DNA of 62,848 nt, the filler included, from Bacteriovoracaceae bacterium (GTDB lineage Bacteria > Bdellovibrionota > Bacteriovoracia > Bacteriovoracales > Bacteriovoracaceae), in assembly GCA_018649885.1 (NCBI GenBank). It is 3 parts of 3 records of this genome, joined end to end, with 100 filler letters (N's around TTAATTAATTAA, not from the genome) between each part and the next. Parts side by side here need not be neighbours in the genome. Positions count along the whole stretch, not along the records: positions 53,364 to 62,848 come from JABIHA010000065.1; 2 more parts are not named here. One strand, written 5' to 3'. Position 1 is the first letter of the stretch. The number at the start of each line of letters is the position of its first letter. Below, piece after piece: positions 1-62,848 of this stretch. The translations under genes were made by a program, and so were the position numbers. A model generated the notes under the pieces. It saw nothing but the letters and a program-made list of their open reading frames with translations, was not told the origin of the DNA and did no database searches.

Positions 1-2
1 AT

Positions 3-89
3 GAATTAGGATTTATTGACGATATAGAATATAAATTCACATCGGGAGAAAGCCCCTTTAACTTCCGAGTAGTTAAGAAAAACACATAG
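3..89 (+). CDS. 3' end of a gene truncated by the window edge (ELGFIDDIEYKFTSGESPFNFRVVKKNT*), unknown product
   Basis: Frame is open from the window start to TAG at 87-89; converges on ychF. Confidence 0.4.
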   Translation, partial: ELGFIDDIEYKFTSGESPFNFRVVKKNT

Positions 90-218
90 TGTAAAGTATG
101 TGTCGCTAATAAATAGTAAAGTATGTCTCGGAAAGTTCAAAGTTCATCTTGAGAGGCGAAGGCGAGGGCGACGTATTAGGTAAACGGCAACGGAAAAAGA
201 AGGGGGAATATTAGTTAA

Positions 219-1328
219 CTAAACATTAAACCTAAAATGCATAATATCACCATCTTTCACGACATACTCTTTGCCTTCAATTCTTAACTTTCCAGCTTCT
301 TTAACTTTTTGCTCTGTGCCGTGCTCAATAAGGTCTTCATAGTGATATACCTCAGCCTTGATAAAACCTTTTTCAAAGTCAGTGTGGATAACAGCTGCTG
401 CCTGAGGAGCCTTACTTCCGCTTTGAAAAGTCCAAGCTCTCACTTCCTTTTCTCCAGCAGTAAAGTATGTTTTTAAATCTAGAAGATCGTAACCAGCCTT
501 TATTAAAACCACGAGACCAGAATGCTCGATTCCAACAGACTCTAAAAATTCAGCCCTCTCTTCTTTAGTATCAAGACCCGCAATTTCAGATTCAATTTTT
601 CCACAAATTTTTGAAACTGCACTTCCTTCGGCTTCTGCAATTTCTCTAACTTGTTTAACAAAATCATTATCTTCGTGAATTGTATCCTCATCAACATTAC
701 AGGCGTAAAGAACTTTTTTGAGTGTTATTAAATGCAGGTCATGTAGGGCCTCAATTTCTTCTTTGTTGAAATCAACTGATCTAGCAAGCTTTCCCTCTTC
801 AAGAGAATCCTTTAATTTAAGTAAAATTGGCTTTGTAAATTTCGCCTGATTTGACACCTTTTTATCTTGGGACTTAATCATTTTATCAATATTTTGAAGT
901 CGTTTATCAACTGTTTCTAAATCTGCAAGGGCCAGCTCCATATTAATGGTTTCGATATCGCCTTTGGGATCTATTTTTCCGTGTACATGAACAATATCAT
1001 CATCAGAAAAGCATCTCACAACATGAATTAGGGCCCCCACCTGTCTAATATGGCCAAGAAATTGATTACCAAGTCCTTCACCTTTTGAGGCTCCCTTTAC
1101 AAGACCTGCAATATCAACAAACTCAACCATCGCTGGAATGGTTTTTTGTGGAGGTATTCTTTTACAAATCTCATCCATTCTCTTATCTGGGACTTCAACA
1201 ACTCCAACATTGGGATCAATTGTGCAAAAGGGATAGTTTGCAGCTTCTGCCGGAGCCGAAGTTAGAGCGTTAAAGATTGTCGATTTCCCAACATTTGGTA
1301 AGCCTACAATTCCACAATTAAGTCCCAT
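219..1328 (-). CDS. ychF: Ribosome-binding ATPase YchF (Obg family)
   Basis: [13 protein letters not shown]-loop, [18 protein letters not shown]-terminal TGS domain ending FRFNV. Confidence 0.98.
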
Positions 1329-1343
1329 AATATTATCCCTTAT

Positions 1344-1913
1344 TTAAAATGCCATTTTATTAGAAAATTTACCTGCTGCTTTCTGAAACCCCTGTGACAT
1401 AAACTCTTCGATTGCACCGGCTGAATAAATTAAAAAATCTTCAAGGTTTTTATCTTGATTTGATGTAAATTTACTCAAAACCCAAGAACTCACATTTCCA
1501 TGTGGTGGCCTATCAATTCCAAGTCTTAGTCTTAAAAAATCTTGAGATCCAAGACTCTTGGCAATAGACTTCAAGCCGTTGTGACCAGCAAGGCCTCCAC
1601 CTTTTTTGAAGGCGACTTTCCCAAAATCCATATCCAGTTCATCGTGGACAACTAAAATATCCCCCATGGGTATTTTGAAAAAATTCACTACCTCTCTCAC
1701 ACTCTCACCACTCAAATTCATAAAAGTCATCGGTTTGAGAATAAAGACCTTTCCAAGCTTACTTTGATAGGTTGTGAAATGGCCTCTGTATTTACTATTC
1801 CATCTGAGCTCACTATGGAAACTCAATTGATCTACAGCAAGCCAGCCAATATTGTGCTTAGTTAATTCATGCTCTGGACCAGGATTACCGAGAGCGACGA
1901 CCAGACGATTCAT
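1344..1913 (-). CDS. pth: Peptidyl-tRNA hydrolase
   Basis: LGNPG..T.HNIG, KP.TFMNLSG, HDELD, GHNGLKS motifs. Confidence 0.97.
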   Translation of the reverse strand: MNRLVVALGNPGPEHELTKHNIGWLAVDQLSFHSELRWNSKYRGHFTTYQSKLGKVFILKPMTFMNLSGESVREVVNFFKIPMGDILVVHDELDMDFGKVAFKKGGGLAGHNGLKSIAKSLGSQDFLRLRLGIDRPPHGNVSSWVLSKFTSNQDKNLEDFLIYSAGAIEEFMSQGFQKAAGKFSNKMAF

Positions 1914-1915
1914 CT

Positions 1916-2860
1916 CTAGATGAAAAGAGAGCTCACAGAATCATTATTAAATGTTCTGTGTATCGCTTTAGAGATTAGCTCAGAGGTTGAAACGACTTTG
2001 ATCTTATCAATACTCAAACCTCTTTCAGCAAGAGGTATTGTATCAGTAATAATAACACTATCTAGTGCATCACATGTTTCGATCCTATCAAGTGCAGGGT
2101 CCGAAAAAATTGCATGGGTGGCACAAGCATATATTTTATTAGCACCATGATCTTTCAATGCATTGACACCTTCAATCAGGGTTCCAGCTGTATCAATCAT
2201 GTCATCCACAATCACACAGTCTTTACCCGAAACGTCACCAACCACATGCATGGCCTTAGCGACATTTTTACCAGTTCTTCTTTTATCAATCATCGCCAGT
2301 TCACATTTAAGTTTTTTAGCATAATGACGGACTCTCTCAACCCCACCACTATCAGGTGAAATCGCAATAAGATTTTCCATTGGAATATTTTTTTTGATGT
2401 ATTTTAGTAAAACAGGCGATGAATAAATATTGTCCATAGGAATATTGAAAAATCCCTGAATCTGGCCAGCATGTAAATCAAGAGTCATTACTCTTGTTGC
2501 CCCTGCTGTAGACAATAAATCAGCCACAAGCTTTGAAGTAATAGGGGTTCTAGGACTCACCTTTCTGTCCTGCCGAGAATAACCAAAGTGAGGCATTACA
2601 GCCGTGATTGTTTTTGCTGATGCTCTTTTTAGAGCATCGATCATGATCAAAAGCTCCATAAGATTATCATTTACTGGACTTGAGGTAGACTGAACGATGA
2701 ATACATCTGCTCCCCTCACATTTTTTTCGATCTCACAGCAGTACTCGCCGTTGGCAAATCTAACAATCTGAGGATCAACTAGTTGAACGTCGAGATGTTC
2801 AGAGACTTGAGATGAAAGGCCTGGATTAGATGATCCAGAAATTAGTACTAGACGATTCAT
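1916..2860 (-). CDS. prs: Ribose-phosphate pyrophosphokinase
   Basis: GYSRQDRK, DLHAGQIQGFF, PRPP-binding VDDMIDTAGT. Confidence 0.98.
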   Translation of the reverse strand: MNRLVLISGSSNPGLSSQVSEHLDVQLVDPQIVRFANGEYCCEIEKNVRGADVFIVQSTSSPVNDNLMELLIMIDALKRASAKTITAVMPHFGYSRQDRKVSPRTPITSKLVADLLSTAGATRVMTLDLHAGQIQGFFNIPMDNIYSSPVLLKYIKKNIPMENLIAISPDSGGVERVRHYAKKLKCELAMIDKRRTGKNVAKAMHVVGDVSGKDCVIVDDMIDTAGTLIEGVNALKDHGANKIYACATHAIFSDPALDRIETCDALDSVIITDTIPLAERGLSIDKIKVVSTSELISKAIHRTFNNDSVSSLFI

Positions 2861-2879
2861 TTAGCCCCCAAGGAGAGAA

Positions 2880-2954
2880 TGGTTGGGGTGGCAGGATTCG
2901 AACCTGCGAATGGCAGAATCAAAATCTGCTGTCTTGCCGCTTGACGACACCCCA
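2880..2954 (-). tRNA. tRNA-Gln (TTG) with encoded CCA
   Basis: Reverse complement TGGGGTGTCGTCAAGCGGCAAGACAGCAGATTTTGATTCTGCCATTCGCAGGTTCGAATCCTGCCACCCCAACCA: acceptor stem TGGGGTG/CACCCCA, anticodon TTG, T-loop TTCGAAT; usual position upstream of prs. Confidence 0.97.
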
Positions 2955-3024
2955 ACTAATAGGATTTTCGGTGAATATACTGTGAGCATAACAAGGCGTC
3001 CATAAAAAATATAGAAGAAATAGG

Positions 3025-4923
3025 TTAAAAAGCCTCATCTTTATAAAGCGTTGGGCAATCTAGAAGTCCCATCTTACTTCCCATGCGCAATGCAAAGTTT
3101 TGAAAGACTCTAAAGCTTACACCCGCACCAGAAAGTGGAAATTTAACATCACTCCTCCTTCCTTCATGCCCTGCCCAAATAATCGCAAGTCTGTAGCCGT
3201 CAAATCCCACAAACCAAGCATCATATCCGTTATTTGTAGTGCCGGTTTTCCCAAAAAATTGAAAACCCTTAAGCCTTTTAGAAATCACTTTTCTAAGTGT
3301 AGTTATATTTGGATCTTTTAGTGCATCTAGTACCATTCCGTTATGTGGATTTTCATCTCGCCCATAACACTCTGCTTCTAGGAACTTTTTATAAGTATTT
3401 GCAACTTGCTCCACACTTAATTCTACTGCTCCAATCAATTGCGAGGGGTATTCACTAAGCGGACTTTTCAAACCCTCAATATCTAACGCAAGCAAGGCCT
3501 CAAGGTTGTCAAAGCCCAATTCACTGGCAATGCGAATTGTCGGTCTGTTCCTAGAAAGCTGTAGGGCCTGTCTAACTGTGAGCTCCTCATCATCAATAGA
3601 GTAAGCTTCCTTCGGAGACCAAAGGCCAGATTTTAAATTTAAACTTATTTCTCCGCTAGAAACTATGTCATCAAATGACTTTCCAAGACCTAGGTATGCC
3701 TTGTAAATAACGGGTTTTAAAATACTTCCCACCTGGTGCTTTTCCCTAGAGTAAGCAGTTTCTGAATTCTTTTCTTCCTTGGAATAATAAAAGTAAGGCT
3801 TACAGTCTTTGCATCTAATATCCAGATATACTGCCTTGATAGCTAAATCTGAATCCCCTTTAATACTCTTTCTAATTCTACTAAGCTGCTCCCTCGCAAC
3901 CTTATTGAAAACATAGGACTCATACTCAGAAAATAATTGAATTTTTTTCTTTTTAGTAAGCTTCCAAAATGCCAAATAGGGTTTCGTAGTATTTTTTTTG
4001 ACCAAAGAAGAAATAAATCTTTTCCAGCGTCTTTCACTCCAAGCCTTTTCTGAAGCTGCAATCAAATTTAATTCTTTAAGTTTATTAAAAACAATTTCGA
4101 CTCTTCCTCGCAATCTTTTGGTTTTATTTATGGGGTGGTAATAATAAGGGCCTTTTAGCATGGAGATTAAAATCGCCATTTCATAATCCTCGAGCTGACT
4201 TATTTTCTTATCAAAATAAAAAATGGAAGCAGAGTAAGCCCCCTTTATTCTGACCCCCTGTAATGCTCCCCAAAATACTTCATTTAAATAAGCATTTAAT
4301 ATTTCTTCCTTTCTAAATTTAGATTCAATATAAACAGAAAGAATCATCTCTTTGAGTTTTCTTTTAATGGTCTTTTCATTTGTTAAAAAGAGGTTCTTGA
4401 CCAATTGTTGAGTCAAAGTAGAGCCGCCTTGAACCATTTTTAATTCTTTTATGTCAGCCACAAGAGCTCGCAGAATGGATAAATAATCTACCCCCGAGTG
4501 CTGCAAGAATCGATTATCTTCAATGCCAATGAGCCCCTTCCACAATTTGGCGGGTAATTTATTAAAATCTAGTCGGTGTTGGTAACAGTAGGGAAACTCA
4601 CAATGATTGTCAGTAAGGGGCGACAGACTTAAGTCTTTTGTCACAAGTATATAGCCATCCGGTTTGCGTACTAAATCGCCTGATTCAAATTTTGACTTAA
4701 TCTCCGTAATTTCTTCTGAAAAAATGAGATAACTTTTAAGGTCGCCCAGTAGGACTGTTGAATCTGACTCCAAGAGAGTCTTTTGAGGAGAGAGTGTTGG
4801 CCGCTTCGCCTCATGAAAAATGTTTAACTCACTGCCGCTTATGATATAAAAACACCACCCAAAAAATATCAAAGCAGTGCCAAGTGCCACCGCAAGAAAA
4901 ATGAATGTTAGCTTTTTAACCAT
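3025..4923 (-). CDS. mrcB: Class A penicillin-binding protein (transglycosylase/transpeptidase, PBP1B-like)
   Basis: N-terminal TM; GT51 motifs EDNRF..H.G, GGSTLTQQL.KN, RKLKE; transpeptidase SxxK (SILK), SxN (SRN), KTG. Confidence 0.85.
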   Translation of the reverse strand: MVKKLTFIFLAVALGTALIFFGWCFYIISGSELNIFHEAKRPTLSPQKTLLESDSTVLLGDLKSYLIFSEEITEIKSKFESGDLVRKPDGYILVTKDLSLSPLTDNHCEFPYCYQHRLDFNKLPAKLWKGLIGIEDNRFLQHSGVDYLSILRALVADIKELKMVQGGSTLTQQLVKNLFLTNEKTIKRKLKEMILSVYIESKFRKEEILNAYLNEVFWGALQGVRIKGAYSASIFYFDKKISQLEDYEMAILISMLKGPYYYHPINKTKRLRGRVEIVFNKLKELNLIAASEKAWSERRWKRFISSLVKKNTTKPYLAFWKLTKKKKIQLFSEYESYVFNKVAREQLSRIRKSIKGDSDLAIKAVYLDIRCKDCKPYFYYSKEEKNSETAYSREKHQVGSILKPVIYKAYLGLGKSFDDIVSSGEISLNLKSGLWSPKEAYSIDDEELTVRQALQLSRNRPTIRIASELGFDNLEALLALDIEGLKSPLSEYPSQLIGAVELSVEQVANTYKKFLEAECYGRDENPHNGMVLDALKDPNITTLRKVISKRLKGFQFFGKTGTTNNGYDAWFVGFDGYRLAIIWAGHEGRRSDVKFPLSGAGVSFRVFQNFALRMGSKMGLLDCPTLYKDEAF

Positions 4924-5048
4924 AAGCTGCTCAGCACCCCAAAACCTCTACCTGATGTTTAATTGCCAGTTTGCCCCTTATTTTCTATTATTCATACTTT
5001 AAAACGTCAGCTTGCTGCCCGTAAAGAGAACTCAAATCGGAAGACTTA

Positions 5049-6578
5049 ATGAACCAATTGTATAAAGTATTAATTATCACTACCACGGCCCTCACATTTA
5101 TAGGGTCAGCATTTTCCATGCCAATAGATTGGAAGGGAACTTTTGGAGTCGACACAACTCTCATCGATTCTTATCGAAGAAGTGATGCCCTTATCAACAG
5201 CGGGACTTATGGGAACGTTGGATCAGAGACTCTCAATAACTCTTACGGAAACAGAAAAAATGCTTCCTTTCAAAGTTATATTTTCAGACTGAATCCATCT
5301 ATTATTATCAATGACTCAGTAACAATTACTGGTGAAATGACTACCGGTTACGGTGGCGGTGGAATGGTTGGCGATGACTTTTCTCAGAGAAAAAAGCTAG
5401 CTGCTGGTACCCTCAATAAAACATTCGGTAATGCGCTCTACATGTACAATACCTCAAGTGGAAGTTCTAACTTAAGCCTTACTAAATTCTACATGGAACT
5501 TTATAGTGACACTGCTACTTATGTTATTGGTAGACATCCTTTTGGATGGGGTCTCGGAGCTCTTTATAATGATGGTGCTGAAGCTTGGGACAGACACTCT
5601 AGTATCAGAGACGGTATCACAGCAAAATTCAAACTTAGCAATTTCCATATCTATCCCTTTTGGTCAAAAATCCAATCTTCAGGACAGCTCACAAAAGCAA
5701 CTGATATTACTGAATGGGGGGTCTCAGTTCTTTACTCCAGCACAGAAAAAGATTTTAAATTTGGGATACTATTTAGCAAACGAAGTTCTAATGCTCAAAA
5801 TGCATCTCTTGCCAGTGGAAATGTTTCTGGTGGTAGCCTAGCAACTAATTCAACCCTAGGGGATACCAATGTTAAGGCATGGGATTTTTATGTTGATAAA
5901 AGTTTCGGTGCATACAGTGTAGGCATTGAAGTTCCAATAGTAGGTGGTGACGTAGGCCAGGTCTACAATACTGGTGGTTACACAAGTGGTGGTGACTATA
6001 AGCAAACTGAAACTAAAATGAAGTCCATGGCAGTCATTCTAGAAAATAAATTAGAGCTAAGTGATAGATGGAATCTTAACTTAGACTTAGGACATGTTTC
6101 TGGAGACGATGGCGGACAAACAAAATATGAAGCTACGTACCTTCATCCAAACTACCAAATCGCCAACCTCATGTTCCGCTATAACCTTCTGGCGATTACG
6201 GACCCTGATCAATACATCTACGACTCATACATAGTAAATGCAAAGTACGCTAAGCTTCACGGAAAATATCAAAATGATACTTGGAGCTTTAGCACTGCCC
6301 TAATCTATGCAGTTGCAAATGAAGCTCCTAAAGGTGGCGGAAAAGGGTTTGATGAAAAGACCAACGCAAGCTTTACTGCCAGCGGAAAACAAGACAAAGA
6401 ATACGGCTGGGAAGTTGATATGGGCCTCGAATATGCTTGGAACCCCAATGTTAAAATTGGTCTCGATTCAGGTTATCATTTTGTTGGGGACTATTATAAA
6501 TACACCAACTCTAACGGAACAAAACAAAAAATCACCAACACATTCATGGCCCAAGCTCGCGTAGGAATTGCTTTCTAG
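5049..6578 (+). CDS. Outer-membrane beta-barrel/porin-like protein
   Basis: Signal peptide, alternating amphipathic strands rich in G/Y/F, C-terminal Phe (..ARVGIAF). Confidence 0.75.
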   Translation: MNQLYKVLIITTTALTFIGSAFSMPIDWKGTFGVDTTLIDSYRRSDALINSGTYGNVGSETLNNSYGNRKNASFQSYIFRLNPSIIINDSVTITGEMTTGYGGGGMVGDDFSQRKKLAAGTLNKTFGNALYMYNTSSGSSNLSLTKFYMELYSDTATYVIGRHPFGWGLGALYNDGAEAWDRHSSIRDGITAKFKLSNFHIYPFWSKIQSSGQLTKATDITEWGVSVLYSSTEKDFKFGILFSKRSSNAQNASLASGNVSGGSLATNSTLGDTNVKAWDFYVDKSFGAYSVGIEVPIVGGDVGQVYNTGGYTSGGDYKQTETKMKSMAVILENKLELSDRWNLNLDLGHVSGDDGGQTKYEATYLHPNYQIANLMFRYNLLAITDPDQYIYDSYIVNAKYAKLHGKYQNDTWSFSTALIYAVANEAPKGGGKGFDEKTNASFTASGKQDKEYGWEVDMGLEYAWNPNVKIGLDSGYHFVGDYYKYTNSNGTKQKITNTFMAQARVGIAF

Positions 6579-6587
6579 AGAGATTTT

Positions 6588-9122
6588 TTAGCGAAAACCA
6601 AATGGATTGCCATTAGACGACCCGGGTACTGTTGTTTGAGGTGACCAACCACCTTGTGTGCCCCATCCACCTTGTGCTCCACCTTGCGCGCCCCAACCAC
6701 CTTGTACGCCACCTTGAACTCCCCATCCGCCCTGTTGTGGGAATGGGTATTGGTAGTTGTACTGTTGTTGTTGTGGATAATATCCCTGCTGAGGATAGTA
6801 TCCCTGTTGAGGATAATACCCTTGCTGTGGATAATAGCCTTGTTGACCATTAACTCCAACGCCTACCTGAAAGCCAGATTGTTGTGATAAAAATGGATTG
6901 TAACCAGGTGGATACCCTTGTTGTTGTTGACCTCCTCCATTAGCAAAATTAAATGGTCCATTGCTCCACTGACTTCCTCTTGCAAGTGCGCTATCTCTAG
7001 CCTCATCGTCGTCGTCATCTTTTCTACGTGAGTCGTAGTCATCATCATCGTCGTCATCGTCATCATCGCCACCGCTCAAACTTGCAAAGCGAGATCGACC
7101 GCTTCCGCCATTAGCCTTTTCATATTCTTCGGCTAAATCCTCAAGCCTTTCTGCTTCAGCAACTTCTCTCGATTCATCTCTATTAATTTGAGCTAACTTT
7201 TTGGCATGTCGGTATTGAAAGCAAAAGTAATCTTCATATGCATAAGCACAATCTTTCATTTTACGGTTGGTATGACCTCGATAGCTTACAACTCCAGGAC
7301 ATTTTTTAGCAGCATCACATCTTCGGCCTGCAACATTTATGACACTATCACCATCTTCTTGCATTTCTTTTCCTATATCTGAAAGACAACTTGAAATACG
7401 TGGATTGCTATTAACAACTCCCAGGTTTCCAATACAACTAGCTGAAAGAGGGTTACTTCCACAGTAGCTCGTCATACTTCCACAGTAGGATTTCAAACTG
7501 CTGGCAGCATCTGACATAGCTCTTTTATACTTCTCGTCTTCATCCTCTCTATCTTCTTCAAACTGTCTTATAAGTTTTCTGGAACTTGGAGCGGCTTCGT
7601 ATCCATTTTGAACTCGCCAATCTCTTCGAGTAGATTTTTGCTCATCTTTATATTCATCTTTTTTCTCTACTATAAAAGCATCTATGTGGGCCGGAGAAAT
7701 AAATTCACCTTCGTGATCACCATCACTATGAGTTGCAGCTAATTTATTCCAAGCTTTATAGGTTAAAAGTCCATGCATTCTCTCAGCCAACACAAAGTCA
7801 CCAGCCTTCTCAAGCTCAGTTACCTTTGTATCTGGAAGATATGTATCAAAAATTCTTTGAATATCGCCTTTTATTACATCCATTTGAGATTCAAGATCTC
7901 TAAGTTTCCTTTCAATACTGGCAGTCACTTTGCCTTTTCTAAGTGGTAACCACTTTTTGTAAAGGGCCCTAAGCTCATCAATTTTTGGATCGAGAACATC
8001 TGCTCCAAACTGCTCTATAAGGTCATATACTTTTGTACCTCCTACAATAGAATCATACTTTTCAGGGTCATCTAAAGCTTCCATATATCTGTAAAATTCA
8101 GCTTCGCCTTTTTGTGCACGCATTGAAAGGAGCTCTGATTCAAGTTGGGTAAACCCATATATGGCAGACTTATCTATAGCATCATCTAGTGCCTCTGGGG
8201 CAGCATCCTGACAAGCGTCAAGAACAATTTGGCTAACTTTTGGTAGAATTTTAAATTTTTCATCACCCACTAGAGCAGCTGGTTGCTCATATAGAGCACA
8301 GCCCAAAAGACCGTGTTCATCAGCAGTGTGAACTGGTGCAGGGCCAAAACCAAAAGGAGTTTCTCTCAAAGAATGAGGACCCTTTGACTTCCAAACAACA
8401 GTAACCTTATTATCACCTAGATCTTGAACGCCTTCACCATTGGGCATAACGATCGTATCAGTTTTACTCATATTTAGATTTGGTGTTAGTCTGCCATCTA
8501 CTCTTAGAAATGGTAGTGTTGAATTGGGATCTTCACTAGAGCACGCTTCCATCATACTTTCGAAAGATTTTGAGCTTCTAAATAGAAGCGAAAAAGCAAA
8601 TATTTTACTCTCGTCATTCTCTCCAGGCTCGATAGTCGTTCTTAGCTTTACATGATCTTTTAAACAAGCGTGGATTGGACCAATATGATACCCTACTTGA
8701 CCAGTGGGAAAACCATCTTTTGTTTTTCTTTTATAACTTACTCTTGTGCCTCTTCTGTCCCCTGCAAAACGGTGAAGAACAGCTAAGGGTACAGACTCTT
8801 GAGGAGTATCGCGACTCCCACAACTTCCCTTTGCTTCATATTCGACTTCTACTCTTCCTGCTGTAACTGTTTCCACAATTGGGTTTCCTGAACCTCTGAT
8901 TGGAGGACGTGCCACATGAGGCTGAGAAGTTGCTGGCTCAGAAAGCCCGTCATATACATTTACACTGTAATCTATGGCATCGACCGAAAAACTTTGAGTT
9001 GGGGTAGTAGTATCTTCCTCAGGAGCTGCTGCTTTGATGTTACCAATAGTAATAAACGACACGCACAACACGATTAAAAACCACGTCTTTTTCGTCTTGA
9101 ACATCCTATTAGCTATTAGCAT
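6588..9122 (-). CDS. Large secreted hypothetical protein with helical middle, Cys-rich region, poly-Asp tract and Q/G/Y/P/W-rich low-complexity C-terminus
   Basis: 844-aa ORF, N-terminal signal peptide (..IKA/AA), (QQGYYP)x4 and QGGWG repeats. Confidence 0.85.
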   Translation of the reverse strand: MLIANRMFKTKKTWFLIVLCVSFITIGNIKAAAPEEDTTTPTQSFSVDAIDYSVNVYDGLSEPATSQPHVARPPIRGSGNPIVETVTAGRVEVEYEAKGSCGSRDTPQESVPLAVLHRFAGDRRGTRVSYKRKTKDGFPTGQVGYHIGPIHACLKDHVKLRTTIEPGENDESKIFAFSLLFRSSKSFESMMEACSSEDPNSTLPFLRVDGRLTPNLNMSKTDTIVMPNGEGVQDLGDNKVTVVWKSKGPHSLRETPFGFGPAPVHTADEHGLLGCALYEQPAALVGDEKFKILPKVSQIVLDACQDAAPEALDDAIDKSAIYGFTQLESELLSMRAQKGEAEFYRYMEALDDPEKYDSIVGGTKVYDLIEQFGADVLDPKIDELRALYKKWLPLRKGKVTASIERKLRDLESQMDVIKGDIQRIFDTYLPDTKVTELEKAGDFVLAERMHGLLTYKAWNKLAATHSDGDHEGEFISPAHIDAFIVEKKDEYKDEQKSTRRDWRVQNGYEAAPSSRKLIRQFEEDREDEDEKYKRAMSDAASSLKSYCGSMTSYCGSNPLSASCIGNLGVVNSNPRISSCLSDIGKEMQEDGDSVINVAGRRCDAAKKCPGVVSYRGHTNRKMKDCAYAYEDYFCFQYRHAKKLAQINRDESREVAEAERLEDLAEEYEKANGGSGRSRFASLSGGDDDDDDDDDDYDSRRKDDDDDEARDSALARGSQWSNGPFNFANGGGQQQQGYPPGYNPFLSQQSGFQVGVGVNGQQGYYPQQGYYPQQGYYPQQGYYPQQQQYNYQYPFPQQGGWGVQGGVQGGWGAQGGAQGGWGTQGGWSPQTTVPGSSNGNPFGFR
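6774..6845 (-). repeat. Four 18-bp coding tandem repeats encoding QQGYYP
   Basis: CAACAAGGCTATTATCCA / CAGCAAGGGTATTATCCT / CAACAGGGATACTATCCT / CAGCAGGGATATTATCCA; all differences are synonymous. Confidence 0.9.
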
Positions 9123-9163
9123 AATTTAAATCCTACTTCTCGCACAAGTAACACTTGCTATGA

Positions 9164-9192
9164 GTATCGGACAATTTAGTACTTGGCCTTAG
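9164..9192 (-). promoter_or_regulatory. Putative sigma28 (FliA) promoter of the 844-aa gene
   Basis: Minus strand CTAAG-N16-TCCGATAC compared with consensus TAAA-N15-GCCGATAA. Confidence 0.5.
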
Positions 9193-9215
9193 CGCTGGCG
9201 TTTAAAAACTAAAAG

Positions 9216-11216
9216 TTATTGATATACCTGAGGATCTACGTCGAGTTTCACTTGGCTTCGAAATCTCCGTATATTATTGAAAAAAGAGTTAATTAGATTG
9301 TGTAGTTGATTTAAATCGCTAGATTTAATCTGCAAACACCAATAGTATTTATTTGATTTTTTTTCAATGCTGGCAGGCTTTGGTCCCAATATTTCAACCT
9401 TAGAAAAGTGCTCTTCACACATTTTCCTTAAAAGGGCTGCAGCTCCAGTAGCATCTTCTTGAACTCTACTGGGATTTGTACCAATAAAATACAGTAGTGC
9501 CACTTTGGAATATGGAGGGTCGCAAAAAACTTCTCGTGTTTTTATTTCCTCAGCAAAAAATCCATCATAATCAGTTTTTTTAACACTACTCCAGAGAGGA
9601 AGATCCGGATTAAAGCTTTGAATTAATACTCTTCCAGAGTTTGAATAACGACCAGCTCTACCAGCAACCTGAGTAACAAGTTGAAAAACTTTTTCAAAGG
9701 CCCTGAAATCTGGAAAATTTAGTTGATTGTCAGCACCTAAAACTACCACTGTATTTACTTTCTTAAAATTGTGGCCCTTAGAAAGCATCTGAGTACCAAC
9801 AAGAATATCGATCTTTCCAGCATGAAAATTATTTAAAACCTCTTCCATTTTATTGAAGGTAGTAACCTCATCTCGATCAAACCGACCAATAGTATAATTA
9901 GGAAACTGCTCTTTTAATATTGCCACCACTTTTTCTGTGCCAAACCCCTTTGATTCAAGAGTCAAACAACTACATTCTGGGCACTCACTGGGTAGATCTA
10001 TTTCAAATTCACAATGTGAACACGATAGCTTTCTCTTTCTTTTAAAAAATTTAAGTTTAGAAGAACAGTTGAGGCAATTAAACTCTTTCCCACAACCCAT
10101 GCATTGTATAAAACTTGCAAACCCAAGACGATTTACAAATACAATTGCCTGCTCACCCTTTTTCACTGCACTATCAACTGCAGAAAGTGATTCACTTTGA
10201 AAGGGCCAAATCGATGAATCTATTTCTTCAAGAGTCGATTTAATAATTTCAATTGCTGGAGGCTTTCCTTCCCCAACCCTATTTTCAAGTCGTACATAGT
10301 TACTCTGACTAGCTCCCATCCTAAATTGAAAATAGGTTTCAAAAGAAGGTGTCGCAGATCCTAGAACAACAGGAAGCTTCTGCAAGCTCGCCTTTTTAAT
10401 GGCCACATCCCGAGCATTATAGGCACAACGGCTATCTTGTTTAAAAGAATTATCATGCTCCTCATCAATAAGAATTAAACCTAACTTTTTGATGGGTAAG
10501 AAAACACTTGATCTCACTCCCAATACCAACTTGGGTGAGTGATCCTCATAGAGGGTCTTCCACAATAAAAATTTATTTGAATTAGATATTTCTGAATTAT
10601 ATGTATATACGGGCACATCGAGGTAGGTTGTAAAAAAATCTAAGAATTGAGATGTTAAATTAATTTCAGGTAGTAGGTAAAGGACAGAGTTGCCTGATGC
10701 TAGGACATCTTTCATCAGTTTTAAATATACAATAGACTTACCACTTCCTGTGATTCCATGTAAAAGCCACTTTGAAAAACCAGTCCCTAGTGAGACTTTA
10801 ATTCTTTTATAAGCTTCTTCTTGCTCACCTGTAAATTCAAAATGATCTTTAACACCCTTGCCACGGAATGAGTCTAGTGGCCTGGGTCTTTTCATAAGTT
10901 TAGGAAGACAATCAAAAATCAGTTTTCCCAGTGGATAATGATAGTAGCTAGACATCCATTTAAATAATTCCAACTCATTCTCATCAAGAGTAAATGCAGA
11001 ATCAATTTTTTTAATGACCTCTTTATATTTAATTTTAGTATTTAAATTAACTAGGCTTTCTTCTTTAAGCTCAGAGCTCAGAACACAACCAACTTCTTTT
11101 CTCCTGCCTAGGGGGATTTCTACAAGATCACCTCTTGCAAGCTCAATAGAGTGCTTATAAGTCAAAACGGAATTTTGACCGGGAAAATTTACTGCAATTT
11201 CACAATATTGACTCAA
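9216..11216 (-). CDS. priA: Primosomal protein N' (replication restart helicase)
   Basis: GITGSGKS Walker A, DEEH, SATPS, Cys-rich zinc region, QVAGRAGR, terminal DVDP. Confidence 0.96.
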   Translation of the reverse strand: MSQYCEIAVNFPGQNSVLTYKHSIELARGDLVEIPLGRRKEVGCVLSSELKEESLVNLNTKIKYKEVIKKIDSAFTLDENELELFKWMSSYYHYPLGKLIFDCLPKLMKRPRPLDSFRGKGVKDHFEFTGEQEEAYKRIKVSLGTGFSKWLLHGITGSGKSIVYLKLMKDVLASGNSVLYLLPEINLTSQFLDFFTTYLDVPVYTYNSEISNSNKFLLWKTLYEDHSPKLVLGVRSSVFLPIKKLGLILIDEEHDNSFKQDSRCAYNARDVAIKKASLQKLPVVLGSATPSFETYFQFRMGASQSNYVRLENRVGEGKPPAIEIIKSTLEEIDSSIWPFQSESLSAVDSAVKKGEQAIVFVNRLGFASFIQCMGCGKEFNCLNCSSKLKFFKRKRKLSCSHCEFEIDLPSECPECSCLTLESKGFGTEKVVAILKEQFPNYTIGRFDRDEVTTFNKMEEVLNNFHAGKIDILVGTQMLSKGHNFKKVNTVVVLGADNQLNFPDFRAFEKVFQLVTQVAGRAGRYSNSGRVLIQSFNPDLPLWSSVKKTDYDGFFAEEIKTREVFCDPPYSKVALLYFIGTNPSRVQEDATGAAALLRKMCEEHFSKVEILGPKPASIEKKSNKYYWCLQIKSSDLNQLHNLINSFFNNIRRFRSQVKLDVDPQVYQ

Positions 11217-12247
11217 AAAACAAACCTCGGCAGCTCATAGTTCGTGCCCTTTGCAGTTAGTTTCTGATATTTATTTAAAAGCTTATTGTACCCTCTTTTT
11301 GAAAAGGTGAGGTGCTTTAAACTGAGTACCTTAATTTCATAAAAAGAATCATCTTCAAGCTTTGCAAGTATATTTTTCGGCATCTCATGAATGCCATTAA
11401 ATAATATGTAGTCATGAAAACTAAAAGTCGTTTGACCTTTACCAGACATATAAGAAGTCAGTTGCAACTGATGTTTCTCATTGGAGAATAAAGATTTGAA
11501 ATTTCCGAGAAAAACCTTAAGCAAGAAATCGTTTCCTGATTTATCAATATAAACCTGGTCTTTACCTACATACATTGGTTGAGACATGGTATTTTTTACA
11601 GATTCTTTTTCTTCCTCGACTTCAGGCTTGAGAGGTGAAACCAGAGTTTCCTTTAAAGTCGGCTCGTCAGCAACTGTTGTCAGGTAATTTTGATACCTTT
11701 TTAGAAGAGATTCTTTTTCTAAATTAATTAAATTTTTATTCGTTTTAAAGTCAGGTACGTAATTTCTAAAAAAGCTTTTTATATCTCGATCTGTATTTAA
11801 TGCAAGCATTGACATTAGAGAGGTAAATAAGTCTCTTTCATAAAGGCCATCTTCTTTGCTTGCAACGACTTTTGAAATATCCTTTATATATCGATATCTT
11901 AAAAGACCACTATCTAACATTCTGCCATCTCCATAATAAGAGCAGATTAGAGATACTTTCAGTTTTTCCTCATCACTGAAGTGAAAGACCATTTTTAAGA
12001 AAATATCCTTTTCGATCTTTTCCTTTTTCACCAATGGTTGATCTTGATCTGATTCAGGCTGAACTTCAATATCCTCAGGTGTATCATCCGCATTTGGCAT
12101 CAGATCTCTAATCATCAACTTAAGAACAACAGTGTCTTGTTGAATTTCTTTATTGCTGCCATTTCTAAACAAAGACTCTACTGTGGGCAACGCCCATAGG
12201 TTAAATACTATTGTGGTAGATAAAAAAAACAATACCGCTTTATACAT
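11213..12247 (-). CDS. Exported hypothetical protein
   Basis: 344-aa ORF with signal peptide; overlaps galU and priA (translational coupling). Confidence 0.75.
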   Translation of the reverse strand: MYKAVLFFLSTTIVFNLWALPTVESLFRNGSNKEIQQDTVVLKLMIRDLMPNADDTPEDIEVQPESDQDQPLVKKEKIEKDIFLKMVFHFSDEEKLKVSLICSYYGDGRMLDSGLLRYRYIKDISKVVASKEDGLYERDLFTSLMSMLALNTDRDIKSFFRNYVPDFKTNKNLINLEKESLLKRYQNYLTTVADEPTLKETLVSPLKPEVEEEKESVKNTMSQPMYVGKDQVYIDKSGNDFLLKVFLGNFKSLFSNEKHQLQLTSYMSGKGQTTFSFHDYILFNGIHEMPKNILAKLEDDSFYEIKVLSLKHLTFSKRGYNKLLNKYQKLTAKGTNYELPRFVF

Positions 12248-13134
12248 TATGACTTCCTTATCTCACTAAATTTTTCCACAATTATTTTTTCCATATCACT
12301 TCTAAACTCACTAGATCTTAATGCAAATTCCACTGTGGCCCTAAGGTAACCTGGAATATTTCCAGCATCAAACCTATCGCCGTCAAAAATATGAGCATAA
12401 ACTCCACCATCTTTTGCCAATAAATTTATTGCATCAGTGAGCTGGTATTCACCCCCTGCACCTTTAGGTATTTCACTGAGTGCCTGAAATATATCTGGGT
12501 TTAAAATATATCTACCTGGCGTTGCAAGGCAAGTTGGAGCCTCACTTGGCTTTGGCTTTTCTACCATACTATCCATGGTATAAGTTTTAGGGTCTCCATC
12601 AAGAACAGACCCACTAATAATGCCGTACTTATCTGTCTCTTTTCTATCAACTTCCATGACACCAATAACTGTGCCACTTTGATAATTTTCATGAACTTCA
12701 CAAAGTTGTTTTATAACTGGTTTTTCTGACAATACGATGTCGTCACCTAAAAGAACTGCAAAGGGATCATGACCAACAATTGGCGCAGCACATGCGATGG
12801 CGTGACCAAGGCCCAACTGCTCTTTTTGTCGTACTGTTATAACTTCAGTCATTTGACCAATACTCTTAATCTTTTCATAGAGCTCTTCCTTCCCATTTTG
12901 AAGCAGAAAGCTTTCGAGCTCACAATTTCTGTCAAAGTAATTTTCTATTTGCTCTTTACCAGTTGATGTGACAAAAACAATTTGTTCTATACCGGCTTCC
13001 ACTGCTTCTTCTACTACATAATGAACCATCGGCTTATCCACAATTGGGATCATTTCCTTAGGTATTTGCTTAGTAGCTGGCAAAAATCTTGTCCCCTTAC
13101 CAGCAATTGGGATGACGGCTGTTTTAACCTTCAT
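12247..13134 (-). CDS. galU: UTP--glucose-1-phosphate uridylyltransferase
   Basis: AG.GTRFLPATK..PKEM, LGLGHA, VEKP motifs. Confidence 0.97.
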   Translation of the reverse strand: MKVKTAVIPIAGKGTRFLPATKQIPKEMIPIVDKPMVHYVVEEAVEAGIEQIVFVTSTGKEQIENYFDRNCELESFLLQNGKEELYEKIKSIGQMTEVITVRQKEQLGLGHAIACAAPIVGHDPFAVLLGDDIVLSEKPVIKQLCEVHENYQSGTVIGVMEVDRKETDKYGIISGSVLDGDPKTYTMDSMVEKPKPSEAPTCLATPGRYILNPDIFQALSEIPKGAGGEYQLTDAINLLAKDGGVYAHIFDGDRFDAGNIPGYLRATVEFALRSSEFRSDMEKIIVEKFSEIRKS

Positions 13135-13180
13135 TATAATAATCCTTAGTTTCTATATTTTATAACCTCTGGACTTAAGT

Positions 13181-14095
13181 ATGATAAACAAAATGACACA
13201 AACTATCTATTGCCTGAGCTTTTTACTTTTTATTTCTGGCCCTATTCACGCCAAGGTCCACGACTTTGAAACTGCCAGGTTAAAATCAACTGCAGGCTCA
13301 GGAGTTGGCTCCGTTTTAATGAATGAAGCAGCTATACTTAACCCTGCTTCAATTTCATTTTTTTCTTTTACATCAATCTACCTTCAAAAACACGATCTAA
13401 AACTAAAGGGCTCAGGCGAAGCAAATAAGATAACTTCGCAATACGGCAAGAAATCTGATGGGTTGGGTGTTATTTTGGCAGATGGGAAAAATGCCGCTAA
13501 GGGAGCTCTCTCTTACACCATTCAACAAGAAGGTCCTTACAAAAGAAAAAGATTTTCTGCGGGACTAGGCAGCATGGCGAGCAAAACATCTGCCGTAGGT
13601 GCTGGATATCGCTACACTGTCGATGAAGACATATTACTCCCCACTGAAAAAAGTAAAAACAAGTACCACCAATTCACCATGGGAGCCATGCACGCACTAG
13701 GAGAATCACTTACAGTGGGGCTTCTTTATGTTGACCCACTCGGAAAAACTCCTGAAGACTCTAGAGGCTATGTTGGAGGCCAGTATTTTCTAAAACGATT
13801 TATAGCCCTAATAGGCGATGTGGGTGCTGACTACCGCCGAGGTTTATCAGATACACTAGTCTATCGTGCGGCCTTACAACTTAGTTTTTTCAAAGATTTT
13901 TTCGTAAGGGCTGGCTTATTTGATGATAAGGCCATGGGTGAAAGAGGAAATGGTATTGGTATCAGTTGGGTTGGTCCTAAACTAAATATAGATGTGGCGA
14001 TGAAAACAACAAAACCCAACGGATCTTCTGTAACAACTGGAACTCTTGCACAAAAAACACAGGAAACTATTTTTGGTCTTTCATATAGGTTCTAG
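13181..14095 (+). CDS. Exported probable beta-barrel protein
   Basis: Signal peptide, NPA motif, amphipathic strands, C-terminal GLSYRF. Confidence 0.65.
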   Translation: MINKMTQTIYCLSFLLFISGPIHAKVHDFETARLKSTAGSGVGSVLMNEAAILNPASISFFSFTSIYLQKHDLKLKGSGEANKITSQYGKKSDGLGVILADGKNAAKGALSYTIQQEGPYKRKRFSAGLGSMASKTSAVGAGYRYTVDEDILLPTEKSKNKYHQFTMGAMHALGESLTVGLLYVDPLGKTPEDSRGYVGGQYFLKRFIALIGDVGADYRRGLSDTLVYRAALQLSFFKDFFVRAGLFDDKAMGERGNGIGISWVGPKLNIDVAMKTTKPNGSSVTTGTLAQKTQETIFGLSYRF

Positions 14096-14126
14096 TAGCA
14101 AAGCAAGCGACATAAATTTTATTTAT

Positions 14127-14154
14127 TAAGGTTTTCCACGTATTGTCCCGAACT
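14127..14154 (+). promoter_or_regulatory. Possible sigma28 promoter
   Basis: TAAG-N16-CCCGAACT immediately upstream of ATG 14162. Confidence 0.3.
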
Positions 14155-14161
14155 ACCAACT

Positions 14162-14914
14162 ATGCTATTTGATAAACTCCTTTTTAGTGCTGAAAAAGAT
14201 GATGCGCCGGCTGCAGCTGCGCCAGCTGAAGAGAAACCTCAGTTAGCTAGAAAAAAATTAGAAGATTTAAATAAAAAATACCAAACAAGAATCACAGTAG
14301 CGCGCCAAGGTCAGGAAGCCTATTCAACTCAAGATTACGTCAATGCCATAACTTACTACAATCAATATTTAAAAATTATTGCAGAAGTTAAAGGCGCTGA
14401 TATGGCCACACTAAGACCAAAGCATTTTGAAAAAAGAGATACCTCTGAAATGCTTTTAATAAGTCATATATATTGGGATCTTGCTAAAATTTATGATCTC
14501 ACGCCACACTTAAAAACAGAGCTTAGAAGAGTTCTTGATCAGTTCAGCACATTTACAATTAATCAGCCCTACCAAATTGTAAATTCAGAGATGCTTAGAA
14601 AATTTATTAAAAAAGGACGAATGGTAAACGATAAGATTTTCCAAGAGTCTTATAAGAAAATTCAGGTTTCATCAAAGAAATGCTTTATTGCCACCTATGC
14701 TTTTGGATGCGATGCACCTACAACCAATCGACTAAGACTCTTTAAAAGTTTCGTAATGAGACGGCCAATGGGCTTTGTATTGGTGGATCACTATTACAGG
14801 ATCTCACCTCACTTAATTAATTTTTTCCAACAAAATGAGTGGGTTGGAAAGCCTTTGACAACAATCGTTATAAAACCACTTCTTTTCTTAATTTCTTTGC
14901 CCTTTAAAAAGTAG
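14162..14914 (+). CDS. TPR-like protein with C-terminal CFI-box-CTERM domain
   Basis: TPR-like helix pair (GQEAYSTQDYVNAITYY); KCFIATYAFG...LRLFK...G..LV..YYRISP...hydrophobic tail. Confidence 0.75.
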   Translation: MLFDKLLFSAEKDDAPAAAAPAEEKPQLARKKLEDLNKKYQTRITVARQGQEAYSTQDYVNAITYYNQYLKIIAEVKGADMATLRPKHFEKRDTSEMLLISHIYWDLAKIYDLTPHLKTELRRVLDQFSTFTINQPYQIVNSEMLRKFIKKGRMVNDKIFQESYKKIQVSSKKCFIATYAFGCDAPTTNRLRLFKSFVMRRPMGFVLVDHYYRISPHLINFFQQNEWVGKPLTTIVIKPLLFLISLPFKK

Positions 14915-14980
14915 TATTCATCAATGTAAGGTAGCTCTCCCTTCTTCACTAGCAGATACACGTGTGATATAAAGCGCTCA

Positions 14981-15580
14981 ATGGAAACACTCACAAATTC
15001 AAGTAGTTACACATATAATCAGTTGTGCTCTAAAGCCGAAACTCTAAAGGTTCTGACTTACCCAAATCCCATCCTTAGAAAAAAATCTGAAGATGTAACA
15101 GACTTTGATGAGGGGCTCAAAGAGTTCGTAAGCAAGATGCTGATCACAATGTACCTAGCTCCCGGCATAGGACTAGCAGCACCACAAACAGGGCTACTTA
15201 AAAAGATTTTAATCATAGACCTGGATTACAAGAAAGAAATTATAGAGAAGTTTTCAGGTGAAGATGAAATTCAATACAGTGGTTTTAATCCTCTGGTGCT
15301 AATCAATCCAAAAATTTTAAGCGGATCCGGATCACAGAAATCACAAGAAGGATGCTTAAGTCTTCCTGGAATTTATGAAGACGTTGAACGCTTTTCTAAA
15401 ATCACTATTTCTTACCAAACACTTTCGGGAGAAACCAAAATGCTTGAATCAGATGACTTACAAAGCATTTGCATTCAACATGAAATGGATCACCTTGAGG
15501 GTGTTGTCTTTTTAGACCATTTAAGCCGACTAAAGAAACAATTTTATATTAAGAAAATTCAGAAAAAGAAGCGTTCATGA
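14981..15580 (+). CDS. def: Peptide deformylase
   Basis: GIGLAAPQ, EGCLS, QHEMDHLEG. Confidence 0.97.
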   Translation: METLTNSSSYTYNQLCSKAETLKVLTYPNPILRKKSEDVTDFDEGLKEFVSKMLITMYLAPGIGLAAPQTGLLKKILIIDLDYKKEIIEKFSGEDEIQYSGFNPLVLINPKILSGSGSQKSQEGCLSLPGIYEDVERFSKITISYQTLSGETKMLESDDLQSICIQHEMDHLEGVVFLDHLSRLKKQFYIKKIQKKKRS

Positions 15581-16542
15581 CCCAAGATGGCAAAAAAATA
15601 AAAACCATTTTTATGGGTACCCCAGATTTTTCTCTTCCGGCCCTCGCGGAGCTAGAAAAAAATGACAAAATAGAACTTCTATTCGCTGTCACTATGCCAG
15701 ATCGACCAGTTGGGCGTGGCCATAAAATTCATTCACCACCTGTTGCTGAATATTGTAAATCAAGAGGAATCAAATTATTTCAAACTGAAAATGTAAACAG
15801 AGACCCAGAGGTTCTTGGCTCTATAGATAATTCAGAAGTCGATATGATCTTGGTTCTGGCATTTGCCCAGTTTTTAGGTTCTAAAATATTGAAAGCCCCC
15901 AAACTTGGCTGTTTCAACATTCACACATCTATTCTTCCAAAGTATAGAGGAGCTGCCCCCATTCAATATGCCATCCTTAATGGTGATACCGTAACCGGTG
16001 TATCCATACAAAAAATGGTGAGAAAAATGGATGCAGGAGATCTGGCCCTTTGTCAGGAAGTTAAAATTGGTGAGACAGAAACAGGTGGAGAGTTATACGA
16101 TAAATTAAAACAAAAAGCAGGCTCAGCGCTATCAGATTTTGTTGACTTACTTTACCAAGGTAAAGTTACCTATACTCCGCAAGATGAAAGCCAGGTAAGT
16201 ATTGCTCCAACACTAGATAAAGAAGACGGTCATCTCGACTTTGATTCTTTTTACGATACAGAGATCTTTAACCGAGTTCGTGCACTCTACCCATGGCCTG
16301 GAACTTACTTTTTTCTTGATGGAAAAAGGTTAAAAGTATTAGAGGCAAAAATCTCTTCAGAAAAATTAAAACCTTCAGAAATTAAACAAGGTGCTAAGAA
16401 CCTAATTATTGGATGTAAACAAGGCTCTCTCAGACTCTCAAAAGTACAACTTGAGGGAAAGAAGGCTTGCGAAGATGGTGAGCTTATTAATGGATATAAA
16501 GGCCGCCTAATCATTACTCCAGGAGCTGTTAAAAATGGATAA
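15577..16542 (+). CDS. fmt: Methionyl-tRNA formyltransferase
   Basis: FMGTPDF, NIHTSILPKYRGAAPIQ, MDAGD; follows def. Confidence 0.97.
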   Translation: MTQDGKKIKTIFMGTPDFSLPALAELEKNDKIELLFAVTMPDRPVGRGHKIHSPPVAEYCKSRGIKLFQTENVNRDPEVLGSIDNSEVDMILVLAFAQFLGSKILKAPKLGCFNIHTSILPKYRGAAPIQYAILNGDTVTGVSIQKMVRKMDAGDLALCQEVKIGETETGGELYDKLKQKAGSALSDFVDLLYQGKVTYTPQDESQVSIAPTLDKEDGHLDFDSFYDTEIFNRVRALYPWPGTYFFLDGKRLKVLEAKISSEKLKPSEIKQGAKNLIIGCKQGSLRLSKVQLEGKKACEDGELINGYKGRLIITPGAVKNG

Positions 16543-17188
16543 AATTGTATCTCCAAGTTTGCTTGCATGTGATTTTTTAAATTTAGGAGCTGAGCTAAAG
16601 GCTTTTGATAATGTAGAGGACCTTTGGTTTCACATAGATGTAATGGATGCACACTTTGTGCCCAACTTAACCTTTGGCCACCCAGTCGTTAAAAAACTTC
16701 AAACTGTGACTAAGAAAAAGCTAGACGCACACTTCATGGTGACGGACCCAACTTTTTTTGCTGATAATTTTAAAGATTGTGGGATACATAATTTTAGCTT
16801 CCATTGGGAAGCGACCAATCACCACGACAGATTAATTAGTTATTTAAAAGACCTGTATCCAAGTGTAGGAATTGCACTTAATCCGTCCACACCGATTGAA
16901 GCAATCCCTGATTACTTACTAAGCCGTGTTGACCTAGTTCTTCTAATGTCTGTTAACCCAGGCTTTGGTGGGCAAAAATTCATAGAAAGCACTGTAGAAA
17001 AGACAAAATCTCTAAACCAAAAAAGAGAAAAGCTACAAGCAAATTTTCAAATCCAAATTGATGGAGGAGTCACCAATAAAAATGCCATGACTCTAAGAGA
17101 TGCTGGGGCCAATAATTTAGTCGCGGGATCATATATATTTAAAGGTCAGCCTAGTGAGTATCAACAATTAGCTGACAGCTTGAGGTAA
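16535..17188 (+). CDS. rpe: Ribulose-phosphate 3-epimerase
   Basis: SPSLL, HIDVMD.HFVPNLTFG, MSVNPGFGGQKF, DGGV. Confidence 0.97.
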   Translation: MDKIVSPSLLACDFLNLGAELKAFDNVEDLWFHIDVMDAHFVPNLTFGHPVVKKLQTVTKKKLDAHFMVTDPTFFADNFKDCGIHNFSFHWEATNHHDRLISYLKDLYPSVGIALNPSTPIEAIPDYLLSRVDLVLLMSVNPGFGGQKFIESTVEKTKSLNQKREKLQANFQIQIDGGVTNKNAMTLRDAGANNLVAGSYIFKGQPSEYQQLADSLR

Positions 17189-17198
17189 GTACAAAGTA

Positions 17199-18758
17199 AT
17201 GAAAACAAATTTTTCTAGAGCAAAAAAATACTATATTACTGGTCGAGATATAACTCTTGAAGAAATCCATGACATCTCCCATGCAAAACCCGGAGAAGTG
17301 ATCGTAGAGATTTCACCTGAAGCCTTGAAGGCGACACAAATTGCCCGCGACTTTGTTCACAAAGTTGTAGATGAAGGAAAGCCTGTTTACGGAATCAATA
17401 CTGGTTTTGGAGCGCTTTCAGATAAATTTATAAATAAGGATGACTTGGCTGAACTCCAAGTCAATCTTGTTAGATCACACTGTACAGGTGTTGGTAGACC
17501 ATTTCACATGGTCATCACCAGGGCCATCATGCTACTCAGGGCCAATTGTCTTGCCCAAGGACATTCGGGAGTAAACCCTGAAATCATCCAACTCCTTCTA
17601 GATTTTATTAACTATGGTATTACACCTATTGTCCCTGAAAAAGGATCTGTTGGTGCCAGTGGTGATCTAGCCCCACTTTCTCATATTGCCCTCAACCTTA
17701 TTGGTGAGGGACAAGTGATTTTTGAGGGGAAAGAAATTGGTGCAAACTTAGCAATAAATTCCATAGGTAAAAAACCAGCAGTGCTTGGGCCTAAAGATGG
17801 CCTTGCACTTATAAATGGTACGGCCGTAATGGCTGCCCTTGGTAGCCTCGCTCTTCACCGGGCAAATAGTCTCATAAAAATTGCAGATATTTCTAGTTGC
17901 CTAACCCTTGAAGCAGTAAGAGGTTCGAGACAAGCCTATCACCAAGGTATTACTGCTCTTAAACCTCATCCTGGCCAAATAGAGTGCTGTGATAATCTCA
18001 ACAGACTCCTTGTAAATTCTGAAGTTTCTGAATCACATAAAGATTGTAATAAAGTCCAAGATCCATACTCTCTAAGATGTGTTCCTCAGGTTCACGGAGC
18101 CTGCAGACAAACTCTTAAACACGCTCTTGATGTATTTCAAGTAGAGATTAATTCAGTAACTGATAATCCTCTTATTTTCCCTGAAACAGGGGAAATCATA
18201 TCTGGTGGGAATTTCCATGGTGAAGCAGTTGCCATGTGTATGGACTATCTCGCCATCGGCCTTGCAGAGTTATGTAATATTTGCGAAAGAAGAGTTGAAA
18301 AAATGATGAATCCAATTTTTTCAGAACTTCCTCCTTTTTTAATTGAAGACTCCGGACTTAACTCAGGACTCATGATTGCACAGGTTACACTAGCAGCTCT
18401 TGCCTCAGAAAATAAATACCTCTGCCATCCTGCTTCAGTAGATTCGATTCCAACTTCAACTGATAAGGAAGACCACGTTTCAATGGGCGTAACATCTGGC
18501 CGTAAACTTATTGAAGTATTAGATAATCTCAAATACGGACTTAGTATTGAGATACTATGTAATACACAGGCTCTTGAATTTCTTAAGCCATTAAAACCTG
18601 CTAGCCCACTTGTTCCCGTCTATGATTTAGTCAGAATGCACGTGACCCCAATAGTAAAGGACCGAGTCCTTTCTAAAGATATTGAATCAATTAAAAAACT
18701 TATTGAAAGTAACGAAATACTCAAAGTCGTTGAACAAGAAATTGGACCGCTGAGATAA
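17199..18758 (+). CDS. hutH: Histidine ammonia-lyase
   Basis: YGINTGFG, MIO-forming GASGDL, QDPYSLRC, GGNFHG, EDHVSMG. Confidence 0.97.
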   Translation: MKTNFSRAKKYYITGRDITLEEIHDISHAKPGEVIVEISPEALKATQIARDFVHKVVDEGKPVYGINTGFGALSDKFINKDDLAELQVNLVRSHCTGVGRPFHMVITRAIMLLRANCLAQGHSGVNPEIIQLLLDFINYGITPIVPEKGSVGASGDLAPLSHIALNLIGEGQVIFEGKEIGANLAINSIGKKPAVLGPKDGLALINGTAVMAALGSLALHRANSLIKIADISSCLTLEAVRGSRQAYHQGITALKPHPGQIECCDNLNRLLVNSEVSESHKDCNKVQDPYSLRCVPQVHGACRQTLKHALDVFQVEINSVTDNPLIFPETGEIISGGNFHGEAVAMCMDYLAIGLAELCNICERRVEKMMNPIFSELPPFLIEDSGLNSGLMIAQVTLAALASENKYLCHPASVDSIPTSTDKEDHVSMGVTSGRKLIEVLDNLKYGLSIEILCNTQALEFLKPLKPASPLVPVYDLVRMHVTPIVKDRVLSKDIESIKKLIESNEILKVVEQEIGPLR

Positions 18759-18769
18759 AAGGATAATCC

Positions 18770-20425
18770 ATGAAACGCGAAATCCCTCTTCCACCTACTG
18801 GATCAACTCTTAATTGTAAGGGTTGGCACCAAGAGGCAGCCCTTAGATGTCTTTTAAATAATTTGCACCCAGAGGTTGCTGAAGATCGAGACAGCCTTAT
18901 TGTTTACGGCGGGAACGGACAAGCTGCAAGAAACCACGACGCCCTTTTTAATATTATTGACTCACTAAAAAACCTTGAAAACGATCAAACACTTCTAGTG
19001 CAATCTGGAAAACCAGTCGCTGTCATTCCTTCACACCCTCATGGGCCAAGAGTATTGATTGCAAATTCCAATCTTGTTCCAAACTGGGCCAACTGGGAGC
19101 ACTTCAATCATTTAAAAGAGAAAGGTCTAATGATGTACGGCCAAATGACTGCAGGCTCGTGGATCTATATTGGGAGCCAAGGAATACTACAGGGAACATA
19201 TGAAACTTTTATGGCCGCTGCTGAAAAACACTGGGGAGAGGGATCAAATCTTTCTGGTAAATTGGTTTTATCGGCAGGTCTCGGTGGCATGGGCGGAGCT
19301 CAACCACTTGCTGTAAAAATGGCAGGAGGGGTATTTCTAGGAGCAGATGTTGATGTCACTAGAATCCAAAAAAGACTCGATAGTAAATATCTTGATATAT
19401 TAGCAAATACTTTTGATGAGGCAATAGAGTTGGCACTCAAGGCCCGTGATAGAAGTGAAGCTGTTTCCATCGGCGTAGTTGGAAATGCTGCAGATTTTTT
19501 TGAATATGTTCTCAAAAGCGAAATCTGTCCTGAACTTGTCACTGACCAAACCTCTGCCCATGATCCGATTAATGGATATGTCCCCAGAGGATATGACCTC
19601 GATGAAGCCTTTAAACTCCGAAATAGGAATTCAGCTGAGTACAAAGAAAAAAGCTTAAGTACAATGAAAGACCATGTGCAAGCAATGCTCGACTTTCAAA
19701 AGCGAGGCTCCCACGTCTTTGATTATGGAAATAATTTAAGAGAAGGTGCAAAAATAGCAGGATTAAAAAATGCTTACGACTTTCCTGGTTTTGTTCCTGC
19801 CTATATTAGACCTCTTTTCTGTGAAGGATCTGGTCCATTTAGATGGGTCGCCCTGTCAGGTGACCCCGAAGATATATATACAACAGACCGTGCTCTCCTA
19901 GAGCTTTTTCCAGAAAATAAAAAATTACACAACTGGATTGATAAAGCACAAAAAATGGTTCAATTCCAGGGACTGCCTTCGAGAATCTGTTGGCTCAAGT
20001 ACGGAGAGAGAGAAAAGGCAGGTCTGCTTTTCAATAAGCTTGTTCGTGATAAAAAAGTAAAAGCACCCATTGTCATAGGACGTGACCACTTGGATTGCGG
20101 CTCGGTTGCTTCACCCAATAGGGAAACTGAAGGGATGCGAGATGGAACAGATGCTGTTTCTGACTGGGCCTTATTAAATGCAATGATCAACACAATGAAT
20201 GGCGCTAGTTGGATTAGCTTTCATCACGGCGGTGGAGTCGGAATGGGTTATTCTCAACATGCGGGAATGGTTATACTTGCTGATGGCTCTGAAGATATGG
20301 ATCATAGAATTTCGAGAGTTTTAAATTCTGATCCCGGCATGGGTATAATTCGGCACGCAGATGCTGGCTATGAAATCGCACTCGAGTGTGCCCAAAAAAC
20401 AAATATTGGGTTTCCCTCTCTTTAA
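18770..20425 (+). CDS. hutU: Urocanate hydratase
   Basis: [42 protein letters not shown]. Confidence 0.98.
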
Positions 20426-20438
20426 TGGAGAAAGTACC

Positions 20439-21653
20439 ATGGCACAGGTATATAAAAATATTTCAGAACTCGTAACTCTTAGCAGTGTTCACAAAAAAGA
20501 TGGACGGAATTTACTCCCCGAAGATCTAGGCATCATAAAAGATGGTGCAATAGTTTTTGATGAAAAAATATTATGGGTTGGTACAAGCCCTAAGCTCCCC
20601 CCTGAATACAAAGATCTACCTACCAAGTCCCTTGCTGGACATGTTCTAATCCCCGAGATCGTAGATTGCCATACTCACATTCCCTTTGGAGGAAATCGAG
20701 CTAGCGAATATGCTATGAGATTAAACGGTGCAGACTATCAGCAAATAGCTGAGGCCGGCGGTGGAATACTACACACTGTTACCAAATCTAATTCATGTGA
20801 TGAAAAGGAACTACTCTCTATCTGTAGAAAAAGAATCGAAAAGATGGCCTCATATGGAGTTGGCAGCTTTGAGATTAAAAGTGGCTACGGGCTGGACTAT
20901 GAAAACGAGAAAAGGTTAACTCTGCTTATTGATAAATTGAAAAAAGAGTTTGCTCCCAAATATCAAATAAAAAATACCTACCTAGCTGCCCATGCAGTTC
21001 CTAAACAATTTAAAAATTCATCAACTTATTTGAATGAAATCGTGATCCCCCTTCTTGAGGAACTGGCACCACTAGAAATTATAGATGCTGTGGATATATT
21101 CCACGAGAAAGGATACTTCACCCGCGAGGATACCACTGCCCTTTTTAAGAAGGCACAAGAATTAAAAATAGACATTAAAAGCCATGCTGATGAATTTAAT
21201 GATAATGGGGGAGCACTTCTCGCAAGCCACCACAACGCTCTCAGTACTGATCACCTAATGTGTACAGGAATTGATGGCATACAAGCACTCTCGAAAAGTA
21301 GAACTGTGGCTACCCTATTACCAGGAACTAGCTTTTTTCTTGGAAAGAGCCAGGCAAATGCACGGGCCTTCCTAGATAAAGGATGCAAGGTTGCCATTGC
21401 AAGTGATTTCAACCCAGGTTCATGCCACTACGATAATGTCTTGCAAATCGCAGCGATGGTAGCGCCAACCTATCAAATGAATCTCTGTGAATTATGGGCG
21501 TCCATTACCCATAATGCATCCCACGCCATGGGACTTTTTAATCAGGGCGCATTGAAAAAAGGACTCAATTCACGTTTTTCAATTTTCAAGGTTGATGAGT
21601 TAAACCAAATCACATACGACTGGGGCGTCAATCACTTTACACAAGGTATTTGA
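20439..21653 (+). CDS. hutI: Imidazolonepropionase
   Basis: DCHTH, EIKSGYGL, AHAVP, HADE, SDFNPGS; start reassigned to ATG 20439, which has a GGAG RBS. Confidence 0.95.
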   Translation: MAQVYKNISELVTLSSVHKKDGRNLLPEDLGIIKDGAIVFDEKILWVGTSPKLPPEYKDLPTKSLAGHVLIPEIVDCHTHIPFGGNRASEYAMRLNGADYQQIAEAGGGILHTVTKSNSCDEKELLSICRKRIEKMASYGVGSFEIKSGYGLDYENEKRLTLLIDKLKKEFAPKYQIKNTYLAAHAVPKQFKNSSTYLNEIVIPLLEELAPLEIIDAVDIFHEKGYFTREDTTALFKKAQELKIDIKSHADEFNDNGGALLASHHNALSTDHLMCTGIDGIQALSKSRTVATLLPGTSFFLGKSQANARAFLDKGCKVAIASDFNPGSCHYDNVLQIAAMVAPTYQMNLCELWASITHNASHAMGLFNQGALKKGLNSRFSIFKVDELNQITYDWGVNHFTQGI

Positions 21654-21674
21654 ATATACTGGGATCAGTATATA

Positions 21675-22223
21675 TTATTTGATATCTTGAAGTTTTTTTA
21701 GGAAGCCTTTCTCAAGAAAATTAAACTCGCCTGCACTTTTTGCTAAAAATTTTCCATTGGCATAGATTATGGAATAAGGGAGTGAACTCACCATAAACTT
21801 TTCAGCAACAGTCCCCTCAGAATCGACTATGGAATCAAAAAGTAGCTTGTGCTTTTTTTGAGTTTTTAAAATTGTCTGCTTCGGATTCTCTGCATCACTA
21901 TTAATTCCCACAACTAGTAATTTCTTTTTACCCAGCTTATCGATTAAGCCATTAAGGGATTTAAATTCTTTAATACAAGGCAAACACCATGAGGCCCAAA
22001 AATTAACAATTACAATTGGCGCTTTTACTTTTGAAAGCTCTATTTTTTTCCCTGTGATTGTTTTGATTTTCAACTTTTGATAGACACCTTCAAAGTGCTG
22101 CCTTTCAATTCCCTCCCGGGTTGAAGGCTTCGCTCCAATATCGAAAGTATCAAAGATGACCTGAGCCACTAAAAAGCTGCTAAAGACAAAAATGGTAAAG
22201 AGAATAGGAAAGGTTTTCTTCAT
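21675..22223 (-). CDS. TlpA/ResA-family thioredoxin-like disulfide reductase
   Basis: NFWASWCLPC, cis-Pro LPY motif, N-terminal anchor; start set at MKKTF. Confidence 0.9.
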   Translation of the reverse strand: MKKTFPILFTIFVFSSFLVAQVIFDTFDIGAKPSTREGIERQHFEGVYQKLKIKTITGKKIELSKVKAPIVIVNFWASWCLPCIKEFKSLNGLIDKLGKKKLLVVGINSDAENPKQTILKTQKKHKLLFDSIVDSEGTVAEKFMVSSLPYSIIYANGKFLAKSAGEFNFLEKGFLKKLQDIK

Positions 22224-22309
22224 GTTGCAGACCTGTTCATAAGCTAAGAAAATAATAGTACAAAGAAGCTTCTTAGAATACCTGATAATATTTGCTGGAT
22301 TTTGTAACA

Positions 22310-22504
22310 ATGGGAAAAAAGGTGAAACTTAAAAAAATTTTAAATGACCAGGGTGGTCAAGTTTTTATCGAGTTCATGTTTCTGCTGATCGCCATCATCT
22401 CCCTATCGTTTATTTTGGTGAAAAGCTCCAACAACTTTCTCGCTGCGCGGTGGGAGGCTATAGTCGGCCTAGTCGTCGCCCCCAATACTGTTCAAGTAAG
22501 ATAA
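22310..22504 (+). CDS. Small Flp/TadE-like prepilin
   Basis: Basic leader followed by G|QVFIEF (Glu at +5) and a hydrophobic helix. Confidence 0.6.
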   Translation: MGKKVKLKKILNDQGGQVFIEFMFLLIAIISLSFILVKSSNNFLAARWEAIVGLVVAPNTVQVR

Positions 22505-22552
22505 CCTGTCATAAAATATTTCTTCCATCAAAACCTCATCTAGGAGCACTCC

Positions 22553-24046
22553 GTGAGTGATTATATTTTGGCCATTGATAATGGCACGACCGGAACTACA
22601 TCTGTTTTGATAAATGCAAAAACACTAGAATTAACCGATAAAATCAATCAAGAATATACCCAAATCTTTCCAAAACCCGGCTGGGTAGAACACAACCTGG
22701 ACGAAATTTGGAAAACCGTCGAATATACAGTCTCTGAAGTTCTCAAAAGAAATAACCTTACCGGCGCAAATATCGCATGTATTGGCATAACAAATCAAAG
22801 AGAGACAACTTGCGCCTTTAACAAAAACGGAGAGCCTCTTCACAATGCAATTGTCTGGCAGGACAGAAGAACCCAAAGTTATTGTGAGGAACTCAGATCA
22901 AAAGGACTATCTGAGAAAGTCACAAAGAAAACGGGCCTTCCCATCGATCCCTACTTCTCTGGCACTAAGATGCACTGGCTTTTAGAAAATAGTGAGCAAG
23001 TCAAAAAGGCAAACGAATCTGGAGAGCTTAAGCTCGGAACAATCGACACCTACATTCTCTACCGACTCACCTCTGGAAATTCCTTTGCAACCGAGCCAAG
23101 TAACGCCTCCAGAACTCTTTTAATGGATTTAAATACAACTGATTGGGACAGTGAGCTCACTGAACTTCTAGGTGTAAATAAAGATTGCCTAGCAGAAATA
23201 AAAGATTCTTTTGGCAGTTTTGGAACCACTAGCTCACTAAGCTTCCTCCCCGACGGTATCCCCATAACAGGAATACTTGGTGACCAACAAGCAGCACTAT
23301 TTGGGCAAGCAGGTTTTAATAAAGGCGACATGAAATGTACCTACGGAACAGGCTCCTTTTTACTTCTCAATACTGGAGAAGGCATCGACTACTCAGACAA
23401 TGGTTTACTAACAACCGTCGCCTACCGAAATAAGGGAAAAACTATTTATGCCCTTGAAGGAAGTGTCTATATTGCTGGAGCTGCCGTTCAATTTCTTCGA
23501 GACAACCTAAAGATAATTAGTTCGGCTGAAGAAATTGAAGAGCTTGCAGGCCAAGTTAAGGATACGAGTGAATTAGAAAATCTATTGTTTTTTCCATTTT
23601 TCACAGGCCTTGGATCGCCTTACTGGAAAAGTGATGCCAAGGGTGCCATCGCCGGCATTACCAGAGATACTCAAAACAAACATATTGCAAGGGCATGCCT
23701 AGAGGGAATTTGCCTTTCAATAAATGATGTCATGAAGGCATTTGCAGCCGACTTTGGAAACCCAATTAAAGAAATTAGGGTTGATGGTGGCGCCGTAGTC
23801 AACAACCTTCTGATGCAAATGCAATCGGATATCTCTGAATGCAAAATCATTAGACCCAAAGTCATCGAGACAACTGCATACGGAGCGGCCCTAGCAGCTG
23901 CGATCGGAGTAGAGCTAATTTCATTTGATAGTCTAAAAGATTTTTGGAAAGAAGATCGAAATTATCAGCCTCAAGCAGGGGAGCTTAAGTACCATAAAGA
24001 TAAACAAATTATATGGGATAGTATGATCAAAAAGCTATTTTTATAG
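22553..24046 (+). CDS. glpK: Glycerol kinase
   Basis: ID.GTT, GITNQRETT, WQDRRT, DPYFSGTK, GDQQAALFGQ, KCTYGTG; GTG start with GGAG RBS. Confidence 0.96.
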   Translation: MSDYILAIDNGTTGTTSVLINAKTLELTDKINQEYTQIFPKPGWVEHNLDEIWKTVEYTVSEVLKRNNLTGANIACIGITNQRETTCAFNKNGEPLHNAIVWQDRRTQSYCEELRSKGLSEKVTKKTGLPIDPYFSGTKMHWLLENSEQVKKANESGELKLGTIDTYILYRLTSGNSFATEPSNASRTLLMDLNTTDWDSELTELLGVNKDCLAEIKDSFGSFGTTSSLSFLPDGIPITGILGDQQAALFGQAGFNKGDMKCTYGTGSFLLLNTGEGIDYSDNGLLTTVAYRNKGKTIYALEGSVYIAGAAVQFLRDNLKIISSAEEIEELAGQVKDTSELENLLFFPFFTGLGSPYWKSDAKGAIAGITRDTQNKHIARACLEGICLSINDVMKAFAADFGNPIKEIRVDGGAVVNNLLMQMQSDISECKIIRPKVIETTAYGAALAAAIGVELISFDSLKDFWKEDRNYQPQAGELKYHKDKQIIWDSMIKKLFL

Positions 24047-24427
24047 AGTATTACCCAGCTTATTAAATCCAGCGGTAATGCAATTTTTAAATTGCTGCTC
24101 GACTACACTTGATCTGTTATTTGGATTTGGACAATTATCAGAGAGCATAATGAATCCCCCAGTGTCCCTAATTTTTCCTTCAATTGTTTTAAAATTATTT
24201 TTCACGCACTCTTTAAAATCTACAGATGAGGATTTGCCAATGCATTTTGTAAGATTTGCTCCCGAAAGCAAACTAGAAGCAAGGTCAAAATTTCTCTGAA
24301 CACATGCTCTATATTCTGAAGTTGGCGCTTTATCTACACCTGATTGAGTACAGCGACCGAAGCGAGCTCCGTAAGCTTGAAATGAGCTAGCGTATAAAGT
24401 AATCATAATGATAAGAGTCTTGGTCAT
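24041..24427 (-). CDS. Small secreted Cys-rich protein with three internal repeats
   Basis: Signal peptide; repeated C...(Y/F)xxC(V/I)xx(N/G)F units (EYRACVQRNF, DFKECVKNNF, QFKNCITAGF). Confidence 0.65.
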   Translation of the reverse strand: MTKTLIIMITLYASSFQAYGARFGRCTQSGVDKAPTSEYRACVQRNFDLASSLLSGANLTKCIGKSSSVDFKECVKNNFKTIEGKIRDTGGFIMLSDNCPNPNNRSSVVEQQFKNCITAGFNKLGNTL

Positions 24428-24663
24428 TTTACTTATGCCTTTATCTGTTATTCGTTCAAGCGCAATATAACTCAATGTAGTATTTATTTGAATAAAAATT
24501 ATAGGTTACTGAAATAAATACAAAACTGTCTAAATTTTATTCACCTTTTGCGTAACTGCCCAATATACTGTTTTTAAAGAGATCGTATAGTTTGGGCAAG
24601 AAAAGGAAGTTCTCCGCGGGTCGAAGTTCGGTCATCTAGGTATTTCCAAAAACTCACACCAAG

Positions 24664-24763
24664 NNNNNNNNNNNNNNNNNNNNNNNNNNNNNNNNNNNNN
24701 NNNNNNNTTAATTAATTAANNNNNNNNNNNNNNNNNNNNNNNNNNNNNNNNNNNNNNNNNNNN
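24664..24763. other. Artificial contig-joining linker
   Basis: N44-TTAATTAATTAA-N44; stops in all six frames. Confidence 0.97.
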
Positions 24764-24916
24764 AGATAAGCAATTCGCAATTACCGAGCCATATTTTTGC
24801 GCAACTCGATAGCTGAGAATCAACCAGATAAGCAATTCGCAATTCGCAATTACCGAGCCATATTTTTGCGCAACTCGATAGCTGAGAATCAACCAGATAA
24901 ACAATTCGCAATTACC
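24764..24916. repeat. Tandem repeat array truncated at contig end: 62-bp unit, 69-bp unit and a partial third unit
   Basis: Unit AGATAAGCAATTCGC(AATTCGC)AATTACCGAGCCATATTTTTGCGCAACTCGATAGCTGAGAATCAACC at 24764-24825 and 24826-24894; partial copy at 24895-24916. Confidence 0.92.
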
Positions 24917-24926
24917 TAGCTATTTT

Positions 24927-25796
24927 TTAGCTCTGATTTATAAAAATATCCATCTTATGCTGAGATAAGGCCACTATTGCTGCTCTTGAATTGCAATTTG
25001 AGCATAACTGGCGCACGTTCCCAATCGCCGATTCCCCCCCCATACTATAGGGGACGATGTGATCAAAGTGCAGATTATATTTTGAAGCACAATTTTCACA
25101 TTTATTACCTGATCTTGTTATCACAGCTTTTTTGATAGCTGCTGAGATGGTCCTAGAGTTTGTGATAGCTTTAGATTTTCTAGACCCAATACTCAAAATC
25201 TTTTTTCTCATGGACTCGGCGGTAGTATTAATGGCATGGCCGATTATATCTTCTGGTCTATAGACTCTACTATTAGATAGCTGCTCTTTAATAAACTGAT
25301 AATCTTTTGCAGTTTGTCCCACTAAGGTGAGATGAATACGAATGCTTCCATCTGAATGGGCGCGAGTTTTAGATCTTGTGACACGCTTCTTTCCAGTCAA
25401 CTCGTCAACTAAATCTCTTGTCTGGATTTGAGTTTTCCCCTTAATGCTATTAAGTATTTCATTTTTCTTTTTATTACTTTTAATATTTCCGACTAAGTTT
25501 GAAACTTCTGCTAGATTGGTAAGAGTCACTTGCTTATTGGCTAGAGCTTTATCTGCACTAGGGATATGCCTTAAAGTTTTTGCTGCTAAAACCCTTCGAC
25601 TAATTTCGCTATCACTTTTATTAAAGTTTTTACGAATATATTTAAATAGAGAACCAGTCTGACTATCACAAAAAAGCCTTCTTCTATTAACTTCATTAAT
25701 ATGTCTCAAAAATTGACGAGTACAATACTCCTCTTTTTCATTCCACATTTTAGTGTCTGCAATTAACCTTTCATCTGATAAATTTTGTAGTGACAA
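24927..25796 (-). CDS. HNH endonuclease with long helical N-terminal domain (DUF222-like, Bdellovibrionota type)
   Basis: C-terminal CENC..DHIVP...GG....N...LCSNCN; N-terminal LSDERL...HINEVNRRRLF...SLFKY; TTG start with AGGAGGT SD at 25801-25807. Confidence 0.88.
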   Translation of the reverse strand: MSLQNLSDERLIADTKMWNEKEEYCTRQFLRHINEVNRRRLFCDSQTGSLFKYIRKNFNKSDSEISRRVLAAKTLRHIPSADKALANKQVTLTNLAEVSNLVGNIKSNKKKNEILNSIKGKTQIQTRDLVDELTGKKRVTRSKTRAHSDGSIRIHLTLVGQTAKDYQFIKEQLSNSRVYRPEDIIGHAINTTAESMRKKILSIGSRKSKAITNSRTISAAIKKAVITRSGNKCENCASKYNLHFDHIVPYSMGGESAIGNVRQLCSNCNSRAAIVALSQHKMDIFINQS

Positions 25797-26309
25797 AACT
25801 ACCTCCTAATTGAAGTTAATCTATCATTTCAGTCACAATCATTAAATAAAAAGATTAAATTTTGTCTCTAATTAAAAGCCTATATCGCAATATCGAAAGA
25901 CATCTCGAGTGATCAAAAACAATAAACCTCTTTCATGAAACTTACAAAAAAATCAAAAAATCTAAAGCCCCAAAACCAATAAAACCACCTTTCCATAAAA
26001 GAGATTACTACCACCGTAAATAATTCAAGCAAGATCGCCTTATCAATAAATGACTCCAGCCTTTTAAACATCTCCGCCTTGATATAAGCCCCTATATCTA
26101 ACTTACTAAAGATCACAACACCTGTGGGGGCGTGCCAACTTAATTTCATAACCTATTTCTTAAATTCCAAATGATTTTATTAGATTTTCAAAGTACTATA
26201 TGGCAACTTTAATCAGTACATTCCTTTTTCAAAAACCTGCGCATCATCATATTTATAAATTTTCTTTAGCTTCCGATGAAGTGATAGATATAATTCACCT
26301 AGGAACACT

Positions 26310-26669
26310 ATGAAAAAGAGCTCTCAAAAACTTCCGCTGGTCTACTCTTGCTCAGGTTGCTCTTCATCAGCACAGATGGCCAACTACATCGCCCTAAAAC
26401 TTCATAAAGAACAGTGTGCTCAAATGTCTTGTATTGCCGGCATAGGTGGAAAAGTAAGGCCCTTAGTGGATTTGGCCAAATCAAACTCAGACATTGTCGC
26501 CTTAGATGGATGCCCTCTTCATTGTGTAAAAAAAACTCTCCAAACAATCGAGGTTACTCCCAAGCTGCACTTCACTTTGAGTGAGTTTGGAGTCAAGAAA
26601 TGTGAAGGGGAAGAGTTTGATCTAGTTCAGGCCCAAGAAATTTACAAAAAAATTATCAGTGAATTTTGA
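26310..26669 (+). CDS. DGC-domain putative zinc-binding protein
   Basis: YSCSGCS, SCIAGIG, LDGCPLHC. Confidence 0.85.
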   Translation: MKKSSQKLPLVYSCSGCSSSAQMANYIALKLHKEQCAQMSCIAGIGGKVRPLVDLAKSNSDIVALDGCPLHCVKKTLQTIEVTPKLHFTLSEFGVKKCEGEEFDLVQAQEIYKKIISEF

Positions 26670-26719
26670 GCATCCCGGCGATTCACTAAAGTTAGGAAAT
26701 TAAAATAGAAAAAATCTAA

Positions 26720-29125
26720 TTAATTTCCAGGTCCTTCGTATTGCCTTTGCCTTGCTCCACCTTCAAGAAGTTCGGCTCCCTCACTTTTCATGCTTCCAGT
26801 TTCCGCCGATGTAGGATTATGAGACCCAGACAATGCCTTTACATTCTCTCCCTCAATTATACTTCTCTTGCGACTATCCCAATATTCAGGTGAACAAAGT
26901 CCGTTTATATCATCATCATACCAGTCATGGGCGTCATCTCTTTCTTCAGTATATCCGAATAAGATATTTTCATAGTAGTTATAATTAAAAAGCTTCTCCT
27001 CACCGCTTCTCGGATCACACTTTTCTTTATCCCCAAAACATTTTCTCATTTTATTTCCAAAATCTCTTTGGCTTCTAGCAAGCTTTCTTTTAGTTTCTTC
27101 CACTGCTTCACTTTCTGCTAATAGGGATTCCTCAGTGTTTGCCTCAAGAGAGTGTTGCATAGATTCAACTTCAGCTTCAATTTGCCTTCCACAATAAGAA
27201 ACTGACTCTTTTACCGAAATTCGATCACTACTAGAAAAGGAGATTTGCTTTCTTCCAAGATAGGATTCAGAGTGCCGCTCTAAGGCCTTTCTTCCTTGTC
27301 TTTTGAAGTTAGTAAAAATTCTACTCCCCCTATACTTTCTCAATGTATCAATGCTTTCGACTTTATCAACAGGTGGCTTATCTGTAGACATCCCATTTTC
27401 GACAGGTGGAATCCCTGTAAATTGTCTTACTTCATTTAAACAAGGATCATGATTGGCCTGAAGTTTTTTGAGATTATCTTTAACATATCTCTTTTTAAAA
27501 CATCCTTCATAAATTGTCCCAAGGCGTGGATCAATGTCATCAAGTTTTGCTACGCAATCTTCTCTAATTCTTTTGACAATTTTTACCATTGCTCTTTTTG
27601 ATTCGTAATCTTGATATTCACGGTCTCCATCGTCTCTGGCATCGGAGTCAGCACTCCTTTTTTCACGATGAACCTGAGATGTATAGAAAAAGTAGTCATC
27701 ATCGATTTTTTTTGCAATCTCAACCATTTTTACTTCAAGACTCATCAACTCTGCAATTCTGGCCTCGGCCTTATGGCATGCCTTAAAGTAGGCATCCTCA
27801 AGCTTAGGAAGAAGCTCTTCAATGGCCATAATCTGAGGCTCGACCAAATCATGGCATCTAGGGAACATGAATTTTAAATTTTTCATCCTCTGGTTTAATG
27901 CGACAAGGTCCACCATTCTATCAAGGTTAACTTTTAAAAAGTCATTGATAAAATTTTCCATTTCTTCTTCAGCGAGTATCAGCTCGCTTCTCATTTCAGC
28001 AAATTTGTCGAGCATATCTTCATAATCTCGGGCCTTCATTCTACGATACTTACCAGAAACCACATTGTAGAGCTCACCAATACCTGAAATTATCAATTTT
28101 GGAATTCCATAAAATAACATACTAGCTGCCGCATCCCCTAGTGCTTGCCCAAATCCTTGAAGGGCAGACACACCAACAATTGCTCCAGCAGCATAAGCCC
28201 CGTACTTTATGGGATCAGATGTGATTGCAGAGATTGTATCGTTGAGCGTTTCCCCCGCTCCAGTAACCCACGCTTCAGCATCATCCCATGCATCAGAAAC
28301 GTTGTCCGACAACTCCTTCACATTGGTCATTGTATCTTCGGCATCTGTTAGGGCCTGATCGATCCCTTCTTCGTGGTCTTCGTAGGTTTCTCTAACCCCA
28401 CTCGTTACTGCCCTTGCATCTGCAGCTGCTCCAGCCCCATCAGCCGCTGCAGTAGCAAGAACATTTGCAGAAACCGCCATAGAAGCTGCAGTAGCCCCAA
28501 GGCTTCCTACACCACCGCCACCACCTGGAACTCCGCCACCTCCAGGAATTGGAAGTCCACCTTGGGCATGTGCCTGAGCAAAAGGATTAAAAAGGTTAAT
28601 AATAGTTCTTAAATCATTATTAACAGTTTTTTTAAGATTGGGATCGACACTGAGAGAGTACTGTAGAGCAATTGATTCTACGAAATTATACCTAATATAC
28701 CCGCCTCTTCTCATGGAAGAAAAAGATATATTTGCTCTATTTTTTGAAATAGGTGTAACCCAAAAAACAAAGAGCCGGTTAAGCTTATCTACCTCAAGTA
28801 CATATATATGAGATTTTTTATATTTTCTTTTTAAATTCCATTTCTTTTGACCAAACATCACAAGAAATAAGTCTGAAAACTCTTTAGCATCAAATGATTC
28901 TTTCCAGTGAGAAGTATCCATTTGAAATTGTGTGACATCAGCTATTGGATATTTTACCGGAGCATTCATGAACTTCACAAACCTTCTAGGTTTCAATGCT
29001 TTTGGAGATCCAAATTGATAGTTTTGTTCAAGAACCTCAACCCAGTTTTCAAAGGGGTTTGCTGCGATCCCGTCATTGTGTAAAAAGAATGTAACAAATA
29101 TTGTAAATAATAATAATTTATACAT
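26720..29125 (-). CDS. Large secreted hypothetical protein with Gly/Ala linker, hydrophobic hairpin and coiled-coil/Cys-containing C-half
   Basis: 801-aa ORF with signal peptide; GGGGVPGGGGG linker; YGAYAAGAIVGVSALQGFG..MLFYGIPKLIISGIG. Confidence 0.8.
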   Translation of the reverse strand: MYKLLLFTIFVTFFLHNDGIAANPFENWVEVLEQNYQFGSPKALKPRRFVKFMNAPVKYPIADVTQFQMDTSHWKESFDAKEFSDLFLVMFGQKKWNLKRKYKKSHIYVLEVDKLNRLFVFWVTPISKNRANISFSSMRRGGYIRYNFVESIALQYSLSVDPNLKKTVNNDLRTIINLFNPFAQAHAQGGLPIPGGGGVPGGGGGVGSLGATAASMAVSANVLATAAADGAGAAADARAVTSGVRETYEDHEEGIDQALTDAEDTMTNVKELSDNVSDAWDDAEAWVTGAGETLNDTISAITSDPIKYGAYAAGAIVGVSALQGFGQALGDAAASMLFYGIPKLIISGIGELYNVVSGKYRRMKARDYEDMLDKFAEMRSELILAEEEMENFINDFLKVNLDRMVDLVALNQRMKNLKFMFPRCHDLVEPQIMAIEELLPKLEDAYFKACHKAEARIAELMSLEVKMVEIAKKIDDDYFFYTSQVHREKRSADSDARDDGDREYQDYESKRAMVKIVKRIREDCVAKLDDIDPRLGTIYEGCFKKRYVKDNLKKLQANHDPCLNEVRQFTGIPPVENGMSTDKPPVDKVESIDTLRKYRGSRIFTNFKRQGRKALERHSESYLGRKQISFSSSDRISVKESVSYCGRQIEAEVESMQHSLEANTEESLLAESEAVEETKRKLARSQRDFGNKMRKCFGDKEKCDPRSGEEKLFNYNYYENILFGYTEERDDAHDWYDDDINGLCSPEYWDSRKRSIIEGENVKALSGSHNPTSAETGSMKSEGAELLEGGARQRQYEGPGN

Positions 29126-29152
29126 AATATTCCCAATCCTTTCTCTCCATAA

Positions 29153-29160
29153 TTATCGGA
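29153..29160 (-). promoter_or_regulatory. Putative sigma28 -10 element of the 801-aa gene
   Basis: TCCGATAA on the minus strand just upstream of the RBS; -35 element weak. Confidence 0.4.
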
Positions 29161-29336
29161 TATTTAAATGTAAAAATGAGAAGTAAGTAAATCTAATTTA
29201 AAGAAATCCTAGTTATTAGTATTTTAGATACATCTTTCTTCTACCAAGAGTTTTTGAGGGCAGGCACAGATTTTTGGCAGGGGGGATTGCTTTTAGTATT
29301 TTTAACTTGAAATTGTTTCAAAGAAGATTTTAAAAC

Positions 29337-31028
29337 CTAAAGATTTGGGTAGAAATCACTCCACATAAATCGTTCTAGTGAGCTAGGTACAACAGTTGTA
29401 GGAAGTTCCACTTTTTCTGTTTTCTCATCTACAAATTGTTTACTCAACTCGATGGCCAGCGTTTGATAGGCCGCTCCCGTCCACATCCCATAAACGGTGT
29501 GTCCACCTTCATAGTTTTGCTTTTGGTACTCTTCGTAAGTCGTAATGTAACCATGATAGGAATTACAATATCCGGCAATTACAAGATTTTTTATTCCCAA
29601 CTTTGCCAGTTGAGGAAGTGTAGATTTTCTAAGCCTTCTCCCCTGAGTTGTTGTAGGCTCTCCCGGAAGTCCCAAAATGGCGAAATTACCAATCGAAAAG
29701 ATTTGGATTGGATTGTGAGTATGATAGAAAGGAAAATCAACTTTACTAGCAATCTTGGTAAAAAACTTAACTGATCTAACATACATTTCAACAAAGTTTG
29801 GAACCGGAAGTAAGTACAAACGTTTGATGCCAAAAACAGTTCTTCTCTTGCAATCAATAAATATATCTTTTTCACCGTGCACTTTTGAAAGGTTCTTAGT
29901 TAAAAGTCTGCTAAGCATCTTGATCAAAAAAATAATAAACCCAGGAATACCACTTCCCTCTCCATTGGCACCCTTCATTAAAAATATTCCCAGGGCAGGA
30001 TCTCCCGTTTTCGCCCCTGCTTTGCCAAAACTGAATTCAGGCATGGCCTCAATATTTGTCAGATCATTATATTTTGTAAGATACCCTATTTGTGCTTTTA
30101 AGGGAGTCTTCTGAGAGGCCTCATCAAATAATTTGATCGCCTGGTCAGCTTGTAATTTTCCATTGAAATTTTTACTTTCAAACATATCTCTAAAGGCGCC
30201 TCGGTAACCTCGAAGGCCAAAGTATAGTTTATAATTGGGGGAAACATCAGCACCGGTTGATTGCATAAATAGAGAAATAAAATCGGGGTTATCCCCATTT
30301 TGGTTGATGCTTTCCTCGTGAAGCTTGGCCGCCCACCCTTTGTTATCACTACTAATTAAATTATTTGTATTTTTAACACTTGTGCAATGAACGCCAAACC
30401 AATTGAGACTGGCAAGAGGTTTTCCATCTTCACCCTCCACCCTGAGAAGATACATATTCCGATCTATCGCCTTATGCCTATGACCATAGGGAATCCGTTC
30501 GGCATCAGGGTTGGCCACATAAGGAATAATGGATCGATTGAAAGCAACTGGGATATCTTCAGCGAAGGCCCCATAGTGATATTTGACTACCCCAGGAACA
30601 AAGCTTTGATGTGCACTCACTACTGCTTTGACTATAGCATCTACTAAAAAATTGTAGATCTCTTTGCAGTATCCGGGTGTAGGCAAATTATAGATGGGGT
30701 AATGGCAGTACCCACTGGGAGCACTATGGGTGTGATTAGCAGATACCTGTAGGTTTTGCTCAGTAACTTCTAGTTCTGGATGATCAGCCTTCAACTTCCT
30801 GATAATTCCCAAGTACAACGCTTGTGAAATCATGCAGTATTCAATATTAACCATGACTATTTTTTTTGAGCTATCAGCTTCTTTCAGCACAACCGCTCGA
30901 CAGTAGAGTGGAGTTTCAACTCCCTTAATGGTATTTCTGGTATCTGCCCATCCAAACATGGCGACAGATTTAGTAGAAAAAGTAATATCAGACTTACTTC
31001 TTCCAACGAGTAGGGTTGTTTCATTCAT
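29337..31028 (-). CDS. Neutral/alkaline ceramidase
   Basis: NHTHSAP Zn motif, WFGVHCTS, SSDNKG, DVSPN, PGEPTT.QGRRL, YITT.EEY..QNYEGG. Confidence 0.9.
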   Translation of the reverse strand: MNETTLLVGRSKSDITFSTKSVAMFGWADTRNTIKGVETPLYCRAVVLKEADSSKKIVMVNIEYCMISQALYLGIIRKLKADHPELEVTEQNLQVSANHTHSAPSGYCHYPIYNLPTPGYCKEIYNFLVDAIVKAVVSAHQSFVPGVVKYHYGAFAEDIPVAFNRSIIPYVANPDAERIPYGHRHKAIDRNMYLLRVEGEDGKPLASLNWFGVHCTSVKNTNNLISSDNKGWAAKLHEESINQNGDNPDFISLFMQSTGADVSPNYKLYFGLRGYRGAFRDMFESKNFNGKLQADQAIKLFDEASQKTPLKAQIGYLTKYNDLTNIEAMPEFSFGKAGAKTGDPALGIFLMKGANGEGSGIPGFIIFLIKMLSRLLTKNLSKVHGEKDIFIDCKRRTVFGIKRLYLLPVPNFVEMYVRSVKFFTKIASKVDFPFYHTHNPIQIFSIGNFAILGLPGEPTTTQGRRLRKSTLPQLAKLGIKNLVIAGYCNSYHGYITTYEEYQKQNYEGGHTVYGMWTGAAYQTLAIELSKQFVDEKTEKVELPTTVVPSSLERFMWSDFYPNL

Positions 31029-31054
31029 GGCACAATCTTAACATAGAATTAATC

Positions 31055-31489
31055 TTATAGCAGTGGGTTGTCTATACCTTGGACAAAGACTTTGAGTACA
31101 TCTCTTCTGGCCACAATTCCTTTAAGATATCCGCCTTTATCAATCACAGGCACCCTGCGCAAACCGTTTGCTAAGAAAATTTTAAAAATATCAACAAATG
31201 TAGCATAGGGTCTGATTTGGATGATTTCGTCCCCTTGTTTTAACTTTTTTATGAAATTTTGGAGAGCACTATGAGGGTCAGAGGTGACAGCAAATTTCAT
31301 TAAATCAAACTCACTAATAATCGCCAAAACCCGACCCATATCATCAACAATGGGAGCGCCACTGATTCCGTGGTCAATAAGCTTTTCCATTGCCTCTGTG
31401 ATGGTATTCAACCCCTTAAGGGTAATCACAGGAGTTGTCATTATCTCTTCAACCAAAAGTGTACTTCTAATATCGCGGTTAGTTCCCAT
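31055..31489 (-). CDS. CBS-domain pair protein
   Basis: VEEIMT.PV, ISGAPIVD, RRVPVID..G.L.GIV.RRD. Confidence 0.9.
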   Translation of the reverse strand: MGTNRDIRSTLLVEEIMTTPVITLKGLNTITEAMEKLIDHGISGAPIVDDMGRVLAIISEFDLMKFAVTSDPHSALQNFIKKLKQGDEIIQIRPYATFVDIFKIFLANGLRRVPVIDKGGYLKGIVARRDVLKVFVQGIDNPLL

Positions 31490-31501
31490 GGGATGATTAT
31501 A

Positions 31502-32470
31502 CTATTTTGTGCTGAGAACTTTAAGTAAAAACGCCGAAGTCTCTTTAGAAAAATAATTCCCTCTGAGTTTTTCCACCAATTTAGTCCTAAGTTTCAATGT
31601 TCTGTTGTATTCCTTTTGATCGAAGTCCTCCATCACAATCTTTCCAGCTGAAAGTATCTTAAATGCCTCATCATTAGCACCATCGACTTGTTTATCAGCA
31701 ACTTCTTGAAGCGCTTTAAACTCATTTCTCAAAATGGTTTTATCTGTCGCCGATATCTTACCCCAAGCTTTTTTTGATAAAACAAATGCAGAAAAAGTAT
31801 AACTAACAGGTTTTTTTGACATATATTTAAACAAATGAAGCCACTGCAAGGCAACAATACCAAGAGGTGTATTATAGGCAGCATCAACGATTCCGGTGCT
31901 TACTGAAATGGCCACATCTGCAAGTGTTAATGGAACACTATTTAATTCCAGAATTTGCATCCACGCCTGAGTCAGCCGATCCTGACCCCAAGTCCAAAAC
32001 TTAAGTTTTTCAATCTCGCTCTTAGTATCAAAACTTTTAGTGGTAAAAAGATAAACTGGGCCCACCCGAAAAAAGCCAAGGGGAATTAAATCTTTCTTGG
32101 GAAGTGCTATCTGATAATTTTTTTCTACATAGGCCACCGTTTTTTCAAAGGCCTCTTTATCATTCACTAAGTAAGGAATCTCTAGTGCTCGAATATCTGG
32201 GTGAATATCACCAAGAGTTCTTGTTGAAAAAGAACCGCCTTGAAGATTGCCAATACGAATTTTTCTCATGACATCTTCTTCTTCCCCCTGAATGCCACCA
32301 TAAAATATTTTCAACTTAATCCTGCCCTTGGTTGCCTTTTTGATTCTCTTAGTAAGATCCACAAGCGGCTTTCCAAAACCCGAATTTTTAGGCGCTAGTG
32401 TCGCAATTTTAATGGTCAATGCCTCAGCACTGAAAGAGAGAAAAATCAAAAAAATAGTAAAGGCCTTCAT
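31502..32470 (-). CDS. dctP: TRAP transporter substrate-binding protein (DctP family)
   Basis: Signal peptide; IKIATLAP, GGIQGEE.DV.RKIRIG.L.G. Confidence 0.85.
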   Translation of the reverse strand: MKAFTIFLIFLSFSAEALTIKIATLAPKNSGFGKPLVDLTKRIKKATKGRIKLKIFYGGIQGEEEDVMRKIRIGNLQGGSFSTRTLGDIHPDIRALEIPYLVNDKEAFEKTVAYVEKNYQIALPKKDLIPLGFFRVGPVYLFTTKSFDTKSEIEKLKFWTWGQDRLTQAWMQILELNSVPLTLADVAISVSTGIVDAAYNTPLGIVALQWLHLFKYMSKKPVSYTFSAFVLSKKAWGKISATDKTILRNEFKALQEVADKQVDGANDEAFKILSAGKIVMEDFDQKEYNRTLKLRTKLVEKLRGNYFSKETSAFLLKVLSTK

Positions 32471-32571
32471 GGTCGCTCCTTAAATAAGAACAGTTTAACA
32501 CTTAAAAACAACAACTCTATGCTCTATTGTATATGTTAATTCTATTCAGCTGTTATTTTTAAAGGTAGAAT

Positions 32572-33489
32572 TTGTACATGGATCCACTTGCCAGCGAAAA
32601 GAATCAAAATATTCACTACCCTGCAGCTATGGTTAATATTACCAATTCCTGTAACTTAAAGTGCGAACACTGCTTTGTCTTTAGGGATGGAAACGCTAAT
32701 TTGGTACAAAACCAGGAAGACGATAAAAACCTAATTGATCAACTGATAGGATTACAAAAAAAGCACGGTATTCACACAATGCTTTGGATGGGTGGAGAGC
32801 CTTTGATCAAAAAAGAGTTGCTCAAAAAAGGGCTCCCCTACTTTGAACACAATACCATCACAACAAATGGAACACTTCCTCTAGTTGATTATTCTCAATA
32901 TACAAAAAGTCTACTCTACGTCATTTCGCTTGACGGTCCAGAGCATGTAAACGATGAAATAAGAGGTCGCGGTGTATTTCAAAGGGTATTAAAAACGCTT
33001 TCAAATATTCCCGAAAATTTTCCTCATAAAATACAATGCCAATGTGTTGTCACAAAAAAAAATCAGCACCTACTTGCTGAGCTTGTAGACTCTCTGAAAA
33101 ATACAAAATTTGACCACATGACCTTTTCATTCTACGTTCCCCCAAAAAATGATGATTCGGGAAATTGCTGGCTTGATTTAAAAGACCGTGACGGTGCAGT
33201 GAAAATTATTTTAGATCTAAAGGCAAATTCAAATGGCTTTATCAAAAATAGAACGACTTCACTTGAAATGATGCTCTCTGAAAACAATCCAAAAAAAATT
33301 ACAGACCATTGCCCCGCTAAAAAAGCGGTGCTCCCACTATATCTCGACAAGGGGGAATTTGTGACCCCATTTTGCTGCTATGGAAATGACGTCAATTGCG
33401 ACCAGTGCGGTGCTTGGGTGGTCTTTGAGTTTGCTGCAAGAAAGGCCAGTGAGATGTGGCAAAGTGATCCATGGTACTACGAAGATTAA
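32572..33489 (+). CDS. Radical SAM protein with Cys-rich C-terminus
   Basis: CNLKCEHC, GGEP, TTNG, ISLDG; C-terminal C..CC...C..C. Confidence 0.9.
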   Translation: MYMDPLASEKNQNIHYPAAMVNITNSCNLKCEHCFVFRDGNANLVQNQEDDKNLIDQLIGLQKKHGIHTMLWMGGEPLIKKELLKKGLPYFEHNTITTNGTLPLVDYSQYTKSLLYVISLDGPEHVNDEIRGRGVFQRVLKTLSNIPENFPHKIQCQCVVTKKNQHLLAELVDSLKNTKFDHMTFSFYVPPKNDDSGNCWLDLKDRDGAVKIILDLKANSNGFIKNRTTSLEMMLSENNPKKITDHCPAKKAVLPLYLDKGEFVTPFCCYGNDVNCDQCGAWVVFEFAARKASEMWQSDPWYYED

Positions 33490-33570
33490 AGAAAATTAAT
33501 TGACCACGGTCGATCTACTGAGGTTTTTGATGTATTAACTGATCTAGGTCAAACTTTTCAAAGGCGGAAG

Positions 33571-34017
33571 ATGATACACTCACAGCAGAGCAAACAGGGG
33601 ATGCAATTGGAAAGAATACAGTGGTGTGATGAGTTCAATGTGGGTGTCAAAATCATCGATGAGCAGCACAAGCGCTTTGTTGGTATTTTAAATAACCTAA
33701 GCGACAGTATTTCGGGAACAAAACCCGATGCTGATGAAGTCTATTCAGTCATCATAGAGTTGATCGATTACACTAGTACCCACTTTGTTACTGAAGAAGA
33801 ATTGATGAAGGTCTACAAGTGGGAAAACTACAGAGAGCACTTCAAAATACACAATAGATTTGTTGAAAAGATTGGCGAGTACAATAAGAACTATCATCAT
33901 GTAAGCCAAGCAGAACTTGAAGACATTTACCTTTTCCTCAAAAGCTGGCTACTTAATCACATTTCCGTTGAAGACAGAAAACTTGCAAGTTTTCTCAACA
34001 GCGAAGGCCTCAAGTAG
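33571..34017 (+). CDS. Bacteriohemerythrin
   Basis: W...F.VG...IDEQH, HF..EE.LM, H...H, WL.NHI..ED. Confidence 0.92.
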   Translation: MIHSQQSKQGMQLERIQWCDEFNVGVKIIDEQHKRFVGILNNLSDSISGTKPDADEVYSVIIELIDYTSTHFVTEEELMKVYKWENYREHFKIHNRFVEKIGEYNKNYHHVSQAELEDIYLFLKSWLLNHISVEDRKLASFLNSEGLK

Positions 34018-34046
34018 TTTTAAACCTCCTTCACTGATTTAAAAAA

Positions 34047-35111
34047 TCAAAGAACTCCCACACTTTTGACTTGGGCAAAAACTTTTTTGCCTACCTCCAA
34101 AGAAAGGTGAAATGATGATTTTTTTGTAATACTAGCAAGCATAGAAATACCACCAACTTCTATCTCTACAATATCTTGCGCTGGGGATACTGAATTTATT
34201 TTCTTTATCTCTGCTTCAAAAATATTTAAAATGCTCGAGTTGGAGGCCTTAGTAGTTGTTAAACTTACATCACCTGCCCGAATCAAAACTTTGAGTTGGT
34301 CTCCCACTGTTCCCTCTTTTTTGGGAACCCAGATACTACCTCCAGAAAACTTTAAATTAGAAAGCTGAAACTCTTCATCAAATGACTCGAGCGTAGTGTT
34401 GATTATTGACAAGAATCCACTTGAGTTTAGCTGTGGATAATCTAAGTCTGCAATCATCGGCCCTAGCTCACCAGATGCTGTAATAGATCCATTTTCCATT
34501 AATACAAGGTGATCACAAAGCTTAGCGACTTCCTGGAGTGAATGAGTCACAAGAATAATAGGAATACTGCATACTTTTTTTAATTTTTCTAAATAAACGA
34601 AGAGCTCTGCCTTACTCTCCTCATCAAGCCCTGTAAAAGGCTCATCGAGAAGAAGAATTTTAGGAGAGCTGATGATGGCCATGGCCAGCCCAACCCTTTG
34701 CTTCTCTCCCCCAGACAGAGTGTGAATGCTACGCTCAAGCAAATGATCCAGCCCCACCAGATTCGCAACTTCATCAATGCTAAATTTTTTAGTAGCACTT
34801 CTATCAAAAGAATATTTTATATTTCCTAAAACACTTAAGTGTGGAAATACGGCCGGCCTTTGAAAAACTTTTCCCATCTCTCTTTTATGTGTGGGGACAA
34901 AAATACCAGAACTCGAATCCTGTAAAACCCTCTCTCCGATTTTTAAAAATCCGACTCCCCCACTCTCAAGACCTGCCAAGGTTTTCAGGAAAGTGGTTTT
35001 TCCACAACCTGATGGACCAAATATGGCCGTGGCTCCAATAAGTGGAATAGAGTGAATTAAATGAGCGGAAAAATTCCCTTTTTCTAAATGTAGATCAAAT
35101 TCAATGCTCAT
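34047..35111 (-). CDS. modC: Molybdate ABC transporter ATP-binding protein
   Basis: GPSGCGKT, LSGGEKQR, LLDEP, C-terminal TOBE domain; start at MSIEF overlaps modB. Confidence 0.93.
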   Translation of the reverse strand: MSIEFDLHLEKGNFSAHLIHSIPLIGATAIFGPSGCGKTTFLKTLAGLESGGVGFLKIGERVLQDSSSGIFVPTHKREMGKVFQRPAVFPHLSVLGNIKYSFDRSATKKFSIDEVANLVGLDHLLERSIHTLSGGEKQRVGLAMAIISSPKILLLDEPFTGLDEESKAELFVYLEKLKKVCSIPIILVTHSLQEVAKLCDHLVLMENGSITASGELGPMIADLDYPQLNSSGFLSIINTTLESFDEEFQLSNLKFSGGSIWVPKKEGTVGDQLKVLIRAGDVSLTTTKASNSSILNIFEAEIKKINSVSPAQDIVEIEVGGISMLASITKKSSFHLSLEVGKKVFAQVKSVGVL

Positions 35112-35784
35112 GGTGCACCACCGAAAATTTACGATTAAGTCCATAGACAAGAACCAAAAGAGCGAAACACAAAACTAGTAAAATTGCTGAGAGTAAGTGA
35201 GCGCTTGCATATTCAAGGTTTTCCACGTGCTCATAGATAGAGATAGAAACCACTTGGGTCTTTCCAGGAATATTTCCTCCGATCATCAGCACTACTCCAA
35301 ATTCACCAATTGTGTGGGCAAAGCCTAGAACAGATCCTGTCAAAATACCCGGCCTGGATAGAGGAAGTATCACTGAAAAAAAGCGGTCAAGTGGAGATGC
35401 CCCAAGACAAGAGGCCTGATCTAAAAGATCTGAGTCAATTGATTCAAAAGCATTTTTTATAGGCTGAACCACAAAGGGCAATGAGTAGCAAATTGAGCCA
35501 ATGACTAGCCCCCAAAATGAGAAGGCCAGTGTTTTTCCCCAAAGATAAAATGAAACACTTCCAATAGGCCCGCGAGGTCCCAAGGCCAAAAGTAGATAAA
35601 ATCCAATGACTGTAGGAGGTAGTATTAGTGGCAATGAAACAAAGGCCTCAATAAGAATTTTTAATTTTGACCCGGATCTCGAAATCCAGTAAGCAAGTGG
35701 CAGTGAAATAACAAGCAGTAAGGCGGTCGTCACCAATGCCAGTTTCAAGGTTAGAAAAAGTGAATTGAAATCGGCCTGGCTCAT
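35101..35784 (-). CDS. modB: Molybdate ABC transporter permease
   Basis: LPLILPPTVIGFYLL, FAHTIGEFGVVLMIGGNIPG. Confidence 0.95.
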   Translation of the reverse strand: MSQADFNSLFLTLKLALVTTALLLVISLPLAYWISRSGSKLKILIEAFVSLPLILPPTVIGFYLLLALGPRGPIGSVSFYLWGKTLAFSFWGLVIGSICYSLPFVVQPIKNAFESIDSDLLDQASCLGASPLDRFFSVILPLSRPGILTGSVLGFAHTIGEFGVVLMIGGNIPGKTQVVSISIYEHVENLEYASAHLLSAILLVLCFALLVLVYGLNRKFSVVHHEH

Positions 35785-36557
35785 AGCTTATCTACCTGAA
35801 CACTGGGAATTTGATAGCCTGCATTTTGGATTACACGCCTTGACTCAGGGCCTTTCAAATAATTTAAAAAGTCTATACCTGCTTTTTTTTCACTTACAGG
35901 GGCAGCTTGCTGTTCGATTGGTGAATACCACTCAGTGGGGATGGTAGAAAAGTGGCTTGAGTTTACACTCTGATTGCCTTTAAGAAATGATAGGCCAACT
36001 AAGCCCATTTGAGCATTGCCTGAGCTTATAAAAGCATAGGCCTGAGAGATATTTTCCGCCATGACAACACTTCCACTAAGCCTTTCCCATTCACCCATTT
36101 TTTTTAGCACCTCAACAGAAGCTCTTCCGTAAGGAGCAAGCTTTGGATTTGCAATTGAAAAATGAGATACTTTTTTCTTAATCAAATCAGCAGTAGTCCC
36201 TTTTCCCAGACCCCCTGGCCTCCAAAGTGCCAGCTGACCATAAGCATAAGTAAAACGGCTTCCCTTTACGGCATATCCATTTTCCTCAAGTAGCTTTACC
36301 CTTCTAATGTCAGCTGATAAAAAAACATCAAACGGAGCCCCATTTGTAATCTGAGAATAGAGCTTTCCAGATGATCCAAAACTTAGCACCACCTTATGTG
36401 GGAACTTCTTCTCAAAACTTGCGGCAAGCAACTTGGCCGTCTTAGAAAAATTAGAAGCACAGGCCACGTGAATTTTTTCAGCGCTGGCAAGTTTTGTCCC
36501 CGTTAATAACAGGAGTATTAAAGTGAGTGATCTTAAGATATCTCGCATGGATTGCAT
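35781..36557 (-). CDS. modA: Molybdate ABC transporter substrate-binding protein
   Basis: VACASN, FGSSGKLY.QI..GAPFDVFLSA, ANP..APYG. Confidence 0.95.
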   Translation of the reverse strand: MQSMRDILRSLTLILLLLTGTKLASAEKIHVACASNFSKTAKLLAASFEKKFPHKVVLSFGSSGKLYSQITNGAPFDVFLSADIRRVKLLEENGYAVKGSRFTYAYGQLALWRPGGLGKGTTADLIKKKVSHFSIANPKLAPYGRASVEVLKKMGEWERLSGSVVMAENISQAYAFISSGNAQMGLVGLSFLKGNQSVNSSHFSTIPTEWYSPIEQQAAPVSEKKAGIDFLNYLKGPESRRVIQNAGYQIPSVQVDKL

Positions 36558-36702
36558 GGAGATTTATTTACTATGATTGACTCATTATAGCTATATTTAG
36601 AGCAATTATCTGTGCGATAGGTCAAAGGCGACAGAGACCAACACGAGGCGTTACTAGTTGGTTCCAATTTGAAATAGGCCTCTTCCATGTTTTAATACCC
36701 AC

Positions 36703-37683
36703 ATGAAATTATTGATTCCCTTGGCCCTCGTGGCCCTGGCCACGTATTTTTACTTCCAAAAAGACCCCCAAATCTTGGTAGATAAAACTCCAGTTTTAAA
36801 ACCAAAGACCTTGCCCCTAATTGTGCTGCCACCCCCAGTTGTGGCCGTGAAGGTCCCTACCAAGAAGGTATTAAAAAAGATCCTGCCCACTAAAAGTCTC
36901 CCAACAAGGAACGCTCCTAACCAGCTTGATCAAACCCTCCCTGTCCAAAAAACCAGGGATGAACACACAGCGATCCAAAATAAAAAAGGTGAGCTGATCA
37001 TAAATTCTGTATTTATTGATGGCCCCTACCTAATTGCCCACGGTGATATTATTGTGGCAAACAAAGCAGATTTAGAAGCGCTGCAATCGGGTAAACAAAT
37101 TCTTACTTTGCCTAGACCTACCCTGTGGCCTGGCGGAGTTGTCCCTATAAAGATTGATAGAGGCCTTGCAAATGCAAAAGCTATTGCCACTGCAGTCAAA
37201 GAACTGGAAGAGGCGAGCTCTCTAACTTTCCCCATAAGAGACGACGAAAAAAACTATATACATTTTAAAAAAGGGAAAATGAATTGTTACTCAAAACTAG
37301 GAATGATAGGAGGAGCGCAAGATATCTCGCTGTCACCTAATTGCCAGAGCTCTCACATCACTCACGAAATACTTCACGCTGTTGGACTTTTACACGAACA
37401 AAATAGAGAAGACCGGGATGATTCCATTATTATATATTGGGAAAATATAGAACAGTCCAATTGGCTTCAATTTCAAAAAATTAAAAATGATTTTATTGAT
37501 GCGCTTGAACACCCCTTTGATTTTGATTCCATCATGCTCTATTCATCAGAACACTTTTCCAAATACCCAGATCAGTATTCAATGACAAAAATCAACGGAG
37601 ATATTTGGCCGGCTACTCAGAAAAAACTATCCACAACTGATTTGAAAAAAATCAACAAACTCTACCCTGCGCATTCTAAATGA
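36703..37683 (+). CDS. Astacin-family (M12A) zinc metallopeptidase
   Basis: HEILHAVGLLHEQNREDRD, Met-turn SIMLY, N-terminal anchor and prodomain. Confidence 0.93.
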   Translation: MKLLIPLALVALATYFYFQKDPQILVDKTPVLKPKTLPLIVLPPPVVAVKVPTKKVLKKILPTKSLPTRNAPNQLDQTLPVQKTRDEHTAIQNKKGELIINSVFIDGPYLIAHGDIIVANKADLEALQSGKQILTLPRPTLWPGGVVPIKIDRGLANAKAIATAVKELEEASSLTFPIRDDEKNYIHFKKGKMNCYSKLGMIGGAQDISLSPNCQSSHITHEILHAVGLLHEQNREDRDDSIIIYWENIEQSNWLQFQKIKNDFIDALEHPFDFDSIMLYSSEHFSKYPDQYSMTKINGDIWPATQKKLSTTDLKKINKLYPAHSK

Positions 37684-38964
37684 CAAACTGATTACAGATA
37701 TTTTTGTTTTTCTTTTTTAGATTCATTTTCCGTATCATTTTTCTATATTTTCTGAAAATGTTCTCACCAATTTCCCCAAGGATTTCTTCAATCTTTTCCG
37801 CGGTAGTTTCAATCTTGTTTTTAAGTAAGTCGTTGAGCTTATCTAGCTTTTTGCCAGAACTTTGTGCAAATATTTTCCTGTGTAGCTCTAAATTATCATC
37901 GTAGAAGCCACTAAGCTCAGTATAGTCATTGACCACTAAGGTATAAAAATGTGTATAATAATCGATTTTATAATCAGCATTTTGCGTTATACGAAAGCAC
38001 TCATCCTTTAAACTCTCTGGACAAGTAAACTCATTTTTTCACTCATTTCCTTGAATTGCCCTAAGTGGTGTTTTAGTTTTTGCATTTTAGTTGTTAAAGA
38101 AATCAATTTAAAGTGGTCTCTCGTAAAAATACCACTTTCACCCAATGCCTTTTCAACTACACTTTGAAATTCGTCACTTGTGTAATGAACACTTAACCAA
38201 AAATATTCTGCATCATTGACAACTTCTTCAAAATCATTTTCATAGAATAACCCTTCAAGAGAGGTCATCATAAAAAATGGATTTACCCTGTCACTATTAA
38301 TTCCTCCCATCATAGGATAATCACCGCGATATAATTTACTCCAGTCTACTTTCTTGCTTTTTAAAGTTTTCAAATAACTTTTCTCTAGTGAGCGTCCTGT
38401 CTCTAAATTTTCCCTGAAATTGATGTTAAATGGATTGTCAAAACTCGCCGGTAAAAAACTCGGAGCAGAGGAAATTGTGCAATAATTCTCTGGAGGGAAA
38501 TATTTGTGAATATTACCTCCAAAGCAAGAATTATCAAAAATAGCAATATTTACATTGGGAACCTTATCTTTAACCCTATCTACTTCCACTTTAAGTTCGC
38601 TAACACTTATCTCTTCCTTGCTGGTTATACACAGGGTATGTTCATTTTTTTCATCTTCCTTACCACCATGAGTATTTATTTGAATTATTAGCTGATCTCC
38701 TTCATTCAGTTCAAGGCCCTGGAGATAACTGATAAATTTTCCCTTACTGAATTCTCCATCTGCCCAATCTGGTCCACCGCCAAAAAGTACATGAGTTTCA
38801 ATACCAAGTTCACGATATTTTTTTAGATCTGATTGGACTTCGGACTCAAAAGGGCCATCATCTACTTTTAAACATCCTCCACCAGCAAGTAGCACATAGT
38901 TTTTTGCACTAGCAATTTGAACAAATAGATTTGAAAATATGAGAAAAATGATGATGATCTTCAC
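37676..38964 (-). pseudogene. Secreted clan CD (caspase/legumain-like) cysteine peptidase split by a -1 frameshift
   Basis: GTG start 38964 with AAGGAG RBS; signal peptide; NTHGG and DNSCFGG His/Cys dyad; the -1 frame opens at the A6 run 38034-38039 and continues into ORF 37676..37936. Confidence 0.65.
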
Positions 38965-39109
38965 GCTAGTCGCTCCTTGGTCTAGATATAGGTATTTTAC
39001 CTTATGCGAATCCATTACATCTAGACACTTTCCAATTATTCCCGGACCGTCTAAAAAATCGACAACTTTTAAGTGCCCTTAAAGCCCATATACAGTGACT
39101 TACAACGTC

Positions 39110-39868
39110 CTATTGATGCTGACCCAATTTTTCCCAAGACGTTGTATAGTTTCCCGAGGCGAGCAACCACCTGATGCTTAAAAGCTGATCTGCTGGCAAG
39201 AGAGACTTATCCCTAAAAGAGAGTTGACAGTATTTTCTCTCAATCTCTTTTAATTCTTTTTGAAAGTCTTTGTAACACTGCTTAGACATTTCAATTTCAC
39301 TATTTAAAAATGATTTACTATCACCAATAATTTCTAAGTTGTAGAACTCCTCTAGAAAAGGGCCTGTCAGCTCTCTTCTCATTTTCATCTCTAGAGGTGA
39401 ATTGAGTTTCAACTCAAGTGTTCCACAGGGAACGACTCTCACTAGGTCACCGGGCATCACTTCAACTAAGTTAATTTTCTCCAGGCCTAAAAGTATCTTA
39501 AAAAGTTCTTTTTTACTTAGCCCAAAACGATCTCTAATGCTGACAAGAGATCTCTTTCTATATACTTCTCTAAATATAGCAAAATGTGCTAAGTGCTTTA
39601 AAAAATATTTTTCTTGTTCACTAGAAAGCCAAAACTTTCTCCCACTCTTGCCTTTTGCAAGATCGACCAAATCGAAAAGAGAAATATCTAAATGCTCTAA
39701 AATCTCAAAAAACCTTGGTGAGTATTGTCCCGTTTTCGGTGAGAGAACTCTTTTGATTGTGACTTCACTGGTGGACAGTACACTGGCAAGCTCGGCGTAA
39801 CTTAGTCCTCTTCCTTTCAATACGGCCTTTAGTGAGTCAATAAGTGAGTTGTATTCAACTTGTAGCAT
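39110..39868 (-). CDS. XRE-family HTH transcriptional regulator with second wHTH
   Basis: LK.RGLSYAELASVL.TSEVTIKRVL; divergent from the VWA gene. Confidence 0.85.
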   Translation of the reverse strand: MLQVEYNSLIDSLKAVLKGRGLSYAELASVLSTSEVTIKRVLSPKTGQYSPRFFEILEHLDISLFDLVDLAKGKSGRKFWLSSEQEKYFLKHLAHFAIFREVYRKRSLVSIRDRFGLSKKELFKILLGLEKINLVEVMPGDLVRVVPCGTLELKLNSPLEMKMRRELTGPFLEEFYNLEIIGDSKSFLNSEIEMSKQCYKDFQKELKEIERKYCQLSFRDKSLLPADQLLSIRWLLASGNYTTSWEKLGQHQ

Positions 39869-39870
39869 GA

Positions 39871-39938
39871 TGATACTCCAAAGGGCTTAAAGTATCACCC
39901 ATTGATACTTCAACTAAACTAATTGCTATCAAGTATCA
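39871..39938. promoter_or_regulatory. Operator cluster: AAGTATCA-N5-TGATACTT (39890-39910) plus two extra half-sites
   Basis: Perfect 8-bp inverted repeat; TGATACT at 39871 and AAGTATCA at 39931. Confidence 0.65.
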
Positions 39939-40032
39939 TATTGTTTAGAAGGTGTTAAGCAGAAGAGCTGCTCAAAAAAGCGCTTCTAGCTTAAATAAAT
40001 TTAAACACTTAGCTCAATTACAGGAGAAAAAA

Positions 40033-41235
40033 ATGAAGTTCATCACCACCACCCTTGGCCTGCTGCTAACACTTTCGGCGGTAGCGAAGGCCCCAGAAAA
40101 ACCAAGTATTGATATTGCTATCTTGCTAGATACAAGTGGCAGTATGCAAGGTCTTATAGACCAAACAAGATCTCGAATATGGAAGCTAATTAATAAACTC
40201 GATGAGGTGAAACACACTGGTCTTCCCGTCGATATAAATGTTGGCCTCTACCAATACGGCAGCTCTTATGTCGATGCTGAAGAAAACTACATAAAACAAG
40301 TTGTGGCCTTATCCACAGATCACGATCTACTGGCAAAGGAGCTCTTCTCTCTTAAGGCCCAAGGATCAGTTGAGTATGCAGGGCTTGCCTTAGAAAAAGC
40401 AGTTTTGGATCTTGAATGGGGAACGGCTCCCGCTGGTCTTAAAACAATTTTTCTCGCAGGTAATGAGACTTTAAAACAAGGTAGTACAGATGTAGCCAGC
40501 TCCTTAGCACTGGCGCAAAGTAAAAATATTTTTGTAAATACTATTTATGCAAATAATACCGGAAGCTTTAGACCAACTCGAACTCTTCCTAGAGGACATC
40601 ACCTTCCAGGCCCACATAACGGTCCCGGTCCTCACATTCCTCTTCCTGGACTCGACCCAGTCCAACAGGAGTGGGAAAAAGCGGCCCTTCTTGGTGGAGG
40701 CTCCTTTTCTGTCATCCATCAAAATAAAAAGATAGTAGTGATCAAAACCCCTATGGATAAGAAAATTTTAGAACTTGATAAAAAAGTGAATAAGACTTTT
40801 GTTCCATTTGGAAAAGAAGGAAGTAGTTACTACAAGAGAATGATTGATCTCGATAGCAATATTGGAAATTCTTCGACTGATGATATGATCAATAGAGGAA
40901 GATACAAGGCCGGTGGTCACTACAATATTAAAAATTGGGACCTTGTTGAAGCTGCCAAAGAGACAACTTTTAAATTAGAAGATTTAAAAGATGACGATCT
41001 TCCAGATCAGCTTAAAGGAAAATCAGTAGAAGAAATTGAGCTCTACCTATTACAAAAAGAGCAACTCAGAAATAAGCTTAAGCAGCAGATTAAAAACCTC
41101 TACGTAGAAAGAGAAGCATTTATCAAAAAAGAGATGGATCGTCTTGAAACAGAAAATGGAGTTGATCCAATTGATTCTGCAATGTTTGACTCCCTTGCTG
41201 GAAAACTTAAAGAATCTGGTTTTGAACTAAACTAA
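40033..41235 (+). CDS. Secreted von Willebrand factor A domain protein
   Basis: Signal peptide; MIDAS LLDTSGSM; AGNE; start reassigned to ATG 40033 with AGGAG RBS. Confidence 0.88.
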   Translation: MKFITTTLGLLLTLSAVAKAPEKPSIDIAILLDTSGSMQGLIDQTRSRIWKLINKLDEVKHTGLPVDINVGLYQYGSSYVDAEENYIKQVVALSTDHDLLAKELFSLKAQGSVEYAGLALEKAVLDLEWGTAPAGLKTIFLAGNETLKQGSTDVASSLALAQSKNIFVNTIYANNTGSFRPTRTLPRGHHLPGPHNGPGPHIPLPGLDPVQQEWEKAALLGGGSFSVIHQNKKIVVIKTPMDKKILELDKKVNKTFVPFGKEGSSYYKRMIDLDSNIGNSSTDDMINRGRYKAGGHYNIKNWDLVEAAKETTFKLEDLKDDDLPDQLKGKSVEEIELYLLQKEQLRNKLKQQIKNLYVEREAFIKKEMDRLETENGVDPIDSAMFDSLAGKLKESGFELN

Positions 41236-41242
41236 AGGTCAC

Positions 41243-41271
41243 AGTGGCTGCAATTTAAGATTGCAGTCACT
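41243..41271. terminator. Hairpin between convergent genes, probable bidirectional terminator
   Basis: AGTGGCTGCAAT-ttaag-ATTGCAGTCACT. Confidence 0.65.
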
Positions 41272-41279
41272 TCTTCTAC

Positions 41280-41813
41280 TTATGTTTCATCATCATCGTC
41301 AGAAGAAGATGAACTTTCTGAATACTCCGCTTCGAATACTTTTGTACCAATTTGTGATTCAGTATGTGAAGAAGGCCCAGCAGATTGTGAGTCAAAGTTT
41401 GACTGAAAACTTTGAAAATTGATATTACTGGCAAAGTGAATATTTCCTGTTTCAATCCCTTTTTTAAAGTATCCTTTTAACAAAGATACTAAGAGGTGAC
41501 GACTTCCAGGAATTACCATGGAAAGCCCTAATATATCGGTCAAAAAACCAGGAGTTAAAAGTAAGAGTCCACCTCCAAAAACTAAGAGCCCATGAATGAA
41601 CTGATTCGCTGGAAGCTGTCCTTTTGACATTTCAGATTGAATCTTCCCCAGTATGGATAGGCCTTCTGATTTAGCTAATGCTGCCCCCACAAGTCCAGTC
41701 AACAGTACAATGCCAATGGTGTAGCCTCCGCCAATAGCACTAGAAGCTGTAATCAGCAGATATATCTCAAGGGCCGGAACCACAGTAAATAAAAGCAAGA
41801 GAACGAAAAACAT
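41280..41813 (-). CDS. fxsA: FxsA family membrane protein
   Basis: VPALEIYLL, GGLLLLTPGFLTDILG. Confidence 0.9.
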   Translation of the reverse strand: MFFVLLLLFTVVPALEIYLLITASSAIGGGYTIGIVLLTGLVGAALAKSEGLSILGKIQSEMSKGQLPANQFIHGLLVFGGGLLLLTPGFLTDILGLSMVIPGSRHLLVSLLKGYFKKGIETGNIHFASNINFQSFQSNFDSQSAGPSSHTESQIGTKVFEAEYSESSSSSDDDDET

Positions 41814-42054
41814 AGCGATCAACCCCCTTAGTAACGATTGCGATCACCAATTTCCGTACACATTAAAACTTTAGGTGGATAGTGTGAATACTAAAATCGA
41901 AGTCCCCCACATTTGGCACCGCGAAGAGAGTTGAATCGTTAGATAAGCTTGCAGATATTTTAGTAAGTTAGCTCAACAGTGTGTGGCAATAATGTCATAT
42001 TGGCATGATCTTAAACTCCTCTTAGTATTATTTTAAAATACCAAAGGAGACAAT

Positions 42055-42783
42055 ATGAAATTCGTGATTCTTATACTTTGTATCTTTTCAGCTGGCGTCT
42101 ACAGTGACACAAACATCGATTCAAAAAAATTCAACTCACTCAATAAATTTATAAAGAAAAACCTAAGTGGATACGTGCAGGCAAAAGTCGACAGTGTGAA
42201 ATTATCAAATTTTGACGGTTTACTTTCACAACTCTCAACTAGCTACAATATTTTAAAATTCAAAAACCAAGAGATTTATACTATTAAATCAGATCAAAGT
42301 TACCACTACCTTGATGGAAGCTTACTTATCGCTATAAACGTAACTGTCTATCCTAAAACAGTTGAAAAAAGAAAAGCCTTATTAAAGGAAAACAAAAATG
42401 AAATTCAAAAACTAAGGAACTTATTTCTAAGTAAATACTTTATTTTCGATGTTAAAGAAGTGAAAAAAATCGAGCATATAAAAAGTCTTGCGGTAACAGT
42501 GAGTTCAAAAAATAGTAGTACCTACATTAAAGATTTCTATATTGTTGCCCGTCCAGATCCAAAAAATTTGAGTGTGCACTATAAAATCAATGCAAGAGTT
42601 AATGCCACTCATATTCTAGTTGATCAATTGCGCTCCACACTAACAAATATGATCGATAGCATTGTAGCCGATACTAAGCCGGATAACCTGGAAAAAGAGC
42701 AAATCTCACAACTGGGCTCAAAGATAGTAAAGAAATTGTGTAAAACAGAGTTAAACTGCGAACACCGCAAAGCAGCCAAGTAG
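42055..42783 (+). CDS. Exported hypothetical protein
   Basis: AAGGAG RBS, signal peptide, 242 aa. Confidence 0.75.
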   Translation: MKFVILILCIFSAGVYSDTNIDSKKFNSLNKFIKKNLSGYVQAKVDSVKLSNFDGLLSQLSTSYNILKFKNQEIYTIKSDQSYHYLDGSLLIAINVTVYPKTVEKRKALLKENKNEIQKLRNLFLSKYFIFDVKEVKKIEHIKSLAVTVSSKNSSTYIKDFYIVARPDPKNLSVHYKINARVNATHILVDQLRSTLTNMIDSIVADTKPDNLEKEQISQLGSKIVKKLCKTELNCEHRKAAK

Positions 42784-42861
42784 ATTTTTCTTAGGTTTTC
42801 TATAAGAATATGATAGTTAATGCGGTAAAAAAAAAGATCAATTCTTAAAAAAGGTATTATT

Positions 42862-43341
42862 TTGAAAGTTTCAGACGATCATGTCGTATCAATTCACTAC
42901 ACTCTTACCAATGAAAAGGGTGAAACACTAGACTCCTCAATAGGCGCTGAACCTTTGATTTTTATCCAAGGTAAAAAGCATATCATTCCAGGTCTTGAAG
43001 ACGCTCTTACTGGAAAAGAAACTGGTGAAAAACTCAAAGTTACAATCCCACCTGAAAAAGCTTATGGCCCAAGAAATGACGAAATGGTTCAAGCTATTCC
43101 AAGAGCTGAGTTTGGAGAAAATGAGCAAATTGATCCGGGAATGCAATTCCAAGCTGATACTGACAATGGACCTGTTATATTAACTGTTGTTGAAGTAAAA
43201 GATGAAGAAGTCGTTGTAGATGGAAATCATCCTCTTTCTGGCATTACTCTTTGCTTTGATGTTGAAGTAGTAGAAGTAAGAGAGGCCACTGAAGAAGAGC
43301 TTTCAGAAGGTCACGTTCACGGACCAGGCTGCCAACACTAG
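42862..43341 (+). CDS. slyD: FKBP-type peptidyl-prolyl isomerase SlyD
   Basis: VSIHYTL, IIPGLE.AL, PEKAYG, VDGNHPL.G..L.FDVEV, short His/Cys tail. Confidence 0.94.
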   Translation: MKVSDDHVVSIHYTLTNEKGETLDSSIGAEPLIFIQGKKHIIPGLEDALTGKETGEKLKVTIPPEKAYGPRNDEMVQAIPRAEFGENEQIDPGMQFQADTDNGPVILTVVEVKDEEVVVDGNHPLSGITLCFDVEVVEVREATEEELSEGHVHGPGCQH

Positions 43342-43363
43342 AAAATATTCTTACATATATATG

Positions 43364-43399
43364 AGGAGGCAATAACACTTTTTATTGCCTCCTTTTTTT
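43364..43399 (+). terminator. Rho-independent terminator of slyD
   Basis: AGGAGGCAATAA-loop-TTATTGCCTCCT followed by a T run. Confidence 0.85.
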
Positions 43400-43421
43400 G
43401 TATAAAAATTGCACAAGAAAA

Positions 43422-45230
43422 TTAGAGATATTCGCTTATTTTAGGTAAAAAAGATTCTGCATACCGATCGCACTTATTTTGTCCTACACCGTTTACCATT
43501 AGAAATTCTGTTTTATCCCTAGGAAGAAGTAAGCACATGTCACGGAGAGATTTGTCGCTAAAAATAATATAAGGGGGAATGCTTGCTTTTTTTGCTAGCT
43601 CAAGTCTAATTGATCTAAGCTCCTCAAATAAATCATCATTGTCATGAGCTGTATCAATATGTCTTGTAGATTTAGTTTTCTTAGTGGATTTTTTGCTCTC
43701 AACTCTTTGAACTCTTACTTCAAGTTTCTGAGCTCCTGATAGAAGATCCTTACTTTTTTCAGTTAGACAAAAATTTCGATATTCCCAGTTTTTAACTCTG
43801 ATAAAGCCTTGGTTTAAAAGTTGCCTGAGAATACTGCCCAAATAAGTTTTTGACCTAGATTTCCCTATTCCAAAAACACTGAGCTGATCGTGGCCTCTTT
43901 CAAGAACCTTGGCATTTTTTGAACCTCTAAGGACATCTATTATATAACCGGCTCCATAGATTTGATTAGTTCGGTATATTGCTGAAAGAATCTTTTGGGC
44001 ATCCTCTGTGGCATCACATGTATCAGCAGGTACTAGGCATGAGTCACAATTTCCACAGTCCTGATCCAATTTCTGCCCAAAGTAACTAAGCAGAAATATC
44101 CTCCTGCAACTAACACTTTCACACAAACAAAGCATACTATCGAGCTTGGCCCTGGCCACTTTTTTGTAGCTTTCTATGGCCTGCGTTGTCTCCAGCATTT
44201 GAGAGAGCTTTACAACATCTTGAAGGCCATAGACCATCCAAGCATTTGAAGGCCTACCATCTCTTCCGGCCCTTCCTGTCTCTTGATAATAACCTTCAAT
44301 ACTTTTGGGAAGATCTAGGTGAGCGACAAATCTCACATCAGGCCTGTCAATTCCCATACCAAAGGCAATGGTGGCCACAACAATTAAATCTTCTTCAGTG
44401 TTAAACAGATCCTGACTTCGCTCCCTTACCTCAGTGCTGAGTCCAGCGTGATAGCAAACAGCGTTGTGTCCCAATTGACATAGCTTTTCGGCTACCCTTT
44501 CCACTTTCTTTCTTGAAAGACAGTAAACGATGCCACACTCGCCTGAATGATTGGCCTTAATAAACTGATCAAGCTGTTTAATTTCATCAGCTCGTTCAAG
44601 AATTTGATATTTGATATTGGGTCTATCAAAGGAGTCCACAAAAATAGTTGGAGAATTAAGCCCTAGCTGCAGTGAAATATCACCGCGGGTTTTCTCATCG
44701 GCAGTGGCAGTCAGAGCAAGCATTGTGACATTTGGGAAAATAGTTTTTAATTCACCTAGCCTAATATAGTCGGCCCTAAACTCATGGCCCCATTGTGAAA
44801 CACAGTGGGCCTCATCAATGGCAATCAATGAGATATTAAAATTTTGAAGGAACCTATAAATACCTGGGCTTAGAATGCCTTCAGGAGAAACATAAACCAA
44901 ATTGACATGACCACTCTTGATATCTGATTTAACAGATTCTTTTTCACTGGCACTTTGACTGGAGTTTAAAAAGCAGGCCTTGATTCCGTGCTCTTTAAGC
45001 CCGGTAACCTGGTCTTTCATCAGGGAGATCAAAGGCGAGATAACAATCACCACACCCTCGCTATAAAGTGCAGGAATTTGATAACACAAAGATTTTCCGC
45101 CGCCTGTAGGCATTATGGTTAGAGTGTCTTTTCCCTCAAGCACGCTAGTGATAGTGGCCAATTGGTGGCCTCTAAAGTTCTCATAGCCGAAGTATTTTTT
45201 TAGAATGTTGTGGAGTTTACTCTCTGTCAT
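43422..45230 (-). CDS. recQ: ATP-dependent DNA helicase RecQ
   Basis: [39 protein letters not shown] Zn cysteines, HRDC domain. Confidence 0.97.
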
Positions 45231-45377
45231 CAACTCCACTGTAACGAATCTATAAAGGGGCAGTAAATAAATAAAATTGAGAAAAACATTTTACTCGAAA
45301 ATGAAAAAATATTTTCAGTATAGAGCTCTATCTATTTAATTTAATTAATCACTACTCAACTTAAATAAAAAGCGAAT

Positions 45378-45405
45378 TCAAGCTTTTTGTAATACACGCC
45401 GAAAT
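45378..45405 (+). promoter_or_regulatory. Putative sigma28 (FliA) promoter
   Basis: TCAAG-N15-GCCGAAAT upstream of the 45451 gene. Confidence 0.6.
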
Positions 45406-45450
45406 GAGTCAAGAATAAGATTTAACGAAATTTTCCTTTTGGAAAGGTTG

Positions 45451-46068
45451 ATGAAAATGAAAAAAATAGCATGCAGTGTTGTAATGATATTTCTCACAAT
45501 GGGACTAGCATCAGCTAAAGATGATTCCTCCTCAGATCCCGTATTTGTCTCAAGTGATAGTGAGTGTTTTGATAAATTCACACTCAAGGCGGATAAAAAA
45601 AATAAAAAACCTGGCTTTTGGAATGATTTTAGAAAAGGCTTCGCCAAAAGAGTAAGAACTTATGATGATGGCGAAATTGGCCATAGTAAGCCTCGGTATC
45701 ACTTTACATCTGAAGAGATAGAGGACTCCTCAGCAAGCTCAAGCGGGTCAGGTAGTGCAGGTCACAAGCTACAAAACCCAACTGAAGACGCTGAGGCCTA
45801 TTGGTATAAATTGCAGGCAGAAGCAGTAAAGATAGACCCAAAAATAACAGATCAGAAGCTTGAGGAAATCTACTATAGCGGTTTCGAAAATGACACATTC
45901 TGCTCTGGAAGAGGGCCAAAAAAACTCTATGGAAAAGTTAGAATCAAACGATATGTCTTAGAATCTGTTCAAATCCAAAAAGACTCTGATGATAGCGGTC
46001 GAGATATTTCAGGAGATGAGGCTCCAGCTGCCAGTAGAGAGAGCGAAGTTGATGCCGTTCCAGAATAG
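45451..46068 (+). CDS. Exported hypothetical protein
   Basis: Signal peptide (..GLASA/KDD); acidic tail. Confidence 0.75.
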   Translation: MKMKKIACSVVMIFLTMGLASAKDDSSSDPVFVSSDSECFDKFTLKADKKNKKPGFWNDFRKGFAKRVRTYDDGEIGHSKPRYHFTSEEIEDSSASSSGSGSAGHKLQNPTEDAEAYWYKLQAEAVKIDPKITDQKLEEIYYSGFENDTFCSGRGPKKLYGKVRIKRYVLESVQIQKDSDDSGRDISGDEAPAASRESEVDAVPE

Positions 46069-46090
46069 ATAATAGTCCACGGACACAACT

Positions 46091-47653
46091 CTACTTACAC
46101 AACTTGTAACTATCAGTATCCCAATCATAACTTACATACTGACTATCGAGGGCGCGAAAGTACTTGCAGCCTTTATGCTTGTAGATGTCATCAAAAATTG
46201 CAGGAGCCAGTTCCTTAACACGATCTTTAAGTGACTTTATTTCTGAGAAACTCAAAGAAATGGCCTTTGAATGGTGAAGAATATAAACTCCGTCATCGTT
46301 TTTTGAAAGAAGGTAGCTATCATAAATAGTATTTGATGGGCGATCAAATTCGTCTCTACCAAGAGACCACAGCTTTTCGAATTCTGCCTGATAACTATCC
46401 AGCACTGCAATGTATGCCTGCCCTTTTAAAAAGATCATATTATCAAATTGCTTATGCTCAGCATTTTTTGAAACATTGTAAGAGCCAGTCAAAATTGAGC
46501 CATGGTTCCCGTGATCAAAAATAAAGAATTTATGATGATTGAGAAGCCAATATCTTGGACTAGGAGCATGTGAATAAAATTTAACTCTCACAGGTGAGGG
46601 CCTTCCCGCAACTAACTGTCCAAGTGCTCTCCAGTCGGCCACAAAATTGGGAGTCATCTCTTTGGTATCAACTCCATCAATGTACTCTTGATTATCAACG
46701 TAGAGCTTAACATCCACTCCCCGCTTAACTGCTTCAATCAACTCAATCTCAATATCTTTTATATTAAAATGATTGAGAACTGCCGTGACTGAATGCTTTG
46801 CATTTCTAATGCTTTTAATAATGCGGTCTCTTACTGTCCAACTTTTAACACCATCAATTTTTTTGGCGCTCATTTTGAGATATCTTCCGACCGTGATATC
46901 TGCCCCCAACTCCTCTGATTTTGAATAGTGAAAATTCATGGAGCTTGAATAAAATCCAAAGTGGGAGCTCTCAGAAACCTTTGATACGATTCCCTGCTCC
47001 TGAGACAGTGGAGATTCAACACCTTCACCATGGGTAATAACATCTTTCGAGCTATTCCATAGAAACTTAAACTCGCGCTCCAGTGCCTTTATCGCCTTGT
47101 CAGCTGTATCCCCTGCACTAACACTTTCAAAAAATAAGAAGTTTTCACTATAGCGTGTTTTGGCCCCACTACTAAAATTAGCACTTGAATTGACGGCCTT
47201 GATGCCATCTACAATGGTAAATTTCTCGTGCATATTTTTTGTGTGCCTTTTTATCATCACTCCCGCAGCTTCAAGAGCTTTAATTCTTTTTTGTAGTGAT
47301 TTTTTTCTGGCAAGGGCCGGATGAAGAACCAACCTAACTTTCACTTCACTATTATTTGATAGGGCCTTTAAAAGCGCCTTATCAAAATCTTTATCTTTCC
47401 AACTATACACAGTGACATGGACATAGCTTGTCGCCGATTCAATCATTTTATAAGTAGTGGCAAAGGCCTTCTCTCCCTCCCACGGTGAGAACATAGAATA
47501 AATTTTTCCTGGATCAATGGGTTTTTGTTTGAGCTCATTTGAATTTGGGACAAGTCTTTGTCTGTGAGTGTTATTATCACCGCATGAGCTCAGAGTGAGT
47601 AAAATTGAAATTATGAGAAAAAATGGACTCATTCGCAGTAAAAGTGCTTTCAT
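46091..47653 (-). CDS. Phospholipase D-superfamily lipoprotein (two HKD motifs)
   Basis: Lipobox LSSC; HEKFTIVD...SSANF and HHKFFIFD...GSYN. Confidence 0.88.
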   Translation of the reverse strand: MKALLLRMSPFFLIISILLTLSSCGDNNTHRQRLVPNSNELKQKPIDPGKIYSMFSPWEGEKAFATTYKMIESATSYVHVTVYSWKDKDFDKALLKALSNNSEVKVRLVLHPALARKKSLQKRIKALEAAGVMIKRHTKNMHEKFTIVDGIKAVNSSANFSSGAKTRYSENFLFFESVSAGDTADKAIKALEREFKFLWNSSKDVITHGEGVESPLSQEQGIVSKVSESSHFGFYSSSMNFHYSKSEELGADITVGRYLKMSAKKIDGVKSWTVRDRIIKSIRNAKHSVTAVLNHFNIKDIEIELIEAVKRGVDVKLYVDNQEYIDGVDTKEMTPNFVADWRALGQLVAGRPSPVRVKFYSHAPSPRYWLLNHHKFFIFDHGNHGSILTGSYNVSKNAEHKQFDNMIFLKGQAYIAVLDSYQAEFEKLWSLGRDEFDRPSNTIYDSYLLSKNDDGVYILHHSKAISLSFSEIKSLKDRVKELAPAIFDDIYKHKGCKYFRALDSQYVSYDWDTDSYKLCK

Positions 47654-47766
47654 TAACTACCTTTTTTGAATTGGATAAATATGAACTCAGCTGGGCCCAT
47701 ATATATCCAAGCAAGGATCTGAAAACAACCCATTTATGAAGAGTTTACGCGAAATGTCATTTTTTT

Positions 47767-48252
47767 TTAATAATCTAGCCCCGATTTCCTTATATGAACT
47801 TTAGGCAAGGCCTTTTCATCACCCACAATGCTGTGGATCACTTCTGCCACTACCAATTGGTGGTCCCCTGGACTGTGAGACTCTTTGATCTTGCAAATCA
47901 TAGTTGATTTGGCCCGTGAGATTACCACGGCACCATTATCAATTGATATGTGCTCAATTTCACTAAAGGGGTCCGTATTGGGATCATAACCTTTCCAGAA
48001 ATGCTTTAAGTATGAGGCGTCGTGATCACCCACAACGTTGATAGAGAAGACAGTGCCCTTTGTGATCAGGTCATAGGCAGGTCTTCCTGGCTTGAGGCAT
48101 AGGCCAACGAGCAAAGGATCAAATGAGATTTGCTGGACCCAACTTGCTAAAAAACCGTCTATCCTCGAGCTTTCAGGATCTTTGGCGCACACAATAAAAA
48201 GGCCGCTGGGAATATGGCCCACAGCTTTTGCTACTTCACTTCTATCTGACAT
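47767..48252 (-). CDS. Flavin reductase family protein
   Basis: IPSGLFIV, ASWVQQISFDP, GDH.L.VAEV. Confidence 0.9.
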   Translation of the reverse strand: MSDRSEVAKAVGHIPSGLFIVCAKDPESSRIDGFLASWVQQISFDPLLVGLCLKPGRPAYDLITKGTVFSINVVGDHDASYLKHFWKGYDPNTDPFSEIEHISIDNGAVVISRAKSTMICKIKESHSPGDHQLVVAEVIHSIVGDEKALPKVHIRKSGLDY

Positions 48253-48368
48253 TTTGATCTCCTTAAGATTAATTTTACTTGAAATAGGGTTTTTTTTGCC
48301 CTATTTTAAAATTATAGATTGAGTTTTGCAAATGCAATATTAAAAGAAATAATTTCCGGAGAATCTCT

Positions 48369-48713
48369 ATGAGTTATGAGTTTTATAAAGTAGTCCATCT
48401 TATGTGTCTTATCTTAGTGGTGAGCTGCCTTGGTATTGGATTTTTTTCAGGTACTCCTAGAAAGTGGGCCCGCATGCTCGGCATGGGATCTTCACTCTTT
48501 CTTTTCATTGCAGGATTCGGACTACTGGCCAAAGGAAATTTTTCTCCTTGGCCTCTATGGGTAAAAATAAAAATTGTTATTTGGGTAGTTCTTGCAGGAT
48601 CTGGCCCTATATTGGCCAAACGTTTAAAGAGTAATAGAGAAATTGCTTTTTTTGGGCTACTCGCCCTCTTCTCTGCAGCTATAATTTTGGCCGTGGTGAA
48701 ACCTTACTCCTAA
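48369..48713 (+). CDS. Small four-TM membrane protein (SirB/DUF2269-like)
   Basis: YEFYKVVHL, W...K..IW, C-terminal KP. Confidence 0.7.
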   Translation: MSYEFYKVVHLMCLILVVSCLGIGFFSGTPRKWARMLGMGSSLFLFIAGFGLLAKGNFSPWPLWVKIKIVIWVVLAGSGPILAKRLKSNREIAFFGLLALFSAAIILAVVKPYS

Positions 48714-48793
48714 TACTCAGTAAACCAATTGACTATGTTAATTAATTTTTTTTGCTTTAATTTCTTTAAACCATCCTCAAGACTACCCTTATT

Positions 48794-48824
48794 TAATAGG
48801 GCCATTACAATAATGGCCCTATTA
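48794..48824. terminator. Perfect hairpin between convergent genes
   Basis: TAATAGGGCCATTA-caa-TAATGGCCCTATTA followed by a T run. Confidence 0.75.
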
Positions 48825-48857
48825 TTTTTCCCTAAAATTGAGAGGATTTGATTGGAC

Positions 48858-49505
48858 TTAACTTTTTGATTTCTCAGCTTTTTCCTTAATTTGATTATTC
48901 TTTTGGATCACCCTTCTGTGACTTCTAGATGAGTGCCATCTTCTCACTTGAGTTTTTGTAGGTCTGTAATCAAATTCCCTTGCGATTTGATAGATTTTCT
49001 TTAAATTTCTGGCCGTGTCTAAAAATAAAATTTTAGATGAGTTTTTTTGAACTGCGCTTCTGCCATAGCGGCTCATGAGAGGTCGCATGACTGCTTGAAT
49101 TTCTGAGGCCACCATTGGATGTTTGGCCACATAAATGAGTTGATGGTAATTTGAATTGTCAGGGATTTTTGGTTCCTGGTTTGCTTTGACTTTTATGATG
49201 GGAGAGGCGTGATAACGAATATTTCTTGAGCTAATAATATTCCATTTATTTTGTCCCATGGGAATAACTGAATAGCCGTGAGTCGAGAGTATGTCTGACA
49301 AAAATCTATTCGCATTACTTTTATCAAGTTTCAAATTCGCTGAAGTAAAAATATCTCCTTTTAGCTCTTCAGAGGACATATATTCATGACCGGTTAACTC
49401 TGATACAGATCCTACACACTCTTTAATAGTTTTACACACACCCGCAAAACTTAGTGCAGGAACCAGTACTAGTATTGTGATGACCAAAGGCCCTATTTTT
49501 TTCAT
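48858..49505 (-). CDS. Stand-alone secretin (GspD) N0/N1-domain-like exported protein
   Basis: Signal peptide; VSELTG..Y.....LKG.I, IL.THGYSVI, RPLMSRYG......S..I...DT..NL.KI..I...FD; no C-terminal secretin barrel. Confidence 0.7.
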   Translation of the reverse strand: MKKIGPLVITILVLVPALSFAGVCKTIKECVGSVSELTGHEYMSSEELKGDIFTSANLKLDKSNANRFLSDILSTHGYSVIPMGQNKWNIISSRNIRYHASPIIKVKANQEPKIPDNSNYHQLIYVAKHPMVASEIQAVMRPLMSRYGRSAVQKNSSKILFLDTARNLKKIYQIAREFDYRPTKTQVRRWHSSRSHRRVIQKNNQIKEKAEKSKS

Positions 49506-49623
49506 TAAAACGTTCTCCCTAAAAAAAAGTACAATTGCTTAGGATTTTCATCTTGCCCTATCTCTAAATTAAATTGTTAGGTTTTTGTCAATTTATTGAA
49601 ATTTTTCAGTATAATAGGAGGTC

Positions 49624-50319
49624 ATGAAACTCATTATGACAGGTGGAGGAGACTCAAAGTATTTCTCTGAGCTAGACTCCCACTTTTATTCTCTTCTTTC
49701 ACTAAGCCCAACTCTTTTGGTCATTCCCCTAGCGGAAGAGGATGATGACTTTGAGTATTCGCTTGAGAGAATAACTGAATCTTTTTCTAGCATCCATTTT
49801 GAAGAAATAAAGATGTGTACTGATCTAAGGGCCTTAAACTGGGACTATCTTGAGAGTTTTGATGCCGTCTACATTGATGGTGGTAATACCTTCAAACTGA
49901 TGGAGTCTATAAGGCAATCTCATTTGTATGAGCTGCTCAGAAGATTTCTACATCGAGGCGGAATCATAAATGGTGATAGTGCAGGGGCCATCATCATGGG
50001 CTCCCATCTAGAAACCGCCCACTTTGGTGAGCATGGTGATGAAAATGATTCTGAGCTCATTAGTTATCAAGGACTCAATTTGATTGGGGACCTCGCCATT
50101 CATTGTCACTACAATAAATCAGAGGACAGCGAAATTCGAGACTTTGTATCTGAATGCGGTCTGCCTGTGCTGGCCTTGACTGAAGAGACGGGTCTGTCCC
50201 TAGAAGAAAATGTCATTAAGGTTTTCGGCTTTGCCCAGGCAACATTATTTGGCCTTGAGAAAATGATTACTATAAAAGTGGGAGAAAAATTTTGTCTGGA
50301 CTCAGAAACGTTCTACTAA
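49624..50319 (+). CDS. Peptidase S51 family (PepE/cyanophycinase-like)
   Basis: YIDGGNT, nucleophile GDSAGA, HCHY. Confidence 0.88.
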   Translation: MKLIMTGGGDSKYFSELDSHFYSLLSLSPTLLVIPLAEEDDDFEYSLERITESFSSIHFEEIKMCTDLRALNWDYLESFDAVYIDGGNTFKLMESIRQSHLYELLRRFLHRGGIINGDSAGAIIMGSHLETAHFGEHGDENDSELISYQGLNLIGDLAIHCHYNKSEDSEIRDFVSECGLPVLALTEETGLSLEENVIKVFGFAQATLFGLEKMITIKVGEKFCLDSETFY

Positions 50320-50339
50320 CCCTACTCATTCTCAGTGGC

Positions 50340-50376
50340 CTATGACTAAACAGTAGTCTATGACTAAACAGTAGTC
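50340..50376. promoter_or_regulatory. Two tandem 18-bp units, each carrying the palindrome GACTA-N5-TAGTC (candidate enhancer/UAS)
   Basis: CTATGACTAAACAGTAGT x2, roughly 60-95 bp upstream of a sigma54 motif. Confidence 0.6.
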
Positions 50377-50433
50377 ACCACGACCCAAACTATACAAATC
50401 CGACCCCACTTTCAGCTACTTATCAGATTTTTC

Positions 50434-50449
50434 TGGCACTATTCTTGCT
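50434..50449 (+). promoter_or_regulatory. Sigma54 (-24/-12) promoter
   Basis: TGGCAC-TATTC-TTGCT matches TGGCAC-N5-TTGCW; 36 nt upstream of ATG 50486. Confidence 0.75.
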
Positions 50450-50485
50450 CTTTTAAAAAGAAAAAATTTGCTGGGAGAAATCTAG

Positions 50486-51136
50486 ATGAAAATCAGCTCA
50501 ATAGTATTTGTTTTGTATTTTTGTGCAATGGCCTTAGCACATGGTGATGATGCAACACCAGTAGATTTACCAATATTCCTTCCTAGCCAAAGTAATCCCT
50601 GTCTCCCTTATGCTGATTTCATTCATCGGGACAATTTTACTTTCACAAAAGAGACACCTAACTGCTTTTCTCACACAAAAGAATTTGTTGATGAAGGTGA
50701 ACTAGATCAGGAAAAAGGAAATGCCTCAGTGCTTACAAGAGAAGAAGCTGAAGATTTAGGATCGACTTTTGAAAAAGAGGTACACTTCGCAAAAGCAGCT
50801 GATGCAGGAGCAACCTTTTATCACACAACACTTCAATACACTCCCAAGTTTGAAATAGCTGAAGCTGTTTACATTTTCTATCCAAATGGAACTTCTGAAT
50901 ATTTTTTCGCCGATGGAGCTTTTGATCCTACAATTGGAATGATAGATAAACCTGAAAAAGAAGGATCCAGTCTAGGAGATGAAGGTATACTTTTTGAGAC
51001 AGAAAGTGGAGTAATAGGACGATTTGTTTACGAACCGCCAACTGAGTTAACTGGGGCCTACTACGGTCTTCAAATAAACGGTAAGCTTGGCCGACTATTT
51101 GATTCAAGATCAAAAAATAGTCATGGAGGAGAATAA
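50486..51136 (+). CDS. Exported acidic hypothetical protein
   Basis: GGAG RBS, signal peptide (..ALA/HG), 216 aa. Confidence 0.75.
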   Translation: MKISSIVFVLYFCAMALAHGDDATPVDLPIFLPSQSNPCLPYADFIHRDNFTFTKETPNCFSHTKEFVDEGELDQEKGNASVLTREEAEDLGSTFEKEVHFAKAADAGATFYHTTLQYTPKFEIAEAVYIFYPNGTSEYFFADGAFDPTIGMIDKPEKEGSSLGDEGILFETESGVIGRFVYEPPTELTGAYYGLQINGKLGRLFDSRSKNSHGGE

Positions 51137-51184
51137 GTCCTCTGAGAAGTGACAGTTCATCTGTCTAAAGATTATAATGGGTAG

Positions 51185-52840
51185 ATGGATATTAATTTTT
51201 GGCAATTTTTAGCAGGGCTAGGTTTTTTTCTGCTGGCGCTCACCATGATAGAAGACACCATCAAAGATCTGTCTGGAAGATCCTTTAAAATGTTTCTCAA
51301 AAAATATACTCGCACACCCCTCAGAGGCATTGTCATGGGAGCCATAACAACGGCCATATTACAAAGCTCATCAGTGGTGACTTTAATGGTTTTGGCCTTT
51401 GTCGGTGCCTCCATATTAAGTCTAAAAAATTCTCTGGGTATTATTATTGGATCAAACCTTGGAACTACCTTTACTGGATGGCTTGTTACCCTAATAGGTT
51501 TTAAACTCAATCTCAAAGTTATTACACTACCATTTATCACTGTTGGTGCGCTAGGAAGTGTCTTCGCAAAAGATAACCTTCCAAGACTTGAAAAAATTTT
51601 TAAGCTTCTCCTGGGCCTTGGCCTCTTACTTTTTGGCCTCAGCTTCATGCAACAAGGGGTTGAGGCAGTCAAACAACAAGTTGATTTTACGGCCATATCA
51701 AATAGCAGTCGAATTTTATTTTGGGTTTTTGGAATTGTCTTTACGGCCCTGATTCAATCCTCTTCAGCAGCAATGGTGATCACCCTGAGTGCCCTTCACG
51801 CTGGACTGATCGACATCACCCAGGCCATGTCAATAGCCATTGGAGCCGATCTTGGGACAACTATCACAGTTATTATCGGTTCTCTCAAAGGTAGTTCAAG
51901 TAAAAAGCAGGTGGCCCTGGCCCATTTTAGCTTCAATTTAGTGGCCGGTACCATCGCCTTTATTTTACTTGATAGTTACAAATATATTATACAAGATGTC
52001 ATTGGAATTACAGATCCACTCTATGCGGTGGTGGCCTTTCACTCTGCAATGAATTTAGTGGGAATTTGTATTTTCTTTCCTTTTATTAAAGATTTCGCGA
52101 AATTTCTTAAATCCATCTTTCCCTCCCATCATGAAAGTAGCGTTCAATTTATTAGTGAGACCTCAAGTGCCCAAAGTGATCTGGCGCTACTGGCGCTTGA
52201 AAAAGAGTTTGATACTCTTTTAATTTATCTAATTGAAATGCAAAAAGATGGTTATGGACTGATTAAAACTCCAGGCGGCTTAGGTTTTATTTTAAACGGT
52301 GATAAATTCTATGAGAACTATCACCTATTTAAGAAAACACAGGGCGAAATATTAAAGTATAGCTATCATGTCCAACAAGAATCTCTATCTACAGAAGAAG
52401 GTGAAAAGCTAGCACGACTTTTAAGGGCCTTAAATAATTTGGCCCACTCTGCAAAAGCGGCAAAGGATGTTCATCACAATATTTCGAGTATTAAAGATGA
52501 TGTCTCCAGTCAACTCCATGAGCTTTGGAAGGAAATTGAACAAAACCTGGAAAGTTTTTATGCTGCAATTGAATCCCTCACTTTCGAAGATACAACAGAG
52601 CTTGTAATTTTTGAGCAGCTGAGCGACCTATTAAAATCCACAACTGAGTCTAATCATATTTTTAATGAGAAAATTTTTAAGGCCTGCTCTTGGAAGAAAA
52701 TATCAGACTCAAGGCTTGCCACACTCATGATTATCGCCAGAGAGATCTACTCATCACAAAAATCTCTAATCTTGGGAATTAAGGATCGTCATTTTAATGC
52801 TGAGAGAAGTGAAGATTTTCAGTCTCTTCCCCAGGTATAA
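51185..52840 (+). CDS. Na+/phosphate cotransporter family protein
   Basis: Two QSSS repeats, GSNLGTT and GADLGTT, C-terminal PhoU-like helices. Confidence 0.92.
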   Translation: MDINFWQFLAGLGFFLLALTMIEDTIKDLSGRSFKMFLKKYTRTPLRGIVMGAITTAILQSSSVVTLMVLAFVGASILSLKNSLGIIIGSNLGTTFTGWLVTLIGFKLNLKVITLPFITVGALGSVFAKDNLPRLEKIFKLLLGLGLLLFGLSFMQQGVEAVKQQVDFTAISNSSRILFWVFGIVFTALIQSSSAAMVITLSALHAGLIDITQAMSIAIGADLGTTITVIIGSLKGSSSKKQVALAHFSFNLVAGTIAFILLDSYKYIIQDVIGITDPLYAVVAFHSAMNLVGICIFFPFIKDFAKFLKSIFPSHHESSVQFISETSSAQSDLALLALEKEFDTLLIYLIEMQKDGYGLIKTPGGLGFILNGDKFYENYHLFKKTQGEILKYSYHVQQESLSTEEGEKLARLLRALNNLAHSAKAAKDVHHNISSIKDDVSSQLHELWKEIEQNLESFYAAIESLTFEDTTELVIFEQLSDLLKSTTESNHIFNEKIFKACSWKKISDSRLATLMIIAREIYSSQKSLILGIKDRHFNAERSEDFQSLPQV

Positions 52841-52841
52841 T

Positions 52842-52870
52842 AAAAAAGGCCCGGTCATAAAGACCAGGCC
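52842..52870 (-). terminator. Rho-independent terminator
   Basis: Minus strand GGCCTGGTC-loop-GACCGGGCC-TTTTTT. Confidence 0.7.
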
Positions 52871-52904
52871 ACACATCAATTTATCTTTTCCCGTACTCTT
52901 AAAA

Positions 52905-53263
52905 CTACAGTCTTTGCATCAGTTGTCTTAAACTTTGCATGCTCTGCTTAACAGCTCTAAAAGTCATTTGAATATGAAAGTTGTGTCTTCTTGCTTGTCT
53001 TCTTTGTACAGTTTGTTTTAGCTCTCTGAAAGCAAACTTAACAGCTTGGAATTTTCTAACAAGCCTTCTGCAAGGAACATATGACTGAGACAGTCTTTTA
53101 AGTTGTCTCGCCTGGCCGATAAGCTCTTGGCTCTTCAAAAGAAGTCTGTTTCCTCTACGAAGCATTTGAGCTTCTCTTTTAAGTTGTCTAGCACTTTGAA
53201 TCAAAGCAGTTGAACGCCGCTGAACTCTCATACTCGCCCGACAGCTTCTGTATCCTGGGTTCC
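52905..53263 (-). CDS. 5'-truncated Arg/Gln-rich helical protein
   Basis: Frame stays open from the contig end (NPGYRSCRASMRVQ...); ARQLKR occurs twice; followed by a terminator. Confidence 0.6.
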
Positions 53264-53363
53264 NNNNNNNNNNNNNNNNNNNNNNNNNNNNNNNNNNNNN
53301 NNNNNNNTTAATTAATTAANNNNNNNNNNNNNNNNNNNNNNNNNNNNNNNNNNNNNNNNNNNN
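53264..53363. other. Artificial contig-joining linker
   Basis: N44-TTAATTAATTAA-N44. Confidence 0.97.
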
Positions 53364-53579
53364 CGGATTATCCACGAGCGTGGACTTGGCGCCGGCGATG
53401 GGGAAGCTGCCGGCTCCATGGTAGAGATGAGACGAACCACCGAAATAAAAAAATTTAACAAAGCTTGAGGGTGCTGTGTTAAATGAATGCTTTATAGATT
53501 CAAGATAGATATTTTTATCGTGATCTCTCATTTGATCAATATCTTGAAAATCAATTTTGAAGGATTTTTTACTTTCCAC
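53364..53579 (-). CDS. 3'-truncated gene after VirB3/TraL, by position possibly the N-terminus of VirB4/TraC or TraE
   Basis: GTG start overlaps the upstream stop; runs into the contig end; identity from position only. Confidence 0.35.
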
Positions 53580-53826
53580 TTACAGCTCGCCTTAGATAGA
53601 TGATTCTTTTTTTTCTTAGACGAAACCAAAGGTAGTGGGGGGGAAGAAGTAGTCTGTAGCTTTTTAGTAAAATAATATAAATTGCACTTAAAATTAAGGA
53701 CATGAAAGACTCATTTAATATGGGTCCGCACAAAAAAATGATTACTCCTAGAACAAAAAATTCTGATATTCCAAGACCTAGAATCTTTGGACTTAATTTC
53801 AAGTACTGTGGGTAGCGTCTATTCAT
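53569..53826 (-). CDS. VirB3/TraL-like conjugation protein
   Basis: RYPQYL..SPKILGL...EF followed by two TM helices and a basic tail; directly after a pilin. Confidence 0.6.
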   Translation of the reverse strand: MNRRYPQYLKLSPKILGLGISEFFVLGVIIFLCGPILNESFMSLILSAIYIILLKSYRLLLPPHYLWFRLRKKRIIYLRRAVSGK

Positions 53827-53830
53827 AACC

Positions 53831-54085
53831 CTAACCCGTAATCTTTTTTAAAAGGGCCATTATTCCACCTGCTCCAAAAATTAAAATAGCAGCTGCAACT
53901 GCGCCTCCTAATTTCTCGCGGCCTTCTTGGGAGCCCTTAACATACAAGTAACCGGCCCAAATAAGGCCAATAACAACAACTCCAGAGCCGAGTCTTGTAA
54001 GTGAGCTCTCTGCACTTCTTGCCATACTCTCTAGAGACCTTGCTCCAAAACAAATACTTGGATAAAACATAATTAGATATTTCAT
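53831..54085 (-). CDS. VirB2/TrbC-like conjugative pilin
   Basis: 84 aa; signal, two hydrophobic helices separated by KGSQEGREKL, ending LIFGAGGI. Confidence 0.7.
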   Translation of the reverse strand: MKYLIMFYPSICFGARSLESMARSAESSLTRLGSGVVVIGLIWAGYLYVKGSQEGREKLGGAVAAAILIFGAGGIMALLKKITG

Positions 54086-55788
54086 AATGATTTTCTCCTT
54101 TCACCAAGAGTGATTACCTCGATGTCCATTGAAAAATGAATTTGATTTATATAGTTGAAGCTTCCAGCTTTTAGTGAGCCTGGAAGGGGATATTGGGGAC
54201 TGCGCTTATAAGTATCGTCTCTGATTGTTTTCATAAGCCCTTTGCAATCAGGCGGAGGAAATGTAACATTTCCACTTTTAATGGCCCCTGGATTGTCATG
54301 ATCATAAGCACCTGTTGAAACTGAGCGGTTTTCTGAAACTATGCCTACTTGAAGTGGGTCCTCTTCTTTAAATTCAAGGCCAATTTCATTTAGGTTTATT
54401 GAAATATGCAGGGACTTAAACTTATCGTTATAGCTAATTTGTAAGTGCTCTTTTTTAGATAGCTCTTTTAGAGAATATTTTGTCTCTCCAATATGTAGTT
54501 TAATTAGTTTTAAATCAAAGCTATTTGATAGTTTATGAAAGTCATTTTCTCTTTCAAATCTTTGCCCTCTTCTCCATTTGAAGGTGCAAAATCCATATTT
54601 TGAGCTTCCATTGCTAAATGTAGCATCAATTCTTTTTCCACCAAAAATTGTCAGATTAAGCTGATATGCCCCCGAGTTATCTGAGATATGTATTGTCTCT
54701 TCTTTTTTGCCAAGATCTCTTCTGGATATAAAACTACTTTGTTTTAACCCCTCAAGGATTTCGTAACCTGAGAGGTAGCTTAAAATTATTGTATCCCCTG
54801 ATGTGAGGACGTCCTCTTTTGTTAAAAACGGCCTTTTTGTGCTTAGTACAAACCATTTACTTTCATCAAGGTGGTCTTTTATATTTTTTATGCCAAGTGA
54901 CTCTTTTGTAGTGTTTATTTCACCTCTAAAAGAAAATAACTCCCCATTTTTAAAGCTCCACTGATCCTTTGCAAGATAATCTAAAATTTCTAAGAGTTGT
55001 ATTTTCCCATCAGCTCCTGTGGAGTAGTAAATGCGCTCACTTTCAGCTCCAGTGGATATGATAATCTCAACGCATTTTTGTAAAATTGAGCTTTTTAGAT
55101 CAGAAAGTGATTTTCCATCAAAGCTAATTTCCTTTGCCCTATATATTAAATTCTTACCACTTATTATTTCTTCGAAGACCTGGGGAGGAATAAGCTCATT
55201 TGTTAAATTTCGCTTGGATGCATTCAAATTATAAATAAAACTATTTTCTAAAATTTCAATTTCACTGAATTTAAACTCTATATTTTCATCAATAGGGACT
55301 ATCTTAATCTCACCTTCAATAAAGCTCTCACTTTCATATTCAAGATCTCCTGCCAGTGCCACTCTTGTGCCGACAAGATCATCTTTTTGAAATTGCACAC
55401 TTTCATAGTCACTATCAAATGATTCTTTTAAAACAAGCTCTCTTGAGTCTTTTGTTGAAATAAAATTAGAGACTTTTTTCTGGATGAGAGAGCTTAGTTG
55501 ATTGCTATCTGCATTTTCAGTTGATCTGAAAAAAAACCGCTTTAGGCTTCCATCTGGACTTATGATTTGCGAGCTAACTCTAAGATCACTTGCAATCACA
55601 AGGCTGTAGCCTGGAAGATCCGCAACCATTGGATCAGATCCATTTTCAATTTCAATCTTGTCTTCTATCCAGTCTCCGTCACTGTCTAGGTATATAATTG
55701 GGGCCTTTGTTTCTTCAATCTCCTGCGCCTTTTTAAATGAGCAGGAAAAAAAGACAAATAGACACCCCAAAGCAATTAATTTGCTCAT
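54082..55788 (-). CDS. Large lipoprotein with Ca-binding DSDGD..D..E..GSDP..AD motif
   Basis: Lipobox FFSC; 568 aa; overlaps the pilin start. Confidence 0.75.
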   Translation of the reverse strand: MSKLIALGCLFVFFSCSFKKAQEIEETKAPIIYLDSDGDWIEDKIEIENGSDPMVADLPGYSLVIASDLRVSSQIISPDGSLKRFFFRSTENADSNQLSSLIQKKVSNFISTKDSRELVLKESFDSDYESVQFQKDDLVGTRVALAGDLEYESESFIEGEIKIVPIDENIEFKFSEIEILENSFIYNLNASKRNLTNELIPPQVFEEIISGKNLIYRAKEISFDGKSLSDLKSSILQKCVEIIISTGAESERIYYSTGADGKIQLLEILDYLAKDQWSFKNGELFSFRGEINTTKESLGIKNIKDHLDESKWFVLSTKRPFLTKEDVLTSGDTIILSYLSGYEILEGLKQSSFISRRDLGKKEETIHISDNSGAYQLNLTIFGGKRIDATFSNGSSKYGFCTFKWRRGQRFERENDFHKLSNSFDLKLIKLHIGETKYSLKELSKKEHLQISYNDKFKSLHISINLNEIGLEFKEEDPLQVGIVSENRSVSTGAYDHDNPGAIKSGNVTFPPPDCKGLMKTIRDDTYKRSPQYPLPGSLKAGSFNYINQIHFSMDIEVITLGERRKSL

Positions 55789-55829
55789 CAGAAATTCCCG
55801 TATTTTGTGCTAAATTTACTTTTTAATTT

Positions 55830-56246
55830 TTATAAGCAAAAAAGTGCTCTCTCCAGTGGCGTTTTACCGTCTGGAATGACCTCGATACACTTTTTTCCAT
55901 TTGACTGAATCCCTGAGCCGACTCCGAAGCCCGTAAGGTTGAGATTTAATCCTGAAACTTGGTATTTTCCCTCATAGACAAGAAATCCTTGAGGATCACC
56001 AATTTCATATTCCCCCATGTCTTTTTTTAGAACCATCTGGTGACCTGTAAAAGAAGTTGATAAATTATCGGTGAGAACTTTCATATTGCCCTCGGTGCTC
56101 ATGAAGCTATCATAGTAAGAGTCTGCACTCTCACCATTAATACTCTTCTTCCCGCCGCCTGATCCGTCACCACCCGTGACGCCGTTATCATCGCTTCCGC
56201 AACTGGCAAGCGCTATAGTCATAATTAAAATTAGTATTTTTTTCAT
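55830..56246 (-). CDS. Small lipoprotein with GGDGSGGG motif
   Basis: Start reassigned to MKKILIL (ATG 56246, GGGGAG RBS); lipobox LASC. Confidence 0.8.
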   Translation of the reverse strand: MKKILILIMTIALASCGSDDNGVTGGDGSGGGKKSINGESADSYYDSFMSTEGNMKVLTDNLSTSFTGHQMVLKKDMGEYEIGDPQGFLVYEGKYQVSGLNLNLTGFGVGSGIQSNGKKCIEVIPDGKTPLERALFCL

Positions 56247-56280
56247 CTCTTCTCCCCATAGTGAACCCAATAGTTTGGTC

Positions 56281-56571
56281 CTAAACGTCCCCAGTTCCTT
56301 TATCTCTTTTTCCACCACCGCTCGATTCGCCTCCAAGATTCTTTGCAACAAGGCTACCTCGTAGGGTTTCAAGTCTTAATCCGCCACCACTATCATCACC
56401 ACCGCCGGCAGATCTAATTTCTTTAGGACCTTCAAGGTCATCATTTCCATTTCCTCTTCTTTTGATTGAGCCGTCTCTATCGCCCTTTTTGTTCATTGAT
56501 CCATCTCTGTCGCCTTTTGCAAAAGCGCCTACTGCCATCATTAAACTTAAAACTACAATTAAAACTTTCAT
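56281..56571 (-). CDS. Exported Gly-rich repeat peptide (candidate multi-peptide precursor)
   Basis: AGGGG RBS; signal peptide (..GAFA/K); KGDRDGS x2, GGDDSGGGLR, GGESSGGGKR; ends DV. Confidence 0.75.
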   Translation of the reverse strand: MKVLIVVLSLMMAVGAFAKGDRDGSMNKKGDRDGSIKRRGNGNDDLEGPKEIRSAGGGDDSGGGLRLETLRGSLVAKNLGGESSGGGKRDKGTGDV

Positions 56572-56616
56572 CTCTTTTCCCCTGTTGGTTGTTGTTATGA
56601 GTAAAACTATTAAAAC

Positions 56617-56901
56617 TTATACGTCTCTTGTGCTTCTGGGCCCAGGCCCTCCACCACCGGTAGACTTAATTCCTTTTGGACCGCCTCCACCACCACTAAG
56701 TGTAGTTAAGGCCAGTTGATCAAATTTACCTTCGAGCTTTAATCCACCACCGCTATCTTGGCCGGCCCTTATTTCTCGTATTCCACCACCGCTACCGTCA
56801 TCACCTTTTCTAGGCTTAGCGGCCATCAGGTCACTGGCCAAGGTGAAGGATATTGAAATAACCCCTAATGCGCACCGCGTTGTTTTGATGTACTTTTTCA
56901 T
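56617..56901 (-). CDS. Exported Gly-rich repeat peptide, paralog of 56281..56571
   Basis: AAGGAAGG RBS; signal-like N-terminus; GDDGSGGGIR, EIRAGQDSGGGLKLE, SGGGGGPK, STGGGGPGPR; ends DV. Confidence 0.72.
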   Translation of the reverse strand: MKKYIKTTRCALGVISISFTLASDLMAAKPRKGDDGSGGGIREIRAGQDSGGGLKLEGKFDQLALTTLSGGGGGPKGIKSTGGGGPGPRSTRDV

Positions 56902-57095
56902 CACTGCCTTCCTTTTTAGGATCTTGAATTTTAAGTACTTATGAGTCACTACCCATAAGAATTGTCATCAAGGCAACTATTAAATTAATTTCAGCCATAA
57001 AACCGGCCCTAAACAACTAAATCAATAGCTATTTCATAAGTGAAATGAAGTAATTACCCACGACTACTTGACGAGCCAGTTTTCAACACTTAAGT

Positions 57096-57127
57096 TACCC
57101 AGCAAGAATAATTATTCATCATGGGTA
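57096..57127. promoter_or_regulatory. Palindromic operator candidate in the divergent intergenic region
   Basis: TACCCA-gcaa-GAATAATTATTC-atca-TGGGTA; extra TACCCA half-sites at 56950 and 57055. Confidence 0.5.
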
Positions 57128-57137
57128 GGAGTTTTCA

Positions 57138-57944
57138 GTGGAAATGCCTTCTAGTACATGTGTTATTGCCAAAAAACTGATTGATGGTTTTAAGGCAAAA
57201 CACCCACACATTAAGAGTTCATCTCGAATTGCTCAGCTTATTGGGATTAAGCAATCATCCATTAATAGGATTGAGAATTTAAATGCCAACCCTAGCTATG
57301 AGCTTCTTGTTGACGTTGTAATTGGAACGGGAAATCAACATAGAATCATCGAAATTCTTGGTGACGTAAACGGAAGGTTAAAAGATTCATTCACTGAAAA
57401 TCTTAGCCATTTAAGAAACATGAAACCTCAATCTGATGAGCTAGAACAAGTCATTACGAAAGAGGAATACTCTTTGATATTACTGCTTGCAATGTCTGAA
57501 AAAGGTACCAGCTACAATGAGATAAAAGCAGAGCTTGGAGCACATGGTGTAAAAAACTTAGATAATCTCATCTCGCAAGGAATTCTTGAGTGTAAAGAAG
57601 GTAGAGTACAGAGATGGAACAAAGAAGGATTTAACCTTTCAATTGGAACAGTAAAGAAAGTTTTTGAGATTTGCCTAAAACACAGCTATGATCAATCACT
57701 TTTCGGTCTTGGAGAAAACTGGTGCAGTATTCACTTTGGAGACGCTGAGAAAAAGAAGGGAACTGATTTTATTCGACAAGTTATGAAAGAAGCTTATGAA
57801 AAAATTGACACTGAGTTTTCTAGTGGAAGACTTGATGCCGCTGACAAATCGAAGAACCATACATTCTTCGTAGGCATGGCTTCAGATGTCCTCAATAAGT
57901 CAAACTTCCTGAGCAACAACGAAGGTGGGGAGGCTTTACAATGA
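57138..57944 (+). CDS. XRE-type HTH regulator with internal wHTH and C-terminal domain (TIGR02147/DUF4423-like architecture)
   Basis: IAQLIGIKQSSINRIEN..ANPS; EIKAELG..G..NLD.L...GIL; GTG start with AGGAG RBS. Confidence 0.8.
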   Translation: MEMPSSTCVIAKKLIDGFKAKHPHIKSSSRIAQLIGIKQSSINRIENLNANPSYELLVDVVIGTGNQHRIIEILGDVNGRLKDSFTENLSHLRNMKPQSDELEQVITKEEYSLILLLAMSEKGTSYNEIKAELGAHGVKNLDNLISQGILECKEGRVQRWNKEGFNLSIGTVKKVFEICLKHSYDQSLFGLGENWCSIHFGDAEKKKGTDFIRQVMKEAYEKIDTEFSSGRLDAADKSKNHTFFVGMASDVLNKSNFLSNNEGGEALQ

Positions 57945-58189
57945 AACAACTAGCTATAATTCCCATGCTATGCTTATCAATAATATTCTCCAGCATGGCC
58001 AGTACCCCAAGTGAAGGTTATAAGCGCTCAGCTCTCAGTCTCGAAGATTACAAAATGGTTAAATATAGCCTACTTCCTCATGAAATAGAATCTGAAAGCT
58101 ATGACTCTGAAAATGGTATATTTGAACTAAGACTGTTTCACGGAATGATTTTAGAGGCTAGAAGTACAAATGGTGGCGGTGGAGGCTAA
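57941..58189 (+). CDS. Small exported protein ending in STNGGGGG
   Basis: ATGA overlap with the regulator stop, GGAGG RBS, signal peptide (..SSMA/S). Confidence 0.8.
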   Translation: MKQLAIIPMLCLSIIFSSMASTPSEGYKRSALSLEDYKMVKYSLLPHEIESESYDSENGIFELRLFHGMILEARSTNGGGGG

Positions 58190-58437
58190 TGGCTGATATT
58201 AATGGCACCGAATATACCCCGAGCCTAAGTTCGCGTCCCCCCAAAGAGACTTATCTAGAAAATAATCCTGATAGCAAAAAACTATTGAAACAAAAAAGAA
58301 GAAAGAAAGAAGGGCCAAATGGGCCATGGCATTTTTATTTTTTGCTTTCTTGCTCTTCATGGGTGTCTTTGCTTTTCTTAAAAATCATTTTGAATACCGG
58401 AGCTGATTTTGAAAAAATTTTGTATGAATTGTCTTGA
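58189..58437 (+). CDS. Small membrane hypothetical protein
   Basis: TAATG coupling, GGAGG RBS, basic stretch followed by one TM helix. Confidence 0.55.
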   Translation: MADINGTEYTPSLSSRPPKETYLENNPDSKKLLKQKRRKKEGPNGPWHFYFLLSCSSWVSLLFLKIILNTGADFEKILYELS

Positions 58438-58714
58438 AATTCATGAGTTTAAAAGGGGAAAGCTACCTATAAAAGTAAAGAGCTTTCTTCCAGACTTTCC
58501 TTTGTTAATCCTGGTCTTTATTTTTTCTTACCCAGATAAAATTAAAATGGGTCTAACCACAGTTCCAATACTTGTCTTAGTTCAAGTAATTTCGACTTAT
58601 TATCGTGAAAACTTTAAATGTAGCAAATGCAATCAAGGTTTTTCCGTAGAGCAAAACAGCCCCGTTGCAAATCTTCTCAAGAAACAATTGGGTAATGGAT
58701 CTGACAGTGAATAA
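58409..58714 (+). CDS. Small membrane protein with split zinc ribbon (LITAF-like topology)
   Basis: CMNC ... two hydrophobic segments ... CSKC; GGAG RBS before TTG. Confidence 0.6.
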   Translation: MKKFCMNCLEIHEFKRGKLPIKVKSFLPDFPLLILVFIFSYPDKIKMGLTTVPILVLVQVISTYYRENFKCSKCNQGFSVEQNSPVANLLKKQLGNGSDSE

Positions 58715-58746
58715 AACCAACTTATGTCCCAAGTGTAATTTGGGAT

Positions 58747-59781
58747 ATGCTACTCAATAAAAAAAGAGCAAATATGTATATGAAACTCAATCTTGTTTTT
58801 GATAGTTTGAAGAAATTTGGGATATCAATTGTATTCATTTCTTTAGTTTCCTGCGCCTCCACCAATAAAAGGAAAGAAATGAAAATAATTAACTTGAGAA
58901 ATGACTTGGTTTCTTTTTGGAAGGAAGCAAAAAATAAGGATCACGAGAAACGAGTCAATCTTTGGAACGAAGTCATTGAGCAAAAATACCCATACTTGTA
59001 TTCTAACCAAGTCTGGCGATCTGAGTCGAGAAAAGGATGGAAGGATTTTAAGGCAAAAAAATTAAAGGAAACTTTTTCTTACTATGACTCTAGCTTTGAA
59101 AAGGTTGTAGACATGTTTGATTCTTTTAATGAGACCTTATCGCGACAGATGAGTAAATATTCAAAACTCTTCCCCGGTAGTGATTTTTCTAACACCCCCA
59201 TTGTTGTACTTCCATCAGCTATGACTTTTAACGGTAGAGGTGGCTCCCATAAAGATTACCCAGATGTCCCTGTTCTTTATATGGGAATAGACTTTATATC
59301 TCAAAGAAACGACAACATTGATATTTTGTACTCCCATGAACTTTTCCATATCTATCATGTAGATAGAATGAAGGTTAATGAAGAAGTTTTTTTGAAGAAA
59401 GGGAAGATGACACTCCCACTGTGGTTAGAGGGGTTTGCAACATGGGTGAGTGGTGAGTTTAATGAAGACGGCCGTATTGATGAGCTTTTGATGGATGATA
59501 ATTTTGAAAGTATTGATAAGAAAATTCTTAGAAGTGTTTCTTTAAGATTTTTACAAGATGCAGACAAATTAGTAACAGCAGATAAAATGAATATTTATCA
59601 ATCATGGTTCAATATGGATCAACCTCCCGTCATAAATGGCCTTCCTTCAAGGTTAGGCTATTTCCTTGGTTACTTTGTGGTCGATGAAATAGCTAAGAAA
59701 AACGATATTAAAGATATGGTTTTTTGGGATCATGAACGAGTGCACAAAGAAGTTGTATCAGCTCTCCAGCATTTGAAGTAA
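58747..59781 (+). CDS. Putative Zn-dependent protease lipoprotein (DUF2268-like)
   Basis: Lipobox LVSC, HELFH, downstream EG.A, RLGYFLGY; true start may be slightly downstream. Confidence 0.8.
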   Translation: MLLNKKRANMYMKLNLVFDSLKKFGISIVFISLVSCASTNKRKEMKIINLRNDLVSFWKEAKNKDHEKRVNLWNEVIEQKYPYLYSNQVWRSESRKGWKDFKAKKLKETFSYYDSSFEKVVDMFDSFNETLSRQMSKYSKLFPGSDFSNTPIVVLPSAMTFNGRGGSHKDYPDVPVLYMGIDFISQRNDNIDILYSHELFHIYHVDRMKVNEEVFLKKGKMTLPLWLEGFATWVSGEFNEDGRIDELLMDDNFESIDKKILRSVSLRFLQDADKLVTADKMNIYQSWFNMDQPPVINGLPSRLGYFLGYFVVDEIAKKNDIKDMVFWDHERVHKEVVSALQHLK

Positions 59782-59942
59782 GGGGAAAAAGCAACTATTT
59801 GATATAACTCGTTTCAAATAACAATGTATGAGTCGAAACTCACTGAGAAGGCTTCGATATAAGAATTGGCATTATTCAAAACAGCTTTAGCCAAGACTCG
59901 ATCAGATCATCATGCATGCAACTACCATGCTTTTTAGTCATG

Positions 59943-59970
59943 ATGCCCTATAACAGGTGTTATAAGGCAT
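59943..59970. other. 28-bp 11-6-11 inverted repeat (tyrosine-recombinase-like site or operator)
   Basis: ATGCCCTATAA-CAGGTG-TTATAAGGCAT. Confidence 0.45.
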
Positions 59971-60038
59971 TGAATTTATTGCACTTCCATGAAATTTGTT
60001 TATAAAACATTTATCCAAACCTGCACTTTCCAGAGTGC

Positions 60039-60070
60039 TTCACATTGTACTCAATTTCGAGTACGATGTG
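60039..60070 (+). promoter_or_regulatory. Sigma70 promoter of the TA operon, overlapped by a palindromic operator
   Basis: TTCACA-N17-TACGAT; inverted repeat CACATTGTACTC-N6-GAGTACGATGTG (60041-60070). Confidence 0.7.
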
Positions 60071-60073
60071 TTA

Positions 60074-60330
60074 ATGATCACGGAAGTTCGATTGTCGAAA
60101 AAGGCTCAGAAAGATTTAAAAAGTGTTCCTCAAAACATTTTGAGAAAATTTATGATCTGGGTTCAATTTGTTGAGGAGTTAGGAAAACTCCAGGGTTTCA
60201 CTTAAAAGGGAATAGAAAAGGTCAAAGATCAATAAGGTTGAATAAAGCTTATAGGGCCATTTATATAGTAAATAATGATGGATCTATTGAGTTTGTAGAA
60301 GTATTGGAGGTAAATAAGCATGAGTACTAA
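60074..60330 (+). pseudogene. higB: HigB/RelE-family toxin, frameshifted
   Basis: MITEVRLSKKAQKDLKSVPQNILRKF..WVQFVEE, then in the -1 frame VRKTPGFHLKGNRKGQRSIRLNKAYRAIY..EVNKHEY*. Confidence 0.8.
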
Positions 60331-60628
60331 CGCTAAAAAAATTCTGAAAAAATTAAACAAAGGCGACCTCTCCTTTGGTGATATGCTACTTACGATCAGA
60401 GAGACAGATGATATTACCCAGGCCGATCTTGCTAAAAAATGTAGAGTGTCGAGGGGTCTTATCTGTGACATTGAAAAAGGGCGTAGACTCCCTACTCTTG
60501 AGCAAGTTAAAATTTTTGCAGAAAAACTTGGTTATCCTATCCAAGGATTCTTAGCGCAAGTTCTAGAAGATCAATTGAAAAGTGCTAACTTAAAAAATTA
60601 TAAGGTTAAAGTGGAAGCAGCAAGTTGA
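60320..60628 (+). CDS. higA: HigA-like XRE antitoxin
   Basis: LSFGDML..IRE....TQADLAK...VSR..ICDIEKGRR; overlaps the toxin end; GGAGG RBS. Confidence 0.85.
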   Translation: MSTNAKKILKKLNKGDLSFGDMLLTIRETDDITQADLAKKCRVSRGLICDIEKGRRLPTLEQVKIFAEKLGYPIQGFLAQVLEDQLKSANLKNYKVKVEAAS

Positions 60629-60742
60629 TGACACCTACCTCCCCTATTTTTAGGATGCCTATCGTTTCTTTACTGCCACATACTCCACGGACGAAGTTTT
60701 CTCAATTGAGTTATCTGAAGCCAGATCTTTAATAAAGAAAGA

Positions 60743-61441
60743 TTAATATCGATATACAAAAAGTTTTAATCTAACGAAGATTAAAGATAGCCACATTAAA
60801 AAATTCATGATCATTGGCCGAGTTCCTCTAATTCTAGGCTTATCAACAACTGATAGTATATATTTGGAAGCCTTGACCTTTGAAATCATAAACGGCCTTA
60901 TCGATGCTTTTGCCATCTTTGTATTCACAAATCCAAATCTTATATTACTTATTCTTACGTTCGTCTTGGACAAAGCCAGTGCCAACCCTTCCCAGTAATT
61001 AGTTAAAGCTGACTTGGAGGCATTGTAACTAGGTGCTTCTTGTGAGGGCGCAAGGTCAGCAATTGAACTTAGACCGATGAAGTGGCCATGGTTATTTTTG
61101 ATCATATCATTGATCACAAGCTCTGTTGTAATAACTCCAGCCAATAAATTTACTTCAAAAACCTTTGTCTCAAATCGAATATTATTTGGGTCAAATCGTT
61201 CACCGATTCCAACAAAAAAAATACATAAGTCTATTTTTCTAAGTGACAGAGAGCGCGATAAAACTTCTCGGTACTCATCGCTGCTGACATCAACTACAAT
61301 ATGATTGTAACTGCTGTTCTCAATTGTAGAAGCACTTCTTGAGATTCCTGTTACATTGTATCCAATATCTAGTAGTCGTTTTGTAGTCTCTAGACCTATT
61401 CCATCAGAGTTACCAATTAAAAGTGCTACGTCTCCACTCAT
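60743..61441 (-). CDS. Short-chain dehydrogenase/reductase
   Basis: GNSDGIG, SS, YNASK, GFVNT.M. Confidence 0.9.
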   Translation of the reverse strand: MSGDVALLIGNSDGIGLETTKRLLDIGYNVTGISRSASTIENSSYNHIVVDVSSDEYREVLSRSLSLRKIDLCIFFVGIGERFDPNNIRFETKVFEVNLLAGVITTELVINDMIKNNHGHFIGLSSIADLAPSQEAPSYNASKSALTNYWEGLALALSKTNVRISNIRFGFVNTKMAKASIRPFMISKVKASKYILSVVDKPRIRGTRPMIMNFLMWLSLIFVRLKLFVYRY

Positions 61442-61602
61442 TTTCAAAACCTATTTCATTATTGTGATTTTTAATCATCGCTTTTTTACTATAAAAAAAT
61501 GCCTCAAATACGATTCCCCCCGTACGTTTAAAATAAGTCCAAATCTCACAAAGGGCAATTGCTCTCAGGTAATTGTGGTAAAAGAATTGAATATGAAAAC
61601 AG

Positions 61603-62709
61603 TTACAGAGAAAGCCCTAATTCTTTTTTGACTTCATTAGCATTCATTTGGCCAAGTTGTCTCCGCCCTCCCCTATCATTAATCCAGCTTAAATCTGTTT
61701 CAGATAAGGTTTCTTGAAAATCATCTGGTAGAGGCGTATTTGCATCAAATCTTGAGATGGCCTCCCAAATTAGGTTGGCATTAACTCCCCTAGAGTTTTT
61801 CCCATCGACCCTATTTCTAATTGCGTCTATAGTTCCACTATTGAGGTATGAGAATGGATGAATACATGGTGTACCCTTAAGATCACCTTTCTCAATTAAG
61901 TCTAAGCCTAGCTTTCCTATTTCAGTGAGCTCATGCCCCTTAGCGACTAACTCCCCTACTACCTTGGATTCTTTTTCTCTAATGGCGTCATCTGTAATGG
62001 CAGCTAAAACCTTTGAGACGTTATCATTATCTATACTTGAAGAGCTTGGTTTCTCTGAGTTGTTATTTGTGGCAATTCCAAAAAAATCTGCTCTTAAAAA
62101 GAAGCCATTTTTTCTAGTTTTTGGATCTGTGATAACTCCAATAATTCCATTTTCAAGTAAGTTATTTCTACAAGCATCAAATCTATTTAATTTTATATTA
62201 CCTTCAGTTGAAATTTCTGGTCTAGAAAGATAGGCAACTTGCTTATTCCACCCAAGTGTTTTTCTTAATATTAAAAGAAGAAATCTCATTTCTGTCACAT
62301 TTAAATTAGATAAAACTATTTTTTCCAGCACTTGGTTATGAATTATAGTAAATTCTTTAGTTGGTTTAGGAAGAGCATTCTCAAGAAGTTTCTTTGAAAG
62401 CACTTGCTTCGCTTTCTTTTTTGGCTTCTTTACAACAATTCTTTTTATTACTGGGCCCTCAGGTCTTCTTTCTTCTACTGGGCTTGCAATTATTTCTTGT
62501 TTTGGTTCTATGATTTTATGTGTGCTGCTCTCTTCTGTCTTTTCTTCTGGTTCAGCCAAGCTTTTGACTTCAAGCTTTTCCAAAGCAGGCTCTTCATCTA
62601 GGGCCTCATAAAGCCTGCGCCTTCGTTTTTTGGGTTTTTTAACAGACTCACTTGGAGTGCTGTCTATTCCCTTCTTCTTTAAAATTTCATCTATGCTATT
62701 TGTAGACAT
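61603..62709 (-). CDS. Replication initiator-like protein with phage lambda O-type N-domain and disordered charged N-terminus
   Basis: FTIIHNQVLEKI..SNL...EMRFLLLILRKTLGWNK....LS..EI matches the Phage_rep_O pattern. Confidence 0.7.
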   Translation of the reverse strand: MSTNSIDEILKKKGIDSTPSESVKKPKKRRRRLYEALDEEPALEKLEVKSLAEPEEKTEESSTHKIIEPKQEIIASPVEERRPEGPVIKRIVVKKPKKKAKQVLSKKLLENALPKPTKEFTIIHNQVLEKIVLSNLNVTEMRFLLLILRKTLGWNKQVAYLSRPEISTEGNIKLNRFDACRNNLLENGIIGVITDPKTRKNGFFLRADFFGIATNNNSEKPSSSSIDNDNVSKVLAAITDDAIREKESKVVGELVAKGHELTEIGKLGLDLIEKGDLKGTPCIHPFSYLNSGTIDAIRNRVDGKNSRGVNANLIWEAISRFDANTPLPDDFQETLSETDLSWINDRGGRRQLGQMNANEVKKELGLSL

Positions 62710-62727
62710 ATTTTATTTCCGTAATTT

Positions 62728-62847
62728 TTAGTGTTTTAAATCTTCTCCGAAATCTAATAAAAACTTAAAGTACATATCGTAGTCATCTTTTGCTTGAGAT
62801 GCTCTTGGAGATGCATAAATTGTCTCTTTGTTTGCAATGGATTTATC
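62728..62847 (-). CDS. parA: C-terminus of a ParA-family ATPase (truncated by window)
   Basis: DKSIANKETIYASPRASQAKDDYDMYFKFLLDFGEDLKH* resembles the ParA terminal helix motif; directly upstream of the rep-like gene. Confidence 0.55.
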   Translation of the reverse strand, partial: DKSIANKETIYASPRASQAKDDYDMYFKFLLDFGEDLKH

Positions 62848-62848
62848 A

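Follow-up and report, generated by a model that had tools for sequence, protein, structure and literature searches.

The closest described counterparts of the locus analyzed here are the RRNPP systems of peptide-sensing receptors (Rap-Phr of ICEBs1 and pLS20, AimR-AimP, PlcR-PapR, and NprR). The signature criteria, in the part of the source drawn on here, are a small propeptide, a Sec signal, a receptor of 250-500 aa, adjacency of the two genes, and a TPR-type receptor (PMC10075063). A second point of comparison is pCF10, where, in the passages considered, the gene for the iCF10 peptide (prgQ) immediately follows the promoter that drives the conjugation operon, which is regulated by a DNA-binding peptide receptor, PrgX (PMC6540685). 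The parts of a 2026 review that bear on signal classes list no linear peptide as a quorum signal of Gram-negatives, and assign this class to Gram-positives (PMC13419125). The third relevant group, TIGR02147 (Fsuc_second)/DUF4423 (PF14394), is a protein superfamily rather than a signalling system. In the literature searched, no described function for it was found, and one paper names DUF4423. A DUF4423 protein, Bd3700, is tabulated, in the portion of the report used, among proteins that go up during growth in prey (PMC12546842).

We analyzed a window of 62,848 nucleotides from a member of the Bacteriovoracaceae with a 5.4-Mb genome in 151 contigs. The window consists of three contigs joined by N spacers, and the locus lies on one of them, C32 (9485 bp, window 53364-62848), which also carries a repO-like gene (61603-62709). 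An initial annotation of 55830-58189 described small exported proteins with Gly-rich motifs around a divergent promoter. When the frames were translated, all of its ORFs and motifs were found at the positions claimed. Contigs from four marine metagenome runs contain stretches identical to the window and to a variant present in the same genome on the paralogous contig C138; over 56180-56522 and 57248-57866, for example, there are zero differences. These identical pieces rule out an assembly artefact.

The regulator (57138..57944, plus strand, 268 aa) is composed of an XRE-type HTH (residues about 1-92; HTH_3, E 3e-4), a winged helix (about 98-165) and an alpha/beta C-terminal domain, and its AF2 model (pLDDT 92) has the same three parts. 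No TPR was found in it, and the confident model leaves no space for repeats. Across 119 regulator members, the 25 leading Pfam families likewise include no TPR family; ten of these members give weak AimR matches alongside other HTH models. Foldseek and PDB sequence searches with the regulator returned matches at the HTH level only, those to PPR proteins being single short stretches. Modelled fold and structural matching thus agree with the earlier view that the regulator has no TPR-type RRNPP sensor. The closest fold match is Kfla_6221 (PDB 4G6Q; Z 9.2, rmsd 5.7, 143 aligned), which matches residues 97-252 of the regulator (two models, at Z 9.2 and 9.4). With 8-11% identity, an rmsd >5, no XRE domain and a function that is unknown, Kfla_6221 does not allow functional transfer. 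Searches of phage and plasmid collections gave no match to the regulator.

The XRE domain of the initial annotation stands, but its "XRE regulator with a large C-terminal domain" needs a more precise placement: by profile comparison, the protein is homologous over its full length to the TIGR02147/DUF4423 superfamily, which is uncharacterised, and is a divergent member of it. A profile of 119 relatives aligns with classic TIGR02147 members by hhalign (98.15%, E 6e-14, 238 columns) and retrieves them at full length at E 1.8e-11; the atlas lead for the regulator is also DUF4423 (0.86), and its closest atlas cluster is mainly from Bdellovibrionota. The branch scores below both family models (TIGR02147 and PF14394). 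The window regulator matches neither of them and lies outside the 30 TIGR02147 matches of its genome, and only five of the 119 branch members match TIGR02147, weakly. Of the genomes sampled, 49 of the 67 that belong to the same family have the branch, as do 9 of the other 233; it has 635 representatives in a 50% library, and is present in five copies in the source genome (C32, C138, C135, C86, and C82). TIGR02147 itself is present in 50 of the 61 genomes sampled from the phylum.

The start of the next gene overlaps the stop of the regulator gene by ATGA. It encodes an 82-aa partner (57941..58189, plus strand) with a signal peptide, by a simple charge and hydrophobicity rule rather than SignalP, a small beta-rich body, and a C-terminal tag, RSTNGGGGG (58160..58186, plus strand), the putative ligand. 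No Pfam family was found for the partner, and an atlas search gave no usable family. The arrangement was followed in 64 loci holding 67 regulator frames: 60 stretches, chosen around the highest-scoring of some 150 regulator matches, plus four loci of the source genome, with related genomes non-independent. A signal-peptide ORF, assigned by the same simple rule, starts within 25 nt of the regulator stop in 60 of the 67 frames, and 53 of these 60 coupled partners (53-236 aa) start at offset -4 or -1. By a Gly-tag pattern that was composed after the loci were seen, 47 of the 60 bear a tag at one end of the mature protein, N- or C-terminal; among 825 small signal-peptide ORFs of the source genome, 18 do. 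The other 13 miss the pattern; about half have a variant tag by eye, and about six have no visible tag. Of the 32 C-tagged partners, 29 have a K or R 4-9 residues ahead of their final Gly run, against a background of 0.53. Regulator homologs do, then, have Gly-tailed partners, and the regulator with its Gly-tagged exported partner is a real, conserved module.

The tags are not uniform across this module. In a quick maximum-likelihood tree, the tag classes GEVTGAG, GGDGSGG, GGDMGGG, GVDGGG, and STxGGGG (the last in C32 and C138) match regulator clades. The 32 C-tagged partners give 45 non-independent pairs with regulators 50-70% identical; these pairs agree in 0.78 of the four variable tag positions and in 0.26 of the body (baseline 0.23). 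Where the regulators are <35% identical, both values are 0.23. The Gly motifs thus follow the regulator clade and are far more conserved than the bodies that carry them. Clade tracking does not prove co-evolution, because kin share tags, and private channels are limited, since 8 of the 32 C-tags, across two clades, have GDGS in common. In 14 of the 60 partners, the tag recurs exactly within the same protein, in some cases at both ends (shuffled sequences give 0.01 such partners on average and 1 at most), and the tag switches between the N- and the C-terminus among partners. It is therefore the short string that appears to be the unit, rather than its place or its carrier. Gly/Ser tethers are found in many lipoproteins of the source genome, and the strings might in principle be neutral linkers or tails of this kind. 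The enrichment of the tags, their conservation above the body and their exact repeats largely refute that reading for the coupled partners, and overall we find it scarcely credible. The C32 and C138 copies offer a closer comparison: the HTH (70/75) and the promoter are kept, and the winged helix (31/68), the C-terminal domain (35/90), the partner and the tag have diverged, as expected of specificity switching.

Between the regulator and the leftward genes lies a divergent promoter region of 236 nt (56902..57137). It contains TACCCA at 56950, 57055, and 57096, and inverted at 57122, adjoining the RBS of the regulator; the last two form an inverted pair. Four such sites compare with 0.09 expected, any hexamer of this type occurred four times in 1/1000 shuffles, and all four sites are retained in the C138 paralog. 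We regard them as candidate operators, through which the regulator would bind the promoter. Scans for sigma-70 promoters and terminators stayed at chance level.

The first gene of the leftward tra operon encodes a multi-tag exported peptide of 94 aa (peptide A, 56617..56901, minus strand) with four mostly K/R-flanked modules, GDDGSGGGIR, GQDSGGGLK, SGGGGGPK, and STGGGGPGPR. It is followed by a second such peptide of 96 aa (peptide B, 56281..56571, minus strand; modules GGDDSGGGLR and GGESSGGGKR) and by a 138-aa lipoprotein (55830..56246, minus strand), in which GGDGSGGG(KK) after the lipobox may be a tag or a tether; the neutral-linker reading may hold here. The signal region of peptide A differs from that of the C138 copy by eight synonymous and seven replacement codons with the frame intact, the C138 copy of peptide B lacks modules in frame, and that of the lipoprotein is 91% identical (22 synonymous and 13 replacement codons). 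Peptide B also has shorter relatives on C86 and only one database homolog. C32 and C138 differ by gains and losses of modules; the last ones of the C138 peptide A are gone via a 58-nt deletion, which is also present in an independent contig and in a run. The initial annotation had counted these multi-module precursors as part of the cassette. Among the 64 loci and in a database search, they were found only on elements of the source genome (C32, C138, and C86), which rules them out as a conserved feature of the family and makes them an add-on outside the core.

Some modules copy tags of other elements in the same genome. GQDSGGG of peptide A is the tail of the C86 partner, and STGTGGGG in a C86 peptide is the tail of the C138 partner; each occurs once among the 32 C-tagged partners. 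The two STGTGGGG copies have different third bases in six of their eight codons. DGSGGG matches the C135 tag, but it is also the commonest tag. With only two exact matches, the copies would be compatible with cross-talk between co-resident elements, the alternative being common ancestry and module shuffling.

Further leftward, the block reaches conjugation genes. A 568-aa lipoprotein with a DSDGD motif (54082..55788, minus strand; no Pfam family), unmentioned in the first reading, sits between the 138-aa lipoprotein and the pilin gene; its homologs stand ahead of pilin and VirB4 genes in related loci, where it opens the T4SS gene block. The leftward run into VirB2- and VirB3/TraL-like genes that had been claimed is borne out by the VirB2/TrbC pilin (53831..54085, minus strand; PF04956, E 2.6e-8, above cut-off), and the VirB3/TraL-like protein (53569..53826, minus strand) stays below cut-off (PF07178, E 0.005; TIGR02762, E 0.0008). 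The start of a VirB4 gene (53364..53579, minus strand) is cut by the contig end and continues in an ORF of contig C144 (P-loop_TraG, E 5e-15). C144 overlaps the end of C32 over 141/141 nt and has the same overlap with C138, which stops at the same place, so that C144 possibly extends either. It contains VirB4, VirB9, VirB10, a VirD4 coupling protein and a weak relaxase (Replic_Relax, E 4e-4, below cut-off). With pilin, VirB4, VirB9/10 and coupling protein present and the relaxase weak, we classify the element as a conjugative T4SS element. The contigs break off inside it.

The link to conjugation extends to other loci. With profiles from the T4SS genes of the source genome itself, the 568-aa lipoprotein or VirB4 was detected on the divergent side of 21 of the 64 loci (18 of the 59 that belong to other genomes); the link is present in 19 of the 32 C-tagged loci and in none of the GEVTGAG clade. 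The remaining 43 have no T4SS gene in the DNA examined; for several of the 64 loci, this DNA included <3 kb upstream. The switch is therefore often, though not always, on conjugative elements. The idea of a mobile-element switch thus keeps its T4SS link and loses its exclusivity, given those 43 loci, the GEVTGAG clade and the likewise coupled classic members discussed below; a system special to conjugation is ruled out.

We propose that the tag is a released and re-imported ligand of its own regulator, with a logic like that of RRNPP systems but an unrelated receptor, here gating conjugation; we consider the case for this reading evenly balanced. The XRE domain would bind the divergent promoter, with the TACCCA sites as candidate operators, and the coupled gene would yield a Sec-exported precursor. 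From this precursor, the Gly tag of 7-9 residues would be freed in the periplasm or outside the cell, an N-terminal tag by signal peptidase and a C-terminal one by a cut after K/R. The freed tag would re-enter through an oligopeptide permease (the source genome has six Opp/Dpp-type binding proteins, which are common and lend weak support) and bind the winged-helix/DUF4423-like part of its own regulator, so changing how strongly the divergent operon, here that for conjugation, is expressed. On the model of Phr/PhrI and iCF10 (PMC6540685), the likeliest sign of control is that tag build-up would signal that the element is already common, and transfer would be held down when donors are dense. The tags of other elements would be supplied by the multi-tag peptides, whose genes head the tra operon. 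In this account the anatomy of the genes, their coupling, the conservation, clade specificity and repeats of the tag, the fusions described below and the T4SS link are observed, and export, processing, uptake, binding and the direction of control are inferred. Gly-rich peptides of low information content differ from known ligands of RRNPP receptors, which counts against the ligand reading, as do the 13 partners outside the pattern, the classic loci with no coupled exported ORF and the 43 loci with no T4SS gene.

Export-monitor logic, known from FlgM and ExsE, offers a different explanation with no extracellular signal. Fresh precursor would bind the regulator through its tag in the cytoplasm, as an anti-regulator, and Sec export would remove it. 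The tight translational coupling at -4/-1, which leads to 1:1 synthesis, fits this explanation, and it accounts for clade-specific tags and for fusions without processing or uptake. It has no need, however, for the K/R ahead of the tag, for repeated basic-flanked modules, or for free-standing multi-tag peptides bearing the tags of other elements, and dozens of paralogs per genome sensing one Sec state are hard to explain. We judge it unlikely.

The classic members of the superfamily show how far the pairing extends. Their likeness to the present branch is one of full-length homology and of a regulator overlapping an exported ORF with a short Gly tag; the present branch differs in its small partners, its often C-terminal tags that end in GG(G) rather than the classic G-N-[PG], and its frequent T4SS link. 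In the phylum sample, 23 of 29 classic loci are coupled and 21 tagged (one of 30 loci was left out). Among named genomes, which span Myxococcota, Fibrobacterota, Chitinispirillaceae, and Nitrospira, 45 of 55 loci are coupled and 42 tagged by post hoc patterns, and ten have no coupled exported ORF (55 of 80 loci were examined, 25 close relatives being left out). The same coupling, with another tag, in classic members of several phyla means that the pair is no peculiarity of mobile elements. Some classic TIGR02147 genes adjoin bare precursors of 47, 67, and 71 aa, the latter two with a repeated tag; other partners are large unrelated proteins, often lipoproteins (serpin, I9 inhibitor, META, Ig-like).

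These large partners bring in the possibility that the tag serves as a signal for sorting, processing or modification, which a protease, a transpeptidase or a surface-export machine would read outside the cytoplasm, the regulator merely controlling an operon with an exported first gene. For tags on large classic partners, a tether or sorting role is as natural as that of a ligand. In Myxococcota and Fibrobacterota, the tag G-T-E-x-G-N-P stands after the lipobox of unrelated large proteins, and 21 of the 38 loosely tagged exported ORFs of the source genome are away from any regulator. The other 17 lie within 2 kb of one, compared with 60 of 1735 untagged ORFs, and the GNG-type tag is restricted to 12 of 1773 exported ORFs, seven of them beside a TIGR02147 gene. 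A common machine would not require tags that change with the regulator clade, and tags occur at either end and on bare precursors of 47-71 aa that have no cargo. We assign a low probability to such a signal.

The tag persists in natural fusions of regulator and partner, which speaks for the ligand reading. Eleven over-long relatives were examined: eight are regulator-TM-body-tag fusions (six with clear and two with degenerate tags), two carry histidine-kinase-like domains (P0079 and P0148), and one has an N-terminal extension. The fusions put the tag across the membrane from the regulator, which also fits ToxR-like signalling. The body or tag of the partner could accordingly be sensed in the periplasm by a putative membrane protein, or by the TM segment in fusions, that controls the regulator; both kinds of fusion speak for this, as do kinase-like genes that stand divergent at several loci. 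The regulator-TM fusions, however, retain a signal-peptidase-like site after the TM (by eye), most loci are split, and the flanks listed include no conserved membrane partner, so that this relay is highly improbable. The split loci have no membrane link, so that a tag acting on the regulator would require a diffusible contact there. A co-fold of two regulators and two copies of residues 51-82 of the partner scored 0.02 against a mark of 0.32 in a run without controls, and weighs neither for nor against binding. In the AF2 monomer of the natural fusion P0014, the tag has low confidence. Both monomer models leave the strands of the C-domain unpaired; a dimer is probably required.

Set beside the known systems, the present pair shares three of the five RRNPP signature criteria, as these are given in the part of the source used, and a fourth, the Sec signal, in apparent form. 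Its propeptides of 82, 94, and 96 aa fall in the RRNPP range (10-100 aa), the receptor has 268 aa and an adjacent gene with an ATGA overlap, and both kinds of system occur on a conjugative element. It has no TPR, which places it outside RRNPP, though possibly RRNPP-like in its working; it differs further in its unrelated fold, its Gram-negative host, a precursor with a folded body and a putative ligand. The likeness to PrgX/prgQ, as far as the source passages go, is that of a peptide gene right behind the promoter of a conjugation operon, but here there are two multi-module precursors with several tags and a separate coupled partner, and no homology to PrgX. In the literature searched, which covered few subscription papers, we found no description of the pair or its tags. 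The pattern of an undescribed module suggests an undescribed peptide-signalling switch in Gram-negatives.

A broader reading is that TIGR02147/DUF4423 is a large family of non-TPR cytoplasmic peptide receptors in Gram-negative phyla, that conjugative elements of this family of predators gate transfer with them, and that the present element emits copied tags (GQDSGGG of C86, STGTGGGG of C138, and DGSGGG of C135) that jam or steer competitors. This is a tentative extension, which we hold to be rather doubtful. The phyla it takes in are Bdellovibrionota, Myxococcota, Fibrobacterota, and others, each receptor reading the tag of its own partner. Should the tag prove to be no ligand, it would still be an undescribed, clade-specific export or processing signal. 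If it is a ligand, a regulator family that reaches dozens of copies in a genome would gain a mechanism, and its ligand would be predictable from the next gene. In predatory Gram-negative bacteria, conjugation would then be under the control of peptides, and elements might interfere with one another's signals.

The source genome holds two near-sister conjugative elements: the one on contig C32, which carries the XRE-type regulator and its 82-aa Gly-tagged partner, and a paralogous one on contig C138. The promoter, the HTH and the pilin are common to both elements, whereas the sensor part, the partner and the 568/591-aa lipoprotein differ, the lipoprotein being 27% identical between the two. In the window, contigs C27, C28 and C32 are joined by N spacers (24664-24763 and 53264-53363), and genes left of 53364 are therefore not true neighbours of the regulator-partner locus.

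Downstream of the partner, and sharing its (+) strand, lies an exported-looking DUF2268 zinc peptidase (58747-59781; E = 1.9e-5), which may be a processing enzyme. No DUF2268 peptidase is present at the corresponding place in C138. Beside the regulator on contig C135, HEXXH proteins and CAAX-protease-like ORFs were recognized by eye. C32 also encodes a phage O-like replication protein (61603-62709, - strand; PF04492, E = 3.4e-8). Another of its genes, at 59996-60628 (+), specifies an XRE protein; the short ORF just before it has no Pfam match, and the two are possibly a HigBA-like pair.

Domains read by eye indicate that regulators are joined to histidine-kinase-like and receiver-like domains in the over-long relatives P0079 and P0148 and in G000:C86:10252-10953, and that kinase-like genes lie divergently at several regulator loci. 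A 57-aa exported peptide on contig C29 (G000:C29:16757-16930, - strand), with no regulator nearby, contains ESGPGNGG, a string identical to the tag that the exported partner of the TIGR02147 gene on contig C16 carries, and is a candidate free-standing signal gene. Among the tagged proteins paired with classic TIGR02147 genes are a serpin, an I9 peptidase inhibitor and a META/HslJ protein (loci L178, L190 and L198), which hints at feedback on extracytoplasmic proteolysis.
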